Assembly: GCA_021774435.1 (NCBI GenBank)
Contig: JAJFJB010000249.1
Location: 53-64,052, forward strand
Reading direction: 5' to 3'
Origin: Alphaproteobacteria bacterium
GTDB lineage: Bacteria > Pseudomonadota > Alphaproteobacteria > UBA8366 > GCA-2717185
Length of the DNA stretch: 64,000 nt
Below the pieces are notes generated by a model, which saw nothing but the letters and a program-made list of their open reading frames with translations, did not search any database and had not been told where the DNA came from. Below are positions 1 through 64,000 of this stretch, piece after piece (positions within the stretch are counted from its first letter, which is position 1; each line of letters opens with the position of its first letter). The translations under genes were made by a program, and so were the position numbers.

Positions 1-105
1 AATGGCGCCCGCGACCGCTCCGACGGCACGCTGATTATCGGGATCGTCCGTGGTTTTACAGGCGGCAAGCGATAACGCGAGCACCAAGATGATGACTTGT
101 TTCAT
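1..105 (-). CDS. Lipoprotein, 5' part only (probable glycine-zipper/17 kDa surface-antigen-like); runs off the window
   Basis: Manual translation MKQVIILVLALSLAACKTTDDPDNQRAVGAVAGAI: signal peptide with lipobox LAAC, then the start of a GAxxGA zipper. Not in the ORF track. Confidence 0.7.
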   Translation of the reverse strand, partial: MKQVIILVLALSLAACKTTDDPDNQRAVGAVAGAI

Positions 106-229
106 TTACTTAATCGTCTCAGAATAACGAAGTGTTACGTCGACGCTCGGATGTTTGCGTTGGAAGCTTACTAAACGATTAATTTTACGGATTTCCGATG
201 TGATACAGGCGCCAGGAAGGTTTTTGCTT

Positions 230-481
230 CTAAGCCTTTGGGTCGGCCAAAGTGTTATATCCGAGCGCTTGGCGCATTTCCTCGACGTCCTCTTGTAAAC
301 CGGCACGTTCAAGAATGACGAGTACGCCTGCATCCATGGGTGCAGAGGAGACGGCCCGCCACCCTACCGACAATAAGTCGTTTAGCGCACGTATATCTGT
401 TGCGTTCTGGATTACGACGGCATGCTGGACACGAATTAATGTCTCTTCATCAGCCATGGTGTTATCGGCATTATTAGACAT
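230..481 (-). CDS. Small hypothetical protein (83 aa)
   Basis: GAGGA SD upstream of the ATG; protein-like composition; fills the gap upstream of the lipoprotein. Confidence 0.6.
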   Translation of the reverse strand: MSNNADNTMADEETLIRVQHAVVIQNATDIRALNDLLSVGWRAVSSAPMDAGVLVILERAGLQEDVEEMRQALGYNTLADPKA

Positions 482-804
482 TACCCAAAATCCTCTACTA
501 GTTAACGATTCTGCTTATCACTTCGTCAGATAAATAGCAAGAATAACGGTAATTACAGATGCTTATACTAGTTTTTCTTAATTTTTATTAATCAAATCCG
601 TTGTATCAACTTAAATTCAATTGTTTCGAAAAGATCGATACACGCTGTAGCCTTACAATTTGATATGCGAGGTCACACTTACAGGATAGGGCGCCGCTGT
701 TGCGAAACACATGTACTTCGCAACGCTATCCGTCGTAATTTGGGTAACAATTAAAGGCTGGTTATCGCATTCTGCGCCGCCGCATTGAAAAGGAAGAGGC
801 AAGC

Positions 805-2238
805 GTGTCCGATCTTTCGACGACTGACGAATTATTCTTTAACCGGGCGGGCCTCGACACGGCGCGAACCGAAGGTCTCGTGAATGACGCGTTGCGTGAC
901 GCGGATGACGGCGAGCTGTATTTGGAATATTGCCAAGCTGAAAGCGTCACCTTTGACGATGGCCGGGTGCGAAACGCGAGTTTCGATACCATGCAGGGGT
1001 TTGGCCTGCGGGCGATTGCTGGTGACGCGACGGGTTATTCTCATTCCGCGGAGTTGACCGAGGCGGCCATCAAACGGGCCGCTGATACGGTCCGCGCCGT
1101 TCAGGCCGGCCACAGCGGTACACTGGCGGATGGGCCGTCGGGGACCAATCAAAGCCTCTATGCCGATGAAAACCCGTTGGGGCAGATGGATTTCGGCGCA
1201 AAAGTGAAGATGCTTACGGAAATCGACGCTTACGCGCGGGCCCGCGATCCGCGCGTCCGGCAGGTTACGGCGTCGATTGCGGGCGAATGGCAGGCGGTGC
1301 AGATTATTCGTCCCGGCGGTTTTCGTGTCGCTGATATCCGACCTCTTGTCCGGCTGAATGTCTCCGTTGTCGTTGGCGAAGGGGACCGCATGGAAAGCGG
1401 CGGACATGGCGTCGGCGGGCGCACGTCCTATGAAGCCTTCGTGCAGCCCGATGCCTGGCAGGCGCAAACCGACGAGGCGCTTCGGCAAGCGGTCGTGAAC
1501 CTTGAGTCGGTCGCCGCACCGGCAGGGGAAACGACCGTGGTTTTGGGGCCGGGATGGCCCGGCGTCCTCTTACATGAGGCGGTCGGCCACGGTTTGGAAG
1601 GAGATTTCAACCGCAAGAAGACGTCGGCGTTTGCCGGGCTGATGGGTGAACGCGTTGCATCGCCCGGCGTCACGATCGTCGATGATGGAACGATTTCCGA
1701 CCGCCGTGGTTCCATTTCGATCGATGATGAGGGGACGGCATCGTCGCGAACGGTGCTGATCGAAGACGGTATTTTAGTCGGGTATATGCAGGATCGCATG
1801 AATGCTCGGCTCATGGGTGTCGATGCGACCGGGAACGGGCGGCGACAATCCTTCGGTCACGCGCCAATGCCGCGCATGACCAACACCTACATGCTGAGTG
1901 GTGACAAAGAGCCGGCGGAAATTCTCGCGTCGGTAAAGAATGGATTGTATGCGGTTAACTTCGGTGGCGGCCAGGTCGATATCACCAGTGGCAAGTTTGT
2001 CTTTAGTTGCACGGAAGCCTATATGGTCGAAAACGGTAAAATTGGCGCGCCAGTTAAGGGCGCGACGCTGATCGGCAATGGCCCGGATGCCATGACCCGG
2101 GTTGGCATGATCGGTAATGATTTGGCCTTGGATCCTGGTGTGGGCACGTGCGGTAAGGACGGGCAAAGCGTACCCGTTGGCGTTGGTCAGCCAACGATGC
2201 GTATCGACGGACTAACGGTCGGCGGCACGGCTGCGTGA
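805..2238 (+). CDS. tldD: Metalloprotease TldD
   Basis: LLHEAVGHGLEGDFNRK, PMPRMTNTYM, GGQVDITSGKFVF and C-terminal CGKDGQSVPVGVGQPT motifs. Confidence 0.97.
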   Translation: MSDLSTTDELFFNRAGLDTARTEGLVNDALRDADDGELYLEYCQAESVTFDDGRVRNASFDTMQGFGLRAIAGDATGYSHSAELTEAAIKRAADTVRAVQAGHSGTLADGPSGTNQSLYADENPLGQMDFGAKVKMLTEIDAYARARDPRVRQVTASIAGEWQAVQIIRPGGFRVADIRPLVRLNVSVVVGEGDRMESGGHGVGGRTSYEAFVQPDAWQAQTDEALRQAVVNLESVAAPAGETTVVLGPGWPGVLLHEAVGHGLEGDFNRKKTSAFAGLMGERVASPGVTIVDDGTISDRRGSISIDDEGTASSRTVLIEDGILVGYMQDRMNARLMGVDATGNGRRQSFGHAPMPRMTNTYMLSGDKEPAEILASVKNGLYAVNFGGGQVDITSGKFVFSCTEAYMVENGKIGAPVKGATLIGNGPDAMTRVGMIGNDLALDPGVGTCGKDGQSVPVGVGQPTMRIDGLTVGGTAA

Positions 2239-2660
2239 TGCGGTCGTCCGGAGCGATTCTGGCGGCAAGCCTGGCACTTTTGACGGCTGCGTGCGACGAG
2301 GAGCCCGCGCCGGTGACCGGCAAGGCAAAGGTCGTCCTGGACCTTGTAGATCTATCCTATGCGTTCAAGGATGGCCGGCACACCTATACCCATAATCGCC
2401 AGTTCACGGAATCCGGTGGCGTCGGGGCGAATATTTCCCGGGGGAAAGTCTGCGTGCGCAATGGAGAGGAATGCGTCGACGCTCTGGTTGCTTATCGTGT
2501 CGATGCGTCGCAAGTGCTGCTGCAAAAAGGTCACCATGTTGCGACACCGGCGGCCAAAGACACGATTACGCTGCACTACTGGGTTAAGGATGATGCCGGG
2601 AATGAGTTCGAAATTCACAAGGTATTGAAAACGGATGGCGAAAAGGTAGTGTTCGAATAA
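2235..2660 (+). CDS. Hypothetical lipoprotein
   Basis: Signal peptide with lipobox LTAAC; GTGA overlap with the tldD stop. Confidence 0.75.
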   Translation: MMRSSGAILAASLALLTAACDEEPAPVTGKAKVVLDLVDLSYAFKDGRHTYTHNRQFTESGGVGANISRGKVCVRNGEECVDALVAYRVDASQVLLQKGHHVATPAAKDTITLHYWVKDDAGNEFEIHKVLKTDGEKVVFE

Positions 2661-2683
2661 TCGGAACCGGCCACATTGATCTT

Positions 2684-3439
2684 TCAGTTTAGAATTTCCG
2701 CCGTTTGTGTCTCCAGGCGTACCGATGGCGGGCTGCCAATTTCTCGAATCAGCTTTCGGCGGATTGCGGTCGCGAAGTCGGCAAAATTCTTCGCGCTTTC
2801 TACAAATGATCTAGGGCCGCCGATTACCTGATTTTTATAGTAAACAGCCAGATCTGGTTCATCATTGAGAATGGCGAGGCCATTTATCGTGATGCCGGCG
2901 GCAATGACCAACTGCCGAACTTCGGTTGGAAATACGCCTTGATTCGAGCTGCCATCGCCGGAAACATCGATCACATGGCGTACGCCTTCGAACCCGTTCT
3001 CCTCGAACAGGCCCGCGGAAAAGCTCAGCGCTTCTCCGAGCGCCGTAGCGCCCCATCGCATATACCGTGGTGACTGTTCGATTTCGCTGGCGAAAGCCGC
3101 GGCGCTTTTCTTATCGTGAACATGCATCCATGGGACCGCCTGGGTATGCATGCTGGCGCCTGACCATTGAACCAGCGTAACAGCAATGCCGTTCGGGATG
3201 GCTGAAGACAGTGCCTGCACAACGGGGGAGGAGCGGAACGCATCGGCGATACCGCGCATCTGCAATTCATACTCGTGCGGTTCCACGCTCGATGAACAGT
3301 CGATCGCCAGGATTAATTCCACCGCGACGGTTTCCGCTCGAGCCGGTATGGCGGGCCAAAGAATGATCAACGAAAGGACCAAAATCGATAGCCCTGTTGA
3401 CGCTGCGGTTGTCATGCGGTTGCAGAACCTCTCCATCAT
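2684..3439 (-). CDS. DUF1194 family vWA-like exported protein
   Basis: LILAIDCSSSV (MIDAS-like) and IDVSGDG motifs; signal peptide; true start probably slightly downstream. Confidence 0.88.
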   Translation of the reverse strand: MMERFCNRMTTAASTGLSILVLSLIILWPAIPARAETVAVELILAIDCSSSVEPHEYELQMRGIADAFRSSPVVQALSSAIPNGIAVTLVQWSGASMHTQAVPWMHVHDKKSAAAFASEIEQSPRYMRWGATALGEALSFSAGLFEENGFEGVRHVIDVSGDGSSNQGVFPTEVRQLVIAAGITINGLAILNDEPDLAVYYKNQVIGGPRSFVESAKNFADFATAIRRKLIREIGSPPSVRLETQTAEILN

Positions 3440-3550
3440 ATCGACATACTAGCCTCGTGAAGGTCGCGCGTCAGCAATCGTAGCGTGTTGCATCGAACAC
3501 AAGTCAGTGTTTAGAACCAATGTCAGGTAAGTTAGTCGAGGGACTGTGTC

Positions 3551-4195
3551 GTGTTCAAATCACTTAAATATAGCGCAATTTTGACGATGCTCTTGGTTCC
3601 CCGCCTGGTGATGGCAGCAGGCGTTCCCGAGGAAGGGATCCTAGATTTTGCGATTTTGCGCGATGGTGCGGAAATTGGCAGCCACGTCATTCGGTTCGAA
3701 AAGGTGGGCGAGCCGACGGTCGTTCAGATCGAGGCAAAGGTCGATTATCGGCTCGCCTTTATTCCACTGTATTTATTTGAGCATACGGCGCGCGAGGAAT
3801 GGCGGAACGGTCGGCTGGTTGGGATGTCCGTGCAGACCAATGACAATGGCGACGATTATCGCGTCGCGGTTACGTCTGCGGGCGATAACCTGACGCTTTC
3901 TATCAATGGCGACGGAACGGCAATCGACCCCCGCACGATACCGGCGAGCTTGTGGAATATCGCGGTCGTTGATCAGAAAACGATACTTGATCCTGCGGAT
4001 GGCGATATGATGAATGTGTCGGTTCGAGAATCCGGGGAAGAGGTGATAGAAGTGCGCGGAAAATCCGTGCGCGCCAAGCTCTATGTCATGACCGGGGATT
4101 TCAAACGCAATCTTTGGTACGACGCGCACAAAGTCCTCGTACAGGTACAATTCGAAGGCAGAGATGGTTCGGAAATCCGCTATAAGCTTCGTTGA
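3551..4195 (+). CDS. DUF6134-like exported protein
   Basis: Signal peptide; FAILRDGAEIGSH...EEWRNGRL...PASLWN...LWYD pattern. Confidence 0.75.
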   Translation: MFKSLKYSAILTMLLVPRLVMAAGVPEEGILDFAILRDGAEIGSHVIRFEKVGEPTVVQIEAKVDYRLAFIPLYLFEHTAREEWRNGRLVGMSVQTNDNGDDYRVAVTSAGDNLTLSINGDGTAIDPRTIPASLWNIAVVDQKTILDPADGDMMNVSVRESGEEVIEVRGKSVRAKLYVMTGDFKRNLWYDAHKVLVQVQFEGRDGSEIRYKLR

Positions 4196-4208
4196 ACGGA
4201 TTGTATTC

Positions 4209-4937
4209 TCAAAGTATGAGCGCAGTGATACCGATAACGGTGACGACAGCCAGAGCAGCATAACGGAACAACCCTTCGGACGCGTACGCGAACAGCTTTC
4301 CGCCGATCCAGATTGCAATAAGGTAAGGGGGTGCAAGGATTAGAGCGCGCAGCGCGATTTCGGCGGTCAACGCACCATTGATCCAAATCGTTATCAAGGC
4401 AGTCATGTTTGCGATGGCGAGATAGCCGATGATATTGGCTCTGACCGCTTCATGTCCGTGCGGACCCGACAACAGAAACAGGACAGCCGGCGGTGCCCCC
4501 ATGCCGGCACCGCCACTCAGAATGCCGCCGACGGTACCAACCCCAATTATTATTGGTAAATTCGGTGGTTTTTGATAGCGCCAACCCACCATTAGAATAG
4601 CCACGAATCCAAGCACGGTTATCGCGATTGCGCGCTGCATGTCAGCGGGATCGATATTGATTAACAACCACGCGCCAAACGGCGTCGTCAAAATTGAAGC
4701 GAGCGCCAGTGGCGCCACGATCCGCTTTTCGGATTGTTGCATGGCCGTGCGCAACAATTGAAGAACCGCGCCAATATCCGCCAGCAGAACGATCGACACG
4801 GCGCCGAGCGGCCCGTAAATAAGGCTCAATCCGGGGACAGCCCCCATGGAGCCACCAAAGCCTAGAAATCCGCGCAGCAATCCCCCTAGCGCCATGAAGC
4901 CGGCCGCGGCAAGGAGATTGGTGTCGAACTCGATCAT
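4209..4937 (-). CDS. Sulfite exporter TauE/SafE family membrane protein
   Basis: GLLRGFLGFGG and GGILSGGAGMGAPP repeats, multiple TM helices; start taken at MIEFD (ORF track 4961). Confidence 0.88.
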   Translation of the reverse strand: MIEFDTNLLAAAGFMALGGLLRGFLGFGGSMGAVPGLSLIYGPLGAVSIVLLADIGAVLQLLRTAMQQSEKRIVAPLALASILTTPFGAWLLINIDPADMQRAIAITVLGFVAILMVGWRYQKPPNLPIIIGVGTVGGILSGGAGMGAPPAVLFLLSGPHGHEAVRANIIGYLAIANMTALITIWINGALTAEIALRALILAPPYLIAIWIGGKLFAYASEGLFRYAALAVVTVIGITALIL

Positions 4938-5032
4938 CGTGAAGGTTTTATTTGGCCGCAATGGGAAAGGTTGAAGGCAGATAGGGGGCAGGCTACCTTG
5001 ATTACCATGGAAAACCTGTAAGGAAGAGTGCC

Positions 5033-6430
5033 ATGTCGGCAGAAGCAGCGTACGCCCCGGTTACCAAGCCGTTGATAGAGGAACTGCGTGGCGTAATCGG
5101 CGACCGTGTGTCGACTGCGGCTGCGGTACGCGAACATCATGGCAATGGCGAGGACTATTACGCCGCGATGCCGCCGGACGCGGTGTGTTTCGCACACACC
5201 ACCGAAGAAGTCAGTGAATTGGTCAAAATCTGCGCGCGGCACGGCACGCCGATAATTGCCTACGGCACCGGGACCTCGCTTGAAGGTCATGTCGTGGCTT
5301 TACATGGCGGCATTTGTATCGATGTTTCAGAGATGGGCGCGGTTCTGGAAGTCAATTCGGAAGATTTGGATTGCCGCGTTCAAGCGGGCGTGACCCGCAA
5401 GCAGGTTAATGAGCATTTGCGCGACACAGGCCTGTTTTTCCCGATTGACCCAGGAGCGGATGCGTCGATAGGCGGGATGGCGGCGACTCGGGCGAGCGGT
5501 ACTAACGCGGTACGCTACGGCACCATGCGCGAAAATGTCTTGGGGTTGACGGTGGTGTTGGCGGATGGCCGGGTCATTCGAACAGGAGGCCGGGCACGCA
5601 AATCCGCGGCTGGATATGATCTGACGCGTGTGTTTGTTGGATCCGAAGGAACACTCGGCATCATTACCGAGGTTCAGCTTCGTCTGTACGGCATCCCGGA
5701 AGCGATGTCAGCGGCGGTTTGCCAGTATCCGACACTCGCCGATGCGGTGAATACGGTAATTACGACAATTCAATCCGGCATTCCCGTGGCGCGCATTGAA
5801 CTGCTCGACGATGTACAGATGGGCGCCTGCATTACTTACTCCAAATTGGAGGGCTATGAGAGCAAACCCACCTTGCTTTATGAGTTTCACGGTTCCGAGG
5901 CGTCGGTCGCCGAGCAGTCGGAAATGGTCGGGGCAATTTCGGATGAGTTTGGGGGCAGCGAATTCCGCTGGGCGACGAAAACGGAAGACAGAAATTATCT
6001 CTGGCAGGCGCGGCATGACGCTTATTTTGCGGCTCTGGCTTTATCTCCTGGCAAGCGCGGCGTCACAACGGATGCCTGCGTGCCGATTTCCAATCTGGCG
6101 GAATGCGTTCTGGAAACCCGGCGTGATATCGACGAGTCTGGATTCGTGGGACCAATCGTTGGCCATGCAGGAGACGGAAATTTTCATGTCGTTCTGCTGA
6201 TCGATCCAGATGATCCGGAGGATTTGAAGCGGGCGAAGGCGCTTACCGGTCGTCTCAATCATCGAGCGATCGCGATGGGTGGCACGTGCACAGGCGAACA
6301 TGGAATCGGCATGGGCAAGTTGGATTTCCTGACCGCGGAACATGGCGAAGCCGTCAGTGTCATGCGGAGCATTAAAAATGCCCTGGATCCCGAAAACATC
6401 ATGAATCCGGGAAAAATGCTGCGACCTTAA
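5033..6430 (+). CDS. FAD-linked oxidase, D-lactate dehydrogenase (cytochrome)/GlcD-like
   Basis: GTGTSLEGH, FFPIDPGADASIGGM, GHAGDGNFH, TGEHGIG and DPENIMNPGK motifs. Confidence 0.92.
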   Translation: MSAEAAYAPVTKPLIEELRGVIGDRVSTAAAVREHHGNGEDYYAAMPPDAVCFAHTTEEVSELVKICARHGTPIIAYGTGTSLEGHVVALHGGICIDVSEMGAVLEVNSEDLDCRVQAGVTRKQVNEHLRDTGLFFPIDPGADASIGGMAATRASGTNAVRYGTMRENVLGLTVVLADGRVIRTGGRARKSAAGYDLTRVFVGSEGTLGIITEVQLRLYGIPEAMSAAVCQYPTLADAVNTVITTIQSGIPVARIELLDDVQMGACITYSKLEGYESKPTLLYEFHGSEASVAEQSEMVGAISDEFGGSEFRWATKTEDRNYLWQARHDAYFAALALSPGKRGVTTDACVPISNLAECVLETRRDIDESGFVGPIVGHAGDGNFHVVLLIDPDDPEDLKRAKALTGRLNHRAIAMGGTCTGEHGIGMGKLDFLTAEHGEAVSVMRSIKNALDPENIMNPGKMLRP

Positions 6431-6560
6431 GAACGCACAACGACAAAAAGTAACAGCATTTGAAATACCCCAACAAAGGTCTTAACTGTATGGGGGTTTC
6501 CGCGCTGGGTATTGTTAGATTCGGTCCGCCTGCCCGTGTTCGATTTCTCGGAGCTTTCGC

Positions 6561-9500
6561 TTGAAAAATGTTCTCATCGCACTTGCCGCGTTGCTGGTGG
6601 TGCTCGTCGTCGCAGTCCTTGTCGGGCCCAGCTTTGTCGACTGGAATGCTTACAAAGGTCAGATCGTTGCCGCAGTCCGTGACAACACGGGGCGCGCGGC
6701 TGCAATTGATGGCGATATTGCCTTTTCCATATTGCCGGCACCGGCACTCCGTGTCGCTGGCGTGCGCATCGCCAATTTCGAAGGCGCGCGATCGGCCGAC
6801 ATGGTCAATCTTAAGGAGCTCCGGGTCAGCGTCTCCATCGCAGCTTTGCTCGAGCGGCGTATTGTTGTTGAACAGCTTGAATTAATCGAGCCTGTCATTG
6901 CCCTCGAAATCGACAAGGACGGCAAGGCAAGTTGGGATATCCAGCAAGCTGCTGCCGAGTCGTCAGATTCGGCGCCGCAAGGCGATACTCAATCCGATGC
7001 ACCGCTTGATATTTCACTGGCGAACGTTCGAATTCGGGGCGGATCGTTGAGCTTTCGTGACGCTCGGTCCGGTACTCTGGAAACGATCGATGGTCTTGAC
7101 ATAGCAGTGTCGGCGCCATCGCTTTCCGGACCTTTCGAGGTTACTGCTTCCGCCCGCGCACGGAATATCCCAGTTTCGATTGAACTCAAAACCGGGACAC
7201 TCAAAGGTGCGGAACCGCTGACACTCAGCCTAAAGGCGGTGCTGACAGAAGCAGACGCGGAAATCCGCTTCAATGGCCGAATGTTGGCACCAATTCCAAC
7301 AGGGTTACTATCCGGAAAACTTGAGATTGAAGGTTCTGACGCGGCACGGATTGCATCCGCTATCGTCAAAGATCCGCTGCCGAGTTCTCTTGCGCGTCCA
7401 GTCTCCCTAGACGGCATGCTTATGGTTTCGCCTGACGCGATCGCACTAAACGATACGGCGATTAAACTCGGTGCATTTTCCGGTAACGGCGCGGTTAGCG
7501 TGACCCTCGGTGAAACAGTCAATGCGGATATTGCGATTTCCGTGAGCCGGCTGAATTTGGACGATCTACTTGCTGACGCTGCAAACACAGGAACCGCCAA
7601 GGCGAAGCCCGCTGATAAGGGTGCCGATACGGTGCCGGATAAATCCGCGCAATCCAAAGCGTCGCCATTTTCGCTGCCACAGAACATCAGCGCGTCATTC
7701 GATTTGTCAATCGATGTCGTCCAATATCGGAATGGCGTGATTCGTGAGGTTGGGCTGCGGGCGGCTCTTGCCAATGGCGCTGTGACGCTCGATCGCGCGT
7801 CTGCACTGCTGCCGGGCGGATCGGATATCTCTCTCCTTGGGTTCTTGTCTGTTTTGGAGGGGACCCCCCGCTTCGAAGGCGAAGTCGCCGCGGCGTCGGA
7901 TAATTTACGCGCGCTTCTTGGTTGGGCGGGTGCGGATATTCAAACATTGCCTGCAGATCGGCTGCGTGGCTTTTCCTATGCGAGCAAGATCAAGGTAACC
8001 CCGACAGCAGTTGAAGTGCCTGATATCAATATCCGGCTTGACGCCAGTACAATGACGGGCGGGCTTGCCGTTGCGCTGCGAGAGCGTCCGGGTTTTGGGT
8101 TACGGCTGGCCATCGATCAACTGAATATGGACGCCTATAAGCCGCGTCCCTCGTCGTCGCGACCGGCGGTCAGTAGCAAAAAGGAGGCAAAGGGTTCGCA
8201 ATCTACGGAGGCTCCGAATGACGCAAACCCTTTGGCTTTCTTAGATATGTTTGATGCGAACATAGACGCCCAAATTGAACGTTTGACCGTCGAGAAGACG
8301 TTAGCGCGCAAAGTTCGTTTCGATGGTTTGCTGGTGGGCGGTGCGCTAACCGTTCGAAAGAGCAGTGTCGCGGATTTTGCGGGAGTTGGGGCTGAAGCGA
8401 GCGGCGAAATAAAGGGATTGTCCGGGAAACCGTCGGTTGCGCTTGACTATCGCATCGCCGCGAGCGATCCGGGTAAGCTGTTCCGGTTCTTGGGGACCAC
8501 ATCGCCGATTCCGCATAATAAGCTTGGAAAACCGTCGGCGGCCGGCCGTCTCGAAGGTGACCTAAAGTCGCTGAAGGTCACATCCAAGCTTGCCGGCGCG
8601 GGTGCCAAGATTCAACTAGATGGTACGGTAAAGGATGCCCTTGGAACCCGAGTATTGGACATGGGGTTCGTGGTTGATCACCCTGAAACCGTGCAGTTCG
8701 TTCGTCTCGTGTCCCCGGAATTCAATCCCGCGGCGAAAACGCTCGGGCCACTGTCCGTAGCCTTTCGGCTCGCAGGAACACCTGTGGATCTGAAGATTTC
8801 AGGGTTGGATGCAAATGCTGGTCCCGTTGCGGTAAAAGGAAACCTTGCAATTCAATCGGGCGGAGCACGGCCATTCATCCGCGCCGAACTCGCAACCAGC
8901 GAAGTACTTCTCGACCTGTTTCTATCGGCACCGAAGAAAACAGGTGCCGCAACGGCACGCGGGCGGGCTGCGGCTGCGAATGGCGGCGGTACGGGCTCGA
9001 AGTCGAATGACCGGTGGTCACGGGACCCAATCGATTTGTCCGCGCTGAGCGGGGTCGATGCGGATTTGAAGCTGCGCATGGCGGGTCTTATCGGCGATCG
9101 TATTCGTCTTTCAGAGCCGGTAGTCGAGGCGGATTTAAAGTCCGGAAAGCTCACACTTCGTCAGTTTCGTGCCGGACTCTTCGGCGGTTCCTTATCCGCC
9201 ACTGCAATTGTTGACGCGGCATCTCGTGTGCCCGCGATGTCGGCAAATGTCGTAGCGTCGAATATCGATTTGGTGACCGCCGCAAAAACACTTGGGCAGG
9301 AGCCCCGGGTGTCGGGGCCTGTGTCGATGAACGCGGCGCTCAACACGACGGGAAGCTCAGTGGCCGCCATCGTATCGGCGCTTGGCGGCACCGGCGATCT
9401 TGCTGGCAAAATTCAAATACTAACGACGAAACAGGAAGACCGTGCGATCGGCGCGATCGGTCTCGCGACCGCGCTTTTTGGCAAGAAGGTAAAGGAACTG

Positions 9501-9944
9501 AAACAAGTTGGCGGGTTGACCAATGAACTGGTCCAAGCCTTTGGCCGGGCGCCGGCGGACTTATCTGGAAACTTCGTTGTCGAGCGCGGTGTCGTTGGAA
9601 CGCGCGATACTATTCTTAGGGGCGCCGGGGCGCAGGCTCTAACAGTCGGCGCGGCGGATTTACCACGCTGGCTTGTCGACGCCAAAACATCCGTATCGCG
9701 GGGCAGTCAGGATTCCCAATCACCTTATATCTCCGTCACGCTTAAGGGCGCGCTGGATTCACCGAATATAAAGACCGGGGGTTCGTTTCTCAGTTCGAAC
9801 AACAACAAGCCCGCTGCTTCGGACCCGGTGCAACAAATTCTCCCGGGCATTCTGGGTTCAAAACCTGATGCGAACAGTGAAAAATCCGAGAAGGTGCAGC
9901 CGCAGGATATAATACGCGGCCTATTGAAAGGGTTGGGACGCTAG
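6561..9944 (+). CDS. AsmA family protein
   Basis: N-terminal TM followed by FVDWNAYK; long beta-rich repeats; C-terminal G-x-LDSP. Confidence 0.88.
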   Translation: MKNVLIALAALLVVLVVAVLVGPSFVDWNAYKGQIVAAVRDNTGRAAAIDGDIAFSILPAPALRVAGVRIANFEGARSADMVNLKELRVSVSIAALLERRIVVEQLELIEPVIALEIDKDGKASWDIQQAAAESSDSAPQGDTQSDAPLDISLANVRIRGGSLSFRDARSGTLETIDGLDIAVSAPSLSGPFEVTASARARNIPVSIELKTGTLKGAEPLTLSLKAVLTEADAEIRFNGRMLAPIPTGLLSGKLEIEGSDAARIASAIVKDPLPSSLARPVSLDGMLMVSPDAIALNDTAIKLGAFSGNGAVSVTLGETVNADIAISVSRLNLDDLLADAANTGTAKAKPADKGADTVPDKSAQSKASPFSLPQNISASFDLSIDVVQYRNGVIREVGLRAALANGAVTLDRASALLPGGSDISLLGFLSVLEGTPRFEGEVAAASDNLRALLGWAGADIQTLPADRLRGFSYASKIKVTPTAVEVPDINIRLDASTMTGGLAVALRERPGFGLRLAIDQLNMDAYKPRPSSSRPAVSSKKEAKGSQSTEAPNDANPLAFLDMFDANIDAQIERLTVEKTLARKVRFDGLLVGGALTVRKSSVADFAGVGAEASGEIKGLSGKPSVALDYRIAASDPGKLFRFLGTTSPIPHNKLGKPSAAGRLEGDLKSLKVTSKLAGAGAKIQLDGTVKDALGTRVLDMGFVVDHPETVQFVRLVSPEFNPAAKTLGPLSVAFRLAGTPVDLKISGLDANAGPVAVKGNLAIQSGGARPFIRAELATSEVLLDLFLSAPKKTGAATARGRAAAANGGGTGSKSNDRWSRDPIDLSALSGVDADLKLRMAGLIGDRIRLSEPVVEADLKSGKLTLRQFRAGLFGGSLSATAIVDAASRVPAMSANVVASNIDLVTAAKTLGQEPRVSGPVSMNAALNTTGSSVAAIVSALGGTGDLAGKIQILTTKQEDRAIGAIGLATALFGKKVKELKQVGGLTNELVQAFGRAPADLSGNFVVERGVVGTRDTILRGAGAQALTVGAADLPRWLVDAKTSVSRGSQDSQSPYISVTLKGALDSPNIKTGGSFLSSNNNKPAASDPVQQILPGILGSKPDANSEKSEKVQPQDIIRGLLKGLGR

Positions 9945-9979
9945 ATAGCTGGATGTGCAATGCGGTGTATTGTATGCGT

Positions 9980-10288
9980 CTACGCGACGCGGCCGGAACC
10001 TTGGCGCCGATAGGAATCCAGGACGAATAAACGAATAGCGCTCGACAGGTTTCCGGATCGCCGACTATCAATTTCGGTTACCATCTGGTTGACAGTCAAT
10101 CCGCGTGAATTCGCGATCGCTTTGAGCGCATTCCAGAATGCATTTTCTAGGGAAACACTCGTGCGATGTCCGGCGATTACAACAGATCGTTTGCGCATCT
10201 CGCCCGGGTTAATCGCGTGGTCTTCTTCCATCTTCGGCATATCGGGCGCCACCCTCCTCGCCCCATAATTGCCAATAGCTTGATTCAT
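9980..10288 (-). CDS. Ribbon-helix-helix domain protein
   Basis: KRSVVIAGHRTSVSLENAFW...NLSSAIRLFVL signature. Confidence 0.9.
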   Translation of the reverse strand: MNQAIGNYGARRVAPDMPKMEEDHAINPGEMRKRSVVIAGHRTSVSLENAFWNALKAIANSRGLTVNQMVTEIDSRRSGNLSSAIRLFVLDSYRRQGSGRVA

Positions 10289-10412
10289 TTACCGAACCCT
10301 TCCTGTAAAAACTATATCGGAGGGGCAAAACTTCGACAAACGAGACGCGGTAATTCTGTAGGTTTCTCACAATATGTTGAACGCTCGTGACAGTAGGCCT
10401 TCTTGAAGCCGG

Positions 10413-10760
10413 TTAAGTCTTTGATTTTTCGGATTGTCCGCGGCCTGCGGCGGCAATCGCATGATAGGTCCATGTCGCAAGCTCGACGGGATCCTCGAGA
10501 ACGTCCAGTGGGACTTGCCAATATGACATCTCACGGACCTTGTCGCCTCTTGTATAGCGAAACGGCGGCATACCTGCACCTTCGTGAGCCGTTCGGTTTA
10601 TGTCATCGGCTTTGAAGTAGAGCGTGCCTTGCGCTATGAGGCCGAACATGACGCCGTCGCGAAAAATACCAAAACCACCGAACATCGCGCGCGCGGTAAC
10701 ACCTTCGACCTCTTCAAGTTGGTCGAGTACAAAATTCCGGAATTCTTTCGAGCTGCTCAA
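10413..10760 (-). CDS. TfoX/Sxy N-terminal domain protein
   Basis: ARAMFGGFGIF..GVMFGLI...LYFKAD...MSYWQVP signature. Confidence 0.9.
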   Translation of the reverse strand: MSSSKEFRNFVLDQLEEVEGVTARAMFGGFGIFRDGVMFGLIAQGTLYFKADDINRTAHEGAGMPPFRYTRGDKVREMSYWQVPLDVLEDPVELATWTYHAIAAAGRGQSEKSKT

Positions 10761-10785
10761 CGTTTACCCATGAGCGCCGATGCTA

Positions 10786-11808
10786 TCATGTCTTGGTACT
10801 TATAAAGGTCAGCAGGGTAAATCTGCGTCCGGAAGTGACTGGCACGACCTCATGCAGAAGTCCGCAGGAAAACACCAATACACCGCCTTTGGGTGGCGCG
10901 TAATGATCGGGTCCATATTCTGGAAAACGCAAATAACCACCTTCATAGCCCTCATTAAGGTTGAGCGAGGCCGCGAAATGACGATGACTCAACGCCTCGG
11001 AGGGGTTATCGCGATGCGGTCGAAAAAATCCGGCATCTTCGGCTTCATAACAGCCGACCCTGAACTTCTCGAACCCCCATTCCTTATCGAACGAAAACAC
11101 TCTTTCGATTTCTGGTGCGAATCGAGGCATCAGGGTGATCAACAGGTGGCGTTCCATTGCGCCCTCGATTATGACATCGCTGCGGCGTTTTACTTCGGAA
11201 CGGCCAGCTTTCGAAGTTGCGGCACCGGATGCAACGTTGACGACATTTTTTTGTTTGCCGCCCTTATCCCAAGCCTCAATCAGCCTGTCGCAATCGATGC
11301 CGCTGAGAGCGTCGGGGATAAACAGTACCGGCGCTTGGACTGATATCAGTTTGGGTGGTTCCCGCGGCGCTATCCGTTCGAAGGCCTTACGGGCAATATC
11401 GCTGAATGCGTCAGCTTCGCCCGCGTCAGCGATCGCGACGATTCGCTGGTTTGGATCCAACGCGAACAATGCCGGCGCTGAAAGTCCCGAAGCCTCCAAA
11501 TATCCGCGACGAACTGCATTGTCCGGGTCCTCTAGCAGAATGAATTCACTGCCTCGCGATGCAGCAGGACCATTTCCGTCATTGGGTGCGATGATGGCGT
11601 ATCGATGAGCGCCGAATGCGGAAAATTTCTCGGCCTGCTTGGTGAATTTTCCCAGAATATCGCTGCCATTGGTTCCCGGGATTAATACGATTATCGGGCC
11701 ACCGGTTATATCAGTATTATAAAGCTCGTGTTTTGAACCATCGAAGTCTTTGAGCAGGAAGTTTGGCGCACGGTCGCCGACGGTCATTCTTCGGATTGGT
11801 GCATTCAT
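10786..11808 (-). CDS. Redoxin-like domain fused to 2OG-Fe(II) oxygenase
   Basis: N-terminal VGDRAPNF (AhpC/TSA-like start); C-terminal HRD...YEGGYLRFPE...H-EV-PV-SGRR. Confidence 0.85.
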   Translation of the reverse strand: MNAPIRRMTVGDRAPNFLLKDFDGSKHELYNTDITGGPIIVLIPGTNGSDILGKFTKQAEKFSAFGAHRYAIIAPNDGNGPAASRGSEFILLEDPDNAVRRGYLEASGLSAPALFALDPNQRIVAIADAGEADAFSDIARKAFERIAPREPPKLISVQAPVLFIPDALSGIDCDRLIEAWDKGGKQKNVVNVASGAATSKAGRSEVKRRSDVIIEGAMERHLLITLMPRFAPEIERVFSFDKEWGFEKFRVGCYEAEDAGFFRPHRDNPSEALSHRHFAASLNLNEGYEGGYLRFPEYGPDHYAPPKGGVLVFSCGLLHEVVPVTSGRRFTLLTFISTKT

Positions 11809-11813
11809 TGCGA

Positions 11814-13880
11814 TCAGTCTCCTTCGCGCCGCCAGGCCAGGGCCGTCGCGCTGAGTGCCAAGAGAAGAACGACGAGTGCGGGAAACAGGGGCACCACATT
11901 AACGCCGGTGACGATATAGTCGCCGTTTGCCGTGAGTCCGATCCAGTCGCGCCCGGCTGTATTTCGGCCCGGTGCAGTTCGCCGCAGACGAGGCGTGCCG
12001 CCATCGAGCCACCTGATCGCACCGCCGGTGGCCTCGCTAAGAGGAGTCAATAAATCAGCCGTCGCACGAACATTCTGGAATTCGATCGGATTGAGTGTTC
12101 CCGCAGCGGCCATAAAAACACGGTCACCATCGCTTACGCGATATAGCCCCGGCTGCGTAATCGGCATCTTTCCGGCGTACAGGCCTTCGCGTTGTTCTTC
12201 CAGTGCAAGCTCGGTAACTTTTCCATCCGGCCCGGTGACGTTTATAGGCCGCGCCTCCGCATCGATATCGCGTCGGGTGATCTCCAACTGATCGCCTTTG
12301 GCAATGGCGCGCAGATCTGTTTCCTCCAGTTCGGGTTCCTTCATGAGCCAGTGTGCGAGCCGACGTAGCAGTTCCGCCTGCGGGCCGCCCCCTTCGTAAC
12401 CGCGCGCCCACAACCAAATATGGTCGCTATTGAGCTGCGCAATTCGGCCTTCACCGAAACGGTCTAGGATCAGTAGTGGCTTCTCATCCACGCCGTTCAT
12501 GAGGACTCGGCCCTGCTTGACGGATACGTCGATCTGCCGGAACCAACGACCCCAGTTCTTATTCGATCCACCCGCAGCGAGGTCCGCCGTAACCGGATGC
12601 CGTTCGCCCATTTTCGTTACTGTTGGCCGGAAGCCCCGCTCCACGACTTTTCCTGTTGGTTCGCCAGGCAACGCCTTGCCCAGCGGCGTGCGATAAATAC
12701 TGAACGGGCCGGCGAAGGTCGGCCCAACGGCTTCAAGCAATGCGCCACCGTTGGCGACGTATTCGACAATATTGCGCAGATAGCTGGGCGGTAGTACGCC
12801 GCGGCGGCGGTAACGATCGAAAATGACGAGATCGAAATCCGCAATCTTTACCTCGAAAAGTTCGCGGGTCGGGAAGGAGATCAGCGAGAGCTCGTTTATG
12901 GGCGTGCCGTCCTGCTTCTCTGGCGGGCGTAAAATCGTGAAGTGAATGAGGTCGACCGAAGGGTCCGACTTGAGCAGATTGCGCCAAGTTCGTTCGCCGG
13001 CATGGGGTTCGCCGGAAACGAGAAGAACACGGAGCCGGTCGCGGACGCCGTTGACCGATACCACGGCGCGATTATTGGTTTGCGTCAATTCATCGAGGCG
13101 CGCTTCGACTTCGATTTCAAACACCGTCGATCCGCCATGGTTCAACGTGAAGGGGAGCGGGAAGTCGGCACCGATAGGCGCGCCGATACTGGAGGTTTCG
13201 CCGCCATCCCGTCGGAATGTAAGTGTTGTCGTATCGCCCTGCGTTGCCAACTCGTCCTCGATCCGGACGGTCATCTCCATTTCCTTGCCGACGATACCAA
13301 ATGCCGGCGCTTTGACGATCACGAGTCGCCTGTCCGTCTCATTAGGGCGGCCGTTGAGCAAGACGTGCAGCGGCGCTGGCAGCCCGTCGATACTGCTTTC
13401 CGAGCTCGTGTCGTGGACTTGGCCATCGCTCAAGAGAATCGCGCCCGCGATGCGGCGCGCCGGGACATCGCTTAACGCGCGCGACAAGGGCGCCAACAGC
13501 CGGGTTCCCTGGTCGGCAGCGGAAAGTCCATTCTCGCCAACCGTCACGATGCGAAGTTCGAGCGTTTCGCTATGTTTCTTGGCGTCAGCTCGAAGTTGCT
13601 CGAGCGCTGCTGCAGCCTGGCTGCGGCGGTCGCCAAGCCCCATGCTTGGTGTGTCGTCCACGATGATGACGGCAACGTCCTTGAGGGGTTCACGCAATTC
13701 GTTCACGAGCGATGGATTCAAGAGCGTCAAAATCAAAACCGAAAATGCCAATGTCCGCCATAGGGCACCGTTCGCACGGACATATAATCCTAATCCGGCC
13801 AGCACTGCTGCGAGTACTGCAAGAACCGCCACGGCGATCCACGGAAGCAATGGTGCGAACTCGATTGTTGTCCCTGCCAT
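11814..13880 (-). CDS. Conserved membrane protein with glutamine-amidotransferase-like domain (MoxR operon)
   Basis: LLVSGEPHAGERTWRNLLKSDPSVDLIHFTILRPPEKQD motif; TM at both ends; start at MAGTT. Confidence 0.85.
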   Translation of the reverse strand: MAGTTIEFAPLLPWIAVAVLAVLAAVLAGLGLYVRANGALWRTLAFSVLILTLLNPSLVNELREPLKDVAVIIVDDTPSMGLGDRRSQAAAALEQLRADAKKHSETLELRIVTVGENGLSAADQGTRLLAPLSRALSDVPARRIAGAILLSDGQVHDTSSESSIDGLPAPLHVLLNGRPNETDRRLVIVKAPAFGIVGKEMEMTVRIEDELATQGDTTTLTFRRDGGETSSIGAPIGADFPLPFTLNHGGSTVFEIEVEARLDELTQTNNRAVVSVNGVRDRLRVLLVSGEPHAGERTWRNLLKSDPSVDLIHFTILRPPEKQDGTPINELSLISFPTRELFEVKIADFDLVIFDRYRRRGVLPPSYLRNIVEYVANGGALLEAVGPTFAGPFSIYRTPLGKALPGEPTGKVVERGFRPTVTKMGERHPVTADLAAGGSNKNWGRWFRQIDVSVKQGRVLMNGVDEKPLLILDRFGEGRIAQLNSDHIWLWARGYEGGGPQAELLRRLAHWLMKEPELEETDLRAIAKGDQLEITRRDIDAEARPINVTGPDGKVTELALEEQREGLYAGKMPITQPGLYRVSDGDRVFMAAAGTLNPIEFQNVRATADLLTPLSEATGGAIRWLDGGTPRLRRTAPGRNTAGRDWIGLTANGDYIVTGVNVVPLFPALVVLLLALSATALAWRREGD

Positions 13881-13884
13881 GCTG

Positions 13885-16587
13885 TTAATTCCCCAGCCGT
13901 TCAAGGATCGAAGGAACGTGTACCTGGTCGGATTTGTAATTTCCGGTCAATGTGTACATGACGAGATTGACACCGAATCGATAGGCCATTTCGCGTTGGC
14001 GCTCTCCACCGGGAACAGCGGCAAACAAATGGCGTCCCTGACCGTCGATGGCCCATGCCGCAGCCCAATTATTTGAACCGACGATGATACTGGAGACACC
14101 ATCGTTTGCCCGTTCCCCGGGACGCTGGACCCAAACCCGCCCATCGGCCCATCGGCCTGGAAAGGCCTGCATAAGGTAGAATGCCTTCGTCAGAACATGA
14201 TCGGGCGGGACCGGTGCCAATGGTGGGATGTCGAGCCCGCTTGTCAGTCTGCGCAGTAGCCCCGTATTGTCGCTCGCGCCGCCATCCAGCATATCGAATA
14301 GGATCGTGCCGCCCGTCGCCATGAATCTGTTTAACCGGCCTATTGTAGCTTCGGAGACCGGTGTTTGCGTTTCCGTGACGGGCCAGTAAAGCAACGGAAA
14401 GAGTGTAAGCGGATCGCGCTCGACATCGATACCGATGGGCGCGGCCGCTTCGATAGCGGTGCGTTTGTTCAACATGCGACTGAGGCCGGTAAGGCCCTGC
14501 AAACTGGTATCGTCTACGGACGGGTCCCCGGTAACCACGTATGCCAGGCGGGTGTCCAGTGCCGCGTCCAAGGCGAAGTTATCGTCCGCGTTTTGCGAAT
14601 GGCCGGGCGTTGCTTGCAAGAAGACAATGGCGAAGACCAGTAAAGTCGCCGTAATCCCGGGACGAAGGCCCGGCATCAGCCCGCGGAGGATGAGCGTTGC
14701 CAAAGCATCGATCATGAAGAGGATAAGCGCCCCAACAAGTAACCACGGCTTCAAATCGACTTCCGCTGTCGGCGTATAGCTTCTTACTTCAATCCCGTCC
14801 GCGAGAGCGCCCAACGCGCGGAAATTGCCGATTTGCGGACCTAAATTCAGGGCACGCCGATCGCTGCTGTCGCCATAGATGCCGGGTGGTGTCGCGGGCG
14901 TTACCGTCGCCGCCGGGAACTCGCTTGCCGTGATCGCGCGTGTCGACGGTCCGGGGGTTATGGGATGACCAAAGGCATTCAGCAATGAAATTGGCGGTAA
15001 GGGCCGATCGCCTTGGCCTGCACCGGCGACGCCACGACTCGTCGCGACGATGCGTTCCAGCATTTCCACGAAAAGTCCGGACAACGCGAGGTTGGACCAT
15101 GCCGCGTTCGACGTCGTGTGGATCAAAACAATCCAGCCATCCCCAACTTGGTTCGCCGTGACAAGTGGTGTGCCGTCGGTAAGGCGTGCCCAGGATTTTT
15201 CACCGAGGTCGGGAGAAGGTTCGGCCAGGACCTGGCGGGAAATGGTCACGTCATCGGGTAATTTGAGATCGAAAAAGGGGCTCTTCCGGCTGAACGGCGC
15301 AAGGCGGGCCGGTTGCGACCAAAGCATAGCGCCACCCAACGTTCTGCCACCTCGTCTTAGCGGCACGGGAACCAGCTGATCCTCGGCATTTTGTGCGAGC
15401 CGCGGCCCGGCAAAGCGAAGAATGAGGCCTCCTTTTTCTGCCCAAGCCGATAGCTGACGCCGCTCGGTCGCCTCAAGTGGCGTACTATCCGGTATCGCGA
15501 TTACCGCGAGGGGATCGGCTATTAGTTTTTCGACCGGGCCGCGCCGCAAGTCGCTGAAGGGGCGCAGGGCGCGTTCGATGTAATAAAGTTCCGACAGAAG
15601 CGATGGGCCCATGTCGAGCGGTGTTTCGGAAACCAAACCTACGGGCCGCCGTCGCCAGCGAGTGTCCAACAGCGCTACCGAGGCTGCTGTCGTGTCGCCT
15701 TCGATTTCAAGGCGCGAAATTTCATTGCGCAGCTCAAGAGGGACTTCGATCGTTACGGTGGCCGTAGTCGATTCCGGTCCGAATTTCGCCGTTTCTTGGG
15801 CGATCAAACGGCCATCGCTACCCTTTACCCGCAGCATTTCCGACGCTTCGAGGCCGGAAGTTGCGCGGCGCATCGCAACAGTAAACTGATTTCGACCAAT
15901 TTCAGGCGGGGAGACGATCACCGGCAATGTATCGGGCAATATCACCGATGTTTCCCCGAGTTTGCGCAGTCTGTCCGCGAACAACTCGCTGTCGCCATCG
16001 GCAAGGCCATCGCTCAGCCAAAGGACAAAGGGGGTCCCTTCGAGCTTAACGTCGCCCAGAATGTCGAGTGCGGTGGATCGGTTTGTCGGCCAAGGCTTCG
16101 GCTCAATGGCGGCGATGATACTGCGCGCTTGTGCAGGGCGCAGCAGACCGGAATAAGGCGCAGTATTGCCTCGGGAATCCGGTGCGGTCGTCAGAACGAT
16201 TATCGGACGCTCATCGCGGTCCGCCTGGTCGATAGCGCGTGCCATCGCGTCCTGGCGCGCTGGCCAATCCGAGGCTGCGGCCCACCCGTCATCAATGACG
16301 AGCACAAGCGCACCATTCCCCGGCAACGGTGCAGCGGGGCTGAACAAAGGATGGGCCAGCGCAAATATTAGGAGAGTCGCTGCGACGAGCCGGAGGATTA
16401 TCAACCAAAGCGGCGACGCGTCCGGTGTCTCTTCCTTGCTCAGAAGGCCGAACAGCAACCGAACTGCTGGAAATCGCAGCCGCTGCGGTGCCGGCGGCGT
16501 GATACGTAGAAGCCACCATAGAACCGGCAGCGACAAGAGCGCTGTCAGGACCCAGGGAGAGGCAAAAACGAAGGATTCCAATCCCAT
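13885..16587 (-). CDS. BatA N-terminal double-TM domain + DUF4159 protein
   Basis: F..PWVL...LPVLWWLLRITPP..FP; C-terminal AYRFGVNLVMYTLTGNYKSDQVH; TGATG coupling with DUF58. Confidence 0.88.
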   Translation of the reverse strand: MGLESFVFASPWVLTALLSLPVLWWLLRITPPAPQRLRFPAVRLLFGLLSKEETPDASPLWLIILRLVAATLLIFALAHPLFSPAAPLPGNGALVLVIDDGWAAASDWPARQDAMARAIDQADRDERPIIVLTTAPDSRGNTAPYSGLLRPAQARSIIAAIEPKPWPTNRSTALDILGDVKLEGTPFVLWLSDGLADGDSELFADRLRKLGETSVILPDTLPVIVSPPEIGRNQFTVAMRRATSGLEASEMLRVKGSDGRLIAQETAKFGPESTTATVTIEVPLELRNEISRLEIEGDTTAASVALLDTRWRRRPVGLVSETPLDMGPSLLSELYYIERALRPFSDLRRGPVEKLIADPLAVIAIPDSTPLEATERRQLSAWAEKGGLILRFAGPRLAQNAEDQLVPVPLRRGGRTLGGAMLWSQPARLAPFSRKSPFFDLKLPDDVTISRQVLAEPSPDLGEKSWARLTDGTPLVTANQVGDGWIVLIHTTSNAAWSNLALSGLFVEMLERIVATSRGVAGAGQGDRPLPPISLLNAFGHPITPGPSTRAITASEFPAATVTPATPPGIYGDSSDRRALNLGPQIGNFRALGALADGIEVRSYTPTAEVDLKPWLLVGALILFMIDALATLILRGLMPGLRPGITATLLVFAIVFLQATPGHSQNADDNFALDAALDTRLAYVVTGDPSVDDTSLQGLTGLSRMLNKRTAIEAAAPIGIDVERDPLTLFPLLYWPVTETQTPVSEATIGRLNRFMATGGTILFDMLDGGASDNTGLLRRLTSGLDIPPLAPVPPDHVLTKAFYLMQAFPGRWADGRVWVQRPGERANDGVSSIIVGSNNWAAAWAIDGQGRHLFAAVPGGERQREMAYRFGVNLVMYTLTGNYKSDQVHVPSILERLGN

Positions 16588-17477
16588 CAGCGCCCCCATT
16601 GCTGCGGCGTTAGCGCCGAATAGAGCGTGAGAAGAGCGGCTTCAGCCGAATGATCGGTACGGTGTTGCAAGTACATCCAACCTGTTCGGCGTGCAATATC
16701 GCGGAGAGCATCGCAATGGCGTGCAAATTTGGATTTGTAATCTTCGCGCGCGGATTGAACGCGGCCCAATATCGTCTCTCCTTCATTCTCAAAGCCTTCG
16801 AACCTAATACGCCCTCGAAAAGGCAACTCTTGTTCGGCCGGATCGAGAATTTGCAGAAACAGCCCGGTTACGCCGCGCGCGGCGAACATCGACATTCGAT
16901 CCCGAATCTCTTCGGGTGGCGATAGGAAATCTCCAATTAGGACCATTTGTGCGTGGCGCGGTAGCGGTTGGAAGGGTGGCAGGCTTCCATTGGCTTGTGT
17001 TTCGCGGATCATGACATCTGCCAATCTGTCGTAGGCCGCCCGTCCTGTTGCGGATCGAAGACCGCTACCTAGAAGGCTGAAACGCTCGCCGGCACGCATC
17101 AACAAAAGTGCGGTGGCGAGTAATAGGATGTCGGTTCTTTCCGATTTCGTTGGGAGATTTTTTTCGGAGCGGTATTGCATCGACGGCGAGTTGTCGCGCC
17201 AAAGCCAGCAGGATTGCGCAGCCTCCCATTCCGTTTCGCGTACGAATAGATGCCGCGATTTTGCGGATTGCCGCCAATCGATCGCGCTCGCCGAGTCGCC
17301 GCTTTCGTAACGCCGGAATTGCCAAAATGTTTCACCTTGACCGACACGGCGGCGCCCATGAACGCCCTGGGCAACCGTTGCCGCGACTCGCTCTGCGGCA
17401 AGCAGCAATGGTGGCAGGCTGCTGGAGGCGCGTGCCGCCTGGGTCTGAAGGTCAAGCCGTCGCTCCGTGGCCGTCAT
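16587..17477 (-). CDS. DUF58 domain protein
   Basis: GVHGRRRVGQGETFWQFRRY..GD....IDWRQSAK. Confidence 0.93.
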   Translation of the reverse strand: MTATERRLDLQTQAARASSSLPPLLLAAERVAATVAQGVHGRRRVGQGETFWQFRRYESGDSASAIDWRQSAKSRHLFVRETEWEAAQSCWLWRDNSPSMQYRSEKNLPTKSERTDILLLATALLLMRAGERFSLLGSGLRSATGRAAYDRLADVMIRETQANGSLPPFQPLPRHAQMVLIGDFLSPPEEIRDRMSMFAARGVTGLFLQILDPAEQELPFRGRIRFEGFENEGETILGRVQSAREDYKSKFARHCDALRDIARRTGWMYLQHRTDHSAEAALLTLYSALTPQQWGR

Positions 17478-17513
17478 CCGTCTCCCATTCTAGAGGGTCG
17501 CATCCTCTAAAGA

Positions 17514-18521
17514 TTAGCGAAGGGGCTCGCAGAGCCTGTCGATCACGGTGTCGATTGTAACGCCTTCCGCGCGCGCGGCGAAGTTCAAAGCCATACGATG
17601 CCGCAGGACAGGATTGGCTAAGGCAAGGACGTCGTCGACCGATGGCGCGAGCCGCCCGTCGATCAAAGCGCGGGCGCGGCATGCCAACATCAGCGCCTGG
17701 CTGGCGCGCGGCCCCGGACCCCAGGAAACATGATTGATGACATCCGGGATATCGCTGGTTTCTGGCCGTCCCGCACGCACGATGCGCAGGACGGCATCGA
17801 CGATCCGTTCGCCGACCGGAATGCTGCGAACGAGCCGTTGCGCATTGATCAATTCGTCCGAGGTGAAGATCGCCTCCGCTTTGGCGTCCGAGACGCCGGT
17901 CGTTGCGAGCATGATTTCCCGTTCGGCTGATTCTTCGGGGTACCCGACATCGATTTCCATTAGAAATCGATCCAATTGTGCTTCAGGAAGCGGATAGGTG
18001 CCTTCTAACTCAAGTGGGTTTTGGGTTGCCAAGACATGAAAAGGTTTCGGCAGTGGATGATACTGTCCGGCAACGGAAACGCGGTGCTCCTGCATCGCCT
18101 GGAGCAAAGCGGATTGCGTGCGGGGGCTGGCCCGGTTGATTTCGTCTGCGAGGAGGACCTGACAGAAAACGGGGCCTTGTACGAAACGGAATGAACGCCG
18201 GCCTGATTCCGATTCCTCCAATACTTCCGAGCCGAGGATATCCGCGGGCATAAGGTCCGGTGTGAATTGAATTCGGCTATCCTCGAGACCAAGTACGGTA
18301 CCCATGGTTTCGACCAGCCTCGTTTTTCCAAGACCCGGTACGCCGATCAGTAACGCGTGGCCGCCGGAGAGTAATGTCGTAAGATTGAGATCAATGACTT
18401 GGGACTGGCCAAAAATGACGCGACCGATACTCTCGCGCGCGGCAGCCAGCCGCACGCCAAGACGTTCAATTTCGACGGCGAGATCTTCATGTTCGGCGGC
18501 ACTGGCGTCGGACTGGCTCAA
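17514..18521 (-). CDS. MoxR family AAA+ ATPase
   Basis: GVPGLGKT Walker A, RIQFTPDLMPAD, LLADEINRA, TYPLPEAQLDRF. Confidence 0.95.
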   Translation of the reverse strand: MSQSDASAAEHEDLAVEIERLGVRLAAARESIGRVIFGQSQVIDLNLTTLLSGGHALLIGVPGLGKTRLVETMGTVLGLEDSRIQFTPDLMPADILGSEVLEESESGRRSFRFVQGPVFCQVLLADEINRASPRTQSALLQAMQEHRVSVAGQYHPLPKPFHVLATQNPLELEGTYPLPEAQLDRFLMEIDVGYPEESAEREIMLATTGVSDAKAEAIFTSDELINAQRLVRSIPVGERIVDAVLRIVRAGRPETSDIPDVINHVSWGPGPRASQALMLACRARALIDGRLAPSVDDVLALANPVLRHRMALNFAARAEGVTIDTVIDRLCEPLR

Positions 18522-18572
18522 GACCTAATCTCCTCTGATGAAACGTCGTTATGATAGCATGGGTGGCGTTCG

Positions 18573-19127
18573 ATGAGCGCGCAACCCCCGAAGCCGGGCC
18601 ATCTCGAAAAAATGATCGAAAACGAGCCCGTTACGGTCGACCCGGAAGATCCGGATCGGTTCCAAATGCGAATTGCCCGTGACGGCACCTGGTACCATGA
18701 GGGATCGCCCATTCGGCGGATGGGCCTGATAAAACTGTTTTCGACTGTATTGCAGCGCGATGATGATGGTGATTTCTGGCTCGTGACCCCTGTTGAGCGT
18801 GGCCGAATCGAAGTCGAAGACGCCCCGTTTACGGCCGTCGAGTTGATTGTCGAGGGTGAGGGGGAAAATCAAGAACTGAGCTTTCGCACCAATTTGGACG
18901 AAATTGTTCGTGTTGACGCCGATCACCCGATCAGAATTGCGAACGACCCGATGACAGGAGAACCATCACCTTATGTTGTCGTGCGTAAAAACCTCGAAGC
19001 CTTGATCACGCGTTCTATATTCTATGATCTGATCGACCTTGCGGATGATCAATGGGATGGTGACGAGACGACGTTGGGTATTTGGAGCGCTGGAACGCTC
19101 TTCAACCTAGGTGCGACCGTGGAGTAA
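18573..19127 (+). CDS. DUF1285 domain protein
   Basis: MRIARDGTWYHEGSPI.R..LIKLF...LVTPVE...VEDAPF. Confidence 0.9.
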   Translation: MSAQPPKPGHLEKMIENEPVTVDPEDPDRFQMRIARDGTWYHEGSPIRRMGLIKLFSTVLQRDDDGDFWLVTPVERGRIEVEDAPFTAVELIVEGEGENQELSFRTNLDEIVRVDADHPIRIANDPMTGEPSPYVVVRKNLEALITRSIFYDLIDLADDQWDGDETTLGIWSAGTLFNLGATVE

Positions 19128-19130
19128 CAA

Positions 19131-19745
19131 ATGCAGCGTGAAGAAATACACCGGCGGTTCGAAACGATAGAGGGCCGTTCTTCGGCCGTTCGATGGTCGG
19201 GATCACGGGGCGATCACGATCTGAATCCGGGCATGACGCACGGCGATGAATTGACCCCTGCCGCGGTTCTGGTTCCGCTGGTCGACCGTCCAGGCGGATT
19301 AACTGTCATGTTGACGCAAAGAACCGCGCATTTGAACGATCATGCCGGTCAAATCAGTTTTCCAGGAGGGCGTGTCGAACCCGAAGATCCCAGTCATCGG
19401 GACGCGGCTTTACGCGAGGCGCAGGAGGAGGTCGGCTTGCCGCCGGAGAATGTGGACGTCATCGGTGTGCTGGACCCGTATATCGTGCGCTCTGGCTACC
19501 GCGTCACGCCGATTGTCGGTTTCGTAAACCCTCCTTTCGACGTAAAGCCGGATCCGTTCGAGGTTGCAGAGGTATTCGAAGTACCTTTGTCCTTCATTCT
19601 CGACTCGGATAATCATGAAACCGATTCCCGTACCCATGAGGGTATCGAAAGGACTTTCTACGTTTTGCCCTACGAAAACCGTTACATCTGGGGAGCGACG
19701 GCAGGAATGTTGGTCAATCTTTACGACGTCTTGGTCGGCGAATGA
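19131..19745 (+). CDS. CoA pyrophosphatase (Nudix, NudL-like)
   Basis: AAVLVPL, LTQRTAHLNDHAGQISFPGG, ALREAQEEVGL, IWGATAGML. Confidence 0.92.
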   Translation: MQREEIHRRFETIEGRSSAVRWSGSRGDHDLNPGMTHGDELTPAAVLVPLVDRPGGLTVMLTQRTAHLNDHAGQISFPGGRVEPEDPSHRDAALREAQEEVGLPPENVDVIGVLDPYIVRSGYRVTPIVGFVNPPFDVKPDPFEVAEVFEVPLSFILDSDNHETDSRTHEGIERTFYVLPYENRYIWGATAGMLVNLYDVLVGE

Positions 19746-20026
19746 TTCGCAAACTACTCACAATTGGTTTGCCTTTGCTGGCGCCCTTTATCGTTTATTT
19801 CATCTGGTGGTGGACAATGCGCCGCCGGGCTTTGGCGGAGGCGGAAGGACGAGATGTCGGACCATGGGAGAATTTGCCTTGGATTTGGCTGATTTCAACT
19901 GGTGTTAGTTTGGCTGCGATTTCGCTCGTCGTCACGGCGCTGCTAACTGGTGGCGACCCCTTTGCAGACTACCAGACGCCACGTTTTGAAGACGGAAAGA
20001 TCGTGCCTGGCCGCGTTGGACAGTAA
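19742..20026 (+). CDS. DUF6111-like small membrane protein
   Basis: Two TM helices; C-terminal Y.TPRFEDGKIVPG; ATGA overlap with the upstream gene. Confidence 0.8.
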   Translation: MIRKLLTIGLPLLAPFIVYFIWWWTMRRRALAEAEGRDVGPWENLPWIWLISTGVSLAAISLVVTALLTGGDPFADYQTPRFEDGKIVPGRVGQ

Positions 20027-20030
20027 CCCC

Positions 20031-21266
20031 TTGAGCGTCGAGAAAATCGCGCCGCAAGACTGGATGACGAATGCGCAGACGAGCGCGGTCATCGCTGCAT
20101 TGCAGGCGGGCGGGTTTTCGGCGCGGTTTGTCGGCGGTTGCGTTCGTGACACATTGCTTGGCCGCCCCATCCGGGACATCGATATTGCAACCGATGCGGC
20201 CCCGGACAGCATCGTAAATTGCCTTGAAAGCAGCAATTTGCGCGCTATTCCAACTGGAATTGACCATGGTACGGTTACGGCTGTTTCCGGCGGATCCTCC
20301 TTCGAGATCACCACGCTGCGGCGGGACGTTGAGACCGACGGCCGACACGCCAAGGTTGAATTTACCGATGACTGGGACGACGATGCGGCACGGCGCGATC
20401 TGACGATCAATGCGATCTCGCTGGAAATCGACGGGACATTGCACGATCCGTTCGGGGGACAGGCGGATTTGGTGGCGGGCCGAATTCGCTTTGTCGGCAA
20501 TGCCGGGGACCGAATCGCCGAGGACGTGCTGCGGCTTTTACGATACTTCAGATTCTACGCCCATTATGGGTATCCGCCACCGGATGAAGAGGCGCTAGCG
20601 GCTTGCCGCTCGATGGCATCGTACTTACCGAGCCTTTCGGGAGAGCGTGTCAGGACAGAACTCGTGAAACTTCTTGAAGCCCCGGACCCTCTACCGACAC
20701 TGAAGCTCATGCTGGGGACTCATGTCCTTGAACGAATTTTGCCGGAAGCAAGGGAACTTGAGTGTCTGTCGCGCTTGGTTGGTATTGAAGCGGCAAATAA
20801 CATCGACATAGATCCGATACGCCGGCTGGGTGCGCTACTCAACGCTGACAAACGTGGGTCTGAGGATGTTTCCGGTCGACTGCGACTGTCCAATGCGGAA
20901 CGAAATTTTCTTTCGATGTTGGCGAAAGATGTGGATTCGATCCCGCAGAACGTGGTTGAACGCCGGCGTCTTGTCTATCGCCTCGGCGCGCCATCCGTCC
21001 GCGAACTCGTGCTCATTGGTTGGGCGCGTGACTCTCGAACAACACGAGATGATGGTTGGCGCGATTTCCTTCATGAAATAGACGCGTGGTCGCCGAAAAA
21101 ATTTCCCGTGACAGGAAGCGACGTTTTGGAACGTGGCGTTGACGCTGGGCCTGGTGTGGGTGACTTTCTGCGCATCGTCGAAATTTGGTGGGTGGATGGG
21201 AATTTTACCGCTAGCCGCAAGGAATGCTTGTCTCGTTTGGATCAAGAAATCGGCAAATATCGTTAA
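20031..21266 (+). CDS. cca: CCA tRNA nucleotidyltransferase / poly(A) polymerase family
   Basis: RFVGGCVRD..LG....DIDIAT, EITTLR, RRDLTINA, RIAEDVLRLLRYFRF; TTG start inferred (ORF track 19950). Confidence 0.9.
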   Translation: MSVEKIAPQDWMTNAQTSAVIAALQAGGFSARFVGGCVRDTLLGRPIRDIDIATDAAPDSIVNCLESSNLRAIPTGIDHGTVTAVSGGSSFEITTLRRDVETDGRHAKVEFTDDWDDDAARRDLTINAISLEIDGTLHDPFGGQADLVAGRIRFVGNAGDRIAEDVLRLLRYFRFYAHYGYPPPDEEALAACRSMASYLPSLSGERVRTELVKLLEAPDPLPTLKLMLGTHVLERILPEARELECLSRLVGIEAANNIDIDPIRRLGALLNADKRGSEDVSGRLRLSNAERNFLSMLAKDVDSIPQNVVERRRLVYRLGAPSVRELVLIGWARDSRTTRDDGWRDFLHEIDAWSPKKFPVTGSDVLERGVDAGPGVGDFLRIVEIWWVDGNFTASRKECLSRLDQEIGKYR

Positions 21267-21272
21267 GCGTGT

Positions 21273-22229
21273 CTATTGCTGTTGTTGTTCTTGTTGTTGG
21301 AACGGTTCCAGTTCGGGCTCAGGCGCGGGCGGCATTGGGCGCACAATACGAAGAAAATCTTCGTGATGCGCCGGTGCTTCTGTCGGCAAAACCGTTACGG
21401 CTACGGCAAGTTCGCTGGCCGACCCTCCTTTAAAGGCGCCCCGTGTCGGCGAGACATCGGCGTAGTCACGGCCGACGGCGACGCGAATATGCCGTTCTTC
21501 GGCTATTGCATCGTTGGTTGGATCAAATCCTACCCAGCCGATATCCGGCAGGAAGGCTTCGGCCCAGGCGTGACTCGCGCCTTCCATGGACCGGTCGTGA
21601 CTGTCCAGGCTGCGAAATACGTAACCGGACACGTAACGGCACGGGATGCCGCGGCGGCGGACAAGGGCAATCATGATATGGGCGAAATCTTGACAAACAC
21701 CTTTCCCGTTGCGCAGCGCATCCGAAATGGGTGAGTCTACTTGCGTGGCTGCCGGGACATAGTCGAAATGCGAATATAGTGACGTATTCAAGGCCTTAAG
21801 CCAAGTTAGTGGATCCGCATTGGCCGGAAAGTTCAGCGATTCCTCGAATTCGGACAACAACTCGCTGAATTGGATATAGTGGCTATCATGCAGCATATCC
21901 CAATGCTCGCCGCGTGTGGCGATGGCGTTCAGTGCATTCCAGGACTCGGTCAACATGGCGTCCGGTAGGGGCTCCGGATCAGCCATTTCGACCGTCGATT
22001 CCGCCGTAATTGTCAGTGCGTCATGTGCGCCGGGTACGTCGAAATGATATACGGCGTTGCCGAGATAGTCGGAATAGGCGAAGAGTTGCGCGTGCGGTTG
22101 TACCTGTACCTGGAACGTCTGCAGCCGCTGCCGCGCCTCCGTGCGGGGCTGCATGTATAGCGACATCACGCTCTCACGAACCGGCGCTGAATAGCGGAAG
22201 CGAGTGACATGGCGGATGGAATAGAACAT
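21273..22229 (-). CDS. Transglutaminase-like protein (Bact_transglu_N + core)
   Basis: IRHVTRFRYS, GVCQDFAH, YVSGY, SHAWAE, GFDPTN, GRDYADV. Confidence 0.93.
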   Translation of the reverse strand: MFYSIRHVTRFRYSAPVRESVMSLYMQPRTEARQRLQTFQVQVQPHAQLFAYSDYLGNAVYHFDVPGAHDALTITAESTVEMADPEPLPDAMLTESWNALNAIATRGEHWDMLHDSHYIQFSELLSEFEESLNFPANADPLTWLKALNTSLYSHFDYVPAATQVDSPISDALRNGKGVCQDFAHIMIALVRRRGIPCRYVSGYVFRSLDSHDRSMEGASHAWAEAFLPDIGWVGFDPTNDAIAEERHIRVAVGRDYADVSPTRGAFKGGSASELAVAVTVLPTEAPAHHEDFLRIVRPMPPAPEPELEPFQQQEQQQQ

Positions 22230-22252
22230 GGCGCGGCAGTCCGTTGTGCGGG

Positions 22253-23230
22253 TTATGCAATGTGGGCGTCGACGGGATAGGCGATGTAGGTCTCAAACAC
22301 CGCATCGTGAATCTCGGCGCATTGCCTTTGGATGTCGGCAAAGTGCGCTTGGATGGAATCGGTCATTATTTCCTCGACTTGCCCGTAATCGAGGTAGGCG
22401 CGCAACCGCCCCGCGATCCGTTCAGCCTTACCATTTCGATGGACGTTGCTTTCAGGAGCGACCTTTTGCAGTTCCGTCTGTACCATATCCACGGCGAAGC
22501 GGATCGAGCGTGGAAATTCGGAATCAAAAACCAAAAATTCCGCGACACGGCTCGGTCGGATGTCGGCGGTGTAAACTTTGCAGTATGCTTCGAATGCCGT
22601 GCACATCTTTAGCAGATTGTACCATTCGAACGGCGTATCAGCAGCTTTTGTCGTCGTTCCGGGGACACCGCCGAAATGGAATGCCAGCAGCGACGCGACG
22701 AGTTGCGCCCGTTCCATATACCGGCCAAGCTGGATGAAATGCCACCCCTCGCCATTGCTCATGGTCGAATCGGTGATCCCGTGAAACTGGTGCAGACCGT
22801 TGATGAGATCGACATAAAAGTCAGTCGACTGCGTGCGCCAAATCGATTCAAGAGATGTGGACCGGAGAGCCAGGTAAAGCCGATTCAGTTGTTCCCACAT
22901 TTCCGTACTTGTCTGTTCGCGAACCTGTCGGGCATTTTCGCGCGCGGAATAAAGTGAATTGGCGATAGAGGGCGGTCGCTGCATTTCGAACGTCAGCGCG
23001 CCGGTGATACGGTAGGGCAGACTGCGACCGACCCGATAGGCGGAATGTTTGCTGCCTGGCGGCGATGCGCGCAGGCTGGCCAAAACCCGTGCCCAGGATG
23101 GGTCGTTATCCTGTGGTTCGTGATCCAGGAGCGCGCTGTATTGCACGCTCATCAGGCGTGCTATGTGCTCGGCACGTTCAAGATAACGGCTCATCCAATA
23201 CAAGCTGTCCGCAACGCGGGAGAGCATCAT
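22253..23230 (-). CDS. Alpha-E domain protein (DUF403)
   Basis: MLSRVADSLYWMSRYLERAE, second ER motif GRYMERA, FPRSI. Confidence 0.93.
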   Translation of the reverse strand: MMLSRVADSLYWMSRYLERAEHIARLMSVQYSALLDHEPQDNDPSWARVLASLRASPPGSKHSAYRVGRSLPYRITGALTFEMQRPPSIANSLYSARENARQVREQTSTEMWEQLNRLYLALRSTSLESIWRTQSTDFYVDLINGLHQFHGITDSTMSNGEGWHFIQLGRYMERAQLVASLLAFHFGGVPGTTTKAADTPFEWYNLLKMCTAFEAYCKVYTADIRPSRVAEFLVFDSEFPRSIRFAVDMVQTELQKVAPESNVHRNGKAERIAGRLRAYLDYGQVEEIMTDSIQAHFADIQRQCAEIHDAVFETYIAYPVDAHIA

Positions 23231-23243
23231 GACCGCGATCCTT

Positions 23244-24728
23244 TCACTCGTTAAGGACCCAGGTGTCTTTTGAGCCGCCGCCTTGCGAAGAATTCACCAC
23301 AAGGCTTCCCCGTTTCAAGGCAACCCTTGTGAGACCGCCAGGGACAATCGTCGTCTTTTCACCTTGCAGAATAAAGGGACGAAGATCGACATGGCGGCCT
23401 TCAATCTGGCGCTCGACGAAACAGGGCGCCCGCGATAGGGCCAATGTTGGTTGGGCAATATAGTTGTCCGGATCCGCAATAAGGCGTTCACGGAACGCCG
23501 CGATTTCATCCTTCGCCGCATGCGGACCGACTAGCATGCCATAACCGCCGGACTCGCCAACCGCTTTCACGACAAGTTTTTCCAGATTATCGAGAGCGAA
23601 TTTCAGGCTGTCAGGTTCTCGGCAAAGATAGGTTTCGACATTGGGCAGGATCGGCTCTGCGTCGAGGTAGTATTTGATGATCCGAGGGACATAGGCATAG
23701 ACGGCCTTATCGTCCGCAATCCCTGTCCCGAGCGCATTGGCGATTGCCACATTTCCGGCGCGGAACGCGTTGAAGAGGCCTGAAACACCAAGCGTGGAAT
23801 CCGGACGAAAGGTGATCGGATCGATAAAATCGTCATCCAGGCGTCGGTAAATTACATCCACGCGCCGCAAGCCACTGGTCGTGCGCATAAAAACCGTGTT
23901 GTTGTGCACGACGAGATCGCGGCCTTCGACGAGTTCAATACCCATTCGCCGGGCAAGGAACGTGTGCTCGAAATACGCGGAATTGAAGACCCCAGGTGTC
24001 AGCAGAACGATACGCGGGTCGGACTGATGTCCGGGTGCCAGGGACCGCAACGTTGACAACAGGGATTCGCAATAATCCTCGATGCGACGCACATTGTAAC
24101 CGCGGTAAAGTGTCGGAAAGGCGCGCCGGATGATCTCTCTGTTGGTCAGCATATAGGACACGCCCGACGGAACTCGGAGGTTGTCCTCTAAAACCGCGAA
24201 TTCTCCATTTTCCGTTCGGACCAGATCGCTTCCACAAATCGAAACGTAGGCATCACGGGGTACCTGGACGCCGCGCATCTCGCGGCGGTATTGCCGGCAG
24301 CTATAGACCAAATCGCGTGGTACGACCCCGTCGGACAGGATCGCTCCGTCGTTATAGATATCCTTGAGGAACAGGTTGAGCGCATCGACACGCTGTTTCA
24401 GTCCCGCTTCGATCGTTGCCCATTCCGAGGCAGTCAGAATTCGCGGTAGGCAATCCGTCGGAAAGATTTGCTCCGTTGAATCCGAAGCGCCGTAGACCGT
24501 AAAGGTGATGCCCTGATGCAGGAAAGCGCGGTCAACCGCCTGTTGCCGCCGGATCATCTCCTCGGAGCCTAACGCCTCAAGCCTTGCCTGCAATGCGCGA
24601 TAGTGCAGCCGTGATACCCCGCCCGCGTTGAACATTTCGTCATACGCGTTATCGAGAACGTAGTTTTTGTATGACTCGCCGCTGGGTCGTTGTAGGTCGG
24701 GGCCCGATCCTGAGTTCCGATTATCCAT
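23244..24728 (-). CDS. Circularly permuted type 2 ATP-grasp protein
   Basis: [49 protein letters not shown]. Confidence 0.95.
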
Positions 24729-24790
24729 GGGACCGACTCAAGGGAGCCGGTCGATGCTTGTCAAGAGCTACATGCGCGGTCAGGCGGTGT

Positions 24791-25993
24791 TTACTTTTTG
24801 CACGCTTCAGGTAATGCCGGGTATTTCTTCAGTCCCGCGACATGACGTCTATGCGAATATTCGTTGTTCTCTTTAAAATCGAGACTGCCGGGACCAATGA
24901 ATTTATTCCCATTGACCTTGAGAATTGTATTCTCCCGGTTGCGGGTAACGATAAAGCGCCCGGCTGAATGGTCGTTAATTACCGTATTACCCTTGAAAAT
25001 AAGCGTTTGTTCGGGGTTGCGATTTGGCGCTTTCCATGTCTCCATCGCAAACGCGACTATCCCGCGGTTCGCACTTTTGGGACCCTGTTGGATGACATTA
25101 TTCAAAACTTCTGCGCGTCCGCCATTGGGTAAATCGAGTTCCCAGGAGCTGTCGCCTTCCATGCTTGCAATGACGTTGCATGAAATCACGTTGTGCTTCG
25201 CACGGCTCTTAACGCAATTGCCCTGATCGACACAGTGACTCACGTGGCTTCGACGCAATGTAAATTTATCGGCGGGACCGATATATACGGAATGTGCCTT
25301 GCCGGCACGCCCTATTCGCCTAAATTCACTGTCTTCGACAAGAATGACATCGCCGGGATGGCGCCCGCCGCCAAGGATACCTTCCTCGCCGTCGTGGAAA
25401 TAGCTATTTCTGACTGTTAATCCTTTGCCTTGATGGCGAATACCCGCGCCATTCTTGTCCCTCACCTTCATACCGGAAAATTCAATATTCTCGATCGTCG
25501 TGTTTTCGCCATTGATAATCCAAAGCGCTTTGCCACCGCATGTTTCGTCCCGAATATGAGCACGGCCGCCAACACCTCGTATGGTCAGGTTGTTGGCTGT
25601 CCAGAGGGTACAATCGACATATTCGCCGGCGGCGATCTCAATGGTGTCACCATCTTGCGCTTCTTTTGCCGCCATGCTTGGCCATTTCAATCGTTCTTTC
25701 GGGCCAACTCGTAGCGTTGTCGGCGGCCTTGCTATTTTTTGATTTCTTCGAGATTTCCGTTTTGATTGCTTTCGATTTTTTCGGGGAGGCTTTGCCCGCC
25801 CTTCAGGTAGGATTCTTAATCCCTTCAAATCCCCCTTTAAGATGACTTTCTGCTTATCCGTCCAAACCTCGACATCGGCGTTTACCGGAAATGTGAGCAA
25901 AAGACCGACTAGCGCGAAGCAAGTGTATTCGAGACATTTCTTAACACAGGATCGGGTGATAGGGGTCAAGTGTCCGGACATACGCATTGGCAT
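24791..25993 (-). CDS. Exported right-handed beta-helix repeat protein (polysaccharide-lyase-like fold)
   Basis: AQDGDTIEIAAGEY, IENIEFSG, DKNGAGIRH, DLPNGG motifs; hydrophobic signal region; start uncertain. Confidence 0.8.
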   Translation of the reverse strand: MPMRMSGHLTPITRSCVKKCLEYTCFALVGLLLTFPVNADVEVWTDKQKVILKGDLKGLRILPEGRAKPPRKNRKQSKRKSRRNQKIARPPTTLRVGPKERLKWPSMAAKEAQDGDTIEIAAGEYVDCTLWTANNLTIRGVGGRAHIRDETCGGKALWIINGENTTIENIEFSGMKVRDKNGAGIRHQGKGLTVRNSYFHDGEEGILGGGRHPGDVILVEDSEFRRIGRAGKAHSVYIGPADKFTLRRSHVSHCVDQGNCVKSRAKHNVISCNVIASMEGDSSWELDLPNGGRAEVLNNVIQQGPKSANRGIVAFAMETWKAPNRNPEQTLIFKGNTVINDHSAGRFIVTRNRENTILKVNGNKFIGPGSLDFKENNEYSHRRHVAGLKKYPALPEACKK

Positions 25994-26155
25994 TTGCCGC
26001 TTCCCTTAAAAATCGGTTCGACTTCAATAAGTTCGTATTGTTAAACCGCGCAGGTTCAGTAGTCTATATGGTGTTGTTCCTACGCTATAAAAGGCGTCCA
26101 TACTCTTCTTTAATGGCGTGTCCGGAACCGCGCGGTCCACACCGATCAGGAATTT

Positions 26156-29100
26156 CTATTCGGAGACATCCGCCAACGATGGTCGGGTGTGGGGTGTCGA
26201 TTTTTCGAGGGCGCCGATGAAGAGCGCCAGCAGTGGTGGCACTACAGCGAGCGTCAGGATTGCGGATAGCGACAAACCTCCAACGACGACAGACCCTAAT
26301 CCCCGGTAAAGCTCCGACCCGGCACCGGGAAACAAGACCAATGGCAGCATTCCGCCAACACTTGTTAGCGTCGACATAAAAATAGGCCGAATGCGGTTTC
26401 GGGTTGCTTCGACCACGGCGTCCGTGTGCGCCATGCCTTCGATGCGAATGTGGTGCAGCGTTTGATGCACGATCAGGATGGCATTGTTGACGACGATTCC
26501 GATCAAAATGACGAAGCCAAGCAAGGTCAGCATGTCGAGCTGCTGAAGCTGGAAATAATTCAGCAATTTTAATCCGAGCACGCCCCCGGCAGCGGCAATC
26601 GGCACAGATAGAATAATGATCAGAGGATAGAAAAAACTTTCGAAGAGGACAGCCAATACCAAGAATACGATGGCAAATGCGAGAATGAGATCTAGTTGAA
26701 GTTCTTTGGCCGTCGCGGATAACGCATCTGCCGTGCCACCCAATTGCAATCGAACGCCTTCCGGTAGTCCTTCGTTTTCCAGTTTGGCAATGACATCGTT
26801 ACGCAGAATATTTAGCGCTGATTCGAGCGCCATGTCGGGTGGCGGCCGAATACGCAAGGCGACGGCCCGGCTGCCGTCTTCGTGCATAATTTGGGTTGGG
26901 CCGGCTATGAGCCTGACATCTGCTAGCGAAGAAACGGGGACGCTTTTGCCATCGCTGGTGATTACGGGAAGATTGGAAATATCCTGGGTTTCGCCGGTCT
27001 CTAACTTCTTTCCCGCGAGAATCAGGTCAATAAAACGCCCGTCGACCAGAATTTCGTCGACCCGGATGCCGTCATTATATGCATCGATTGTCAGTCCCAG
27101 GTCTCGGGCACTAAGACCGTTATCCGCAAGGCGCGCGGGATTTGGTTGAATGCGAACTTCCGGCGATCCAAATTCGAGGCGTGGTGTCGCGCTCACCTGC
27201 GCGCCATTTTTGCGCGGCAAAACGACTCGAACGCGATCCAAAGCGCGATGGACGACCTCGAAAATCGTTTTCAACTCACCGCCATTGACGGTAAGCCGGA
27301 TGGTTCTTGTTCCGCCATCGACGCGGAAAATCGCTGGCCGATAAGCCGTTGGGCGTACGCCGGGATAACCACGCGTCGCTTTCAGAATGAGCGGTATCAA
27401 TTCTTTCGCCCGTACCGATTGGGCGCCGCGCGAAACGACAAGTATTCTGTCGGGCCTAATAATAAAGGTGAAATATTTAGTCATTAACGGGTCGCTTGGT
27501 TTTGAGGATTCTGTTTTGCGGGACTCCAAGTGTGGCAGTAGTTGTTTTTCCATAGCCAGGGACAATTCGTTGGCGGCGCTGAGATTATACCCGGGCGGCA
27601 TCCGGGCGATGCCGACTACGAGGTTCCGGTCGCCCTCTGGCAGATATTCGAGCGGCGGTAGAAAAAACCACACAATGAATCCCGCCCCTGCAACGATCAT
27701 GGTTATAAAGCTCAGTGCGCGGGGCCGGCTGCGCACGACAAATGCGGTGAAACTCACCGTAAAGCGGACAAACGACTGGGCTAATTCATCGATTATGGGC
27801 AGATAAATACGAGACGATACCTTGCTGTTACCGAGTAGTTTGTTTGCAAGCGCCGGGATTACCGTCACTGATACGAATAGCGAGAGGGTAACCGCAACGG
27901 AAATGGCGACGGCGATATCGCGGAAAATCTGGCCCACATCGAGGTCTGTAAACAGGATCGGTATAAAAACAAGAATTGTCGTCAGGGATGACACGAGGAT
28001 CGCTCCCCAAACCTGCTGCGCCCCGAGATATGCTGCGCGCGGCGCTGAATATCCCTGTTGTCGGAGGCGATAAATATTCTCAAGGACGATAATGGCTGCA
28101 TCGACGACCATGCCCACGGCGAAGGCAATGCCGGCCAAAGAAACGACATTGATGGATTGCCCGAAGGCGGCCATGGCGACAAATGACGCGATGACCGAAG
28201 TTGGAATAGCCAAGGCGACAATTAAAGTTGCGCGGCCCGAACGCAGAAAAAGCAAGAGAATGAAAACGGCAACGGCACCGCCGACCCAAATATTCTTGAG
28301 GACGAGATCAATCGCCGATTCGATGTAGAGGGTTTCGTCGTACATTTGTTCCAGGACGAGGCCCTGCTCTTTGATCGGGCCTTCTTGAAGCTCCGAAATT
28401 GCCCTTTTTACCTCGCGCATCGTCTCAATGACGTTTACGCCAACTTCATTGCGAACACCGAAGTTGATAATGCGCCGACCGTTCATGCGCGCCCGAGAGT
28501 CGCGTTTGCGGTATTGGAAATCGACATCGGCGATATCATCGACCGTGACTCGAGCAAGCCGTCCCGTAACGCTGTCGTGGGTGCTGCGGAGGACTATTTT
28601 TCGAACGTTTTCCGGTGTCGACAAACGCCAGTCGGTGCGAACGATATAACGTCTCTTACCCTCCGCGATATCCCCAGTTGTCGCAGCGACATGGGCTGCC
28701 CTCAAACGGGTGAGTACGTCGGGTATCGTGAGTCCGAAGCGGGCCAGTCGATTGGGATCAAACGATATGCGCAGCTCCCGTATCCGCCCGCCACGCATCG
28801 AGACCGATTCGACACCGGTGATCCGTTCCAGCCTCTCCCGGACCACGTCGTTGGCAAAATCGCCATATTGTTCGATTGGTTGTGTGTTGCCTTCTCGTGG
28901 CCACATATAAATCCACGCGATACGATTCCCGCGCGGGTCGGCGGACCGATAGGTTGGTGCGTCAGCCTCTTCCGGATATCCATTGACCCGGTCGAGCCGG
29001 TTGGCCACCAGGAGAAGGGCGTTGTTCATATTATGACCGACCGGGAACTGCAGCTTTATACGGCCAACGCCCGGCAAAGAGTTGCTGACAATGCTTCTTA

Positions 29101-29329
29101 GCCCCGGTAGGCCTCGTAAAACCTCTTCTTGTTTGTTGATGATCTCGCGCTCTATTTCTTCGGGGGCGGCGCCACGCCATACCGTCCGAAGATTGATCGC
29201 CGGCTGTGCGATGCTGGGGGATAGCTGTATGGGAATTGTGGTCAGCGCGATTCCGCCGAACAACAAGACCAAAATCACGGCGGCAACGATGGCGATGGGT
29301 CGGTTGATCGAGTAGCGAATCAAGTCCAT
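26156..29329 (-). CDS. RND efflux transporter permease (AcrB/AcrD/AcrF family)
   Basis: 1057 aa; AVGMVVDAAIIVLENI, GIVVNNAIL and RIRPIFMSTLT motifs. Confidence 0.93.
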   Translation of the reverse strand: MDLIRYSINRPIAIVAAVILVLLFGGIALTTIPIQLSPSIAQPAINLRTVWRGAAPEEIEREIINKQEEVLRGLPGLRSIVSNSLPGVGRIKLQFPVGHNMNNALLLVANRLDRVNGYPEEADAPTYRSADPRGNRIAWIYMWPREGNTQPIEQYGDFANDVVRERLERITGVESVSMRGGRIRELRISFDPNRLARFGLTIPDVLTRLRAAHVAATTGDIAEGKRRYIVRTDWRLSTPENVRKIVLRSTHDSVTGRLARVTVDDIADVDFQYRKRDSRARMNGRRIINFGVRNEVGVNVIETMREVKRAISELQEGPIKEQGLVLEQMYDETLYIESAIDLVLKNIWVGGAVAVFILLLFLRSGRATLIVALAIPTSVIASFVAMAAFGQSINVVSLAGIAFAVGMVVDAAIIVLENIYRLRQQGYSAPRAAYLGAQQVWGAILVSSLTTILVFIPILFTDLDVGQIFRDIAVAISVAVTLSLFVSVTVIPALANKLLGNSKVSSRIYLPIIDELAQSFVRFTVSFTAFVVRSRPRALSFITMIVAGAGFIVWFFLPPLEYLPEGDRNLVVGIARMPPGYNLSAANELSLAMEKQLLPHLESRKTESSKPSDPLMTKYFTFIIRPDRILVVSRGAQSVRAKELIPLILKATRGYPGVRPTAYRPAIFRVDGGTRTIRLTVNGGELKTIFEVVHRALDRVRVVLPRKNGAQVSATPRLEFGSPEVRIQPNPARLADNGLSARDLGLTIDAYNDGIRVDEILVDGRFIDLILAGKKLETGETQDISNLPVITSDGKSVPVSSLADVRLIAGPTQIMHEDGSRAVALRIRPPPDMALESALNILRNDVIAKLENEGLPEGVRLQLGGTADALSATAKELQLDLILAFAIVFLVLAVLFESFFYPLIIILSVPIAAAGGVLGLKLLNYFQLQQLDMLTLLGFVILIGIVVNNAILIVHQTLHHIRIEGMAHTDAVVEATRNRIRPIFMSTLTSVGGMLPLVLFPGAGSELYRGLGSVVVGGLSLSAILTLAVVPPLLALFIGALEKSTPHTRPSLADVSE

Positions 29330-29387
29330 CGGGGCATTCTACCGCAGCAATGTCGACCTGTCGCTTGGTGTTGCGTCGACCCAGCCT

Positions 29388-30404
29388 TTAGAGCCCCTGA
29401 CGGACCCGCGGAAACACTTCTTCGGCGATGATTTGCATCGTCTCCATGGAGCGGGAAACTTCGAGTCCCGGCCAATGCATACTCATGACGACATGGTTCA
29501 TGCCGACCCGCTTGCTGAATTTTATCATCTGTTCGGCGACGTCGTCGGGGGATCCGATAAAAAACCGGTCCTTGAGCAACTCCTCGAAGGGTTGCCCCAG
29601 CTCATCTTTCGCATCCGGACGCGACCGTCCGAGGCCCCAGGCGTGGTAGGCCCGGTACTTCGTCATGATCGGTTCCTTGGCGACCCGATAGGCTTCCTCG
29701 CGGGTCGGCGCGACGAAGACTTCGCGACGGAACGGAAATTCTGCCGGGAATGGTTTCCCGGCGCTGTCCAAAGCGCGTTTGTAGGTTTCCACCTGACTGG
29801 CAACTTCATCTAGCCGGTCATTGGGCCCGACATAGAAGCAATCGCCCATGCGGGCCGCACGCTCAATCACCGCATCGGCACTGCCGCCGATCCAGATTGG
29901 CGGATGCGGTTTCTGCACGGGTTTCGCTGAGCATGCGGCGTCATCAAGCTCAAAATGTGAGCCTTTCATCGTCACTGTATCTTCGGTCCACAGCCGCTTG
30001 ATCGCAGTCAGGTTTTCTTCAAAGCGGCGTGCGCGGGCGCGTCTGGAAGTACCGAATGCCTTGAATTCCACGTCCCGATAACCGACGCCACATCCGAAGA
30101 TGAGCTTGCCGTTCGTCATGATATCCAAGGTGCCGAGCTGTTCTGCCACGTCGAGCGGTTTGTGCAGCGGCAGCAGAAGAACGCCAGTATTAAGGCGCAG
30201 ACTCGGGGCTTCTGCGGCGATTCGGGCAAGAAACGGCACTTGTTGCAGATCCTGCAATGGATGCGTGCTGTAATGAGACCCCTTAGTGATTGAATCATAC
30301 CCAAGTTTCTCCGCGAGGCGGGCTTGTTCCAGCATTTCGCCGAACCGATCGGCAACCGCGTCGTCTTGGGGAAACTGTCCCCGCATCATGATCCCAAACT
30401 GCAT
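29388..30404 (-). CDS. LLM class flavin-dependent oxidoreductase
   Basis: AEKLGYDS, PLDVAEQLGTLD...GKLIFGCGVGY, PVQKPHPPIWIGG, GSPDDVAE. Confidence 0.92.
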   Translation of the reverse strand: MQFGIMMRGQFPQDDAVADRFGEMLEQARLAEKLGYDSITKGSHYSTHPLQDLQQVPFLARIAAEAPSLRLNTGVLLLPLHKPLDVAEQLGTLDIMTNGKLIFGCGVGYRDVEFKAFGTSRRARARRFEENLTAIKRLWTEDTVTMKGSHFELDDAACSAKPVQKPHPPIWIGGSADAVIERAARMGDCFYVGPNDRLDEVASQVETYKRALDSAGKPFPAEFPFRREVFVAPTREEAYRVAKEPIMTKYRAYHAWGLGRSRPDAKDELGQPFEELLKDRFFIGSPDDVAEQMIKFSKRVGMNHVVMSMHWPGLEVSRSMETMQIIAEEVFPRVRQGL

Positions 30405-30557
30405 ATCGACCCCCTAAATCCGGCTATGACCGAATGATAAGCGAATTGCCATTGGAACAACCAATTTTTCATGGCAGTACGATATTTGTGAGAGGGCTGG
30501 TGCACGGCTCGCCCTCTGTTAATCTAGCGGCAAATTTCCAGACATTGGGGTGACGAT

Positions 30558-32162
30558 ATGGCGGGCGCGGAAGACGAATTCGATTACATAATTGCTGGCG
30601 CGGGGTCGGCCGGTTGCGTTCTGGCGAACAGATTGTCGGCTGATCCTCGCAACAGAGTCCTGCTGCTGGAAGCCGGCGGTCGCGACAACTACCCGTGGAT
30701 TCACATCCCTGTCGGTTATTTCAAAACAATTCTGAATCCCAGAACGGACTGGTGTTTCTACACAGAGCCCGACCCGGGCTTGAATGGTCGCAGCATTCCC
30801 TGGCCGCGCGGCAAGGTGTTGGGCGGTTCCAGTTCGATTAACGGCCTCGTCTATATTCGCGGACAAAGCCACGATTACGACCAGTGGCGGCAGCTCGGCA
30901 ATACCGGCTGGGCGTGGGACGATGTGTTGCCCTATTTCATGAAGGCGGAAGATCAGCAGCGGGGGCCAAGTGAGACGCACGGCGCCGGGGGGCCGTTGGG
31001 CGTTTCCGATATTGGGTTTTCCCGCGGATTTTCGGATGCGTTCATTGATGCGGCCGAGGAGACGGGTATACCGCGAACGGACGATTTCAACAGTGGAAAC
31101 CAGGAAGGGGCAGGCTATTTCCAGCTCACCACACGCAATGGCCGGCGGTGCAGCACGGCGGTTGGCTATCTGCGGCCAGTCAAAGGGCGATCGAATCTTT
31201 CCATCACGACAAACGCCATGGTTCGCCGTGTTGTCTTCGAAGGCAAACGGGCGACGGGCATCGAATATTCCGTGAATGGCCAGACGCGAATGTCCAAGGC
31301 AAAAGGCGAGGTCATCCTGTCCTCCGGCGCGATCGGGTCGCCGCAGATCTTGCAATTATCCGGCGTTGGACCCGGCGCCGTCTTGGCCGAAGCGGGGGTT
31401 CCTGTCGTTCATGACGCGCCCGGCGTGGGCGACAATCTGCAGGACCATTTGCAGATCCGAGCGATCTACAAGACCAATCAGCCCTCGCTCAATGATGAAG
31501 TGAACAGCCTGTACCGCAAAGCGCTGATGGGTCTCGAGTATATTTTCACCCGGAAGGGGCCGCTTACCTTGGCCGCTGGGCATGTCGGGATGTTCGCGAG
31601 GACGCGTGAGGATCTGGAAACGCCGGACGTGCAATTTCACCTGATCCCGCTGAGCACCAAGGCGCCGGGTGAGGGGTTGCACGAGTTCTCCGCCTTCACG
31701 TCGTCGGTTTGCCAATTGCGGCCCGAGTCGCGCGGCAAAATTACGATTAAATCTGCCGAGCCGACGGACTATCCGGCTATATATCCGAACTATCTGTCTG
31801 CGCTGACCGATCAGCAGACAATTGTCGCGGGCATGAAATTGTCGCGGAAGATAATGGCGACACCGACGATGCAGTCGCTGATTACAGAAGAATTCATGCC
31901 GGGTCTGGATGTCCAATCGGACGAAGAACTTCTAGAGCATGCGCGCGAAAATGCGGGAACGATTTATCATCCGGTGGGTACGTGCAAGATGGGCGACGAT
32001 CCGACGGCGGTCGTTGATGAACGCCTGCGTGTGCACGGTATCGAAGGTCTGCGGGTCGTCGATGCATCGATCATGCCGACCTTAGTATCCGGCAATACAA
32101 ATGCGCCGTCGATCATGATCGGCGAGAAAGCATCGGATATGATTCTGGAAGATGCGCGTTAA
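30558..32162 (+). CDS. GMC oxidoreductase (choline/alcohol dehydrogenase-like)
   Basis: DYIIAGAGSAGCVLANRLS, GKVLGGSSSING, YHPVGTCKMG, GNTNAP. Confidence 0.95.
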   Translation: MAGAEDEFDYIIAGAGSAGCVLANRLSADPRNRVLLLEAGGRDNYPWIHIPVGYFKTILNPRTDWCFYTEPDPGLNGRSIPWPRGKVLGGSSSINGLVYIRGQSHDYDQWRQLGNTGWAWDDVLPYFMKAEDQQRGPSETHGAGGPLGVSDIGFSRGFSDAFIDAAEETGIPRTDDFNSGNQEGAGYFQLTTRNGRRCSTAVGYLRPVKGRSNLSITTNAMVRRVVFEGKRATGIEYSVNGQTRMSKAKGEVILSSGAIGSPQILQLSGVGPGAVLAEAGVPVVHDAPGVGDNLQDHLQIRAIYKTNQPSLNDEVNSLYRKALMGLEYIFTRKGPLTLAAGHVGMFARTREDLETPDVQFHLIPLSTKAPGEGLHEFSAFTSSVCQLRPESRGKITIKSAEPTDYPAIYPNYLSALTDQQTIVAGMKLSRKIMATPTMQSLITEEFMPGLDVQSDEELLEHARENAGTIYHPVGTCKMGDDPTAVVDERLRVHGIEGLRVVDASIMPTLVSGNTNAPSIMIGEKASDMILEDAR

Positions 32163-32208
32163 AAAACGTACGCTTTGTCTAATTCATTGATTAGCGGAGG
32201 AAAGCAAT

Positions 32209-33939
32209 ATGCATGCAATGGAAGTTTTTGACCCGAGCGGCGCGACGGAGGTGCTGAAGCTGCACGCGCCACGTCTCGATACGCTTAACGGCAAGACCGT
32301 GGCGCTCGTCTCGGACGATATGTGGCAGGCACACCGTATGCTGCCTTTGGTGCGCGAGAAGCTGGAAGCGCAATTTCCCGATGCGACCTTTATCCCGGAA
32401 ACCGAATTTCCGATGGGTACGCGGGAGATGGATACCGAAGAAACCGTCGACATGCTGGAAGCACGCGGCGTCGATGCGGTTATCGTCGGGAACGCCTCCT
32501 GAGGCGCCTGCGCGACAGCATGCGGCCGTGTTGCCGCTCGTATTGAAAGCAGGGGTATCCCTACCGTTATTCTGACTCGCGAAGATTTCGTGGGTGTGGT
32601 GCGTAATTCCTTGGCTGGCCTCGGTTTCGATCAGGATGCCTCCATGGTGGTCTTTCCGATCGACCCCTTCCTGGTCGATAGCGATTTGACGCCGATCGAG
32701 AAAAAGATCGATGCGTTCAGCGAAGGCCTGACCGACTGGCAGGCCGCGACGAACGAAACCGGGGTGAAGCATCCGCCGAAAATACCGATCGAGGCCAATG
32801 GTTATGAGGCCGCCTTCGACAAAATGAACCGTCAATTCCTCGTCAACACCTGGGGTGATGGTTTGCCGGTCAATCCACCGACGCAGGCGCGAGTCGATTG
32901 GATCATGAAAGGCACCGATCTGGCACCGGACACGGTGATTGGCAAGGTCATGCCGCGGGGCGGTATTGCAACCGCGGAAACGCTCGCGATTTCCCTGGCG
33001 ATGGCAGGCGGCCGACCGGAATATTTGCCGGTTCTAATTGCCGCAACGCACTGTGTTCTCGATCCGATGTTGGAGCACGACAAGTTCCAGGCGACGTCGG
33101 ATAGCACCTTCCCGGTGGTCATCGTAAATGGGCCTATCGCGGCAGATATTCGGCTCAATTCCGGCTTCGGGTTGTTGGGCCCGGATCCGCAGCATCCAGC
33201 CGGTGCCTCCATCGGCCGTGCACTGCGGCTGATTCAGCAGAATGTTGGCGGTGCCTTGCCCGGGGTCGGTACGATGTCGATCTATGGCGCAATGCGTACT
33301 GCGAACGTTGTCTTTGCGGAAGATGAAGACGGTCTGCCGCCGGGTTGGGAACCAGTCAGCACGAACCAGAGCGGAACGCCACGCGGCGAGAATGCAGTGA
33401 CGGTTTTTGTTGCCACCGGGGCTTCCAATATTGTCCGGCGTGGCGTCGGCAAGGAAACGGCGGAAGATGAGGCCAATGAAAGCCGGTACCGTGTTGCCGG
33501 TTATCTGCGCAGCCCCACGGTACATTATCTCGATGGACATGCGCGAGGAACGCCTGGTGCGTTATTGATGCCGCGCGTGGTCGCCAAGCAACTCGCCGAT
33601 CTCGGTTGGACCAAGGAGAAAATCAAGACCTTCCTGTGGGAAAATTCGAAAATCCCGCACGAGGAGATCGTTCGCACCGGTATGCGGCAATGGATCGAAA
33701 CCAGTGTTGATCCAGAAACGGTTGCTTCGGCCAACGATGATCCTTGGTCAATTTGCAGCGACCCGTCGCAAATCATCCTCGCCGTCGCCGGGGGCGCGCA
33801 TCCGACTCATAATTTTTGGATGCAGGGAAACGCGCCAAGAGTGGCAAGCGGTTCAATCGATTTACCGCAGGATTGGCAGGCGCTTGTTGCGGAGGCCGAA
33901 GAGGATCTTGGCCCCAGCGGCGAGATGTGTGTGATCTAA
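32209..33939 (+). CDS. Predicted selenoprotein: UGSC-type UxxC domain fused to an uncharacterised C-terminal domain (576 aa, Sec at codon 98)
   Basis: GGAGG SD; in-frame TGA at 32500-32502 in VIVGNAS-U-GACATACGRVAARIESRGIPTV; the frame stays open into the 32590 ORF (offset 381 nt = 127 codons); SECIS-like hairpin follows. Confidence 0.85.
32512..32537 (+). promoter_or_regulatory. Putative bacterial SECIS element
   Basis: GCGACAGCATG-CGGC-CGTGTTGCCGC: 11-position stem with one A/C mismatch and two G-U pairs; 4-nt loop with G at position 2; 20 nt between UGA and loop. Confidence 0.7.
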
Positions 33940-33947
33940 AAACGGTT

Positions 33948-33989
33948 TTACGACTGGTTGGAACAGAAAGCAATTCCAACCAGTCGTAA
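33948..33989. repeat. Perfect 16-bp inverted repeat between convergent genes (palindromic element, likely bidirectional terminator)
   Basis: TTACGACTGGTTGGAA-N10-TTCCAACCAGTCGTAA. Confidence 0.75.
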
Positions 33990-33994
33990 TCACT

Positions 33995-34492
33995 TCAACC
34001 CGCAGCGTCCGCCACCGGTGCCGACTCCGGACTGACTGCTTTGAGCCCTGCGCCTTTCGCAGGCGACTTACCGCTTGCCGCAGCGATATCGCCGGCAATT
34101 TCGCCGCCTTCCTCGATTGTCAGGCGGCCATAGCGGATCGTGCCGGTGACATGGCCCGTTTTGTGAATGACAAGGCGGTCCCGTGCGGTTAGGTCACCCT
34201 CGAACCGCCCATGAATTTCGGCTTCATCAATCGTTGCCGCGCCCACGAAAACACCTGACGTTTCGATTTGAAGGACGCGACTGTCCATGGAAGCTTCGAC
34301 CCGGCCTTCGACGAAGAGCGTGTCGCAATCTTCAATCGCGGCACTTTTTAGGCGAATGTCAGGCCCAACCGTCAGCCGGCCTGCGGGTCCGCCGGGTTCC
34401 GGCATCGCGGGGGTGCGGCGTGATTGTCTCGCGGCATTCTGCGCGGCGGCGGTGTCTGGCCTCGCCGGCGTTTCCGTTTGCTTCTTGAACAT
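33995..34492 (-). CDS. Bactofilin (polymer-forming cytoskeletal protein)
   Basis: LTVGPDIRLK..I..CDTLFVEG.VE..., AEIHGRFEGDLTA..RLVI..TG.VTGTIRYG.L.IEEGG.I.G. Confidence 0.9.
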   Translation of the reverse strand: MFKKQTETPARPDTAAAQNAARQSRRTPAMPEPGGPAGRLTVGPDIRLKSAAIEDCDTLFVEGRVEASMDSRVLQIETSGVFVGAATIDEAEIHGRFEGDLTARDRLVIHKTGHVTGTIRYGRLTIEEGGEIAGDIAAASGKSPAKGAGLKAVSPESAPVADAAG

Positions 34493-34595
34493 GATCGATA
34501 GGCCCTCCCGAATGTTGCGTAAGCCCTAATCGATAAAAACAAAAAGCGGCGAGAAACCGAACGGAAATGCGGCAATGAAAAGGCAGTTTTTTGGC

Positions 34596-34661
34596 TTAGA
34601 TCAGATCACGATGTGTTGGAATCGCTTTTGCGATCCAAAAAAGCGTGTGAAGGTGCTCTAA
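34596..34661. repeat. Degenerate palindromic repeat element (REP/RIME-like)
   Basis: TTAGATCAGATCACG...GTTGGAATCGC-TTTT-GCGATCCAA...CGTGTGAAGGTGCTCTAA; shares TGTGAAGGTGCT with the element after lepA. Confidence 0.55.
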
Positions 34662-35449
34662 GTCCGAGGCATTGCCGCCGTCGACCCACCATCGACCGGC
34701 ATGGTGATGCCGGTGATATAGGAAGACGCATCGCCGCTGAGGAAGAGACAGGCTTTTGCGATGTCTTCGGGTTGTGCGATCCGCCCCATTGGAGAGGTGC
34801 CGGACAGGCGGTAGCCGTGATTTGCGCTCGTTTCGCCCATAAAGGGTTGGGTCATCGGCGTATCGACCGTGGCCGGCGCAATTGCATTGACGGTGATACC
34901 GCTCGACGCTAGCTCGACCGCGAGGACGCGGACCAAATGAGACAGTGCAATTTTAGACGCCGCATAGGCGCCGCTGGACGCCTTTGGCCGGATTGCGGCG
35001 GCAGAAGACAGGGCCGTAATCGATTTGCGCCGCTCTGGACCGGACTGCAAATGCGGCAGGGCTGCCCTCGCGGCAATCCAGAATCCCCGCATATTGACGG
35101 CAAAAACATCGTCAAACTCATCTTCCGCCATATCCGCGAGGGCGCCGACCCGCAGTATGCCGGACGTGAAAACCAAATGGTCGAGGCCGCCGAGTTCCGC
35201 TGCCGTCTGATTTAGCACCGCGTTCAGCATACTGCTGTCCCGAACGTCGGCTGCGGCGCAGAACGCGTTTTCCGCACCGGCCGTCTTCAATTCTTCGGCA
35301 AAGCCTTCGAGTTGGCTGGTATTTACGTCGAGCGCGGCTACCTTTGCGCCATGGGCTGCGAAGCCCAGCGCGGTTGCCCGTCCAATGCCGGAAGCTGCTC
35401 CCAACACTGCGATGGGACGGCCCTGAAATTCATTGCTATTCTCCGGCAT
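34658..35449 (-). CDS. SDR family oxidoreductase
   Basis: GAASGIG, YAASK, VNAIAP, ITGITMPVDGG; start MPENS after GGAG SD. Confidence 0.92.
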   Translation of the reverse strand: MPENSNEFQGRPIAVLGAASGIGRATALGFAAHGAKVAALDVNTSQLEGFAEELKTAGAENAFCAAADVRDSSMLNAVLNQTAAELGGLDHLVFTSGILRVGALADMAEDEFDDVFAVNMRGFWIAARAALPHLQSGPERRKSITALSSAAAIRPKASSGAYAASKIALSHLVRVLAVELASSGITVNAIAPATVDTPMTQPFMGETSANHGYRLSGTSPMGRIAQPEDIAKACLFLSGDASSYITGITMPVDGGSTAAMPRT

Positions 35450-35560
35450 CAATCTCTCCATAATGATTGCGGTGCGCACGGCATAACCGTTGATCTTCGT
35501 TAATGATATATTGTCAGGGCTAACAACGTCGAATGTCGCGCAATTTGGAGAGTCCGGGGC

Positions 35561-36436
35561 ATGTCAATCATGAATGACGGTAAACCAAAACTGGCGATTG
35601 ATATCGGTACTGAACTTGCCGAAGGGTTCGCGTTGCCGCCTGGCGGGCTACCAATCGACTTTCTCGCGGGTTTGGTCCACCCCAAGGAAAGGCGGCAATT
35701 CCATCAAAGGCACTTGTTAGACCGGTTCGATGACGAAGTTTTGCCGATCATTAGTTCCGCGCACTTGGCATGTGGCCTTCATTCGGGCGATCCGCTGGTT
35801 ATTCATCGCACCGTTGCAAAACTTGTCGAGCGTAATGTGCAGATTGGCGCGCATCCCTCCTATCCGGATGTTTTCAATTTCGGCCAGGATCGCGTAGCGA
35901 TGTCCGGCGAAGAATTAGTCTCCGTGTTGCTGTACCAATTTGGCGCATTGCAAGGCCTGCTTTCGCATTTTGACCAGTGTGTTCGACACGTGAAATGTCA
36001 TGGCGCTCTGGCCTTCGATGTTGCATATGAGGACTGGGCGTGCGCCGCGATGGTGCGTGCGATCAAACTATTCGATCCGTCAATGGTGCTCGTGGCAATG
36101 GCCGGGACCAATAGCGTTGCCCAAGCGAGAACGGCGGGAATTCGCGTGGTAGAAGAAGGGTTTGCGGACCGCGGTTATGATTCCGAAGGGCATCTAGTGC
36201 CGAGAAGTCATCCCAAAGCCCTGTTTGAAAACCCTGAAGATGCCGCGTGTCAGGTAATCGCAATGGCTCGTGAGGGTGTGATTACAACAGTCGACGGCGA
36301 CCAAATTCCGCTGCGTGCCCAAACTTTTTGTCTTCATAGCGATACGCCGTCGGCAGGCGAGTTCGCGCGCGCAATTATCCGCGCTCTTGAGATCGAAGAA
36401 ATTGGCGTAACACCGCTCTCGGGATTGGCATGGTAG
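35561..36436 (+). CDS. Divergent LamB/YcsF (5-oxoprolinase PxpA-like) family protein
   Basis: ACGLHSGDP, IGAHPSYPD, HVKCHGAL, EGFADRGY and CLHSDTP motifs. Confidence 0.85.
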   Translation: MSIMNDGKPKLAIDIGTELAEGFALPPGGLPIDFLAGLVHPKERRQFHQRHLLDRFDDEVLPIISSAHLACGLHSGDPLVIHRTVAKLVERNVQIGAHPSYPDVFNFGQDRVAMSGEELVSVLLYQFGALQGLLSHFDQCVRHVKCHGALAFDVAYEDWACAAMVRAIKLFDPSMVLVAMAGTNSVAQARTAGIRVVEEGFADRGYDSEGHLVPRSHPKALFENPEDAACQVIAMAREGVITTVDGDQIPLRAQTFCLHSDTPSAGEFARAIIRALEIEEIGVTPLSGLAW

Positions 36437-36577
36437 TGACCGCTAACGCCGGCTATGGCATTGCCGGCTCGTTTGACGATGAAATGGTTAATATGTCAGA
36501 GGCGCGACAGCATTGCGCAGGGACACTGTCGGCCTTATGTTCCGGCCAATTCTCTAGTCCTACATTGCGCATGCTAA

Positions 36578-38380
36578 ATGACTGAAACTGCTCGAATCCG
36601 AAATTTCGCGATAATCGCCCATATCGATCATGGCAAATCGACCTTGGCCGACCGGCTGATCGAACAGGCCGGCGCGATCGAGGCGCGTGATATGAAAGCG
36701 CAGCTGCTCGACTCGATGGATCTGGAGCGCGAGCGCGGCATCACGATCAAGGCGCAGACCGTTCGCTTGGAATACAAGGCGAAGGATGGCGAAACCTATG
36801 CCCTGAACTTGATTGACACACCGGGCCATGTCGATTTCGCCTATGAGGTGAGCCGGAGCCTGGCGGCTTGCGAGGGAGCGATCCTGCTGGTCGATGCGAG
36901 CCAGGGTGTCGAGGCGCAAACACTGGCCAATGTCTACATGGCGATTGAAGCGGACCTCGAGATCATCACGGTTCTGAACAAGGTCGATCTGCCATCGGCG
37001 GAACCGGACCGGATTCGCCAGCAGATCGAAGAAGTGATTGGTCTAGACGCGACGGATGCGTTGGAAATCTCCGCCAAAACCGGTGAAGGAATCGATCAAG
37101 TACTCGAAGCGCTGGTCGAACGTTTGCCGCCGCCCGAAGGGAAGGCCGATGGGCCATTACGGGCCTTGCTCGTTGATAGTTGGTACGACTCCTATCTCGG
37201 CGTTGTAGCACTGGTTCGGGTCAAGGATGGAAACCTGGTCAAGGGCCAGCGCCTGCGCATGATGTCGACCGGTGCGACGCATGAGGTTGAGCGGGTTGGC
37301 GTGTTCATGCCGAAAGGCGTGATGGTCGACAAGCTTGGGCCGGGCGAAATAGGGTTTATTACGGCGTCGATCAAGTCGGTGGCCGATTGCAAGGTTGGCG
37401 ACACCCTGACGGAAGACCGCAAGCCGGCGGAAGTCGCGCTGGCCGGGTTCAAGCCGTCTGCGCCGGTTGTCTTCTGTGGCTTGTTTCCCGTCGATGCCGC
37501 GGATTACGAAGATTTGCGTGAGAGCCTGGCGCGCCTTGCCCTGAATGATTCGAGCTTTCACTATGAAGCGGAATCGTCTGCCGCCTTGGGGTTTGGGTTT
37601 CGCTGCGGCTGCCTTGGCCTTCTGCATCTCGAAATCATCCAGGAACGGTTGGAACGGGAATTCGACCTTGATCTGATCACGACGGCGCCGTCGGTTGTCT
37701 ATCGCTTAACGATGACCGACGGGCGGGAAATTGAACTGCACAACCCGGCGGACTATCCGGACGTCGTGCATATAGAAAAGATTGAAGAGCCCTGGATCAA
37801 GGCGACGATCATGGCGCCGGATGAGTATCTCGGCGGCATTCTCGGATTGTGCACGGAACGTCGCGGCGAGCAACTGGAACTCACCTATGTTGGCGACCGG
37901 GCGATGGCGGTCTATCGGTTGCCACTGAACGAGGTCGTTTTCGATTTCTACGACCGACTCAAATCGATCAGCCGGGGTTATGCCAGCTTCGATTACGAAA
38001 TCGATGGTTACGTCGAAGGGGACCTTGTGAAGGTCGGGATCCTGGTCAATGCCGAGCCGGTCGATGCGTTGGCCTTGATTACGCACCGCAGCCAGGCGGA
38101 ACGCCGTGGCCGCATGTTGTGCGAACGATTGAAGACGTTGATTCCCCGTCAGCTGTTCAAGATAGCGATTCAAGCCGCAATTGGCGGTAAGGTGATCGCC
38201 CGGGAAACCGTCGGTGCGTTGCGCAAGGATGTGACGGCAAAGTGCTACGGCGGCGATATCACACGGAAACGCAAACTGCTGGAAAAGCAGAAAAAGGGCA
38301 AAAAGCGGATGCGCCAGTTCGGCCAGGTCGAGATACCGCAATCCGCCTTTCTCGAAGCTTTGCGGATGAGTGACGGGTAA
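36578..38380 (+). CDS. lepA: Elongation factor 4
   Basis: [58 protein letters not shown]. Confidence 0.99.
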
Positions 38381-38516
38381 AGCACATCAGCATTAAACGG
38401 AACCGTTTTCGGTTCATTTTAATGCTGTGAAGGTGCTTTATTATCAATAAGATCGATCAGATTGACATGTTTGTTGCATCACTATGGGTGATTCCAACAA
38501 ACCGCGATTTGATCTA
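38378..38516. repeat. Double-hairpin palindromic element (REP/RIME-like; likely terminator of lepA)
   Basis: Hairpin 1: TAAAGCAC..CAGCATTAAA..GAACCG-TTTT-CGGTTC..TTTAATGCTG..GTGCTTTA. Hairpin 2: GATCAGAT..GTTTGTTG.ATCAC-TATGG-GTGAT..CAACAAAC..ATTTGATC. Confidence 0.7.
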
Positions 38517-38523
38517 GCGGGCC

Positions 38524-38859
38524 TTACTCGAAGCCGCTGCGTTTTCTCACCCGGGGCCTGCCGAGCCGGATGCAAATTCCGCCCAACAGCAGCAAAATTA
38601 CAAAAACGATGATGATGGCTTCCCAGACCGGGCGGGCTAAAAGATAGGGCACAATCACCGAATCCCAGAAAGCGGGCAGGTGAAGATGCCGTTGGATGAT
38701 TACCTGACTAAAATTCAGACTCGATACGTGGGCCTCAAACCAGGCCGCACCTGTTGCGCGCGTGACATCGGCGCCAAACAGCCAAATCGCCAGCCCGGCG
38801 ACGAGCGCTATCGCTGCGAGAATGATTAAAAGACGACCGATAATACGCAGGACGGCCAT
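38524..38859 (-). CDS. Hypothetical two-TM membrane protein
   Basis: Two hydrophobic helices flanking W...H.SSLN..Q.IIQR...P..W; basic C-terminus. Confidence 0.8.
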   Translation of the reverse strand: MAVLRIIGRLLIILAAIALVAGLAIWLFGADVTRATGAAWFEAHVSSLNFSQVIIQRHLHLPAFWDSVIVPYLLARPVWEAIIIVFVILLLLGGICIRLGRPRVRKRSGFE

Positions 38860-38934
38860 TGTTCAGTCCGATATTCCACTATTACTGGCGCGGAACCTAA
38901 CACGAGCGTGTGCTGTGGAAAATAGCCACTGTTC

Positions 38935-38963
38935 TTGCACCCCTAAACGTCTAGAGGTAATGT
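38935..38963 (+). promoter_or_regulatory. Putative sigma70 promoter of the tRNA
   Basis: TTGCAC-N17-TAATGT ending 14 nt upstream of the tRNA. Confidence 0.45.
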
Positions 38964-38977
38964 CCCCGCGCCCGGAC

Positions 38978-39068
38978 GGAGGGATGGCCGAGTGGCTTAA
39001 GGCGCACGCTTGGAAAGCGTGTTTAGGGTACCCCCCTAACGTGGGTTCGAATCCCACTCCCTCCGCCA
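38978..39068 (+). tRNA. tRNA-Ser(GGA)
   Basis: Acceptor GGAGGGA/TCCCTCC-G-CCA; anticodon arm CACGC-TTGGAAA-GCGTG; long variable arm; T-loop GGTTCGAATCC. Confidence 0.97.
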
Positions 39069-39094
39069 TTTTTCGCTGCTATGCGGCTTTTATA

Positions 39095-39715
39095 TCAACG
39101 CCAGGCGAAAACCGGCTGTTCCAGATGATCGACGCGCGTGTCGCGACCGAAGATGCCGACTTCGCGGAATTGATAGATCAACGCTGCTGTCGGGGCATGG
39201 ACCTTGGCGCGGGCGATGTTGAGGCGGATGAGGGGGCGGTCGCTTTCGGGAATCGAGGCGAACTCAGGTGTTTCCGGCCGGGCGAGGCGTTCCAGGGTTA
39301 CGATATGCACGCGCTCGACTTCGCCGGGTTCGGGTACGACGTTGACGGAACCGCCGGCCCACATCACGACTGGCGTGATCCGATAGCCGGACCGGGTCGG
39401 ATAATCGTCGAGCAGGCCGATGACGGAGTCTTCGCCCAGTTCGACACCCATTTCCTCGTGCAGTTCCCGCAAAGCCGCTTCGACGGAATTTTCCCCCGGA
39501 TCGACACGTCCGCCGGGCAGTGCGAACTGCCGCGAATGCGCGTTCAGCGACGCGGTTCGGCGGGTCAGCAGAAAGGCGGCACCATGCCGCGAATCGACGA
39601 CCGTTATGGCAACGGCCGCATGTGTCAGCCCGTCGTCAACGACCCGACGATCTTCGAAGCGATTGATATTTTCACTAATTTTGGTACGCAAATCGTCGTC
39701 ATAATTGTAGGACAC
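39095..39715 (-). CDS. CoA pyrophosphatase-type Nudix hydrolase (second paralog)
   Basis: LLTRRTASLNAHSRQFALPGG, ALRELHEEMG, YPTRSGYRITPVV; GTG start inferred (ORF track 39826). Confidence 0.88.
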   Translation of the reverse strand: MSYNYDDDLRTKISENINRFEDRRVVDDGLTHAAVAITVVDSRHGAAFLLTRRTASLNAHSRQFALPGGRVDPGENSVEAALRELHEEMGVELGEDSVIGLLDDYPTRSGYRITPVVMWAGGSVNVVPEPGEVERVHIVTLERLARPETPEFASIPESDRPLIRLNIARAKVHAPTAALIYQFREVGIFGRDTRVDHLEQPVFAWR

Positions 39716-39870
39716 GGTCAGGTTTGGCCTCTGAAGGGTGCAGGGGGAGCTGGCACGAATTTGTGAACACGCTACAGCCCCAGGACGGTGTGGCGCAATG
39801 TCGAAACCGGTTGTCTGGCACCCCATGAGCGCCTAAATCTCTATAATTCAGTCATTTATGCAGGTGCATA

Positions 39871-41478
39871 ATGGTTTCTGCCGCAAATACGGCGTTATCC
39901 GAACCGGCCATCCACGACGGTTATCGCGTCAGTATCGAACCGTGTGACGATCGGATTCGCGTGATTTTCAACGGCGAAACGGTCGCCGATAGTACGCGTG
40001 CCTTTCTGATGCATGAAACGCGGCTGCCATCGGCTTACTATTTTCCGTTGGAGGATGTGCGAAGCGAATACCTTCTGCGCAACGACCTCCTTACGCATTG
40101 TCCCTTTAAGGGAAACGCTTCCTATTGGTCGCTGAAGGTCGGTGATCGAACCGCCGAAAATTCGGTTTGGAGCTATGAAGACCCGTATGACGAAGCCGCC
40201 GTTATCGGCGGGTTTCTAGCGTTCGATTGGGGAGCGATGGATGGATGGTTCGTTGGCGACGAGCCCATCGCCGAACAGCCACGGAACGACGTTGCAGCGC
40301 GGGAAAATCCCTTCGTCAAATGGGTGATTGACGACGCCTGGAAGGCGACGTCGGCGCCGGACTTCGTGGCGCGGCTTGCAGCCGCACTGATAGCGGCGGA
40401 ATTTCCGGTCTGGCGGTTGCGGTTGCTGGTCCGCACACTGAACCCGCAATTGTTCGCCAACGCCTATACATGGCAGCGCGATATTGACGGGATCGACGAA
40501 TTTCAAGCGACTCACGCGGGCCTGCAAAGTGCGCAATATCGTGACAGCCCGTTCGCACCGATTCTCGCGGGAGAGGGCGGTATCCGCCGGCGCCTGGAAG
40601 GCTCAAACCCGAAGCTCGATTTTCCGATCCTCGAGGACCTCGTTGCCGAGGGCGCGACCGATTACGTCGCCATGCCGGTTAGGTTTTCCGATGGGCTGAT
40701 CAACATCCTGATCTTGACGTCGGACCGCCCCGGCGGATTCGCGACCGACGAACTGGGGCAGCTCTATGAGGTGTTGCCCGCGCTGGGCCGTCAACTTGAG
40801 GCTTATGCGCAACGGGTTTCATCGCTGACGTTGCTGCGCACCTATCTCGGCCGCGACGCCGGCGAGCGGGTCATGGACGGCCTCGTGCAACGTGGCGATG
40901 GCGAAGAGGTTCATGCGGTTATCTGGATATCGGATCTGCGCGAGTCGACGGCATTGGCGAATTCGTTGTCACGCGTCGGGTATCTTGCGGCGCTCAATCA
41001 ATATTTCGACTGCGTCGCGGGTGCGGTGATCGAAAATGGCGGCGAGGTGCTGAAATTCATTGGCGATGCGGTTTTGGCAATATTCCCGATAGACGACAAG
41101 GATGACCCGCATCCCGACGCTTGCCTGCGCGCCCTGGATGCGGTTCGCGATGCCGATCGTGCGATCGCGGACGTAAACGCCGAGAGGGAGGCAAATTCGG
41201 AGGTGCCTTTACATTATGGCACGGGCCTACACCGCGGTGACATTACCTACGGTAATATCGGCACGACCAAACGACTTGATTTTACGGTCATCGGGACCGT
41301 GGTGAATGAAGTGTCACGCATCGAATCTTTATGCAAAATTCTAGGGCAGCCGGTTCTCATGTCTTCTGCTTTTGCCCACAGTGTTTCGTCCGAACTGATC
41401 TCCCTTGGAAAGCATCAGTTGCGCGGCGTTGTGGGAGAGCAGGAGATTTTCACACTGCCGGAGTCCAAAGAGGCCTAA
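39871..41478 (+). CDS. DUF427 domain fused to class III adenylate/guanylate cyclase
   Basis: N-terminal YYFP..DV...THCPFKGNASYW...WSYEDP; C-terminal SDLRESTAL, LKFIGDAVL, DFTVIG..VN..SRIE. Confidence 0.88.
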   Translation: MVSAANTALSEPAIHDGYRVSIEPCDDRIRVIFNGETVADSTRAFLMHETRLPSAYYFPLEDVRSEYLLRNDLLTHCPFKGNASYWSLKVGDRTAENSVWSYEDPYDEAAVIGGFLAFDWGAMDGWFVGDEPIAEQPRNDVAARENPFVKWVIDDAWKATSAPDFVARLAAALIAAEFPVWRLRLLVRTLNPQLFANAYTWQRDIDGIDEFQATHAGLQSAQYRDSPFAPILAGEGGIRRRLEGSNPKLDFPILEDLVAEGATDYVAMPVRFSDGLINILILTSDRPGGFATDELGQLYEVLPALGRQLEAYAQRVSSLTLLRTYLGRDAGERVMDGLVQRGDGEEVHAVIWISDLRESTALANSLSRVGYLAALNQYFDCVAGAVIENGGEVLKFIGDAVLAIFPIDDKDDPHPDACLRALDAVRDADRAIADVNAEREANSEVPLHYGTGLHRGDITYGNIGTTKRLDFTVIGTVVNEVSRIESLCKILGQPVLMSSAFAHSVSSELISLGKHQLRGVVGEQEIFTLPESKEA

Positions 41479-41480
41479 GC

Positions 41481-42185
41481 TCAGCCAAGCTTGCGCTGCG
41501 CAAATTCGTTCAGGATGTAGGTCGCGCTGTTCACGCACAACGAAAGTGAAATCAAGATTATTCCGAGCCCGAGTGCGAGCGACAGATCCCCTTTGCTGAC
41601 CTCGAGCGCGATGGCGGTGGTCATCACCCGGGTCAAATGGTCGATGTTGCCGCCGACGATCATCACGGCGCCGACTTCCGCGCTGGCTCGGCCGAACCCC
41701 GCCAGGGCCGCCGTCGAAAGGCTGAAGCGGCCTTCCCAAAGCAGCGTCCGCAAGGTTTGAAATACGCCGGCGCCTAAAGATCGCAACTGGTCCTGATATT
41801 CGGTCCAGAGATCTTCGATGGTCTGGCGCGTCAATGCGGCAACGATCGGCGTCACCAGGATGCACTGTGCGATGATCATTGCGGCTGGTGTGAAGAGCAA
41901 ACCAAGCACACCGAAAGGGCCCGCACGGGACAGCAGCAAATACACGATCAAACCGACGACGACCGGCGGCATGCCCATCAGTGCGTTCATGATAACCACG
42001 ATGATCCGGCGCCCGGGAAACGGAAAAATTGCGACAGCGGCACCGACCGGAAAGCCAATAGCGATGGCGAATCCGACCGCGACGAAGTTCACGCGTAACG
42101 ACAGTCCAACGATTTCCATTAACCCTGCGTCGAGGGTGATAATCATCGCAAAGGCGGTTTGGAAGGCCGCGACGAAGTCGGTCAT
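41481..42185 (-). CDS. Tungstate ABC transporter permease (TupB-like)
   Basis: NALMGMPPVVVGL..YLLLSRAGP.G, AGFGRASAEVGAVMIVGGNI...TRVMTTAIALE. Confidence 0.88.
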   Translation of the reverse strand: MTDFVAAFQTAFAMIITLDAGLMEIVGLSLRVNFVAVGFAIAIGFPVGAAVAIFPFPGRRIIVVIMNALMGMPPVVVGLIVYLLLSRAGPFGVLGLLFTPAAMIIAQCILVTPIVAALTRQTIEDLWTEYQDQLRSLGAGVFQTLRTLLWEGRFSLSTAALAGFGRASAEVGAVMIVGGNIDHLTRVMTTAIALEVSKGDLSLALGLGIILISLSLCVNSATYILNEFAQRKLG

Positions 42186-42329
42186 GCGTGCGTTTCCTGT
42201 TGTTCGTCACGTTCGCAGCGGTTTGCGATAGCACGACAGCGCTGTCGAGGAAAGAAATGGGTCGTCGGGTTCGCTGTTGGCGATACCGCGCGCTAGAATA
42301 GACCGCGCATATAGGGGGAAGTAATTGCG

Positions 42330-44513
42330 ATGTCGCTGTTGACGGGGATGACCGTATTACAGATTGGACCAGGATCGGCCGCCGCGGTCTGTGGGCAGGC
42401 GTTTGGTAATTTGGGGGCGGCCGTTCAATGCCTCGCGAGTGATCGAACGACACCGCTTATGGCGTTTCTCAATAGCGACAAAGAAGATGTCGGCGGCACG
42501 CTGAATGAAGCGGCGTTACGTCAATCCGCAACTCAGGCAAATATCGTCATTTGTGAGGGATCGCCAAGCGCCTTAAAAGCGGACAATGTCCGTTTGCCGG
42601 CGCTGCACGAGATTAATCCCAATGCGGTGATTGTGGTTATTAGCCCTTTCGGTCAGACCGGTCCTTGTGCCGACGAACCAGCGACGGATTTGACCCTATT
42701 TTGTGCCAGTGGCATTTCCCGAATGCTAACCGGACAGGTTGACGATATTGCCGAGCCGCCGATCCGGCCTGCTGGTATGCAGTCCGCGTTCATCGGCGGA
42801 TTGGCAGCGGCATGTGCGGGCATGCACGCCGTGTTGGCGGGAAAGCGCGCCATCCTTGTCGATGTGTCCATTCAGGAAGCGCTGGCGACCTTGGCGGTCA
42901 CCGAATTAACACGTGCCAGCCTGCATAGCCGGTTATGGTCGCGAAAACGTCTCACCGATGGGAATGGCGCAACGGTGACTATTCTTCCGGCCAGTGATGG
43001 GTTCGTCGCCATTTCGCCGCGCGAAGACCACCAATGGGCGTCTTGGCTGAAGGTCATGGGTTCACCGAAATGGAGTGCTGAGCCACGCTTTGCCGCCAAG
43101 GGCGATCGCGTTGAAAATTGGGATGCGTTGCACGCGCTGATGTCCGATTGGAGCCGTCAGCATGAAAAGCAATGGATCGCCGATGCGGCACAGACGGCCC
43201 ATGTCCCGAGTTTTCCGTTGCGTGAACCTGCAGAACAGTTCGAGTCTGCGCAACTCGAGCAACGTGGTTTCTACCATGACTTCGATTGGAAGGGGCAGAC
43301 GCTGAAAGTACCGGGGTCGCCCTATGGATTGACGATGCAGGAAAGGGGTGACGCCGATCCGGTCGAGAGTCAAGCTGGTGCTTTACCTTTATCTGGTGTC
43401 CGCGTGCTCGATTTTAGCTGGGTGATCGCCGGACCAACGACCACGCGCTACCTCGCTGCGATGGGGGCGGAGGTCATTAAGGTGGAAGCGCCGGGCCGCG
43501 GCGACCCGGGCCGCGCGTCAGAACTGCATGTCGTCTTGGGCCAGGCCAAGAAGGCAATTGTCCTGAACTTGAAAAATGACGAAGCCAAGGGCATCGCCCG
43601 CGCTCTCGCCAAGCGATCGGATATTGTTATCGAGAATTTTGGCACCGGTGTGATGGAACGGTTCGGCCTTGGTGCGGACGAGTTGCGACGCGAAAACCCA
43701 GGCTTGCTGTACATCTCCGCCTCCGGTCTTGGCCGAACCGGGCCGGAAGCGAAGGCCGTTGCTTATGGAACTTTGCTGCAGTGCTATGCCGGCTTCGCGG
43801 GATTGAACCGGCATCCGGACGTACCGCCACGCGTGGGTATGGCGTGGCTCGATCCGATGTGCGGACTGAAATTGGCATTTGCCGCCGCGGCGGGGATATG
43901 GCGCTGCCGGCAAACTGGGCTCGGTGCCCGGATCGATTTTTCCATGATCGAAGCCATGCTGTGGACCATGGCCGGGCCGGTGATTGAGGCGCAACTGGAA
44001 TCCAGGTTGGAACCGCAAGGCAATGCGTCTAACCGGTTTGCGCCGCACGGCGTTTATCCTGCGAAAGAAGACGATGACTGGGTTGGTGTGGCGGTAAGCT
44101 CGGATAAGGAGTGGCAATCACTTTGTGCCACCGTGCCTGCCCTTTCGGATCGGGCCGACATGAAGTTTTCTGAACGCGCAGCTTGCAAAGACGAAATCGA
44201 TGACCTGTTGTCCGATTGGACGCGAACGCAATCAGCGGCGGCAGCGGCGGCACGGATGACCGAACTGGGTATCCCGGCCGCGGCCGTCGTTTCGATGTTG
44301 GACTTGGTTGACAACGAACATCTCAAAGCACGCGGCTTCTGGGATGCAGGCGATGCGGGAATAATCCCCGGACTGCCGTGGCGGGATAATGTTGGCCGGC
44401 AAACCGGATCCGCGCCGGCGCTGGGGGCCGATACGGATGCCGTGTTGCGTGATGTTTTGAATTTGACGGCCGAAGATATCGCAGCGCTTCGCGCGTCGGG
44501 CGCGATCGGCTGA
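42330..44513 (+). CDS. Class III CoA-transferase (CaiB/BaiF), double-domain fusion
   Basis: ISPFGQTGP in domain 1; PLSGVRVLDFSWVIAGP, GAEVIKVE, ENFGTG and APALGADT in domain 2. Confidence 0.9.
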   Translation: MSLLTGMTVLQIGPGSAAAVCGQAFGNLGAAVQCLASDRTTPLMAFLNSDKEDVGGTLNEAALRQSATQANIVICEGSPSALKADNVRLPALHEINPNAVIVVISPFGQTGPCADEPATDLTLFCASGISRMLTGQVDDIAEPPIRPAGMQSAFIGGLAAACAGMHAVLAGKRAILVDVSIQEALATLAVTELTRASLHSRLWSRKRLTDGNGATVTILPASDGFVAISPREDHQWASWLKVMGSPKWSAEPRFAAKGDRVENWDALHALMSDWSRQHEKQWIADAAQTAHVPSFPLREPAEQFESAQLEQRGFYHDFDWKGQTLKVPGSPYGLTMQERGDADPVESQAGALPLSGVRVLDFSWVIAGPTTTRYLAAMGAEVIKVEAPGRGDPGRASELHVVLGQAKKAIVLNLKNDEAKGIARALAKRSDIVIENFGTGVMERFGLGADELRRENPGLLYISASGLGRTGPEAKAVAYGTLLQCYAGFAGLNRHPDVPPRVGMAWLDPMCGLKLAFAAAAGIWRCRQTGLGARIDFSMIEAMLWTMAGPVIEAQLESRLEPQGNASNRFAPHGVYPAKEDDDWVGVAVSSDKEWQSLCATVPALSDRADMKFSERAACKDEIDDLLSDWTRTQSAAAAAARMTELGIPAAAVVSMLDLVDNEHLKARGFWDAGDAGIIPGLPWRDNVGRQTGSAPALGADTDAVLRDVLNLTAEDIAALRASGAIG

Positions 44514-44520
44514 CCAGGGA

Positions 44521-45438
44521 TCAGAATTCGCCGCTTCTGAATATTTCGTCGAGGCGTTCGAAATCCTCCTCTGCAATTTCCGGAAAAGGCTCGCCACGTC
44601 GGCGCAGAGCGCCGGTGAAGTTCGGGGGCCGCTTCTCATTGAACGCTGCACGGCCTTCCTCGCCGTCGGCAGTCGTCTGAATCAGCAACGTGTTGATCAG
44701 GTTCTGAACATGCCAGGCCTGATCGGTCGGAAGGTCGCCGAAACGAACCACGAATTCCTTCATCATGCGCACGGCAACGGGTGGCATCGTCACGATGTGC
44801 CGCGCCATCTTTTCGGCCCGCTCCAGCAGTTGATCATGCGGCACGACTTCATTAATGAGGCCGATCCGCAGCGCTTCGGCGGCGTCGAATGGTTCGTCGG
44901 TGAGGAGAATTTTCATCGCGTCGATGTAGTTGAGCTGTTTTGTGAGCAGGCTCGCACCCGGGCCATGGCCGAGCCAGCCTTGGCTGAGAAGGGCGAACTT
45001 AAAACGGGCGTGTTCGGCGCTGGCGATGCGGATATCGGTTGATGCTAGAAGAATGTACAGCCCGGCGCCGGCAGCCCAGCCATTGACGGCCGCGATGACC
45101 GGTTTCCAGACTCTCGGATAATGGTCTCCCATGCGGCCGTCGACACCGGTTTTCTGACCGTGTACGGTGCCGGCGAGGGGCCAGAAGATACGCTGCGCCT
45201 TAAGCATCTCCCGTTCGTCCTCGCTCAAACCCGGGCGTGGCTGGAGATTGTGCCCGCCACAAAAATGGCGGTCGCCTTTGCCGGTCAATATGGCGCAACG
45301 GATATCTTTGTCTTCCCAGAGTTCGATCCAGGCATCGGAAATCGCGTCTGACGTTGCCTTGTCGAGAATATTCGCCTTCTCGGGATTGTTGAGCGTGATA
45401 TAGGCGACGCCGTCTCGTTTCTCGAAATCGATAGCCAT
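44521..45438 (-). CDS. Enoyl-CoA hydratase/isomerase (crotonase) family protein
   Basis: ITLNNPEKAN, FCGGHNL, KPVIAAVNG, AEALRIGLINEVVP, EGRAAFNEKRPP; start MAIDF (ORF track 45726 overlaps the SIR2 gene). Confidence 0.9.
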   Translation of the reverse strand: MAIDFEKRDGVAYITLNNPEKANILDKATSDAISDAWIELWEDKDIRCAILTGKGDRHFCGGHNLQPRPGLSEDEREMLKAQRIFWPLAGTVHGQKTGVDGRMGDHYPRVWKPVIAAVNGWAAGAGLYILLASTDIRIASAEHARFKFALLSQGWLGHGPGASLLTKQLNYIDAMKILLTDEPFDAAEALRIGLINEVVPHDQLLERAEKMARHIVTMPPVAVRMMKEFVVRFGDLPTDQAWHVQNLINTLLIQTTADGEEGRAAFNEKRPPNFTGALRRRGEPFPEIAEEDFERLDEIFRSGEF

Positions 45439-45573
45439 GGCTGAATCCTTCGTTCGTTGCGCTGTTCTTTTGAGAGGTGTTCGGTTATTGACGCAGGTGG
45501 GTTTCGTAAGAAGATCATAATGGTTACGTGCAAGTATCGCATATAGCTGCGGAAAGGCATTGAGGACTCGATC

Positions 45574-46731
45574 ATGGATGACGTTGTTGTGGATGAGCGG
45601 CGCACCGCTGTCAGAGCCTTTCGGGACGTCGTCGAAAACTTGTCCGAGGATAGTGATAGTCTGGCAGCGCTGCGGACGATGACATTCTGGGGCGGCGCCG
45701 GGTTCTCGAAAGCATGGAATCCCCAATCGCCGACGGAAGGGACATTGTTCTCGATCTCCCGCGCCGAAATCGACACGTTCAAGAACCTATCCCATGTTCT
45801 CAATGCACTGGGCTGGGACGAAAATGATGGTATTGGATTCGAGGGATTCAAAACGCTGCAATATGTGATCGACATGCAGCTCAAATACCCCGATATCCGG
45901 AACCGCTACCTGGATGAGCAAAGCCTGTCGCTGAGCATTCAGGAAATACGGACTTTCATTCACAATCGCTTCGCCAGCATTTGCGATATGAACAATGTCG
46001 ACCGTGAAACGGGAATGTTTCCGACGGCGATAGCGCTTACCGAGAGCCAGAGCGCCATTCATAATTTTTTTGAGAGCCTGGCGGGCGCTAACGAAGCACG
46101 GCGCGGTGGCCTTATTCTCAATTTCGTTACGACGAATTACGACTTCACGATTGAAACCATTCTGAACAATCTCGGTGCGGCCGACCGGCCGATTTTTCGG
46201 CAACTCTATCGGGGGATTTCTCCGCACCAGATTTGCGGGCAGTCGATTTGGGATCAGCGCCGCGGCCGGTTCGACTACAACCTCATCAAGCTCAATGGTG
46301 GGTTCGAGGTTTTGAGAGACCGTGAAGGGTACCATTTCGAATATCGCAAGCGGCCGATCGATGCGGTGCGCAACAACCCGCCTATCTTGATCTTGCCGTC
46401 CCGCGAACAGGATTATACCGATCCCTATTTCAAGGAAATTTTTCCCAAAGCCGTTCGGGTATTGCGTGAAACCAGAATTCTTCTGATCGTTGGGTACAGC
46501 ATGCCGCGCGAAGACGCGCTCGTGCGGTTTGTCCTGCGGCAACTCGCAGAAAGTGGGGAAGATGCGCGTGGAAAATATATCTTCTGTGTCGATCTCAAGG
46601 GTAGCGACATTCTGGATAGCCGCTTGCGTTGGACCTTCAATTCGATTGACCGGATCGGATGGCCAAAGGTTTTTTACTACCCTGGAAAATTCGAGGATTT
46701 TTGTGCGGAAGCCCAAGGCCCCTATGGGTGA
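45574..46731 (+). CDS. SIR2-like (SIR2_2) domain protein
   Basis: FWGGAGFS, FVTTNYD, IKLNGG, ILP, LLIVGYSM in sirtuin order; GAGGA SD. Confidence 0.8.
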   Translation: MDDVVVDERRTAVRAFRDVVENLSEDSDSLAALRTMTFWGGAGFSKAWNPQSPTEGTLFSISRAEIDTFKNLSHVLNALGWDENDGIGFEGFKTLQYVIDMQLKYPDIRNRYLDEQSLSLSIQEIRTFIHNRFASICDMNNVDRETGMFPTAIALTESQSAIHNFFESLAGANEARRGGLILNFVTTNYDFTIETILNNLGAADRPIFRQLYRGISPHQICGQSIWDQRRGRFDYNLIKLNGGFEVLRDREGYHFEYRKRPIDAVRNNPPILILPSREQDYTDPYFKEIFPKAVRVLRETRILLIVGYSMPREDALVRFVLRQLAESGEDARGKYIFCVDLKGSDILDSRLRWTFNSIDRIGWPKVFYYPGKFEDFCAEAQGPYG

Positions 46732-46752
46732 CCCGGCTGACGGCGCCGCATC

Positions 46753-47301
46753 GTGAGCGTTAAGGTTTACCTCGCCGGGCCGGACGTTTTTCTCCGTGGT
46801 GCGGTACAGATCGGGAAACGGAAGTCCGATTTGTGTCGGACGCACGGCATGGAAGGGCTATTTCCCCTGGACCAAGGCGAAAACTTTGAACCCAATGCGA
46901 TGCGTATCTTCAGGTCGAACGTCGATCTCATGCGACGGGCGGATGCCGGTTTGTTCAATCTGACACCTTTCCGGGGGCCGAGTGCCGACGCCGGTACGGT
47001 GTTTGAGATGGGTTTGATGTTCGCACAGGATAAGCCGGTTTTCGGATATACAGCCGATAAGGCTTTCTACGCGGATCGCGTTGCGGCAGTGTCTGTCGAC
47101 GACGCTGAAATGCGGCGTTGGGATAAAGACGGATACGAAATCGAAGACTTTCAGCTCTTCGACAATCTCATGATTGTGGGCGCCATCCGAGATTCTGGCG
47201 GAGATATCGCTATCGTTGAAGAGTTCGCCGAGCCAACGCTCGCAGCGTTTGACGCATTCGAGGCAAGTCTCGCACAACTTCGAAAATATTTTGGGATTTG
47301 A
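46753..47301 (+). CDS. Nucleoside 2-deoxyribosyltransferase family protein
   Basis: VYLAGPDVF, NLTPFRGPSADAGTVFEMG, KPVFGY, IEDF...DNLMI. Confidence 0.92.
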   Translation: MSVKVYLAGPDVFLRGAVQIGKRKSDLCRTHGMEGLFPLDQGENFEPNAMRIFRSNVDLMRRADAGLFNLTPFRGPSADAGTVFEMGLMFAQDKPVFGYTADKAFYADRVAAVSVDDAEMRRWDKDGYEIEDFQLFDNLMIVGAIRDSGGDIAIVEEFAEPTLAAFDAFEASLAQLRKYFGI

Positions 47302-47312
47302 ACGCCGGTTCT

Positions 47313-47334
47313 TTCCACGCGGATCGGCGTGGGA
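47313..47334 (+). terminator. Possible terminator hairpin after the NDT gene
   Basis: TTCCACGC-GGATCG-GCGTGGGA followed by a weak U tract (ATTTG). Confidence 0.35.
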
Positions 47335-47509
47335 ATTTGCAAGATTTGTAATCTTGCGGTTACACCGCCGCCATAAAATTGCGCGGCGATTGCGACTGGC
47401 GCGGCGAATCGTCCCATGTCATTGTATGCAGGGGCAATGGGCGCTAGTTCCCCGGACATGATCGGTGGATCCATAGGGATTCGTAATTGCGATCGACTGG
47501 GAGATTAAG

Positions 47510-48235
47510 ATGGCGAAAGTTGCGGTAGTGACCGGTGGAACCCGTGGGATCGGCGAAGCGATTTCAATTGGTCTTAAAGAAGCCGGCTATGTGGTAGCGG
47601 CGAACTATGCGTATCGGGATGAGGATGCGAACATTTTCCGCGATAAGACCGGAATTCCCGTTTACAAGTTCGATGTTGCGGATCTCGACGCTTGTCAGGA
47701 AGCGATTGGCAAGATTGAAGCGGATCTGGGACCCGTGGAAATTCTCGTCAACAATGCCGGCATCACCAAAGACGTGCCACTGCACCGCATGACGGCGGAA
47801 CAATGGACATCCGTTGTCCACACGGATCTCGACAGCGTGTTTACGATGTCCCGCAGCGTTATCGAAGGTATGCGGTCCCGCAACTTCGGTCGGATCGTCA
47901 ATATTTCTTCGATCAATGGTCAAAAGGGGCAGTTCGGGCAAACGAACTATTCCGCGGCCAAAGCCGGCGTGATTGGCTTTACGAAAGCGTTGGCGCAGGA
48001 AACGGCGTCCAAAGGCATTACCGTGAACTGTGTCGCACCCGGTTATATCGCGACAGAAATGGTCCGCGCCGTTCCCGAAGAAATTCTAAATACCAAAGTG
48101 ATCCCGCAAATCCCGGTCGGCCGTCTTGGCGAAAGCCCCGAGATTGCCCGTTGTGTTCTGTTCTTGGCGTCGGATGACGCAGGCTTCATTACCGGAGCGA
48201 CCCTGACCGCCAATGGCGGACAATACTTCACCTAA
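47510..48235 (+). CDS. phbB: Acetoacetyl-CoA reductase
   Basis: TGGTRGIG, NISSINGQKGQFGQTNYSAAKAG, IPVGRLG, ANGGQY. Confidence 0.9.
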   Translation: MAKVAVVTGGTRGIGEAISIGLKEAGYVVAANYAYRDEDANIFRDKTGIPVYKFDVADLDACQEAIGKIEADLGPVEILVNNAGITKDVPLHRMTAEQWTSVVHTDLDSVFTMSRSVIEGMRSRNFGRIVNISSINGQKGQFGQTNYSAAKAGVIGFTKALAQETASKGITVNCVAPGYIATEMVRAVPEEILNTKVIPQIPVGRLGESPEIARCVLFLASDDAGFITGATLTANGGQYFT

Positions 48236-48248
48236 AAGGGTTTCTGCG

Positions 48249-49589
48249 ATGACCGGCGTGAGCGGTGCGGTTGAGCAGTTTATCGAGCACGCCCTGTCCG
48301 GTCGCCTTGAAGCGGCGCGTGAGATGTTGGTCGTCGATCCCGCTCTCACTTCACGCGATATTTTCGCTGCTGCCGCTTATGGTGACGCGGAAGCGATACA
48401 GCAGCACTTGGATAATGCGGCGGAGAGCGGTGGGCCACGCAACTGGCCACCGCTTCTTTTTCTTTGTTATTCCGGTTTTCAGCGTTTCGATGCCGGACGG
48501 CAGGACCAATTTATGGCGTCAGCTCGGATTTTGCTGAAAGCGGGTGCCGATCCCAATGCACAATTTCTGGCCAATGGTGACCCAGATCACCCGCAATCGG
48601 CGCTGTATGGTGCCTGCGGGTATGGAAACAACCCAGCGCTCACGCGGTTACTTCTCGACGCCGGGGCGGACCCCAACGAAGGTGCCTCGGTGCTGGGGTC
48701 GGAAGCCTTGTATCACGCCGCCGAATTGCCAGACCTGGAATGCCTGGCCTTGATGCTCGCTGCCAAACCAGACCCCGATAAGGTTTCCTATTGTTTGGCG
48801 CGCAAACTTGATTTTGAGGACATTGAAGGCACTCGGCTATTCCTGGCGCACGGTGCGGACCCTAACTTCGTCTCACCCTTTGGCGATCGGATGACACGAG
48901 TACATCATGCGATTCAGCGCGGCCGCGGTTCTGACACGATAGCACTGCTCCTCGACCATGGCGGCGATATCAGCATGAAGACGGAAGCTGGGCATACGCC
49001 CTATGCGCTTGCCGTTCGATATGGCCGACCCGGTACCGCTATTCTCCTGCGTGGTCGCGGGGCAAGAGAAGATGAACTTTCGCCAATGGACAGATTTATC
49101 GGCGCCTGTGCGCTTGGCGATCAAGAGACTGCAAAATCGTTGCGCCGAAAACTGACAATCGATATCGGCGCGGACGAGTATCAAGTGTTTACGTCATTAG
49201 CAGGCGAGGACAACGCAATTGCTGTTCGGACGATGCTGCAAATGGGATTCGATCCCGATGAAACATTTGGAATTGGGCCTGCGCTGCACCATGCCGCCTG
49301 GACAGGCGCAGCGGAAACAGTTGCGGTGCTTCTGGCGCACGGGCCAAACCTCGAATCGATCAACGCGTTTGGCGGCACGCCCTTGGACATTACGATGTTT
49401 GGCGCGGGGCATTGCCACGACCGGCACGGTGGCATGATCGCTTCGGGTCGGCCGCAGGACGTCCGCCACGGCGACTACCCACAGGTTGTTAAAACCCTGC
49501 TCGACGCCGGCGCGAATGCTGACGCGACAAACGAATATCCCTGCGGCGTCCCGGAGATTGACCGTCTTCTAAAGAAACACCAAAGTTAG
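48249..49589 (+). CDS. Ankyrin repeat protein
   Basis: Repeated LL.AGADPN, SALY, ALHHAA and TPL motifs; GGPRNWPPLLFLCYS; start at MTGVS. Confidence 0.88.
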   Translation: MTGVSGAVEQFIEHALSGRLEAAREMLVVDPALTSRDIFAAAAYGDAEAIQQHLDNAAESGGPRNWPPLLFLCYSGFQRFDAGRQDQFMASARILLKAGADPNAQFLANGDPDHPQSALYGACGYGNNPALTRLLLDAGADPNEGASVLGSEALYHAAELPDLECLALMLAAKPDPDKVSYCLARKLDFEDIEGTRLFLAHGADPNFVSPFGDRMTRVHHAIQRGRGSDTIALLLDHGGDISMKTEAGHTPYALAVRYGRPGTAILLRGRGAREDELSPMDRFIGACALGDQETAKSLRRKLTIDIGADEYQVFTSLAGEDNAIAVRTMLQMGFDPDETFGIGPALHHAAWTGAAETVAVLLAHGPNLESINAFGGTPLDITMFGAGHCHDRHGGMIASGRPQDVRHGDYPQVVKTLLDAGANADATNEYPCGVPEIDRLLKKHQS

Positions 49590-50398
49590 CCAACCCGGCA
49601 GCTTGAGCCGCCGTCTACCGGGAGTGTTACGCCGGTAATGAAACCGGCTTCATCGGAGGCCAGGAACAAAGCCGCATGGGCGACATCCCAGCCGGTGCCC
49701 ATTTTCCCTTTCAGAGGGACCTTGGCATCCCGTTCGGCGGCAATTTCCTCACGCGGCCGGTCGAATGCGGCTGCGCGACGGTCGACGGCCATTGGTGTAT
49801 CCATCAGGCCGGGCAAAATAACATTCGCACGGATGCCGTGTTTCGCATTCTGAATGGCGAGTTGTTCGGTGAGTGAAATCATGGCGGACTTCGTCGCCTT
49901 ATAAGTCACCCAGGGATAATTCGACCATGCGGCCATCGAAGAGATATTCACAATAGCGCCACTTTCCTGGGCGCGCATCACGGGCAGGGTGTATTTGCAT
50001 GCGAATACAAGACTGCGCAGATTGACAGCGACGATTTTGTCGAAGGCCTCGCCGGTGATTTCCGTGAAGGGGGCGTCTCCGCCTTCGACGCTGATTCCGA
50101 CATTGTTGTGCAAGACGTCAATTCGGCCCCATCGTTCGACGCAGGCGTCGACCATAGACTTCATATCCGATTCGACGGTCACGTCAGCGGCGTGTGCGGC
50201 GGCCTCGCCGCCTTCTTTGCGAATTAGTTCGGCGGTTTCTTCTGCCGAATCCAAATGACGGTCAACCGAAAGAATCTTGGCCCCTTCGCGTGCGAAGAGC
50301 ATGGCTGTCGCGCGGCCATTGCCGATAGCCGGCGTCGGGCCGGGGCTTTGTCCCGCGCCAACAATGATTGCGACTTTATCCTGTAGCCGGTTTCCCAT
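49586..50398 (-). CDS. SDR family oxidoreductase
   Basis: GAG...IGNGRA, LHNNVG, YKATK, ITGVTLPVDGG. Confidence 0.92.
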   Translation of the reverse strand: MGNRLQDKVAIIVGAGQSPGPTPAIGNGRATAMLFAREGAKILSVDRHLDSAEETAELIRKEGGEAAAHAADVTVESDMKSMVDACVERWGRIDVLHNNVGISVEGGDAPFTEITGEAFDKIVAVNLRSLVFACKYTLPVMRAQESGAIVNISSMAAWSNYPWVTYKATKSAMISLTEQLAIQNAKHGIRANVILPGLMDTPMAVDRRAAAFDRPREEIAAERDAKVPLKGKMGTGWDVAHAALFLASDEAGFITGVTLPVDGGSSCRVG

Positions 50399-50409
50399 GA
50401 TGTGTTCCT

Positions 50410-50961
50410 TTAGTCCTTCGGTAAGGGGTGGGCATCGAGCTCCGGCTGATACTCCGGTTCGACGTCGATTTCGAGAGCGCCCAGCAATCTGACAACGCCG
50501 TTATAAAATGCGATGATCATAACGAGGTCGACGATATGCGCTTCGCTCAGATGGGTGCGCAGCACCTCGTAGGTCGCGTCGGTGAAGTTCAGCTGTTTTG
50601 TCATTTCCCGCGCGCCGCGAAGCACGGCACGATCAAGTTCGGGAAGACTGCTGTCTTGCCCGGCCGACTCGTTCTCGATTGCGGTAACGTCGTCATCCGT
50701 GACGCCAAAATCACGCCCGATCTTGAGATGATGGCTGTATTCATAGGGACTTTTCGTCAGATAGCCGACCTGGAGGATCGCCATTTCCCGCAAGCGCGGG
50801 TCCAGCGTACTGCCAAAACGGATATAGTTTCCCATGCCACTAAACTTTCGGGCTGCTTCGGGGCTATGCGCGATAATCCGGTTCAGGCTGATAGGCCGCT
50901 TCAGGAGATCGCGATCTGTATCCGCAAGGTCCTCCGGATCGAGATAGGGAAGTCGCGCCAT
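50410..50961 (-). CDS. Carboxymuconolactone decarboxylase/AhpD-like protein
   Basis: LDPRLREMAILQV....SPYEYSHH...G. Confidence 0.85.
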   Translation of the reverse strand: MARLPYLDPEDLADTDRDLLKRPISLNRIIAHSPEAARKFSGMGNYIRFGSTLDPRLREMAILQVGYLTKSPYEYSHHLKIGRDFGVTDDDVTAIENESAGQDSSLPELDRAVLRGAREMTKQLNFTDATYEVLRTHLSEAHIVDLVMIIAFYNGVVRLLGALEIDVEPEYQPELDAHPLPKD

Positions 50962-51971
50962 TAGCCGGCCTCCGTCGGGCGGCCAAGGATGGCATATTGT
51001 GGATCGTTGTACCCTGGTGTTGAAGGGTGGCCGGAGACGACCATGCCGTCGACGAGTGCTTCATCCTCCGCCGTAAAAGTCAGTTTCTCGGCGGCGATAT
51101 AGGATTTCCACTGCGCCAACGTGCGTGGGCCCGCCAGCGCACTGGTCACGATGGCATTGTTCAGGACCCACTGGAACGCAAAGGCTGCGGCGGTCATGCC
51201 GTGAGATTCGGCGTGTTTGCGAATTTTCTGTGCCATACGCAGCGATTCCGGCCGGAACTCGGTTTCCATAATGCGCCGATCATCGCGCCCGGCGCGCGTG
51301 CCCTTGCCGGGTGCTGTCTTGGGATCGTATTTGCCCGTCAGAACGCCGCGAGCCAGTGGCGAATAGGGTACCACGCCGATGCCATGATGCGCGCACGCCG
51401 GGAGAATTTCCGTTTCCGGCATGCGGTTCATGGCGTTGTAGTAAGGCTGGCTTGCGGCCGGTCGGGGAACGCCGAGTTTATCCGCAACGTGGACGGCTTC
51501 GACATGCCGCCAGCCGCGATAGTTTGACAAACCCCAATAGCGGATTTTGCCGGCCTGAATCATGTCGCCGATCGCACCGATGGTTTCCTCAAGCGGTTTT
51601 TCTTCTTCGTCCTTATGCAGGTAGTAGAGATCAATGTAGTCGGTGTTGAGCCGCTTCAGGCTGTCGTCGAGAAACTTCATCAGCGCCTTACGGCTGATAC
51701 CCCGGTCATAAATGCCGGGCCCGACATTGGCCGCGCCTTTGGTAGCCAACACCCATTCGTCGCGGTCGCGGGCGATCAGTTTGCCGACCATGGTTTCGGA
51801 AGCGCCCTTGTTGTAACCGTTAGCCGTGTCGATGAAATTGACGCCGGCATCGCGTGCCGATTTCATAATGGTGTTTGCCGTTTTCTGGTCTGTTGGCCCG
51901 CCGAACATCATAGTGCCCAGGCAGACGCGTGAGACATTGAGACCGGTGCGGCCGAGATTGCGGAATTCCAT
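50961..51971 (-). CDS. Aldo/keto reductase
   Basis: CLGTMMFG, FIDTANGY, LATK, IDLYYLH, YSPLARG. Confidence 0.93.
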   Translation of the reverse strand: MEFRNLGRTGLNVSRVCLGTMMFGGPTDQKTANTIMKSARDAGVNFIDTANGYNKGASETMVGKLIARDRDEWVLATKGAANVGPGIYDRGISRKALMKFLDDSLKRLNTDYIDLYYLHKDEEEKPLEETIGAIGDMIQAGKIRYWGLSNYRGWRHVEAVHVADKLGVPRPAASQPYYNAMNRMPETEILPACAHHGIGVVPYSPLARGVLTGKYDPKTAPGKGTRAGRDDRRIMETEFRPESLRMAQKIRKHAESHGMTAAAFAFQWVLNNAIVTSALAGPRTLAQWKSYIAAEKLTFTAEDEALVDGMVVSGHPSTPGYNDPQYAILGRPTEAG

Positions 51972-51989
51972 TCTATGTCCTTGAGATTG

Positions 51990-53000
51990 TCAGCCAGTCA
52001 ACGGTTTGCGGCCGAGTGGCGGATAGCTAGGGTGGATATAGCCCGGTGTTGATGGGTGTCCCGGAGGAACAAGACTGTTCAGAAAGGCCTCGTCTTCGGC
52101 AGTAAACTGGTGGTCCAGCGCATCGAGATAGCCTTGCCAATGCGCGACGGTCCGCGGCCCAGTGACGATACTCGTGACAAGCCGGTTGTTGAGCAGCCAG
52201 AGAACGGCAAAATGGGCGGTCGTCATGCCGCGGGCTTCGGCGTGTGCCTTGATCTTTTGCGCGATCTGCAAAGATTCGGGACGGTAATCATTGTCGAGCA
52301 TGCGCTTATTGCCGCGTGCCGCGCGTGACCCTTTCGGCGGTGGCTGGTCGGGAAGGTATTTTCCCGTCAGTACGCCTCGCGACAGGGGGGCGTAAGGTGC
52401 AATGCCAAACCCGTAGAATTCGGCTGCCGGCAGATGATCATATTCGATCATTCGGTTGAGGGCGTTGTAATAGGGTTGATTGATGACGGGGCGTGGCACG
52501 TTGAGAGAGTCAGAGACTCGCATGACCTCGCCGATCATCCACCCCGGAAAATTTGAGAACCCCCAATAGCGTGTTTTCCCGGCACGAATGACGTCGCCGA
52601 CCACGCCGATGCTTTCTTCCAAGGGGACGTCGTAATCCACGCAGTGCAGGTACCAGATATCGAGATAGTCAGTTTGCAGACGGTCCAGGCTGGCGTCGAT
52701 GGCGCGCATCATCCACTTGCGCGAAAGCCCTTCGTGATGCTCAAGCGGGCCGCCGCGATGACCCACTTTGGATGCCAGCACCCATTGATCCCGGTCGCGT
52801 TTAATCAGCTTGCCGACTTCGCGCTCGGATTCGCCCAGCACATACATATCGGCGGTATCGATGAAGTTCACACCGGCATCGCGCGCCATGGCAACGATGC
52901 GCCGTGCTGTTGCCGTGCTCGCTTCTTCGCCGAACATCAGCGCGCCAAGGCAAAGCGGTGACACCTGTAGGCCACTCGTGCCGACTTGTCTGTATTGCAT
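51990..53000 (-). CDS. Aldo/keto reductase (tandem paralog)
   Basis: CLGALMFG, FIDTADMY, LASK, LDIWYLH, YAPLSRG; start MQYRQ after GGAGG. Confidence 0.93.
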   Translation of the reverse strand: MQYRQVGTSGLQVSPLCLGALMFGEEASTATARRIVAMARDAGVNFIDTADMYVLGESEREVGKLIKRDRDQWVLASKVGHRGGPLEHHEGLSRKWMMRAIDASLDRLQTDYLDIWYLHCVDYDVPLEESIGVVGDVIRAGKTRYWGFSNFPGWMIGEVMRVSDSLNVPRPVINQPYYNALNRMIEYDHLPAAEFYGFGIAPYAPLSRGVLTGKYLPDQPPPKGSRAARGNKRMLDNDYRPESLQIAQKIKAHAEARGMTTAHFAVLWLLNNRLVTSIVTGPRTVAHWQGYLDALDHQFTAEDEAFLNSLVPPGHPSTPGYIHPSYPPLGRKPLTG

Positions 53001-53059
53001 GCCGTCCTCCCGTTGCATGCCAGCTTATACCAACGCGCCCCGAAAGGGACATGGTCGTT

Positions 53060-53085
53060 GTGTCTGGTCACGCGTGACCAGACAC
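53060..53085. promoter_or_regulatory. 26-bp perfect palindrome (candidate operator)
   Basis: GTGTCTGGTCACG|CGTGACCAGACAC in the divergent AKR/VOC intergenic region. Confidence 0.55.
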
Positions 53086-53134
53086 CGATATACTCGCCTC
53101 CAAATCCGGTCTTTCCATAAGGAGTGTGTAAGCC

Positions 53135-53518
53135 ATGGGCGTTATCGGCATCGAAGAAATTTTTTTGAAGGTCAAGGATATGCAAAGGGCTATCGACTTC
53201 TACAACGGCATTCTTGGCATTCCGATCGACAAGCAGGACGATGAAAAAACATACATGCAAATGGAGCGCGGCCATCTCGTCCTGCAGATCGAAAACCATA
53301 CAGGGTTGCATCAGGGCGGCGGACCGCTGCATTTTGCCATGACCGTGACCGAAGAAACCTTCGACGAAATTCTTGCGAAATTCGAAGGGTCGCGGCATTT
53401 CACACGAGGTCCATACGGAGAGCGGGGTGAGCGCCGTGCCCTCTTCATGATGGACCCGGACGGAAATGAGACCGAAGTGAATACCCGATATCTGTACGGC
53501 GTTCCGCAACGCGCATAG
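53135..53518 (+). CDS. VOC (glyoxalase/bleomycin resistance) family protein
   Basis: VKDMQRAIDFY..ILG, LHFA, DPDGN.TE. Confidence 0.88.
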   Translation: MGVIGIEEIFLKVKDMQRAIDFYNGILGIPIDKQDDEKTYMQMERGHLVLQIENHTGLHQGGGPLHFAMTVTEETFDEILAKFEGSRHFTRGPYGERGERRALFMMDPDGNETEVNTRYLYGVPQRA

Positions 53519-53554
53519 GATTGTGCGGAACGCGCGCGAATAAAAGGACAAACA

Positions 53555-53980
53555 ATGTCTCGAGAATATCCCGACCGGCCGATGGTCGGTGTGGGGGTCG
53601 TGGTTTGGCGCGGCCCGGAGCTGCTGCTGATTCAGCGAGGTAAGCCGCCTCGGGCCGGCAGCTGGAGCTTGCCGGGCGGTATGCAGGAGTTGGGCGAAAC
53701 GGTTCGCGAAACGGCAGCGCGCGAAGTGCGTGAGGAAACGGGTGTCGAAATTTTGGTGACGCATTTGATCGATGTCGTCGATACCATTACGAAAGACGAT
53801 GCCGGTCGCGTCCGGTTGCAATATACCCTGGTCGATTTTGCGGCCGAGTGGCGCGAAGGCGAGGCCGTGGCCGGGTCCGATGCGGCGGGCGTGCAATGGA
53901 TCCATCCTGACGATTTGGGACCCCTAAATCTGTGGAAGGAGACGTTACGCGTCATCGAAATGTCGGCGGCGGCACGGTGA
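53555..53980 (+). CDS. Nudix hydrolase (ADP-ribose pyrophosphatase-like)
   Basis: REYPDRPMVGVG, WSLPGG..ELGET....AAREVREETG. Confidence 0.9.
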   Translation: MSREYPDRPMVGVGVVVWRGPELLLIQRGKPPRAGSWSLPGGMQELGETVRETAAREVREETGVEILVTHLIDVVDTITKDDAGRVRLQYTLVDFAAEWREGEAVAGSDAAGVQWIHPDDLGPLNLWKETLRVIEMSAAAR

Positions 53981-54013
53981 ACCGCGCGACGCCGATCGGC
54001 TGAAAGGGACGAT

Positions 54014-54676
54014 ATGACGCTGGTAATTTTCGATTGCGATGGTGTGCTGGTGGATAGCGAAGTTCTGTTCAATCGCATCGCCGCGGAGCAATTTACCGCA
54101 TGCGGCTACCCGGTTGATACGGAAACCGCGATCGCACGTTTTACCGGACTCAGCACACCATCGATGATCGCAATCGTCGAGGCCGAGTCAGGACTGACCA
54201 TACCGGACGATTTCGCGCAACGATGCCGCGCGCAGGCAAATACGGTTTTCGATAACGAGTTGCAGGCCATCGACGGCATCGATGAGGTGCTCGGAGGGCA
54301 CGCACCGCGCCGCTGTGTTGCGTCGTCCTCTTCACCAACGCGGATCCGGCGGTCGTTAAAATCGACCAATCTTTATCGACATTTTAATGACGAGACGATT
54401 TTTAGTGCTGCGATGGTCGAGCGCGGCAAACCGGCACCAGATCTATTTTTGCACGCTGCAAGTGAAATGGCCGCCGCGCCGGACGAATGCGTGGTTATCG
54501 AAGACAGCATGCCAGGTGTTGAAGCGGCCGTTGCCGCCGGTATGACGGTTTTGGGATTCGTTGGCGCCAGCCACATTCAGGACGGGCATGCGGATCGCCT
54601 GCGCGAAAAAGGCGCAACGTCCATATTCAGCGCGATGGCCGACCTCCCAGACATGCTGCAACGGGCGTTTCGCTAA
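54014..54676 (+). CDS. HAD family hydrolase
   Basis: IFDCDGVLVDSE, VASSS, KPAPDLF, VIEDS. Confidence 0.93.
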   Translation: MTLVIFDCDGVLVDSEVLFNRIAAEQFTACGYPVDTETAIARFTGLSTPSMIAIVEAESGLTIPDDFAQRCRAQANTVFDNELQAIDGIDEVLGGHAPRRCVASSSSPTRIRRSLKSTNLYRHFNDETIFSAAMVERGKPAPDLFLHAASEMAAAPDECVVIEDSMPGVEAAVAAGMTVLGFVGASHIQDGHADRLREKGATSIFSAMADLPDMLQRAFR

Positions 54677-54709
54677 CGCCCGCTCTACGCCTAGCGAAAT
54701 TACACAGAA

Positions 54710-56095
54710 TTACTTCGTGTAATTCTTGGCAATGACGTCGAAGGCCGCCCGCATCGCCATCGCTTCCCCGCCTTCCGGTTTTCCGGGCTGCGATGCGGAA
54801 TTCCAGGCCATAATATCGAAATGCGCCCAGGGAATGGTGTCTTCCACGAAGGACTCCAAGAATAGCGCAGCGGTAATGGAGCCACCTTGCGGGATTTTAC
54901 CCGTGTTGCTCAAATCGGCAATGTTGGGCTCGATGTATTTTCGGTAAGGTTGCCACAATGGCATGCGCCAGACCGGGTCGTCGGCGGCCTCACCACACTT
55001 CATGAACGCATTGGCGAGGGCATCGTCATTACTGAACATGGCTGGTAGGCTCGGACCCAACGCGATCCGCGCGGCACCGGTCAATGTTGCGAAATCCAAA
55101 ATTACGGATGGTTTCTCGGATGCAGCGAGGGCAAGCGCATCGGAGAGTACGACACGCCCTTCCGCATCGGTATTGCCGATTTCCACGGTAAGACCCTTGC
55201 GCGTTGGAATCACATCCATGGGCCGGTAGGCGTTGCCGGAGACGCTATTTTCGACCGCGGGTATCAGGACGCGGAGGCGGACCCGGAGCTTTGCGGCCAT
55301 GATCATGTGCGCAAGGCCCAGCACGTGTGCCGCGCCGCCCATGTCTTTCTTCATCAGCAGCATGCCGGCCGGACCTTTGAGGTCGAGACCGCCCGTGTCG
55401 AAGCAGACTCCTTTGCCGACGAGCGTCACTTTCGGGTCACTGGTGCGGCCCCATTTTAAATCGATCAGACGCGGTGCCCGGCTCGAAGCGCGCCCGACGG
55501 CATGAATAGCCGGGAAATTTTTCTTCAACAAATCATCGCCGACGATAACGCTGCAGTTCGCCTTAAACTGGCGGGCGAGTTTTTTGGTGGCATCGGCCAG
55601 CTCTTCTGGTCCCATGTCCGCCGCAGGCGTATTGATCAGATCCCGTGTGAGGAAAGCGCCATCGACGGCGCCTTCGACCGCTGATTTATCGGCGTTGCTC
55701 GGCCATACCAACTCCGCCCGGTCGCCAAGCTTGCCTTTATATCGCGTAAATTTATACGCCGCGAGACCCCAGCCAAGCGCCAGCTTGTTCGCGGTTGACG
55801 CCTTGGGCTCGCGTGCCATTTTGTAGCGTCCGGCGGGAAGTTTGTCGCCGGCTGCCGCCCACGACCAAATGTCGTCGTCACCGGATACGCCGACGAGTGC
55901 GCCAGAAACTGCACCTTTTTTTCCGGTTCCGGGAATAAGTAGGGTAGAGCCAGGTGCTGCCTCGAAACCGGCGGCGCGGACCCATCCCGTCACGCTGGCC
56001 GATTGACGTTTTAGCCAGCTATCGAGACCATCGGCAGTGATCTGAGTCAGGGATATGGTTCGGGCGTTGGCCCGCGCGGCGAAACAATTTGTCAC
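54710..56095 (-). CDS. M17 leucyl aminopeptidase
   Basis: LVGKGVCFDTGG, MKKDMGGAA, NTDAEGR, ATLTGA. Confidence 0.95.
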   Translation of the reverse strand: MTNCFAARANARTISLTQITADGLDSWLKRQSASVTGWVRAAGFEAAPGSTLLIPGTGKKGAVSGALVGVSGDDDIWSWAAAGDKLPAGRYKMAREPKASTANKLALGWGLAAYKFTRYKGKLGDRAELVWPSNADKSAVEGAVDGAFLTRDLINTPAADMGPEELADATKKLARQFKANCSVIVGDDLLKKNFPAIHAVGRASSRAPRLIDLKWGRTSDPKVTLVGKGVCFDTGGLDLKGPAGMLLMKKDMGGAAHVLGLAHMIMAAKLRVRLRVLIPAVENSVSGNAYRPMDVIPTRKGLTVEIGNTDAEGRVVLSDALALAASEKPSVILDFATLTGAARIALGPSLPAMFSNDDALANAFMKCGEAADDPVWRMPLWQPYRKYIEPNIADLSNTGKIPQGGSITAALFLESFVEDTIPWAHFDIMAWNSASQPGKPEGGEAMAMRAAFDVIAKNYTK

Positions 56096-56158
56096 GGAGA
56101 TCTCCTTAACGGGGTGCAGTTCGATTACTGAGTATCACAATTTCACCGATTTGATAAA

Positions 56159-57247
56159 ATGATGCGGATGAACCGTAAACCCCAAGGTGTCTTGCGACGC
56201 GGCTGGACGACCGGCGCTTGCGCCGCCGCTGCCGCGCGCGCGGCCTATCAAGCCCTGTTGACGGGATCTTTCCCCGATCCGGTATCTATTCGATTGCCGA
56301 AGGGAGAAACCCCGTCATTTCCCCTAGCGAACCAAATACTGGAAGAAGGGGCAGCGTCCGCTGGAATCATCAAAGATGCTGGTGATGATCCGGATGTGAC
56401 GCATGGCGCGTTGATCATCGCGCGTGTTTGCCACGGCGCAACGGGGGCGGGAATTACCTTTCACGCGGGCGCAGGCGTTGGCACGGTGACCAAACCGGGC
56501 CTGCCGATACCGCCTGGCGAGGCGGCAATCAACCCAAAACCAAGAGCCTTGATTGCTGAAATGTTGACGGAAGTCGCCACCGCCAACGGTGTCGAGCCAG
56601 ACGTGGCCGTGATTTTGTCGATTCCCGATGGGGAGCGTATTGCGGCGAGAACCTGGAATCCTCGCCTTGGCATCGTTGGAGGCCTATCGATCCTCGGCAC
56701 GACGGGCATCGTTATCCCATACTCCTGCAGTGCGTGGATCCATTCAATTCGCCAGGGGATCGACGTCGCGCGAGCGACTGGCGTCGACCATATTGCCGGT
56801 GCGACCGGTAAAACCTCCGAGGCGGCTGTGCGCCGCTTCCATGGACTGGACGATGCCGCAATTATCGATATGGGAGATTTTGCCGGGGGGATGCTGAAAT
56901 ATCTCGACGGGCATCCGGTACCACGACTGACAATTGCCGGGGGTTTCGCGAAACTGACAAAACTCGCGCAAGGAAACCTCGATCTTCATTCCGCCCGGAG
57001 CCAAGTTGATTTTTCAAAACTTGCGGAGATGATCGCGGACCTAGGCGCCGGGCCAGAGCTTGTTGGTACTGTGCGCAGCGCGAATACGGCGTCCGAGGTC
57101 CTGGAACTTTCGGATGCATTCCCTCTTGGGAACAGGATTGCTGCTGAGGCCCGGGAGTCAGCTTTGGCCCGATTGTCCGGACGGACGGCTTTGGACGTAT
57201 TAGTTGTCGACAGGCAAGGGGGGACCGTTGGGTATGCGGGGCCCTGA
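56159..57247 (+). CDS. cbiD: Cobalt-precorrin-5B C1-methyltransferase
   Basis: LRRGWTTGACAAAA, KDAGDDPDVTHG, NPRLGIVGGLSILGTTGIV. Confidence 0.95.
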   Translation: MMRMNRKPQGVLRRGWTTGACAAAAARAAYQALLTGSFPDPVSIRLPKGETPSFPLANQILEEGAASAGIIKDAGDDPDVTHGALIIARVCHGATGAGITFHAGAGVGTVTKPGLPIPPGEAAINPKPRALIAEMLTEVATANGVEPDVAVILSIPDGERIAARTWNPRLGIVGGLSILGTTGIVIPYSCSAWIHSIRQGIDVARATGVDHIAGATGKTSEAAVRRFHGLDDAAIIDMGDFAGGMLKYLDGHPVPRLTIAGGFAKLTKLAQGNLDLHSARSQVDFSKLAEMIADLGAGPELVGTVRSANTASEVLELSDAFPLGNRIAAEARESALARLSGRTALDVLVVDRQGGTVGYAGP

Positions 57248-58019
57248 TCGACCGCATTTGCTAATTTTGGGCGGTACTTCCGAAGCGGCGCGACTCGCGC
57301 AAACGCTCTCGGAACGGTTCGGTGCCGCTCTTGTGGTTACGACGTCGCTTGCGGGCCGAACAAAGAGCCCGGGCCCGCTGTCTGGTGTGACACGCCAGGG
57401 TGGTTTCGGTGGCGCAAAGGGGCTTTCGGACTGGATCAGGGAGCATAACGTCGACCTGATGGTCGATGCGACTCATCCATTTGCACAGCAAATATCAGCA
57501 AACGCCCGGGATGCTTGTGATGCGGAAAGTATTCCAAGGCTGATATTATTCAGAAAGCCTTGGCGTGCCACTGATAGGGACAATTGGCTCAACGTCTCGA
57601 GTTTTGACACCGCTGCCGCTCTTTTGCGAGATATCGCGAAGCGGGTGTTCCTAAGTGTGGGGTCGACTCATTTGGATGCATTTGCCGGTTTGCGTTCTGT
57701 GCACTTGGTTGTTCGGATGATCGATGAGCCAAAATCGCTCCTGCCGCTCGCGGATTATTCCGTGATCCTCGAGAAAGGGCCATTCGACGAGTCGGCGGAG
57801 CAAGAACTGCTGCGCCGTGAACGGATTGATGTGGTTGTGAGCCGTAACAGTGGTGGCGCGGCGACGTTCGCGAAGATAAAGGCTGCGAGGACGTTGAATT
57901 TACCCGTCGTAATGGTTACATCGCCAGCACGGGAGGTGGGAGAGTATGTTGACTCGTTAGAGGGAGCGATGCGATGGATAGCGGGTCGAATGTTGGGTCG
58001 AGTGGAAGTAATGCAATGA
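57234..58019 (+). CDS. cobK: Precorrin-6A/cobalt-precorrin-6A reductase
   Basis: LILGGTSEA, SLAGRT, GGFGG, VDATHPFA, KIKAAR; start at MRGPD. Confidence 0.93.
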   Translation: MRGPDRPHLLILGGTSEAARLAQTLSERFGAALVVTTSLAGRTKSPGPLSGVTRQGGFGGAKGLSDWIREHNVDLMVDATHPFAQQISANARDACDAESIPRLILFRKPWRATDRDNWLNVSSFDTAAALLRDIAKRVFLSVGSTHLDAFAGLRSVHLVVRMIDEPKSLLPLADYSVILEKGPFDESAEQELLRRERIDVVVSRNSGGAATFAKIKAARTLNLPVVMVTSPAREVGEYVDSLEGAMRWIAGRMLGRVEVMQ

Positions 58020-58579
58020 TACTCTGTATCCGGATTTTCGTGATTGGTCTCGCGCTGGTTATGATGTCGTTCCCGGCCCGCGCACAAATCGATCTCACAA
58101 GTAAACACCCCATTATTGACGCGGCTGCAATTGGCAACGCAGACGTTGTCGAATATTGGCTAAAGCGTGGTGTTCGTGTTGATATTGCGGATGAAAATGG
58201 CCGCACGCCGCTTATCTTTGGGGCTTTTAACGGATCGATGGAGATTGTTGAGCTTACTATTTCGCTTGGTGCTCAGGTTGATCGCCCGGACACAGGCGGT
58301 AGTTCCGCTTTGGTTTGGGCGTCCAGTCAAGGTGAGCTTGAAATCGTTGAACGCCTGATTGAAGCGGAAGCGAATGTAGATTTACAAAATGGTCAAGGTC
58401 AGACGTCATTGATGATGGCGGCGGCGGCTGGCTACTACGATATCGTACAAGCGCTGCTCGACAATGGAGCAGTGGCGAATGTCTTGGATTATACCGGACG
58501 CAGTGCGCTTGATTGGGCGCGAGACGGCCGCGATCGGAGCATCATTAGGCTTTTGGAGCGCGCTGAGGCTGGTCGCTGA
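58016..58579 (+). CDS. Exported ankyrin repeat protein
   Basis: Signal peptide ending ARA; GRTPLI, SALVWA, TSLMMAA and SALDWA repeats; ATGA overlap with cobK. Confidence 0.85.
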   Translation: MILCIRIFVIGLALVMMSFPARAQIDLTSKHPIIDAAAIGNADVVEYWLKRGVRVDIADENGRTPLIFGAFNGSMEIVELTISLGAQVDRPDTGGSSALVWASSQGELEIVERLIEAEANVDLQNGQGQTSLMMAAAAGYYDIVQALLDNGAVANVLDYTGRSALDWARDGRDRSIIRLLERAEAGR

Positions 58580-58586
58580 ACCGAAT

Positions 58587-59345
58587 TTACCGTTTTGGTC
58601 GGAGGACGTGATGATGGTCGCTCGCATAGAGACGGCTATCCGTAAACGCACTTTCATCGAGGACTCGACCCACCAGAATTAAAGCGGTGCGTGTAATGCG
58701 TGCTTCTTTTACCTGATCGCGAATACCCGCCAATGTTCCGCGTAGAATCAGTTCATCCGGCCAGCTTACCCGGTATGCGATGACGACCGGACAATCTGCG
58801 CCGTAATGCGGGATCAAGTCTCGAACGACCCTGGCTAGATTGTTAATGGAAAGGTGGATTGCCAAGGTTGCGCCGCTTCGGCCCAATTGAATCAAGTCTT
58901 CGCCGTCGGGCATGGCCGACGCGCGTGTCGCGGTTCTAGTCAGAACAACGGTTTGCGCCACGCCCGGGAGTGTAAGTTCGGTTTTGATTGCCGCTGCTGC
59001 TGCGGCATAGCTCGGGACGCCTGGCGTGACATCGTAGGGAATATTCAGCGCATCAAGCCGCCGCATTTGCTCCGCGACGGCTCCATAGAGAGCGGGATCG
59101 CCGGAGTGAACGCGCGCAACATCGTGGCCCGCGGCCTGTGCGACTTCAATTTCAGCGATAATCTCATCCAGGTTAAGGGGTGCGGTATCGACAACACGGG
59201 CACCCGGCGGCGCCTCGGCGACGATTTCCGGCGGGACCAGTGATCCGGCATAAAGAATGACGGGAGATTGCCGGATGAGCGTTTGGCCACGGACAGTTAT
59301 CAAGTCGGCGGCGCCGGGGCCGGCGCCAATGAAGTGAACGGTCAT
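58587..59345 (-). CDS. cobM: Precorrin-4 C11-methyltransferase
   Basis: [43 protein letters not shown]. Confidence 0.95.
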
Positions 59346-61135
59346 GGTACGGTTCCGTATCCGCGCGGTGTGTAAACCCGAGTACCGTCGCCGCTGCTTA
59401 TTATTCGCGACTGATTGTTGCCGATGATGACAATCGTCAACATATCGACCGACTCCACATCCATTTCCGATAGAGTCGTGATGGTGATCAATTCCTTATC
59501 GCGCCCAAGATTGCGGGCGATAATGACGGGTGTCGATGGTGGCCGGTTCTCGCTGAAGATTCGATGCGCCTGCTTTAGGAGATCGCGCCGGCTTTGGCTC
59601 TGCGGATTATAGAATGCGGTTACGAAATCGCCGGCCGCGGCCGCGTTCAATCTGCGCAGAATCGCTTCCTGTGGCGTCAGCAGATCGGATAATGATATGG
59701 CGCAAAAATCGTGACCGAGCGGAGCGCCTGCGCGCGCAGCGGCGGCTTGCATTGCGGTGATGCCGGGTGAAACCACAATTTCCGCTTGCCGCCAAATCGG
59801 ATCGGTATCCGATTCAACCATTTCGAATACCAGGCTCGCCAGGGCATAGATACCAGCGTCACCGGAACAGACGAGCGCGATCCGGTGGCCTTCACCGGCG
59901 AGCGTCAAAGCGTCCCGCACGCGTGCTGCTTCTTGCCCCAGACCATAACCACGTCGCTCTGCCATCGGCGCAATGCCGCCGATGAGATCAAGGTAACCAT
60001 CGTAACCGATGATGATGTCGGCGTTGTCCAGCGCGGCCGTGGCTTCAGGGGAACGCCATGCGGGCTGGCCGGGTCCAAGTCCGATGACCGATAGAACCCC
60101 GCGCGCTCTTCCCCTGCATGAGGGGTCGATCGTATCCGCGGCGCGCGCAACCGCGCAGGTTGCGCGCTTTGACTTTCGTTTCGGTACAACGAGTTCCGCA
60201 TCGGGACCGGCGAGCGCGAGCGCGGCACCTTCCGCCACTCCATGGCAGCCGGTTTCGCGGAAAACGATATCGGATGGGTTTTCCAACCGGGGGGCTTCGC
60301 GTTCGAGTGTGTCTGCGCAAAAGAATTGGCTCGGCACTCCCAATGATTTCGCCGCGGCGTGAACTGCCGGTTCATCGATTTTGAGATCAATTGATCCGAT
60401 AGCCACGACGGCGCCGTGGGCTAGCTGCGCGTCTCTCAACGTTTCCGTCACAAGGTCAATCAACTCTGCCGGTGTGGTGTCACGCTCGCACCCGACTCCG
60501 ACGGCGAGGACCGGCGGATGGAATATAAGCGTGTTCTGATCTGCTTCGGCGATGCTATCTGTGACTAAGACACGAGCGGCGGCGTTATCGCGCCAAGGTA
60601 CCTCCTTGAGCCATTCAGCCGCACCGGCTTGGACTTCGAGACGCACGCCATCGCCTGCGAGCAATGCGGCGGTGATTGTTTTGACGGCTTCAGGATTTGC
60701 AATCCGCCAACTTGCTGGCGGATCGTCGAGTGAAAACCCGAAGCGCAAATCACCTGCCGTTGTGATCGCCGCGAATCCGTCACAGGCGGTTGCCAGACTT
60801 TGGGCCAGTGCATTCGCACCGTGATGACCGCCAATAAGAGGAACCGCCGCGCTGCCATCTTCCGCCAAGGCGACCACCGGCGCGTCGTGGCGCTTGTCGT
60901 CGAGCAGGGACGCCAGAGCCCGGATGAGGATTCCCGCGGCGCAGAGGCCGACAATAGCGGTGCCATCACCATGGAGTTTGCGAAGATGTGCCACCGTGTC
61001 CTGAAAGGCAATGTCGGCGCCTTCGGTTCGCTTTTCGAGCCCGTGCAGCGTTGAGCCAGGAAACGAGGGGCGCAGTTTTTGCGCCAACGCAAGGCCGCCG
61101 GCACTTAACGCGACAAATGCGATTTTTATCGCCAT
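59342..61135 (-). CDS. cobJ: CbiG domain fused to precorrin-3B C17-methyltransferase
   Basis: N-terminal [28 protein letters not shown] (CbiG); C-terminal [32 protein letters not shown]. Confidence 0.93.
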
Positions 61136-61830
61136 GCCTCGCCCCGTTTGTGCACAAGGATCAAAGAAAAATATGGGGCCCGATCTTCATTGATTTCGCT
61201 CAAGGGGGACACTGACTGCAATTCCATTGTCGCGTGCGCGACAAATTGAGCGTTATTCGTCAAACTCAATGTATCGAGAACACGCCGAACTTTTCCGAGA
61301 TGTCGGCCGACCTTGATGATTGCGACGCTTTCCGCGCGCTGAATCGCCTCTGTTAACGTTTCTTCGTCCAAAGGCGCCGGGACAACGGTTAGCAAATCGT
61401 TTCTGGATGCCAACGGTGATTTCAGCGCGGCGGCAGCGGCCATCAAGGAAGAAATGCCCGGGACGATCACGACGTTGTATTCGGGGGCGACGCGTCCGAA
61501 TAGGTACATGAACGAGCCGTAGAAAAAGGGGTCGCCTTCACAGAGTGCCGCAACGTCACGTCCCGCTTCAAGATGCTTACCGATTTCATCCGCGGCGATA
61601 TCATAAACAGAGCGGTCGGGAAATTGTGTTGGTTCAAGCGGCATTCGGATCGCGATTTCGATCGGCGTTTGCGTGATATGAGGTGACGCAATTGTGCGCG
61701 CCATGCTTTCGCCTTCGAGCGGTGCCGGCCACGCGATGACCGGCACTGTTTGCAGAATGCGGTGCGCCTTCAATGTGATGAGTTCGGGGTCGCCTGGTCC
61801 GACGCCGATTCCAAATAATGTACCGGTCAT
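61126..61830 (-). CDS. cobI: Precorrin-2 C20-methyltransferase
   Basis: GIGVGPGDPELITLKA, LCEGDPFFYGSF, PYFS. Confidence 0.95.
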   Translation of the reverse strand: MTGTLFGIGVGPGDPELITLKAHRILQTVPVIAWPAPLEGESMARTIASPHITQTPIEIAIRMPLEPTQFPDRSVYDIAADEIGKHLEAGRDVAALCEGDPFFYGSFMYLFGRVAPEYNVVIVPGISSLMAAAAALKSPLASRNDLLTVVPAPLDEETLTEAIQRAESVAIIKVGRHLGKVRRVLDTLSLTNNAQFVAHATMELQSVSPLSEINEDRAPYFSLILVHKRGEAWR

Positions 61831-63029
61831 GGCTTGACGGCCACCAACTGTGTCACGGTCCGAAGAGGAGACCAGGCATGAAAGCGCCCGACAGGTTCGG
61901 CATGAGAAACGCCGATGCGGGTGAGGCTACCTCCCCATTCACCGTGAAGTGCGAGCAGTTTCGCTTCGCTCTCCAGCGTGACGGCGTTGGCAACCAGGCG
62001 TCCCCGCTTCGGGAGCGCGCTCCAGCACTGTTCCGCTAAACCTTGTGTCCCAATGCCGCCGCCAATGAAGATGGCGTCCGCCTTGGGCAAATCAGGCAGG
62101 ACATCCGGCGCGGCACCGGTGATAATATCGAGTGCGGGCGTACCAAGTGCGACCGCGTTTTGCGTGATCATGGCACAACGCGATGCGTTTCTTTCGATGG
62201 CGATCGCTTTTCCTCCACAACGCATCCATTCAATTGCGATCGATCCGCAGCCGGCACCGACGTCCCACAATACGGACTGCGGATGGGGTGCGAGCGCGGC
62301 AAGAGTGGCGGCGCGAACGGTGCATTTGGTCAACTGTCCATCGTGGACGAAGGCGTCGTCGGGCAACCCGGGTATCCGGCTAAGATTAATGGGGTTCGCA
62401 CCGGGGATGCAGGTGACAGCGACGGTATTGAAATCGGCGGTATGGTCGTGATGCCAGCTGTCCGCAGTGCCTTCCAGCATGTTTTCTTTCTCGCCGCCCA
62501 TATGTTCGAACACCGTGAGCGTACTCGGTTCGTAGCCGCGGTCGCGCAGTGAATTCGCGATTTGTGCGGGCGTTTCCCCGTTCTCCGAAAGTATCAGAAG
62601 CCGTGCGTCTGGACGGACATACAGGTTCAGTAAAGCGAGCGGTCGTCCATGCAGTGTAAGGCAATCGATCTCCTGCAAAGGCCAGCCCATTCGCGCGGCG
62701 GCAAGCGAGAACGCGCCCGGTGCCGGCAGGATGGAAATTGCATTCTTGCCAAACTCGCGCGCCAGTGTGACGCCGATCCCGTAACTCATCGGATCGCCCG
62801 TTGCCAATACAACGATGCGCTTGCCTTCGAGCATTCTTAAAGTGTCCACCGTTTTCCGCAACGGCGATTCCCATGTTCGCCGCTCAGCGGGGTGATCGGT
62901 ATCGACCATGGCCAAATGCCGTTCGCCGCCAACAAGTATCTGCGCATTATCGATCAAATTGCGCGTCGCCAACGGCAAGGCGTTCAGCCCATCTTCGCCA
63001 ATTCCGACGATATTCAGCCACGGTGTCAT
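61827..63029 (-). CDS. cobL: Precorrin-6Y C5,15-methyltransferase (decarboxylating), CbiE+CbiT
   Basis: IVGIGEDG, LATGDP, GLPDDAF.HDGQLTK, WDVGAGCGS, LVANAVTLE. Confidence 0.95.
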   Translation of the reverse strand: MTPWLNIVGIGEDGLNALPLATRNLIDNAQILVGGERHLAMVDTDHPAERRTWESPLRKTVDTLRMLEGKRIVVLATGDPMSYGIGVTLAREFGKNAISILPAPGAFSLAAARMGWPLQEIDCLTLHGRPLALLNLYVRPDARLLILSENGETPAQIANSLRDRGYEPSTLTVFEHMGGEKENMLEGTADSWHHDHTADFNTVAVTCIPGANPINLSRIPGLPDDAFVHDGQLTKCTVRAATLAALAPHPQSVLWDVGAGCGSIAIEWMRCGGKAIAIERNASRCAMITQNAVALGTPALDIITGAAPDVLPDLPKADAIFIGGGIGTQGLAEQCWSALPKRGRLVANAVTLESEAKLLALHGEWGGSLTRIGVSHAEPVGRFHAWSPLRTVTQLVAVKP

Positions 63030-63670
63030 GCTGACTCCTCGGCCGCGGCGACGGCATTTACGGCGGCTGCGGCCATGGCGCTACCACCGCGCCGGCCTTT
63101 GAGCGTCACGAAAGGAACGCCGAGTTCGCTGTCGATAAGCGCTGCTTTCGATTCGGCGGCGCCAATAAAACCGACGGGGAATCCCAATATGAGGGCCGGT
63201 TTCGGCCAGCCCGATTGCAATCCTTCCAGCAGATGAAAGAGCGCTGTCGGCGCATTGCCGATTGCGACGACGGCACCGGCCAAGTGAGGCTCCCAGAGTG
63301 TCGTCGCAGCGGCGGAGCGTGTCGTGCCAAGCGATTGGGCGAGATTGGGGACCGTCTTGTCGGTCAATGTGCAAATGACCGGATTATCATTTGGCAGCCG
63401 GTTTCGTATGACGCCATGGGCGACCATTTCGACATCGGTTAGTACTGGCGCCCCATTTTCGAGAGCGGCCCGCCCCTTGGAAACGGCATGAGGTGACGCG
63501 GAAAGATCGGAAACTATTTCCGGCATTGCGCAGGCATGAACGACACGTAGCGCTAGGGGTATGAGATTTTCGTCTAGCGTTGCCAAGCTGGTTTCGCGCC
63601 GGATCGCCGCAAAGGACTCGCGGTAAATTTCCGCGGGATCGCGCAGATAAGAATAGCTTTCTTCCGTCAT
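63026..63670 (-). CDS. cobH: Precorrin-8X methylmutase
   Basis: YLRDPAEIYRESF, TTRSAAA, IGNAPTALF, PVGFIGAAESK, GRRGGSAMAAAAVN. Confidence 0.96.
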   Translation of the reverse strand: MTEESYSYLRDPAEIYRESFAAIRRETSLATLDENLIPLALRVVHACAMPEIVSDLSASPHAVSKGRAALENGAPVLTDVEMVAHGVIRNRLPNDNPVICTLTDKTVPNLAQSLGTTRSAAATTLWEPHLAGAVVAIGNAPTALFHLLEGLQSGWPKPALILGFPVGFIGAAESKAALIDSELGVPFVTLKGRRGGSAMAAAAVNAVAAAEESA

Positions 63671-64000
63671 GCCCCGAGAATCCAGGCTTCTTCATTCTCG
63701 ACGATTTCACGTTCTTCCGCGGTTAGCGTGGAATCGCCTTCGAACAGGACAGCAAGATCGCCCGCGTCGTCGAGAGTCGCAAAATGCGCGGCGATCGTAC
63801 GGACTTGCCGCGCATCCTTGACCATGTCTGCTTCCGGTTCCGGGTCGACCAGGGATGGATAGACCTCGGCGAAAATAATCTGCGGCCTGGGATCATACCG
63901 CAGGCCCGTTTCAAACGGCCAGATATGGCTTATCATCGCGAGCTGCGGGTCGGTGCGTAGTTGGAGAACTCTGGGAATGCCGGTCACAACCTGACTGCCG
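63667..64000 (-). CDS. 3' end of a conserved hypothetical protein (possibly DUF429/RNase H-like); 5' part outside the window
   Basis: Frame open to the window edge: GSQVVTGIP...WPFETG...AEVYPS...KDA.QV...EEAWILGA; ATGA overlap with cobH. Confidence 0.7.
   Translation of the reverse strand, partial: GSQVVTGIPRVLQLRTDPQLAMISHIWPFETGLRYDPRPQIIFAEVYPSLVDPEPEADMVKDARQVRTIAAHFATLDDAGDLAVLFEGDSTLTAEEREIVENEEAWILGA

Follow-up and report, generated by a model that had tools for sequence, protein, structure and literature searches.

The window analysed here, a 64,000-nt stretch of DNA, carries on its plus strand a reading frame flanked by a GMC-family oxidoreductase gene and a convergent bactofilin gene (Table 1). 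The frame reads ...AVIVGNAS up to a TGA at 32500–32502, continues as GACATACGRVAARIESRGIPTV and remains open until the TAA at 33937–33939; this TGA is the only one in frame. When it is read through, the 576-residue product carries the motif U98-G-A-C101, a further cysteine at position 105 and a C-terminal ...GEMCVI tail that includes Cys574. Under translation table 11 the locus is split into a 97-aa ORF (32209–32502) and a 449-aa ORF starting with a GTG at 32590, upstream of which direct reading of the sequence revealed no GGAGG-type Shine-Dalgarno. An initial annotation of this DNA had described a single frame interrupted by a UGA at codon 98 and open to 33939, a downstream ORF having just a GTG start without a Shine-Dalgarno, and a translation containing U98-G-A-C101, C105 and the GEMCVI tail, all of which was confirmed by the sequence and the ORF listing. 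Its expectation that standard pipelines would split the gene was also borne out: the database entry for this gene of the window has 431 aa and begins at Met146, and 95 of the best 120 database matches are forms of 431–457 aa that begin after the TGA. All 22 full-length matches obtained in 20 related genomes contained exactly one TGA, in the same frame and at the same codon, a recurrence that far exceeds chance.

Table 1. Features of the selenoprotein locus (positions within the window).
Feature	Position	Strand	Evidence or remarks
GMC-family flavoprotein oxidoreductase gene, choline-dehydrogenase-like	30558..32162	+	Pfam GMC_oxred_N, GMC_oxred_C; 46 nt separate it from the selenoprotein start
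Shine-Dalgarno GGAGG	32196..32200	+	8-nt spacer to the ATG (32209); direct sequence reading
Predicted selenoprotein CDS	32209..33939	+	576 codons plus TAA; TGA at codon 98 predicted to be read as Sec; conserved across the TGA
UGSC domain, residues 5–148	32221..32652	+	Pfam PF24696, 75.7 bits (cutoff 25), E 6e-21
TGA, putative Sec codon (U98, motif U-G-A-C101)	32500..32502	+	Aligns with an invariant Cys
SECIS-like structure	32507..32553	+	Core hairpin within a longer CCUGC...GCAGG helix; predicted fold and comparative data
C-terminal domain, about residues 185–572	32761..33924	+	No recognised family or fold; alignment A2
Cys574 (C-terminal GEMCVI tail, disordered)	33928..33930	+	Invariant in the 26 sequences of alignment A1
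17-bp inverted repeat, likely terminator	33948..33989	.	Between the selenoprotein gene and the convergent bactofilin gene; T-run on the minus-strand side only

The alignment proposed earlier as a check, in which a Cys would be sought at position 98, returned that residue in 25 of the 25 uninterrupted homologues (49–78% identity). A survey of 80 named loci provided 79 sites in 77 of them, 69 with TGA and 10 with TGC, and the comparison of orthologue codons in related genomes indicated purifying selection on both sides of the TGA. Two paralogues in the same genome also bear a TGA at the homologous position, within the motif C-U-G-S-C. Among the fused homologues covering the motif, 7 of 31 have neither Cys nor Sec at position 98, all seven lying at 27–32% identity. 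In the window, TGA terminates 17 of the 39 long ORFs, so the genetic code is not reassigned. A search for selA, selB, selC and selD had likewise been recommended, and all four are present: the genome encodes SelA (576 bits), SelB, SelD, whose own gene contains a TGA, and a tRNA-Sec (71 bits) that ARAGORN types as SeC with anticodon tca. These genes all sit on other contigs of a metagenome-assembled genome with an estimated contamination of 6.3%; the far more contiguous genomes of the relatives G005 and G038 also carry selA and tRNA-Sec.

In bacteria the SECIS element is a stem-loop found a short distance 3' of the UGA, and its apical loop contains G/U. A hairpin matching this description in position and apical G/U begins 22 nt past the U of the UGA; it is G+C-rich, and its core comprises GCGGC (32522–32526), the loop CGUGUU (32527–32532) and GCCGC (32533–32537). 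The exact hairpin occurred at +22 in 62 of the 69 TGA genes, versus none of the 10 TGC genes, and five of the other seven TGA genes retain the stem by means of G-U changes; these were the only stem changes seen in the hairpin-variant TGA genes, where double compensatory changes were not detected. When 18 distinct orthologues were compared, 95% of 241 conserved degenerate codons varied synonymously, while only 7 of 15 did so in codons 99–116, a drop confined to the hairpin. The case for this element rests on the comparative data, since its folding energy was not better than that of shuffled sequences (z 0.25), and no SECIS or other family in Rfam matched the hairpin region. In the paralogues the CGUGYU loop recurs at +13, borne by another stem. 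On these grounds, 32209–33939 is almost certainly one gene whose in-frame TGA encodes selenocysteine.

The N-terminal part of the product belongs, as judged by its sequence, to the UGSC family at the domain level, and is not the equivalog of the standalone protein of ∼150 residues. The NCBIfam equivalog model NF041046 gave 47.2 bits, below its cutoff of 125, because it describes those ∼150-residue standalone proteins while the protein analysed here has 576 residues. With the UGSC family (PF24696, NF041046) it shares a UxxC motif after a beta-strand, Sec or Cys homologues, and the element E-x-x-G-I-P-T-V, which had been anticipated and is found here as ESRGIPTV following U-G-A-C. The motif itself differs, U-G-A-C replacing the family's U-G-S-C; in the orthologue group its third position is A, S, G, N or R. 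The proposal that the locus hides a selenoprotein joining a Sec UGSC domain to a large, uncharacterised partner domain was upheld by the Pfam match, the invariant Cys and the Sec machinery, and we are highly confident that the locus specifies a genuine Sec-containing fusion protein, as far as sequence can tell.

In the AlphaFold2 model the UGSC domain forms a three-layer alpha/beta structure in which Sec98 lies at the N-terminal end of helix 99–113, after strand 90–96; the layers around the UxxC motif are of parallel beta-alpha-beta type. Fold matches to the domain were of a generic flavodoxin/Rossmann-like kind (VIA Z 10–11), flavodoxin, CheY or Rossmann-like chains filling the 50 top VIA rows (Z 9–11), and structure searches with the full-length model yielded generic alpha/beta matches only, over residues 24–183. 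The full-length model had a pLDDT of 94.9 and a pTM of 0.94, values from which the two domains are predicted to have a defined mutual arrangement. The model points to a flavodoxin/Rossmann-like three-layer topology, which would differ from the 'likely Trx-like fold' suggested for UGSC in 2008 (PMC2398784), although absence from those 50 rows does not by itself count against a fold family.

UGSC selenoproteins were reported in 2007–2008 by Zhang and Gladyshev (PMC1976440, PMC2398784), and the accessible text of the second article ranks them among the most abundant selenoproteins of aquatic metagenomes; neither article assigns them a function in its accessible text. The same text, on the GOS study, already mentions a 'UGSC/Unknown_1 fusion' (Fig. 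S1A), the description of which agrees with the present findings; 'Unknown_1' is probably the C-terminal domain seen in this work. The present protein is therefore of an already described kind, and the novelty attributed to it by the initial annotation was set too high, UGSC selenoproteins and the fusion having been known since 2007–2008 (PMC1976440, PMC2398784). Family size, a SECIS element, a model without a PDB match and a thioredoxin-reductase-like cassette were not found in the available part of PMC2398784, and a search of the full-text literature within reach located no functional study of UGSC proteins. Annotation of the fused form is systematically wrong: gene callers routinely cut the gene in two, the Sec domain is entirely absent from the window's entry and from 95 of the 120 nearest ones, and the NCBIfam model misses the fusion. 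Surveys of selenoproteomes and of this enzyme family consequently undercount it.

Two further cysteines had been singled out earlier. The extra C105 is indeed present, but the Cys-type homologues do not conserve it; in the Sec forms its codon falls inside the SECIS stem, so it may be kept for reasons of RNA structure. The terminal Cys had been proposed as a resolving or shuttle residue. It is invariant in alignment A1 but absent from 36 of 124 TGA-cut forms, some of them 67–70% identical, and from all distant fused forms. It is thus a trait of a subfamily, and the chemistry that these proteins have in common cannot depend on it. Residues 573–576 of the tail had pLDDT values below 50 in the AlphaFold2 model.

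The C-terminal domain belongs to a family of 3,939 sequence clusters, and also occurs as a standalone protein in many paralogues, with many copies per genome. Across 60 diverse relatives (alignment A2), A260, M265, P270, G308, R337 and E371 are invariant, the nearly invariant residues include D217, G218, P220, P223 and T225, and there is no conserved Cys. Modelled alone, the domain reached a pLDDT of 93.6. Foldseek found nothing better in the PDB for this domain than E 4.8e-3 at a TM of about 0.2; the highest Z among 48,161 chains compared by VIA-align was 5.3, under the noise level stated for the tool; and phmmer and profile searches of PDB sequences returned nothing credible (best E 0.17). 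No Pfam family was detected in 56 members other than UGSC in their N-terminal parts, five copies of the domain, standalone or excised, drew no NCBIfam match, and the Atlas search gave no usable match among named clusters. The domain has no conserved Cys, exists as standalone paralogues and, in seven of 31 homologues, accompanies a motif that has lost Cys/Sec98; its activity is therefore likely to be one for which the redox centre is not always required. One protein, P0258, joins the C-terminal domain to an FtrB-like domain and represents a real second redox fusion in a single protein; it was given little weight because a targeted search of 159 candidates turned up that sequence alone.

The gene preceding the selenoprotein gene scored 645.8 bits with NCBIfam PRK02106 (cutoff 605) and 539 bits with betA (cutoff 732). 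Among the 12 relatives of the genus or family examined, 11 have it directly upstream in the same orientation; it is adjacent but convergent in three of three genomes of another genus, and was not seen at any of five more distant loci. The two genes are probably co-transcribed, and so the pair may act on one metabolite; a promoter scan of 30300–34600 detected no sigma-70-like site. The neighbours of the selenoprotein gene in the window encode GMC, luciferase-like monooxygenase, bactofilin and SDR proteins. When the 406 ORFs flanking 77 loci were clustered, no universal neighbour was found, the largest clusters being TctC (16), SDR (10), GMC (9), CoA-transferase III (8) and MCP (7). In one paralogue subfamily the genes form a cassette, [Sec-UGSC fusion]-[standalone C-domain]-[thioredoxin-reductase-like flavoprotein], present at all five loci with enough sequence, three more being cut by contig ends; this thioredoxin-reductase-like partner belongs to that subfamily and is not in the neighbourhood of the 32209–33939 gene itself. 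Neighbours hinting at osmolyte substrates are the GMC/choline-dehydrogenase-like protein, a CaiB-type CoA-transferase, a TauD-type dioxygenase and TRAP/TctC uptake systems.

The Sec site resembles that of GrdB/GrdH/PrdB (PF07355) in its local layout of strand, U-G-x-C, helix and G-I/L-P-T. The GrdB-like protein of the same genome reads ...AVILTST-U-GTC-TRCG...ELERAGLPT where the fusion reads ...AVIVGNAS-U-GAC-ATACG...RIESRGIPT. Weak Sec-centred NCBIfam matches to PrdB (E 0.002) and GrdH (E 0.006) were obtained, and hhalign against that GrdB-like selenoprotein placed Sec on Sec over 73 columns in a weak match (E 1.1e-3, probability 20%); PF07355 (GRDB) itself gave no match to the selenoprotein at E ≤ 0.01. 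The overall architecture differs, the Sec domain being C-terminal in GrdB and N-terminal here. No GrdE/PrdA pyruvoyl partner (PF09338) is encoded next to the gene, nor does the fused domain show any detectable relationship to the genome's GrdE-like protein. A derivation of this domain from GrdE/PrdA or from the N-terminal part of GrdB was considered and discarded, as the match involved only a leftover UGSC tail of the alignment. In PrdB and GrdB a selenolate acts as the nucleophile and a Cys three residues further on as the resolving residue; by analogy, the UGSC fusion likely works in a similar manner, through a selenolate and a resolving Cys.

A selenoprotein fusion gene with a redox role of the following kind is, as a whole, a very likely explanation of the locus. 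SelB and tRNA-Sec would recode UGA98 to Sec, directed by the hairpin within the coding sequence starting 22 nt downstream. Sec98 and Cys101 would sit at the start of a helix on the flavodoxin-like alpha/beta UGSC domain, which is predicted to pack rigidly onto a C-terminal domain of ∼390 residues carrying the substrate site, with D217, T225, R337 and E371 as candidate site residues. The U98 selenolate may attack or reduce a small organic molecule bound as substrate to the C-terminal domain, after which C101 would resolve the intermediate to a Se-S bond that a thioredoxin-type system could re-reduce; in this subfamily, Cys574 on its flexible tail may help to relay electrons. Of the possible functions, that of a selenol/thiol-dependent oxidoreductase acting on a small organic substrate is the likeliest, though our confidence that the protein works in this way is evenly divided. 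Indirect support for the redox mechanism comes from the weak PrdB and GrdH matches, the Sec-on-Sec profile alignment with the GrdB-like selenoprotein and the cassette of the paralogue subfamily; the automatic Atlas name of the nearest clusters, 'thiol-disulfide oxidoreductase family protein' (score 0.97), is a lead only. Counting against it are the weakness of the GrdB/PrdB similarity, the lack of a conserved Cys in the C-terminal domain and the placing of the thioredoxin-reductase-like gene outside this gene's own neighbourhood. A more specific version is speculative and rather unlikely: the C-terminal domain would represent a novel enzyme fold and would form, with the UGSC centre, an unrecognised group of single-chain, pyruvoyl-independent reductases that carry out GrdB/PrdB-like reductive bond cleavage on osmolyte-type substrates with electrons from a thioredoxin-reductase-like protein. 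Under that reading the substrates would be choline-, betaine- or carnitine-derived compounds.

A true stop at the TGA, leaving a 97-residue peptide and a protein of 431–449 residues, a pseudogene or a sequencing error, would account for the two ORFs seen under table 11 and for the public gene calls, which take the downstream ORF; moreover, broken copies do exist, as in the relative G035, where two frames share the gene. This explanation is nevertheless very hard to sustain when independent assemblies place the TGA at one codon in 69 sites, both flanks are under purifying selection, all uninterrupted forms have Cys at the site, the hairpin is limited to TGA forms, and the downstream ORF lacks a proper start signal and would begin within a folded domain. 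A public contig of 665 nt also covers the TGA without differences, although it may share its sample or assembly origin with the window and is perhaps not independent of it. If selenocysteine is accepted, the gene could still encode a partner of the GMC enzyme that handles peroxide or aldehyde, reducing H2O2 or a reactive product released during alcohol oxidation. Sec-dependent peroxidases are common, and the GMC gene lies upstream on the same strand in nearly all close relatives and adjacent, in another orientation, in a further genus. Such a role is nonetheless improbable: GMC genes accompany only nine of 77 loci family-wide and none of the five more distant ones, peroxide reduction does not need a conserved extra domain of 390 residues, and Pfam and NCBIfam revealed no similarity to the Prx, GPx and AhpD families.

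A different division of labour, in which UGSC is a redox switch and the C-terminal domain a non-redox enzyme (a hydrolase, lyase, isomerase or dehydratase) whose substrate would be a small carboxylate or amide and whose activity the Sec/Cys pair would only sense or gate, is doubtful, though less improbable. It would fit a domain that stands alone in many paralogues, has no conserved Cys and in seven of 31 fused homologues is coupled to a UGSC part without the Cys/Sec motif; the faint fold hints, which score below noise throughout, also point to non-redox enzymes, namely class I fumarate hydratase, L-serine dehydratase, PrpD and cyanuric acid hydrolase. Against this, the motif is strict in orthologues (Cys in 25 of 25, and TGA or TGC at 79 of 79 sites), and the dedicated thioredoxin-reductase-like protein of the paralogue cassette argues for turnover over sensing. 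Sec, in addition, is costly and typically retained at catalytic positions.

To judge by the titles of their records, hosts of the family are mostly uncultured Alphaproteobacteria and Burkholderiales known from metagenomes. Experimental handles are at hand in the form of the SECIS-like element defined here, the confident model of the C-terminal domain with its candidate active-site residues, the thioredoxin-reductase-like partner of the paralogue cassette, and natural Cys-type orthologues, which occur in genomes recorded as isolates, those of one Variovorax and two Rhizobiales.

The gene opens with an ATG preceded, eight bases upstream, by GGAGG. Its frame runs through ...AVIVGNAS and a TGA into GACATACGRVAARIESRGIPTV... 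with no further stop until the TAA, rendering a 576-residue product with U98-G-A-C101 and the tail ...GEMCVI, as the initial annotation had described it. Under table 11 the gene is split into a 97-residue ORF and a 449-residue ORF whose GTG has no recognisable ribosome-binding site before it. Reassignment of the genetic code was excluded: this organism uses TGA as a normal stop codon, which closes 17 of the 39 long ORFs in the window. Positions are collected in the table.

Positions of the features discussed (G000, the genome of the window, unless stated)
Feature	Sequence	Positions	Strand	Remarks
Selenoprotein gene	window	32209–33939	+	
TGA, codon 98	window	32500–32502	+	
SECIS-like hairpin GCGGC-CGUGUU-GCCGC	window	32522–32537	+	starts 22 nt past the U of UGA
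GTG of 449-residue ORF	window	32590	+	
TAA stop	window	33937–33939	+	
GMC flavoprotein gene, choline-dehydrogenase-like	window		+	ends 46 nt upstream of the selenoprotein gene
Perfect 17-bp inverted repeat (hairpin past stop codon)	window	33948–33989		between convergent selenoprotein and bactofilin genes
ORF of 334 aa	window	38762–39766		overlies tRNA-Ser (GGA)
tRNA-Ser (GGA) gene	window	38978–39068	+	
selD (locus L010)	C325	1–450	−	cut by contig end
Standalone C-domain (L052)	C382	3838–4992	+	~1.1 kb from tRNA-Sec gene
Three tandem standalone C-domains (L053)	C151	11137–14250	+	347, 347 and 339 aa
GrdB-like selenoprotein (L134)	C421	1243–2589	−	
GrdE-like 'Gly_reductase' (L134)	C421	2555–3793	−	directly upstream of the GrdB-like gene
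Small GRDB-like ORF (L135)	C315	1369–2103	+	
Orthologue in two frames (L041)	G035, C5	3001–4729	−	residues 1–130 and 129–576

Four independent lines (homologues, hairpin, machinery and other Sec genes) indicate that TGA codon 98 is a selenocysteine codon, and the gene is almost certainly a real selenoprotein gene. The 120 best database matches fell into two classes: 25 uninterrupted proteins of 573–587 residues bearing the Pfam UGSC domain, and 95 shorter proteins (431–457 residues) that start just past the TGA position, among them the window gene's own entry (431 residues). In all 25 uninterrupted homologues (49–78% identity) position 98 itself is occupied by Cys, and C98, G99 and C101 are invariant among them. 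A six-frame search of 41 related genomes rendered 22 full-length matches in 20 genomes (50–100% identity), every one with exactly one TGA. The motif was found in 77 of 80 loci of named genomes, giving 79 sites, of which 69 were TGA and 10 TGC. The proposal of a selenoprotein hidden by splitting at the UGA was borne out by alignment at position 98. A public contig crosses the TGA without change, although it is possibly not independent of the window's assembly. Sequencing error and pseudogenisation were rejected, being unable to give the recurrent pattern of TGA, Cys and hairpin. Tandem duplication of the orthologue was seen at L034 and L035 (G018 and G031) and at L102 and L103, with TGA in both copies; at L034/L035 both copies also had the hairpin. 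At L041 the two frames indicate a frameshift just past the UGSC core, the copy being either broken or misassembled.

The hairpin past the UGA, which sits within a longer helix, has a geometry that fits bacterial SECIS elements. Its folding energy is unremarkable by itself (z 0.25) and no Rfam family matched it; the case for a SECIS function comes from comparing sequences, not from folding energy. The exact hairpin was present in 62 of 69 TGA genes versus none of 10 TGC genes, and in five of the seven TGA genes without it the stem is kept via G-U changes. Across 18 distinct orthologues, synonymous variation was seen at 95% of the 241 conserved degenerate codons; the sole dip was at codons 99–116 (7 of 15), the rest of the gene never falling below 80%. 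Paralogues with C-U-G-S-C have the same CGUGYU loop on another stem (GCCCGC/GCGGGC), nine bases nearer the UGA, where the encoded amino acids differ from those under the window gene's hairpin. A loop shared on different stems and codons would be hard to explain by protein constraints.

The Sec machinery looked for in G000 was found on contigs other than the window's, in a MAG that comprises 527 contigs and has an estimated contamination of 6.3%: selA (576 bits), selB split across two contig ends, tRNA-Sec (71 bits; called SeC, anticodon tca, by ARAGORN) and selD. The latter contains one in-frame TGA and therefore probably specifies a Sec-containing SelD. Two far more contiguous relatives, G005 (20 contigs) and G038 (2 contigs), combine the TGA form with selA and tRNA-Sec; of three Cys-form genomes, two lacked selA and one had it. 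G000 also contains two further UGSC fusions with TGA, a GrdB-like protein reading ...ILTST-U-GTC... and a small PrdB-like ORF reading ...LVPV-U-PNC....

Residues 5–148 match Pfam UGSC (75.7 bits; cutoff 25). The NCBIfam UGSC equivalog model gave 47 bits, below its cutoff of 125, and annotation pipelines consequently fail to rescue the gene. A very confident full-length AlphaFold2 model based on 60 diverse relatives (pLDDT 94.9, pTM 0.94) gives the N-terminal domain a parallel alpha/beta architecture in three layers. Strand 90–96 is directly followed by Sec98, which sits at the N-terminal end of helix 99–113. The 50 best VIA matches of a fold search with this domain were all generic flavodoxin, CheY or Rossmann-like chains (Z 9–11), which makes the thioredoxin fold proposed for UGSC in 2008 less likely. 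The stretch around Sec98 is similar to the Sec loop of GrdB/PrdB: weak matches to NCBIfam PrdB and GrdH are centred on Sec, and a profile comparison with the GrdB-like selenoprotein of G000 placed Sec on Sec (E 1.1e-3, with a probability of only 20%). The UGSC domain is likely to be distantly related to that loop; family membership is not claimed.

The C-terminal domain (residues ~185–572; pLDDT 93.6 when modelled alone) had no convincing structural relative either with VIA against 48,161 chains (best Z 5.3) or with Foldseek (best E 4.8e-3, TM ~0.2). Searches of 56 members found no Pfam family, and neither an NCBIfam family nor a PDB sequence relative was found. Comparisons with GrdE/PrdA and the N-terminal part of GrdB showed no relation, and kinship with them was rejected. 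The domain is probably identical with the fusion partner 'Unknown_1' in Fig. S1A of PMC2398784. Its family comprises 3,939 clusters (50% identity, E <= 1e-3). Among 60 diverse members, A260, M265, P270, G308, R337 and E371 are invariant, D217, G218, P220, P223, T225 and others nearly so, and no Cys is conserved. Several standalone copies occur per genome; at L053 an EamA transporter gene comes after the tandem copies, and the contig also bears the C-terminal part of selB. In P0258 (494 aa, 102-kb contig) the domain is followed by one resembling the ferredoxin-thioredoxin-reductase catalytic chain (PF02943, E 1e-16), which NCBIfam 'FtrB family double-selenoprotein' matched weakly; a targeted search for further fusions of this kind turned up none.

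Of 12 genus or family relatives, 11 have the GMC gene in this place too; in three of three genomes of another genus it is adjacent but convergent, and at five of five more distant loci it was not seen. The inverted repeat has a T-run on its minus-strand side only. No neighbour was universal across 77 loci; the commonest were TctC (16), SDR (10), GMC (9), CoA-transferase III (8) and MCP (7), an overall flavour of small-organic-molecule uptake and catabolism. A paralogue subfamily, exemplified in G000 on contig C514, forms a one-strand cassette of Sec-UGSC fusion, standalone C-domain and thioredoxin-reductase-like flavoprotein (300 residues; TIGR01292 267 bits, below cutoff), present in all five loci with enough sequence, three more being cut by contig ends. 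By record titles, most members come from uncultured Alphaproteobacteria (MAGs of Rhodospirillaceae type) and Burkholderiales; Entotheonella, Ectothiorhodospiraceae, Lambdaproteobacteria and Streptomycetaceae are named in one record each, and Cys forms include one Variovorax and two Rhizobiales isolates.

The model puts the UxxC pair of Sec98 and Cys101 at the N-terminal end of a helix, in a domain packed rigidly on the conserved, Cys-free one (pTM 0.94). The Sec98 selenolate might act upon a substrate held in the C-terminal domain, with Cys101 resolving the intermediate to a selenenylsulfide. In PrdB-type chemistry the centre is regenerated by a thioredoxin-type system, and the paralogue cassette suggests that one could serve the Se-S centre here. 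We give the whole scheme, the likeliest reading, an even chance. The main rival, in which a UGSC switch controls a non-redox C-terminal enzyme, seems unlikely; in its favour, standalone C-domains are abundant and Cys/Sec98 is lost in 7 of the 31 homologues that span the motif (all at 27–32% identity).

Two further cysteines had been pointed out. C105 is present, but it varies among Cys-type homologues and in Sec forms its codon lies within the SECIS stem. The terminal Cys574, suggested as a resolving or shuttle residue, lies in a disordered tail in the model. It is invariant in the alignment of the window protein with its 25 uninterrupted homologues; 28 of 32 uninterrupted Cys98 forms have it, as do 88 of the 124 forms cut at the TGA. 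The other 36 TGA-cut relatives (those listed being 67–70% identical) and all distant fused forms lack it, and just two 'C-domain only' entries have it, both of them short C-terminal pieces from the orthologue group. It may be an accessory relay but, judging from these distributions, does not belong to the mechanism that the family shares.

The window gene is thus a new, mis-annotated member, correctly detected, of a known selenoprotein family whose existence and fusion form were already known: in 2007 UGSC-containing proteins were named as selenoproteins to which no function had been assigned (PMC1976440), and reviews of 2022 and 2026 still list the family without function (PMC9312934, PMC13188914). 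Full-text literature searches found no functional study. New here are a SECIS element with a natural TGA-versus-TGC control, the likely GrdB/PrdB link, a fold that is probably not thioredoxin-like, the extent of the C-terminal family, which could be assigned to no known structure or family, and the thioredoxin-reductase-like cassette. This abundant, uncharacterised family is now within reach of experiments.

The glycine/sarcosine/betaine-reductase-type pair at L134 was unexpected, the close relatives of G000 being titled Alphaproteobacteria/Rhodospirillaceae MAGs. Its GrdB-like member (PF07355, 445 bits) has the in-frame TGA at codon 364 (...AVILTST-U-GTC...). The 347-position PF07355 (GRDB) profile ends there at residue 363, one short of Sec, and is blind to the Sec loop since it was seemingly built on TGA-truncated sequences. 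At L135 and seven more loci (L136–L141, C353), ORFs of ~160–200 residues matched only the last third of this profile, and one, read through, goes on beyond the TGA (...AAILVPV-U-PNC...); these may be several additional PrdB-like small selenoproteins. In the window, the tRNA-Ser (GGA) gene also gave a sub-threshold tRNA-Sec match (41 bits), and the ORF overlying it is probably spurious.
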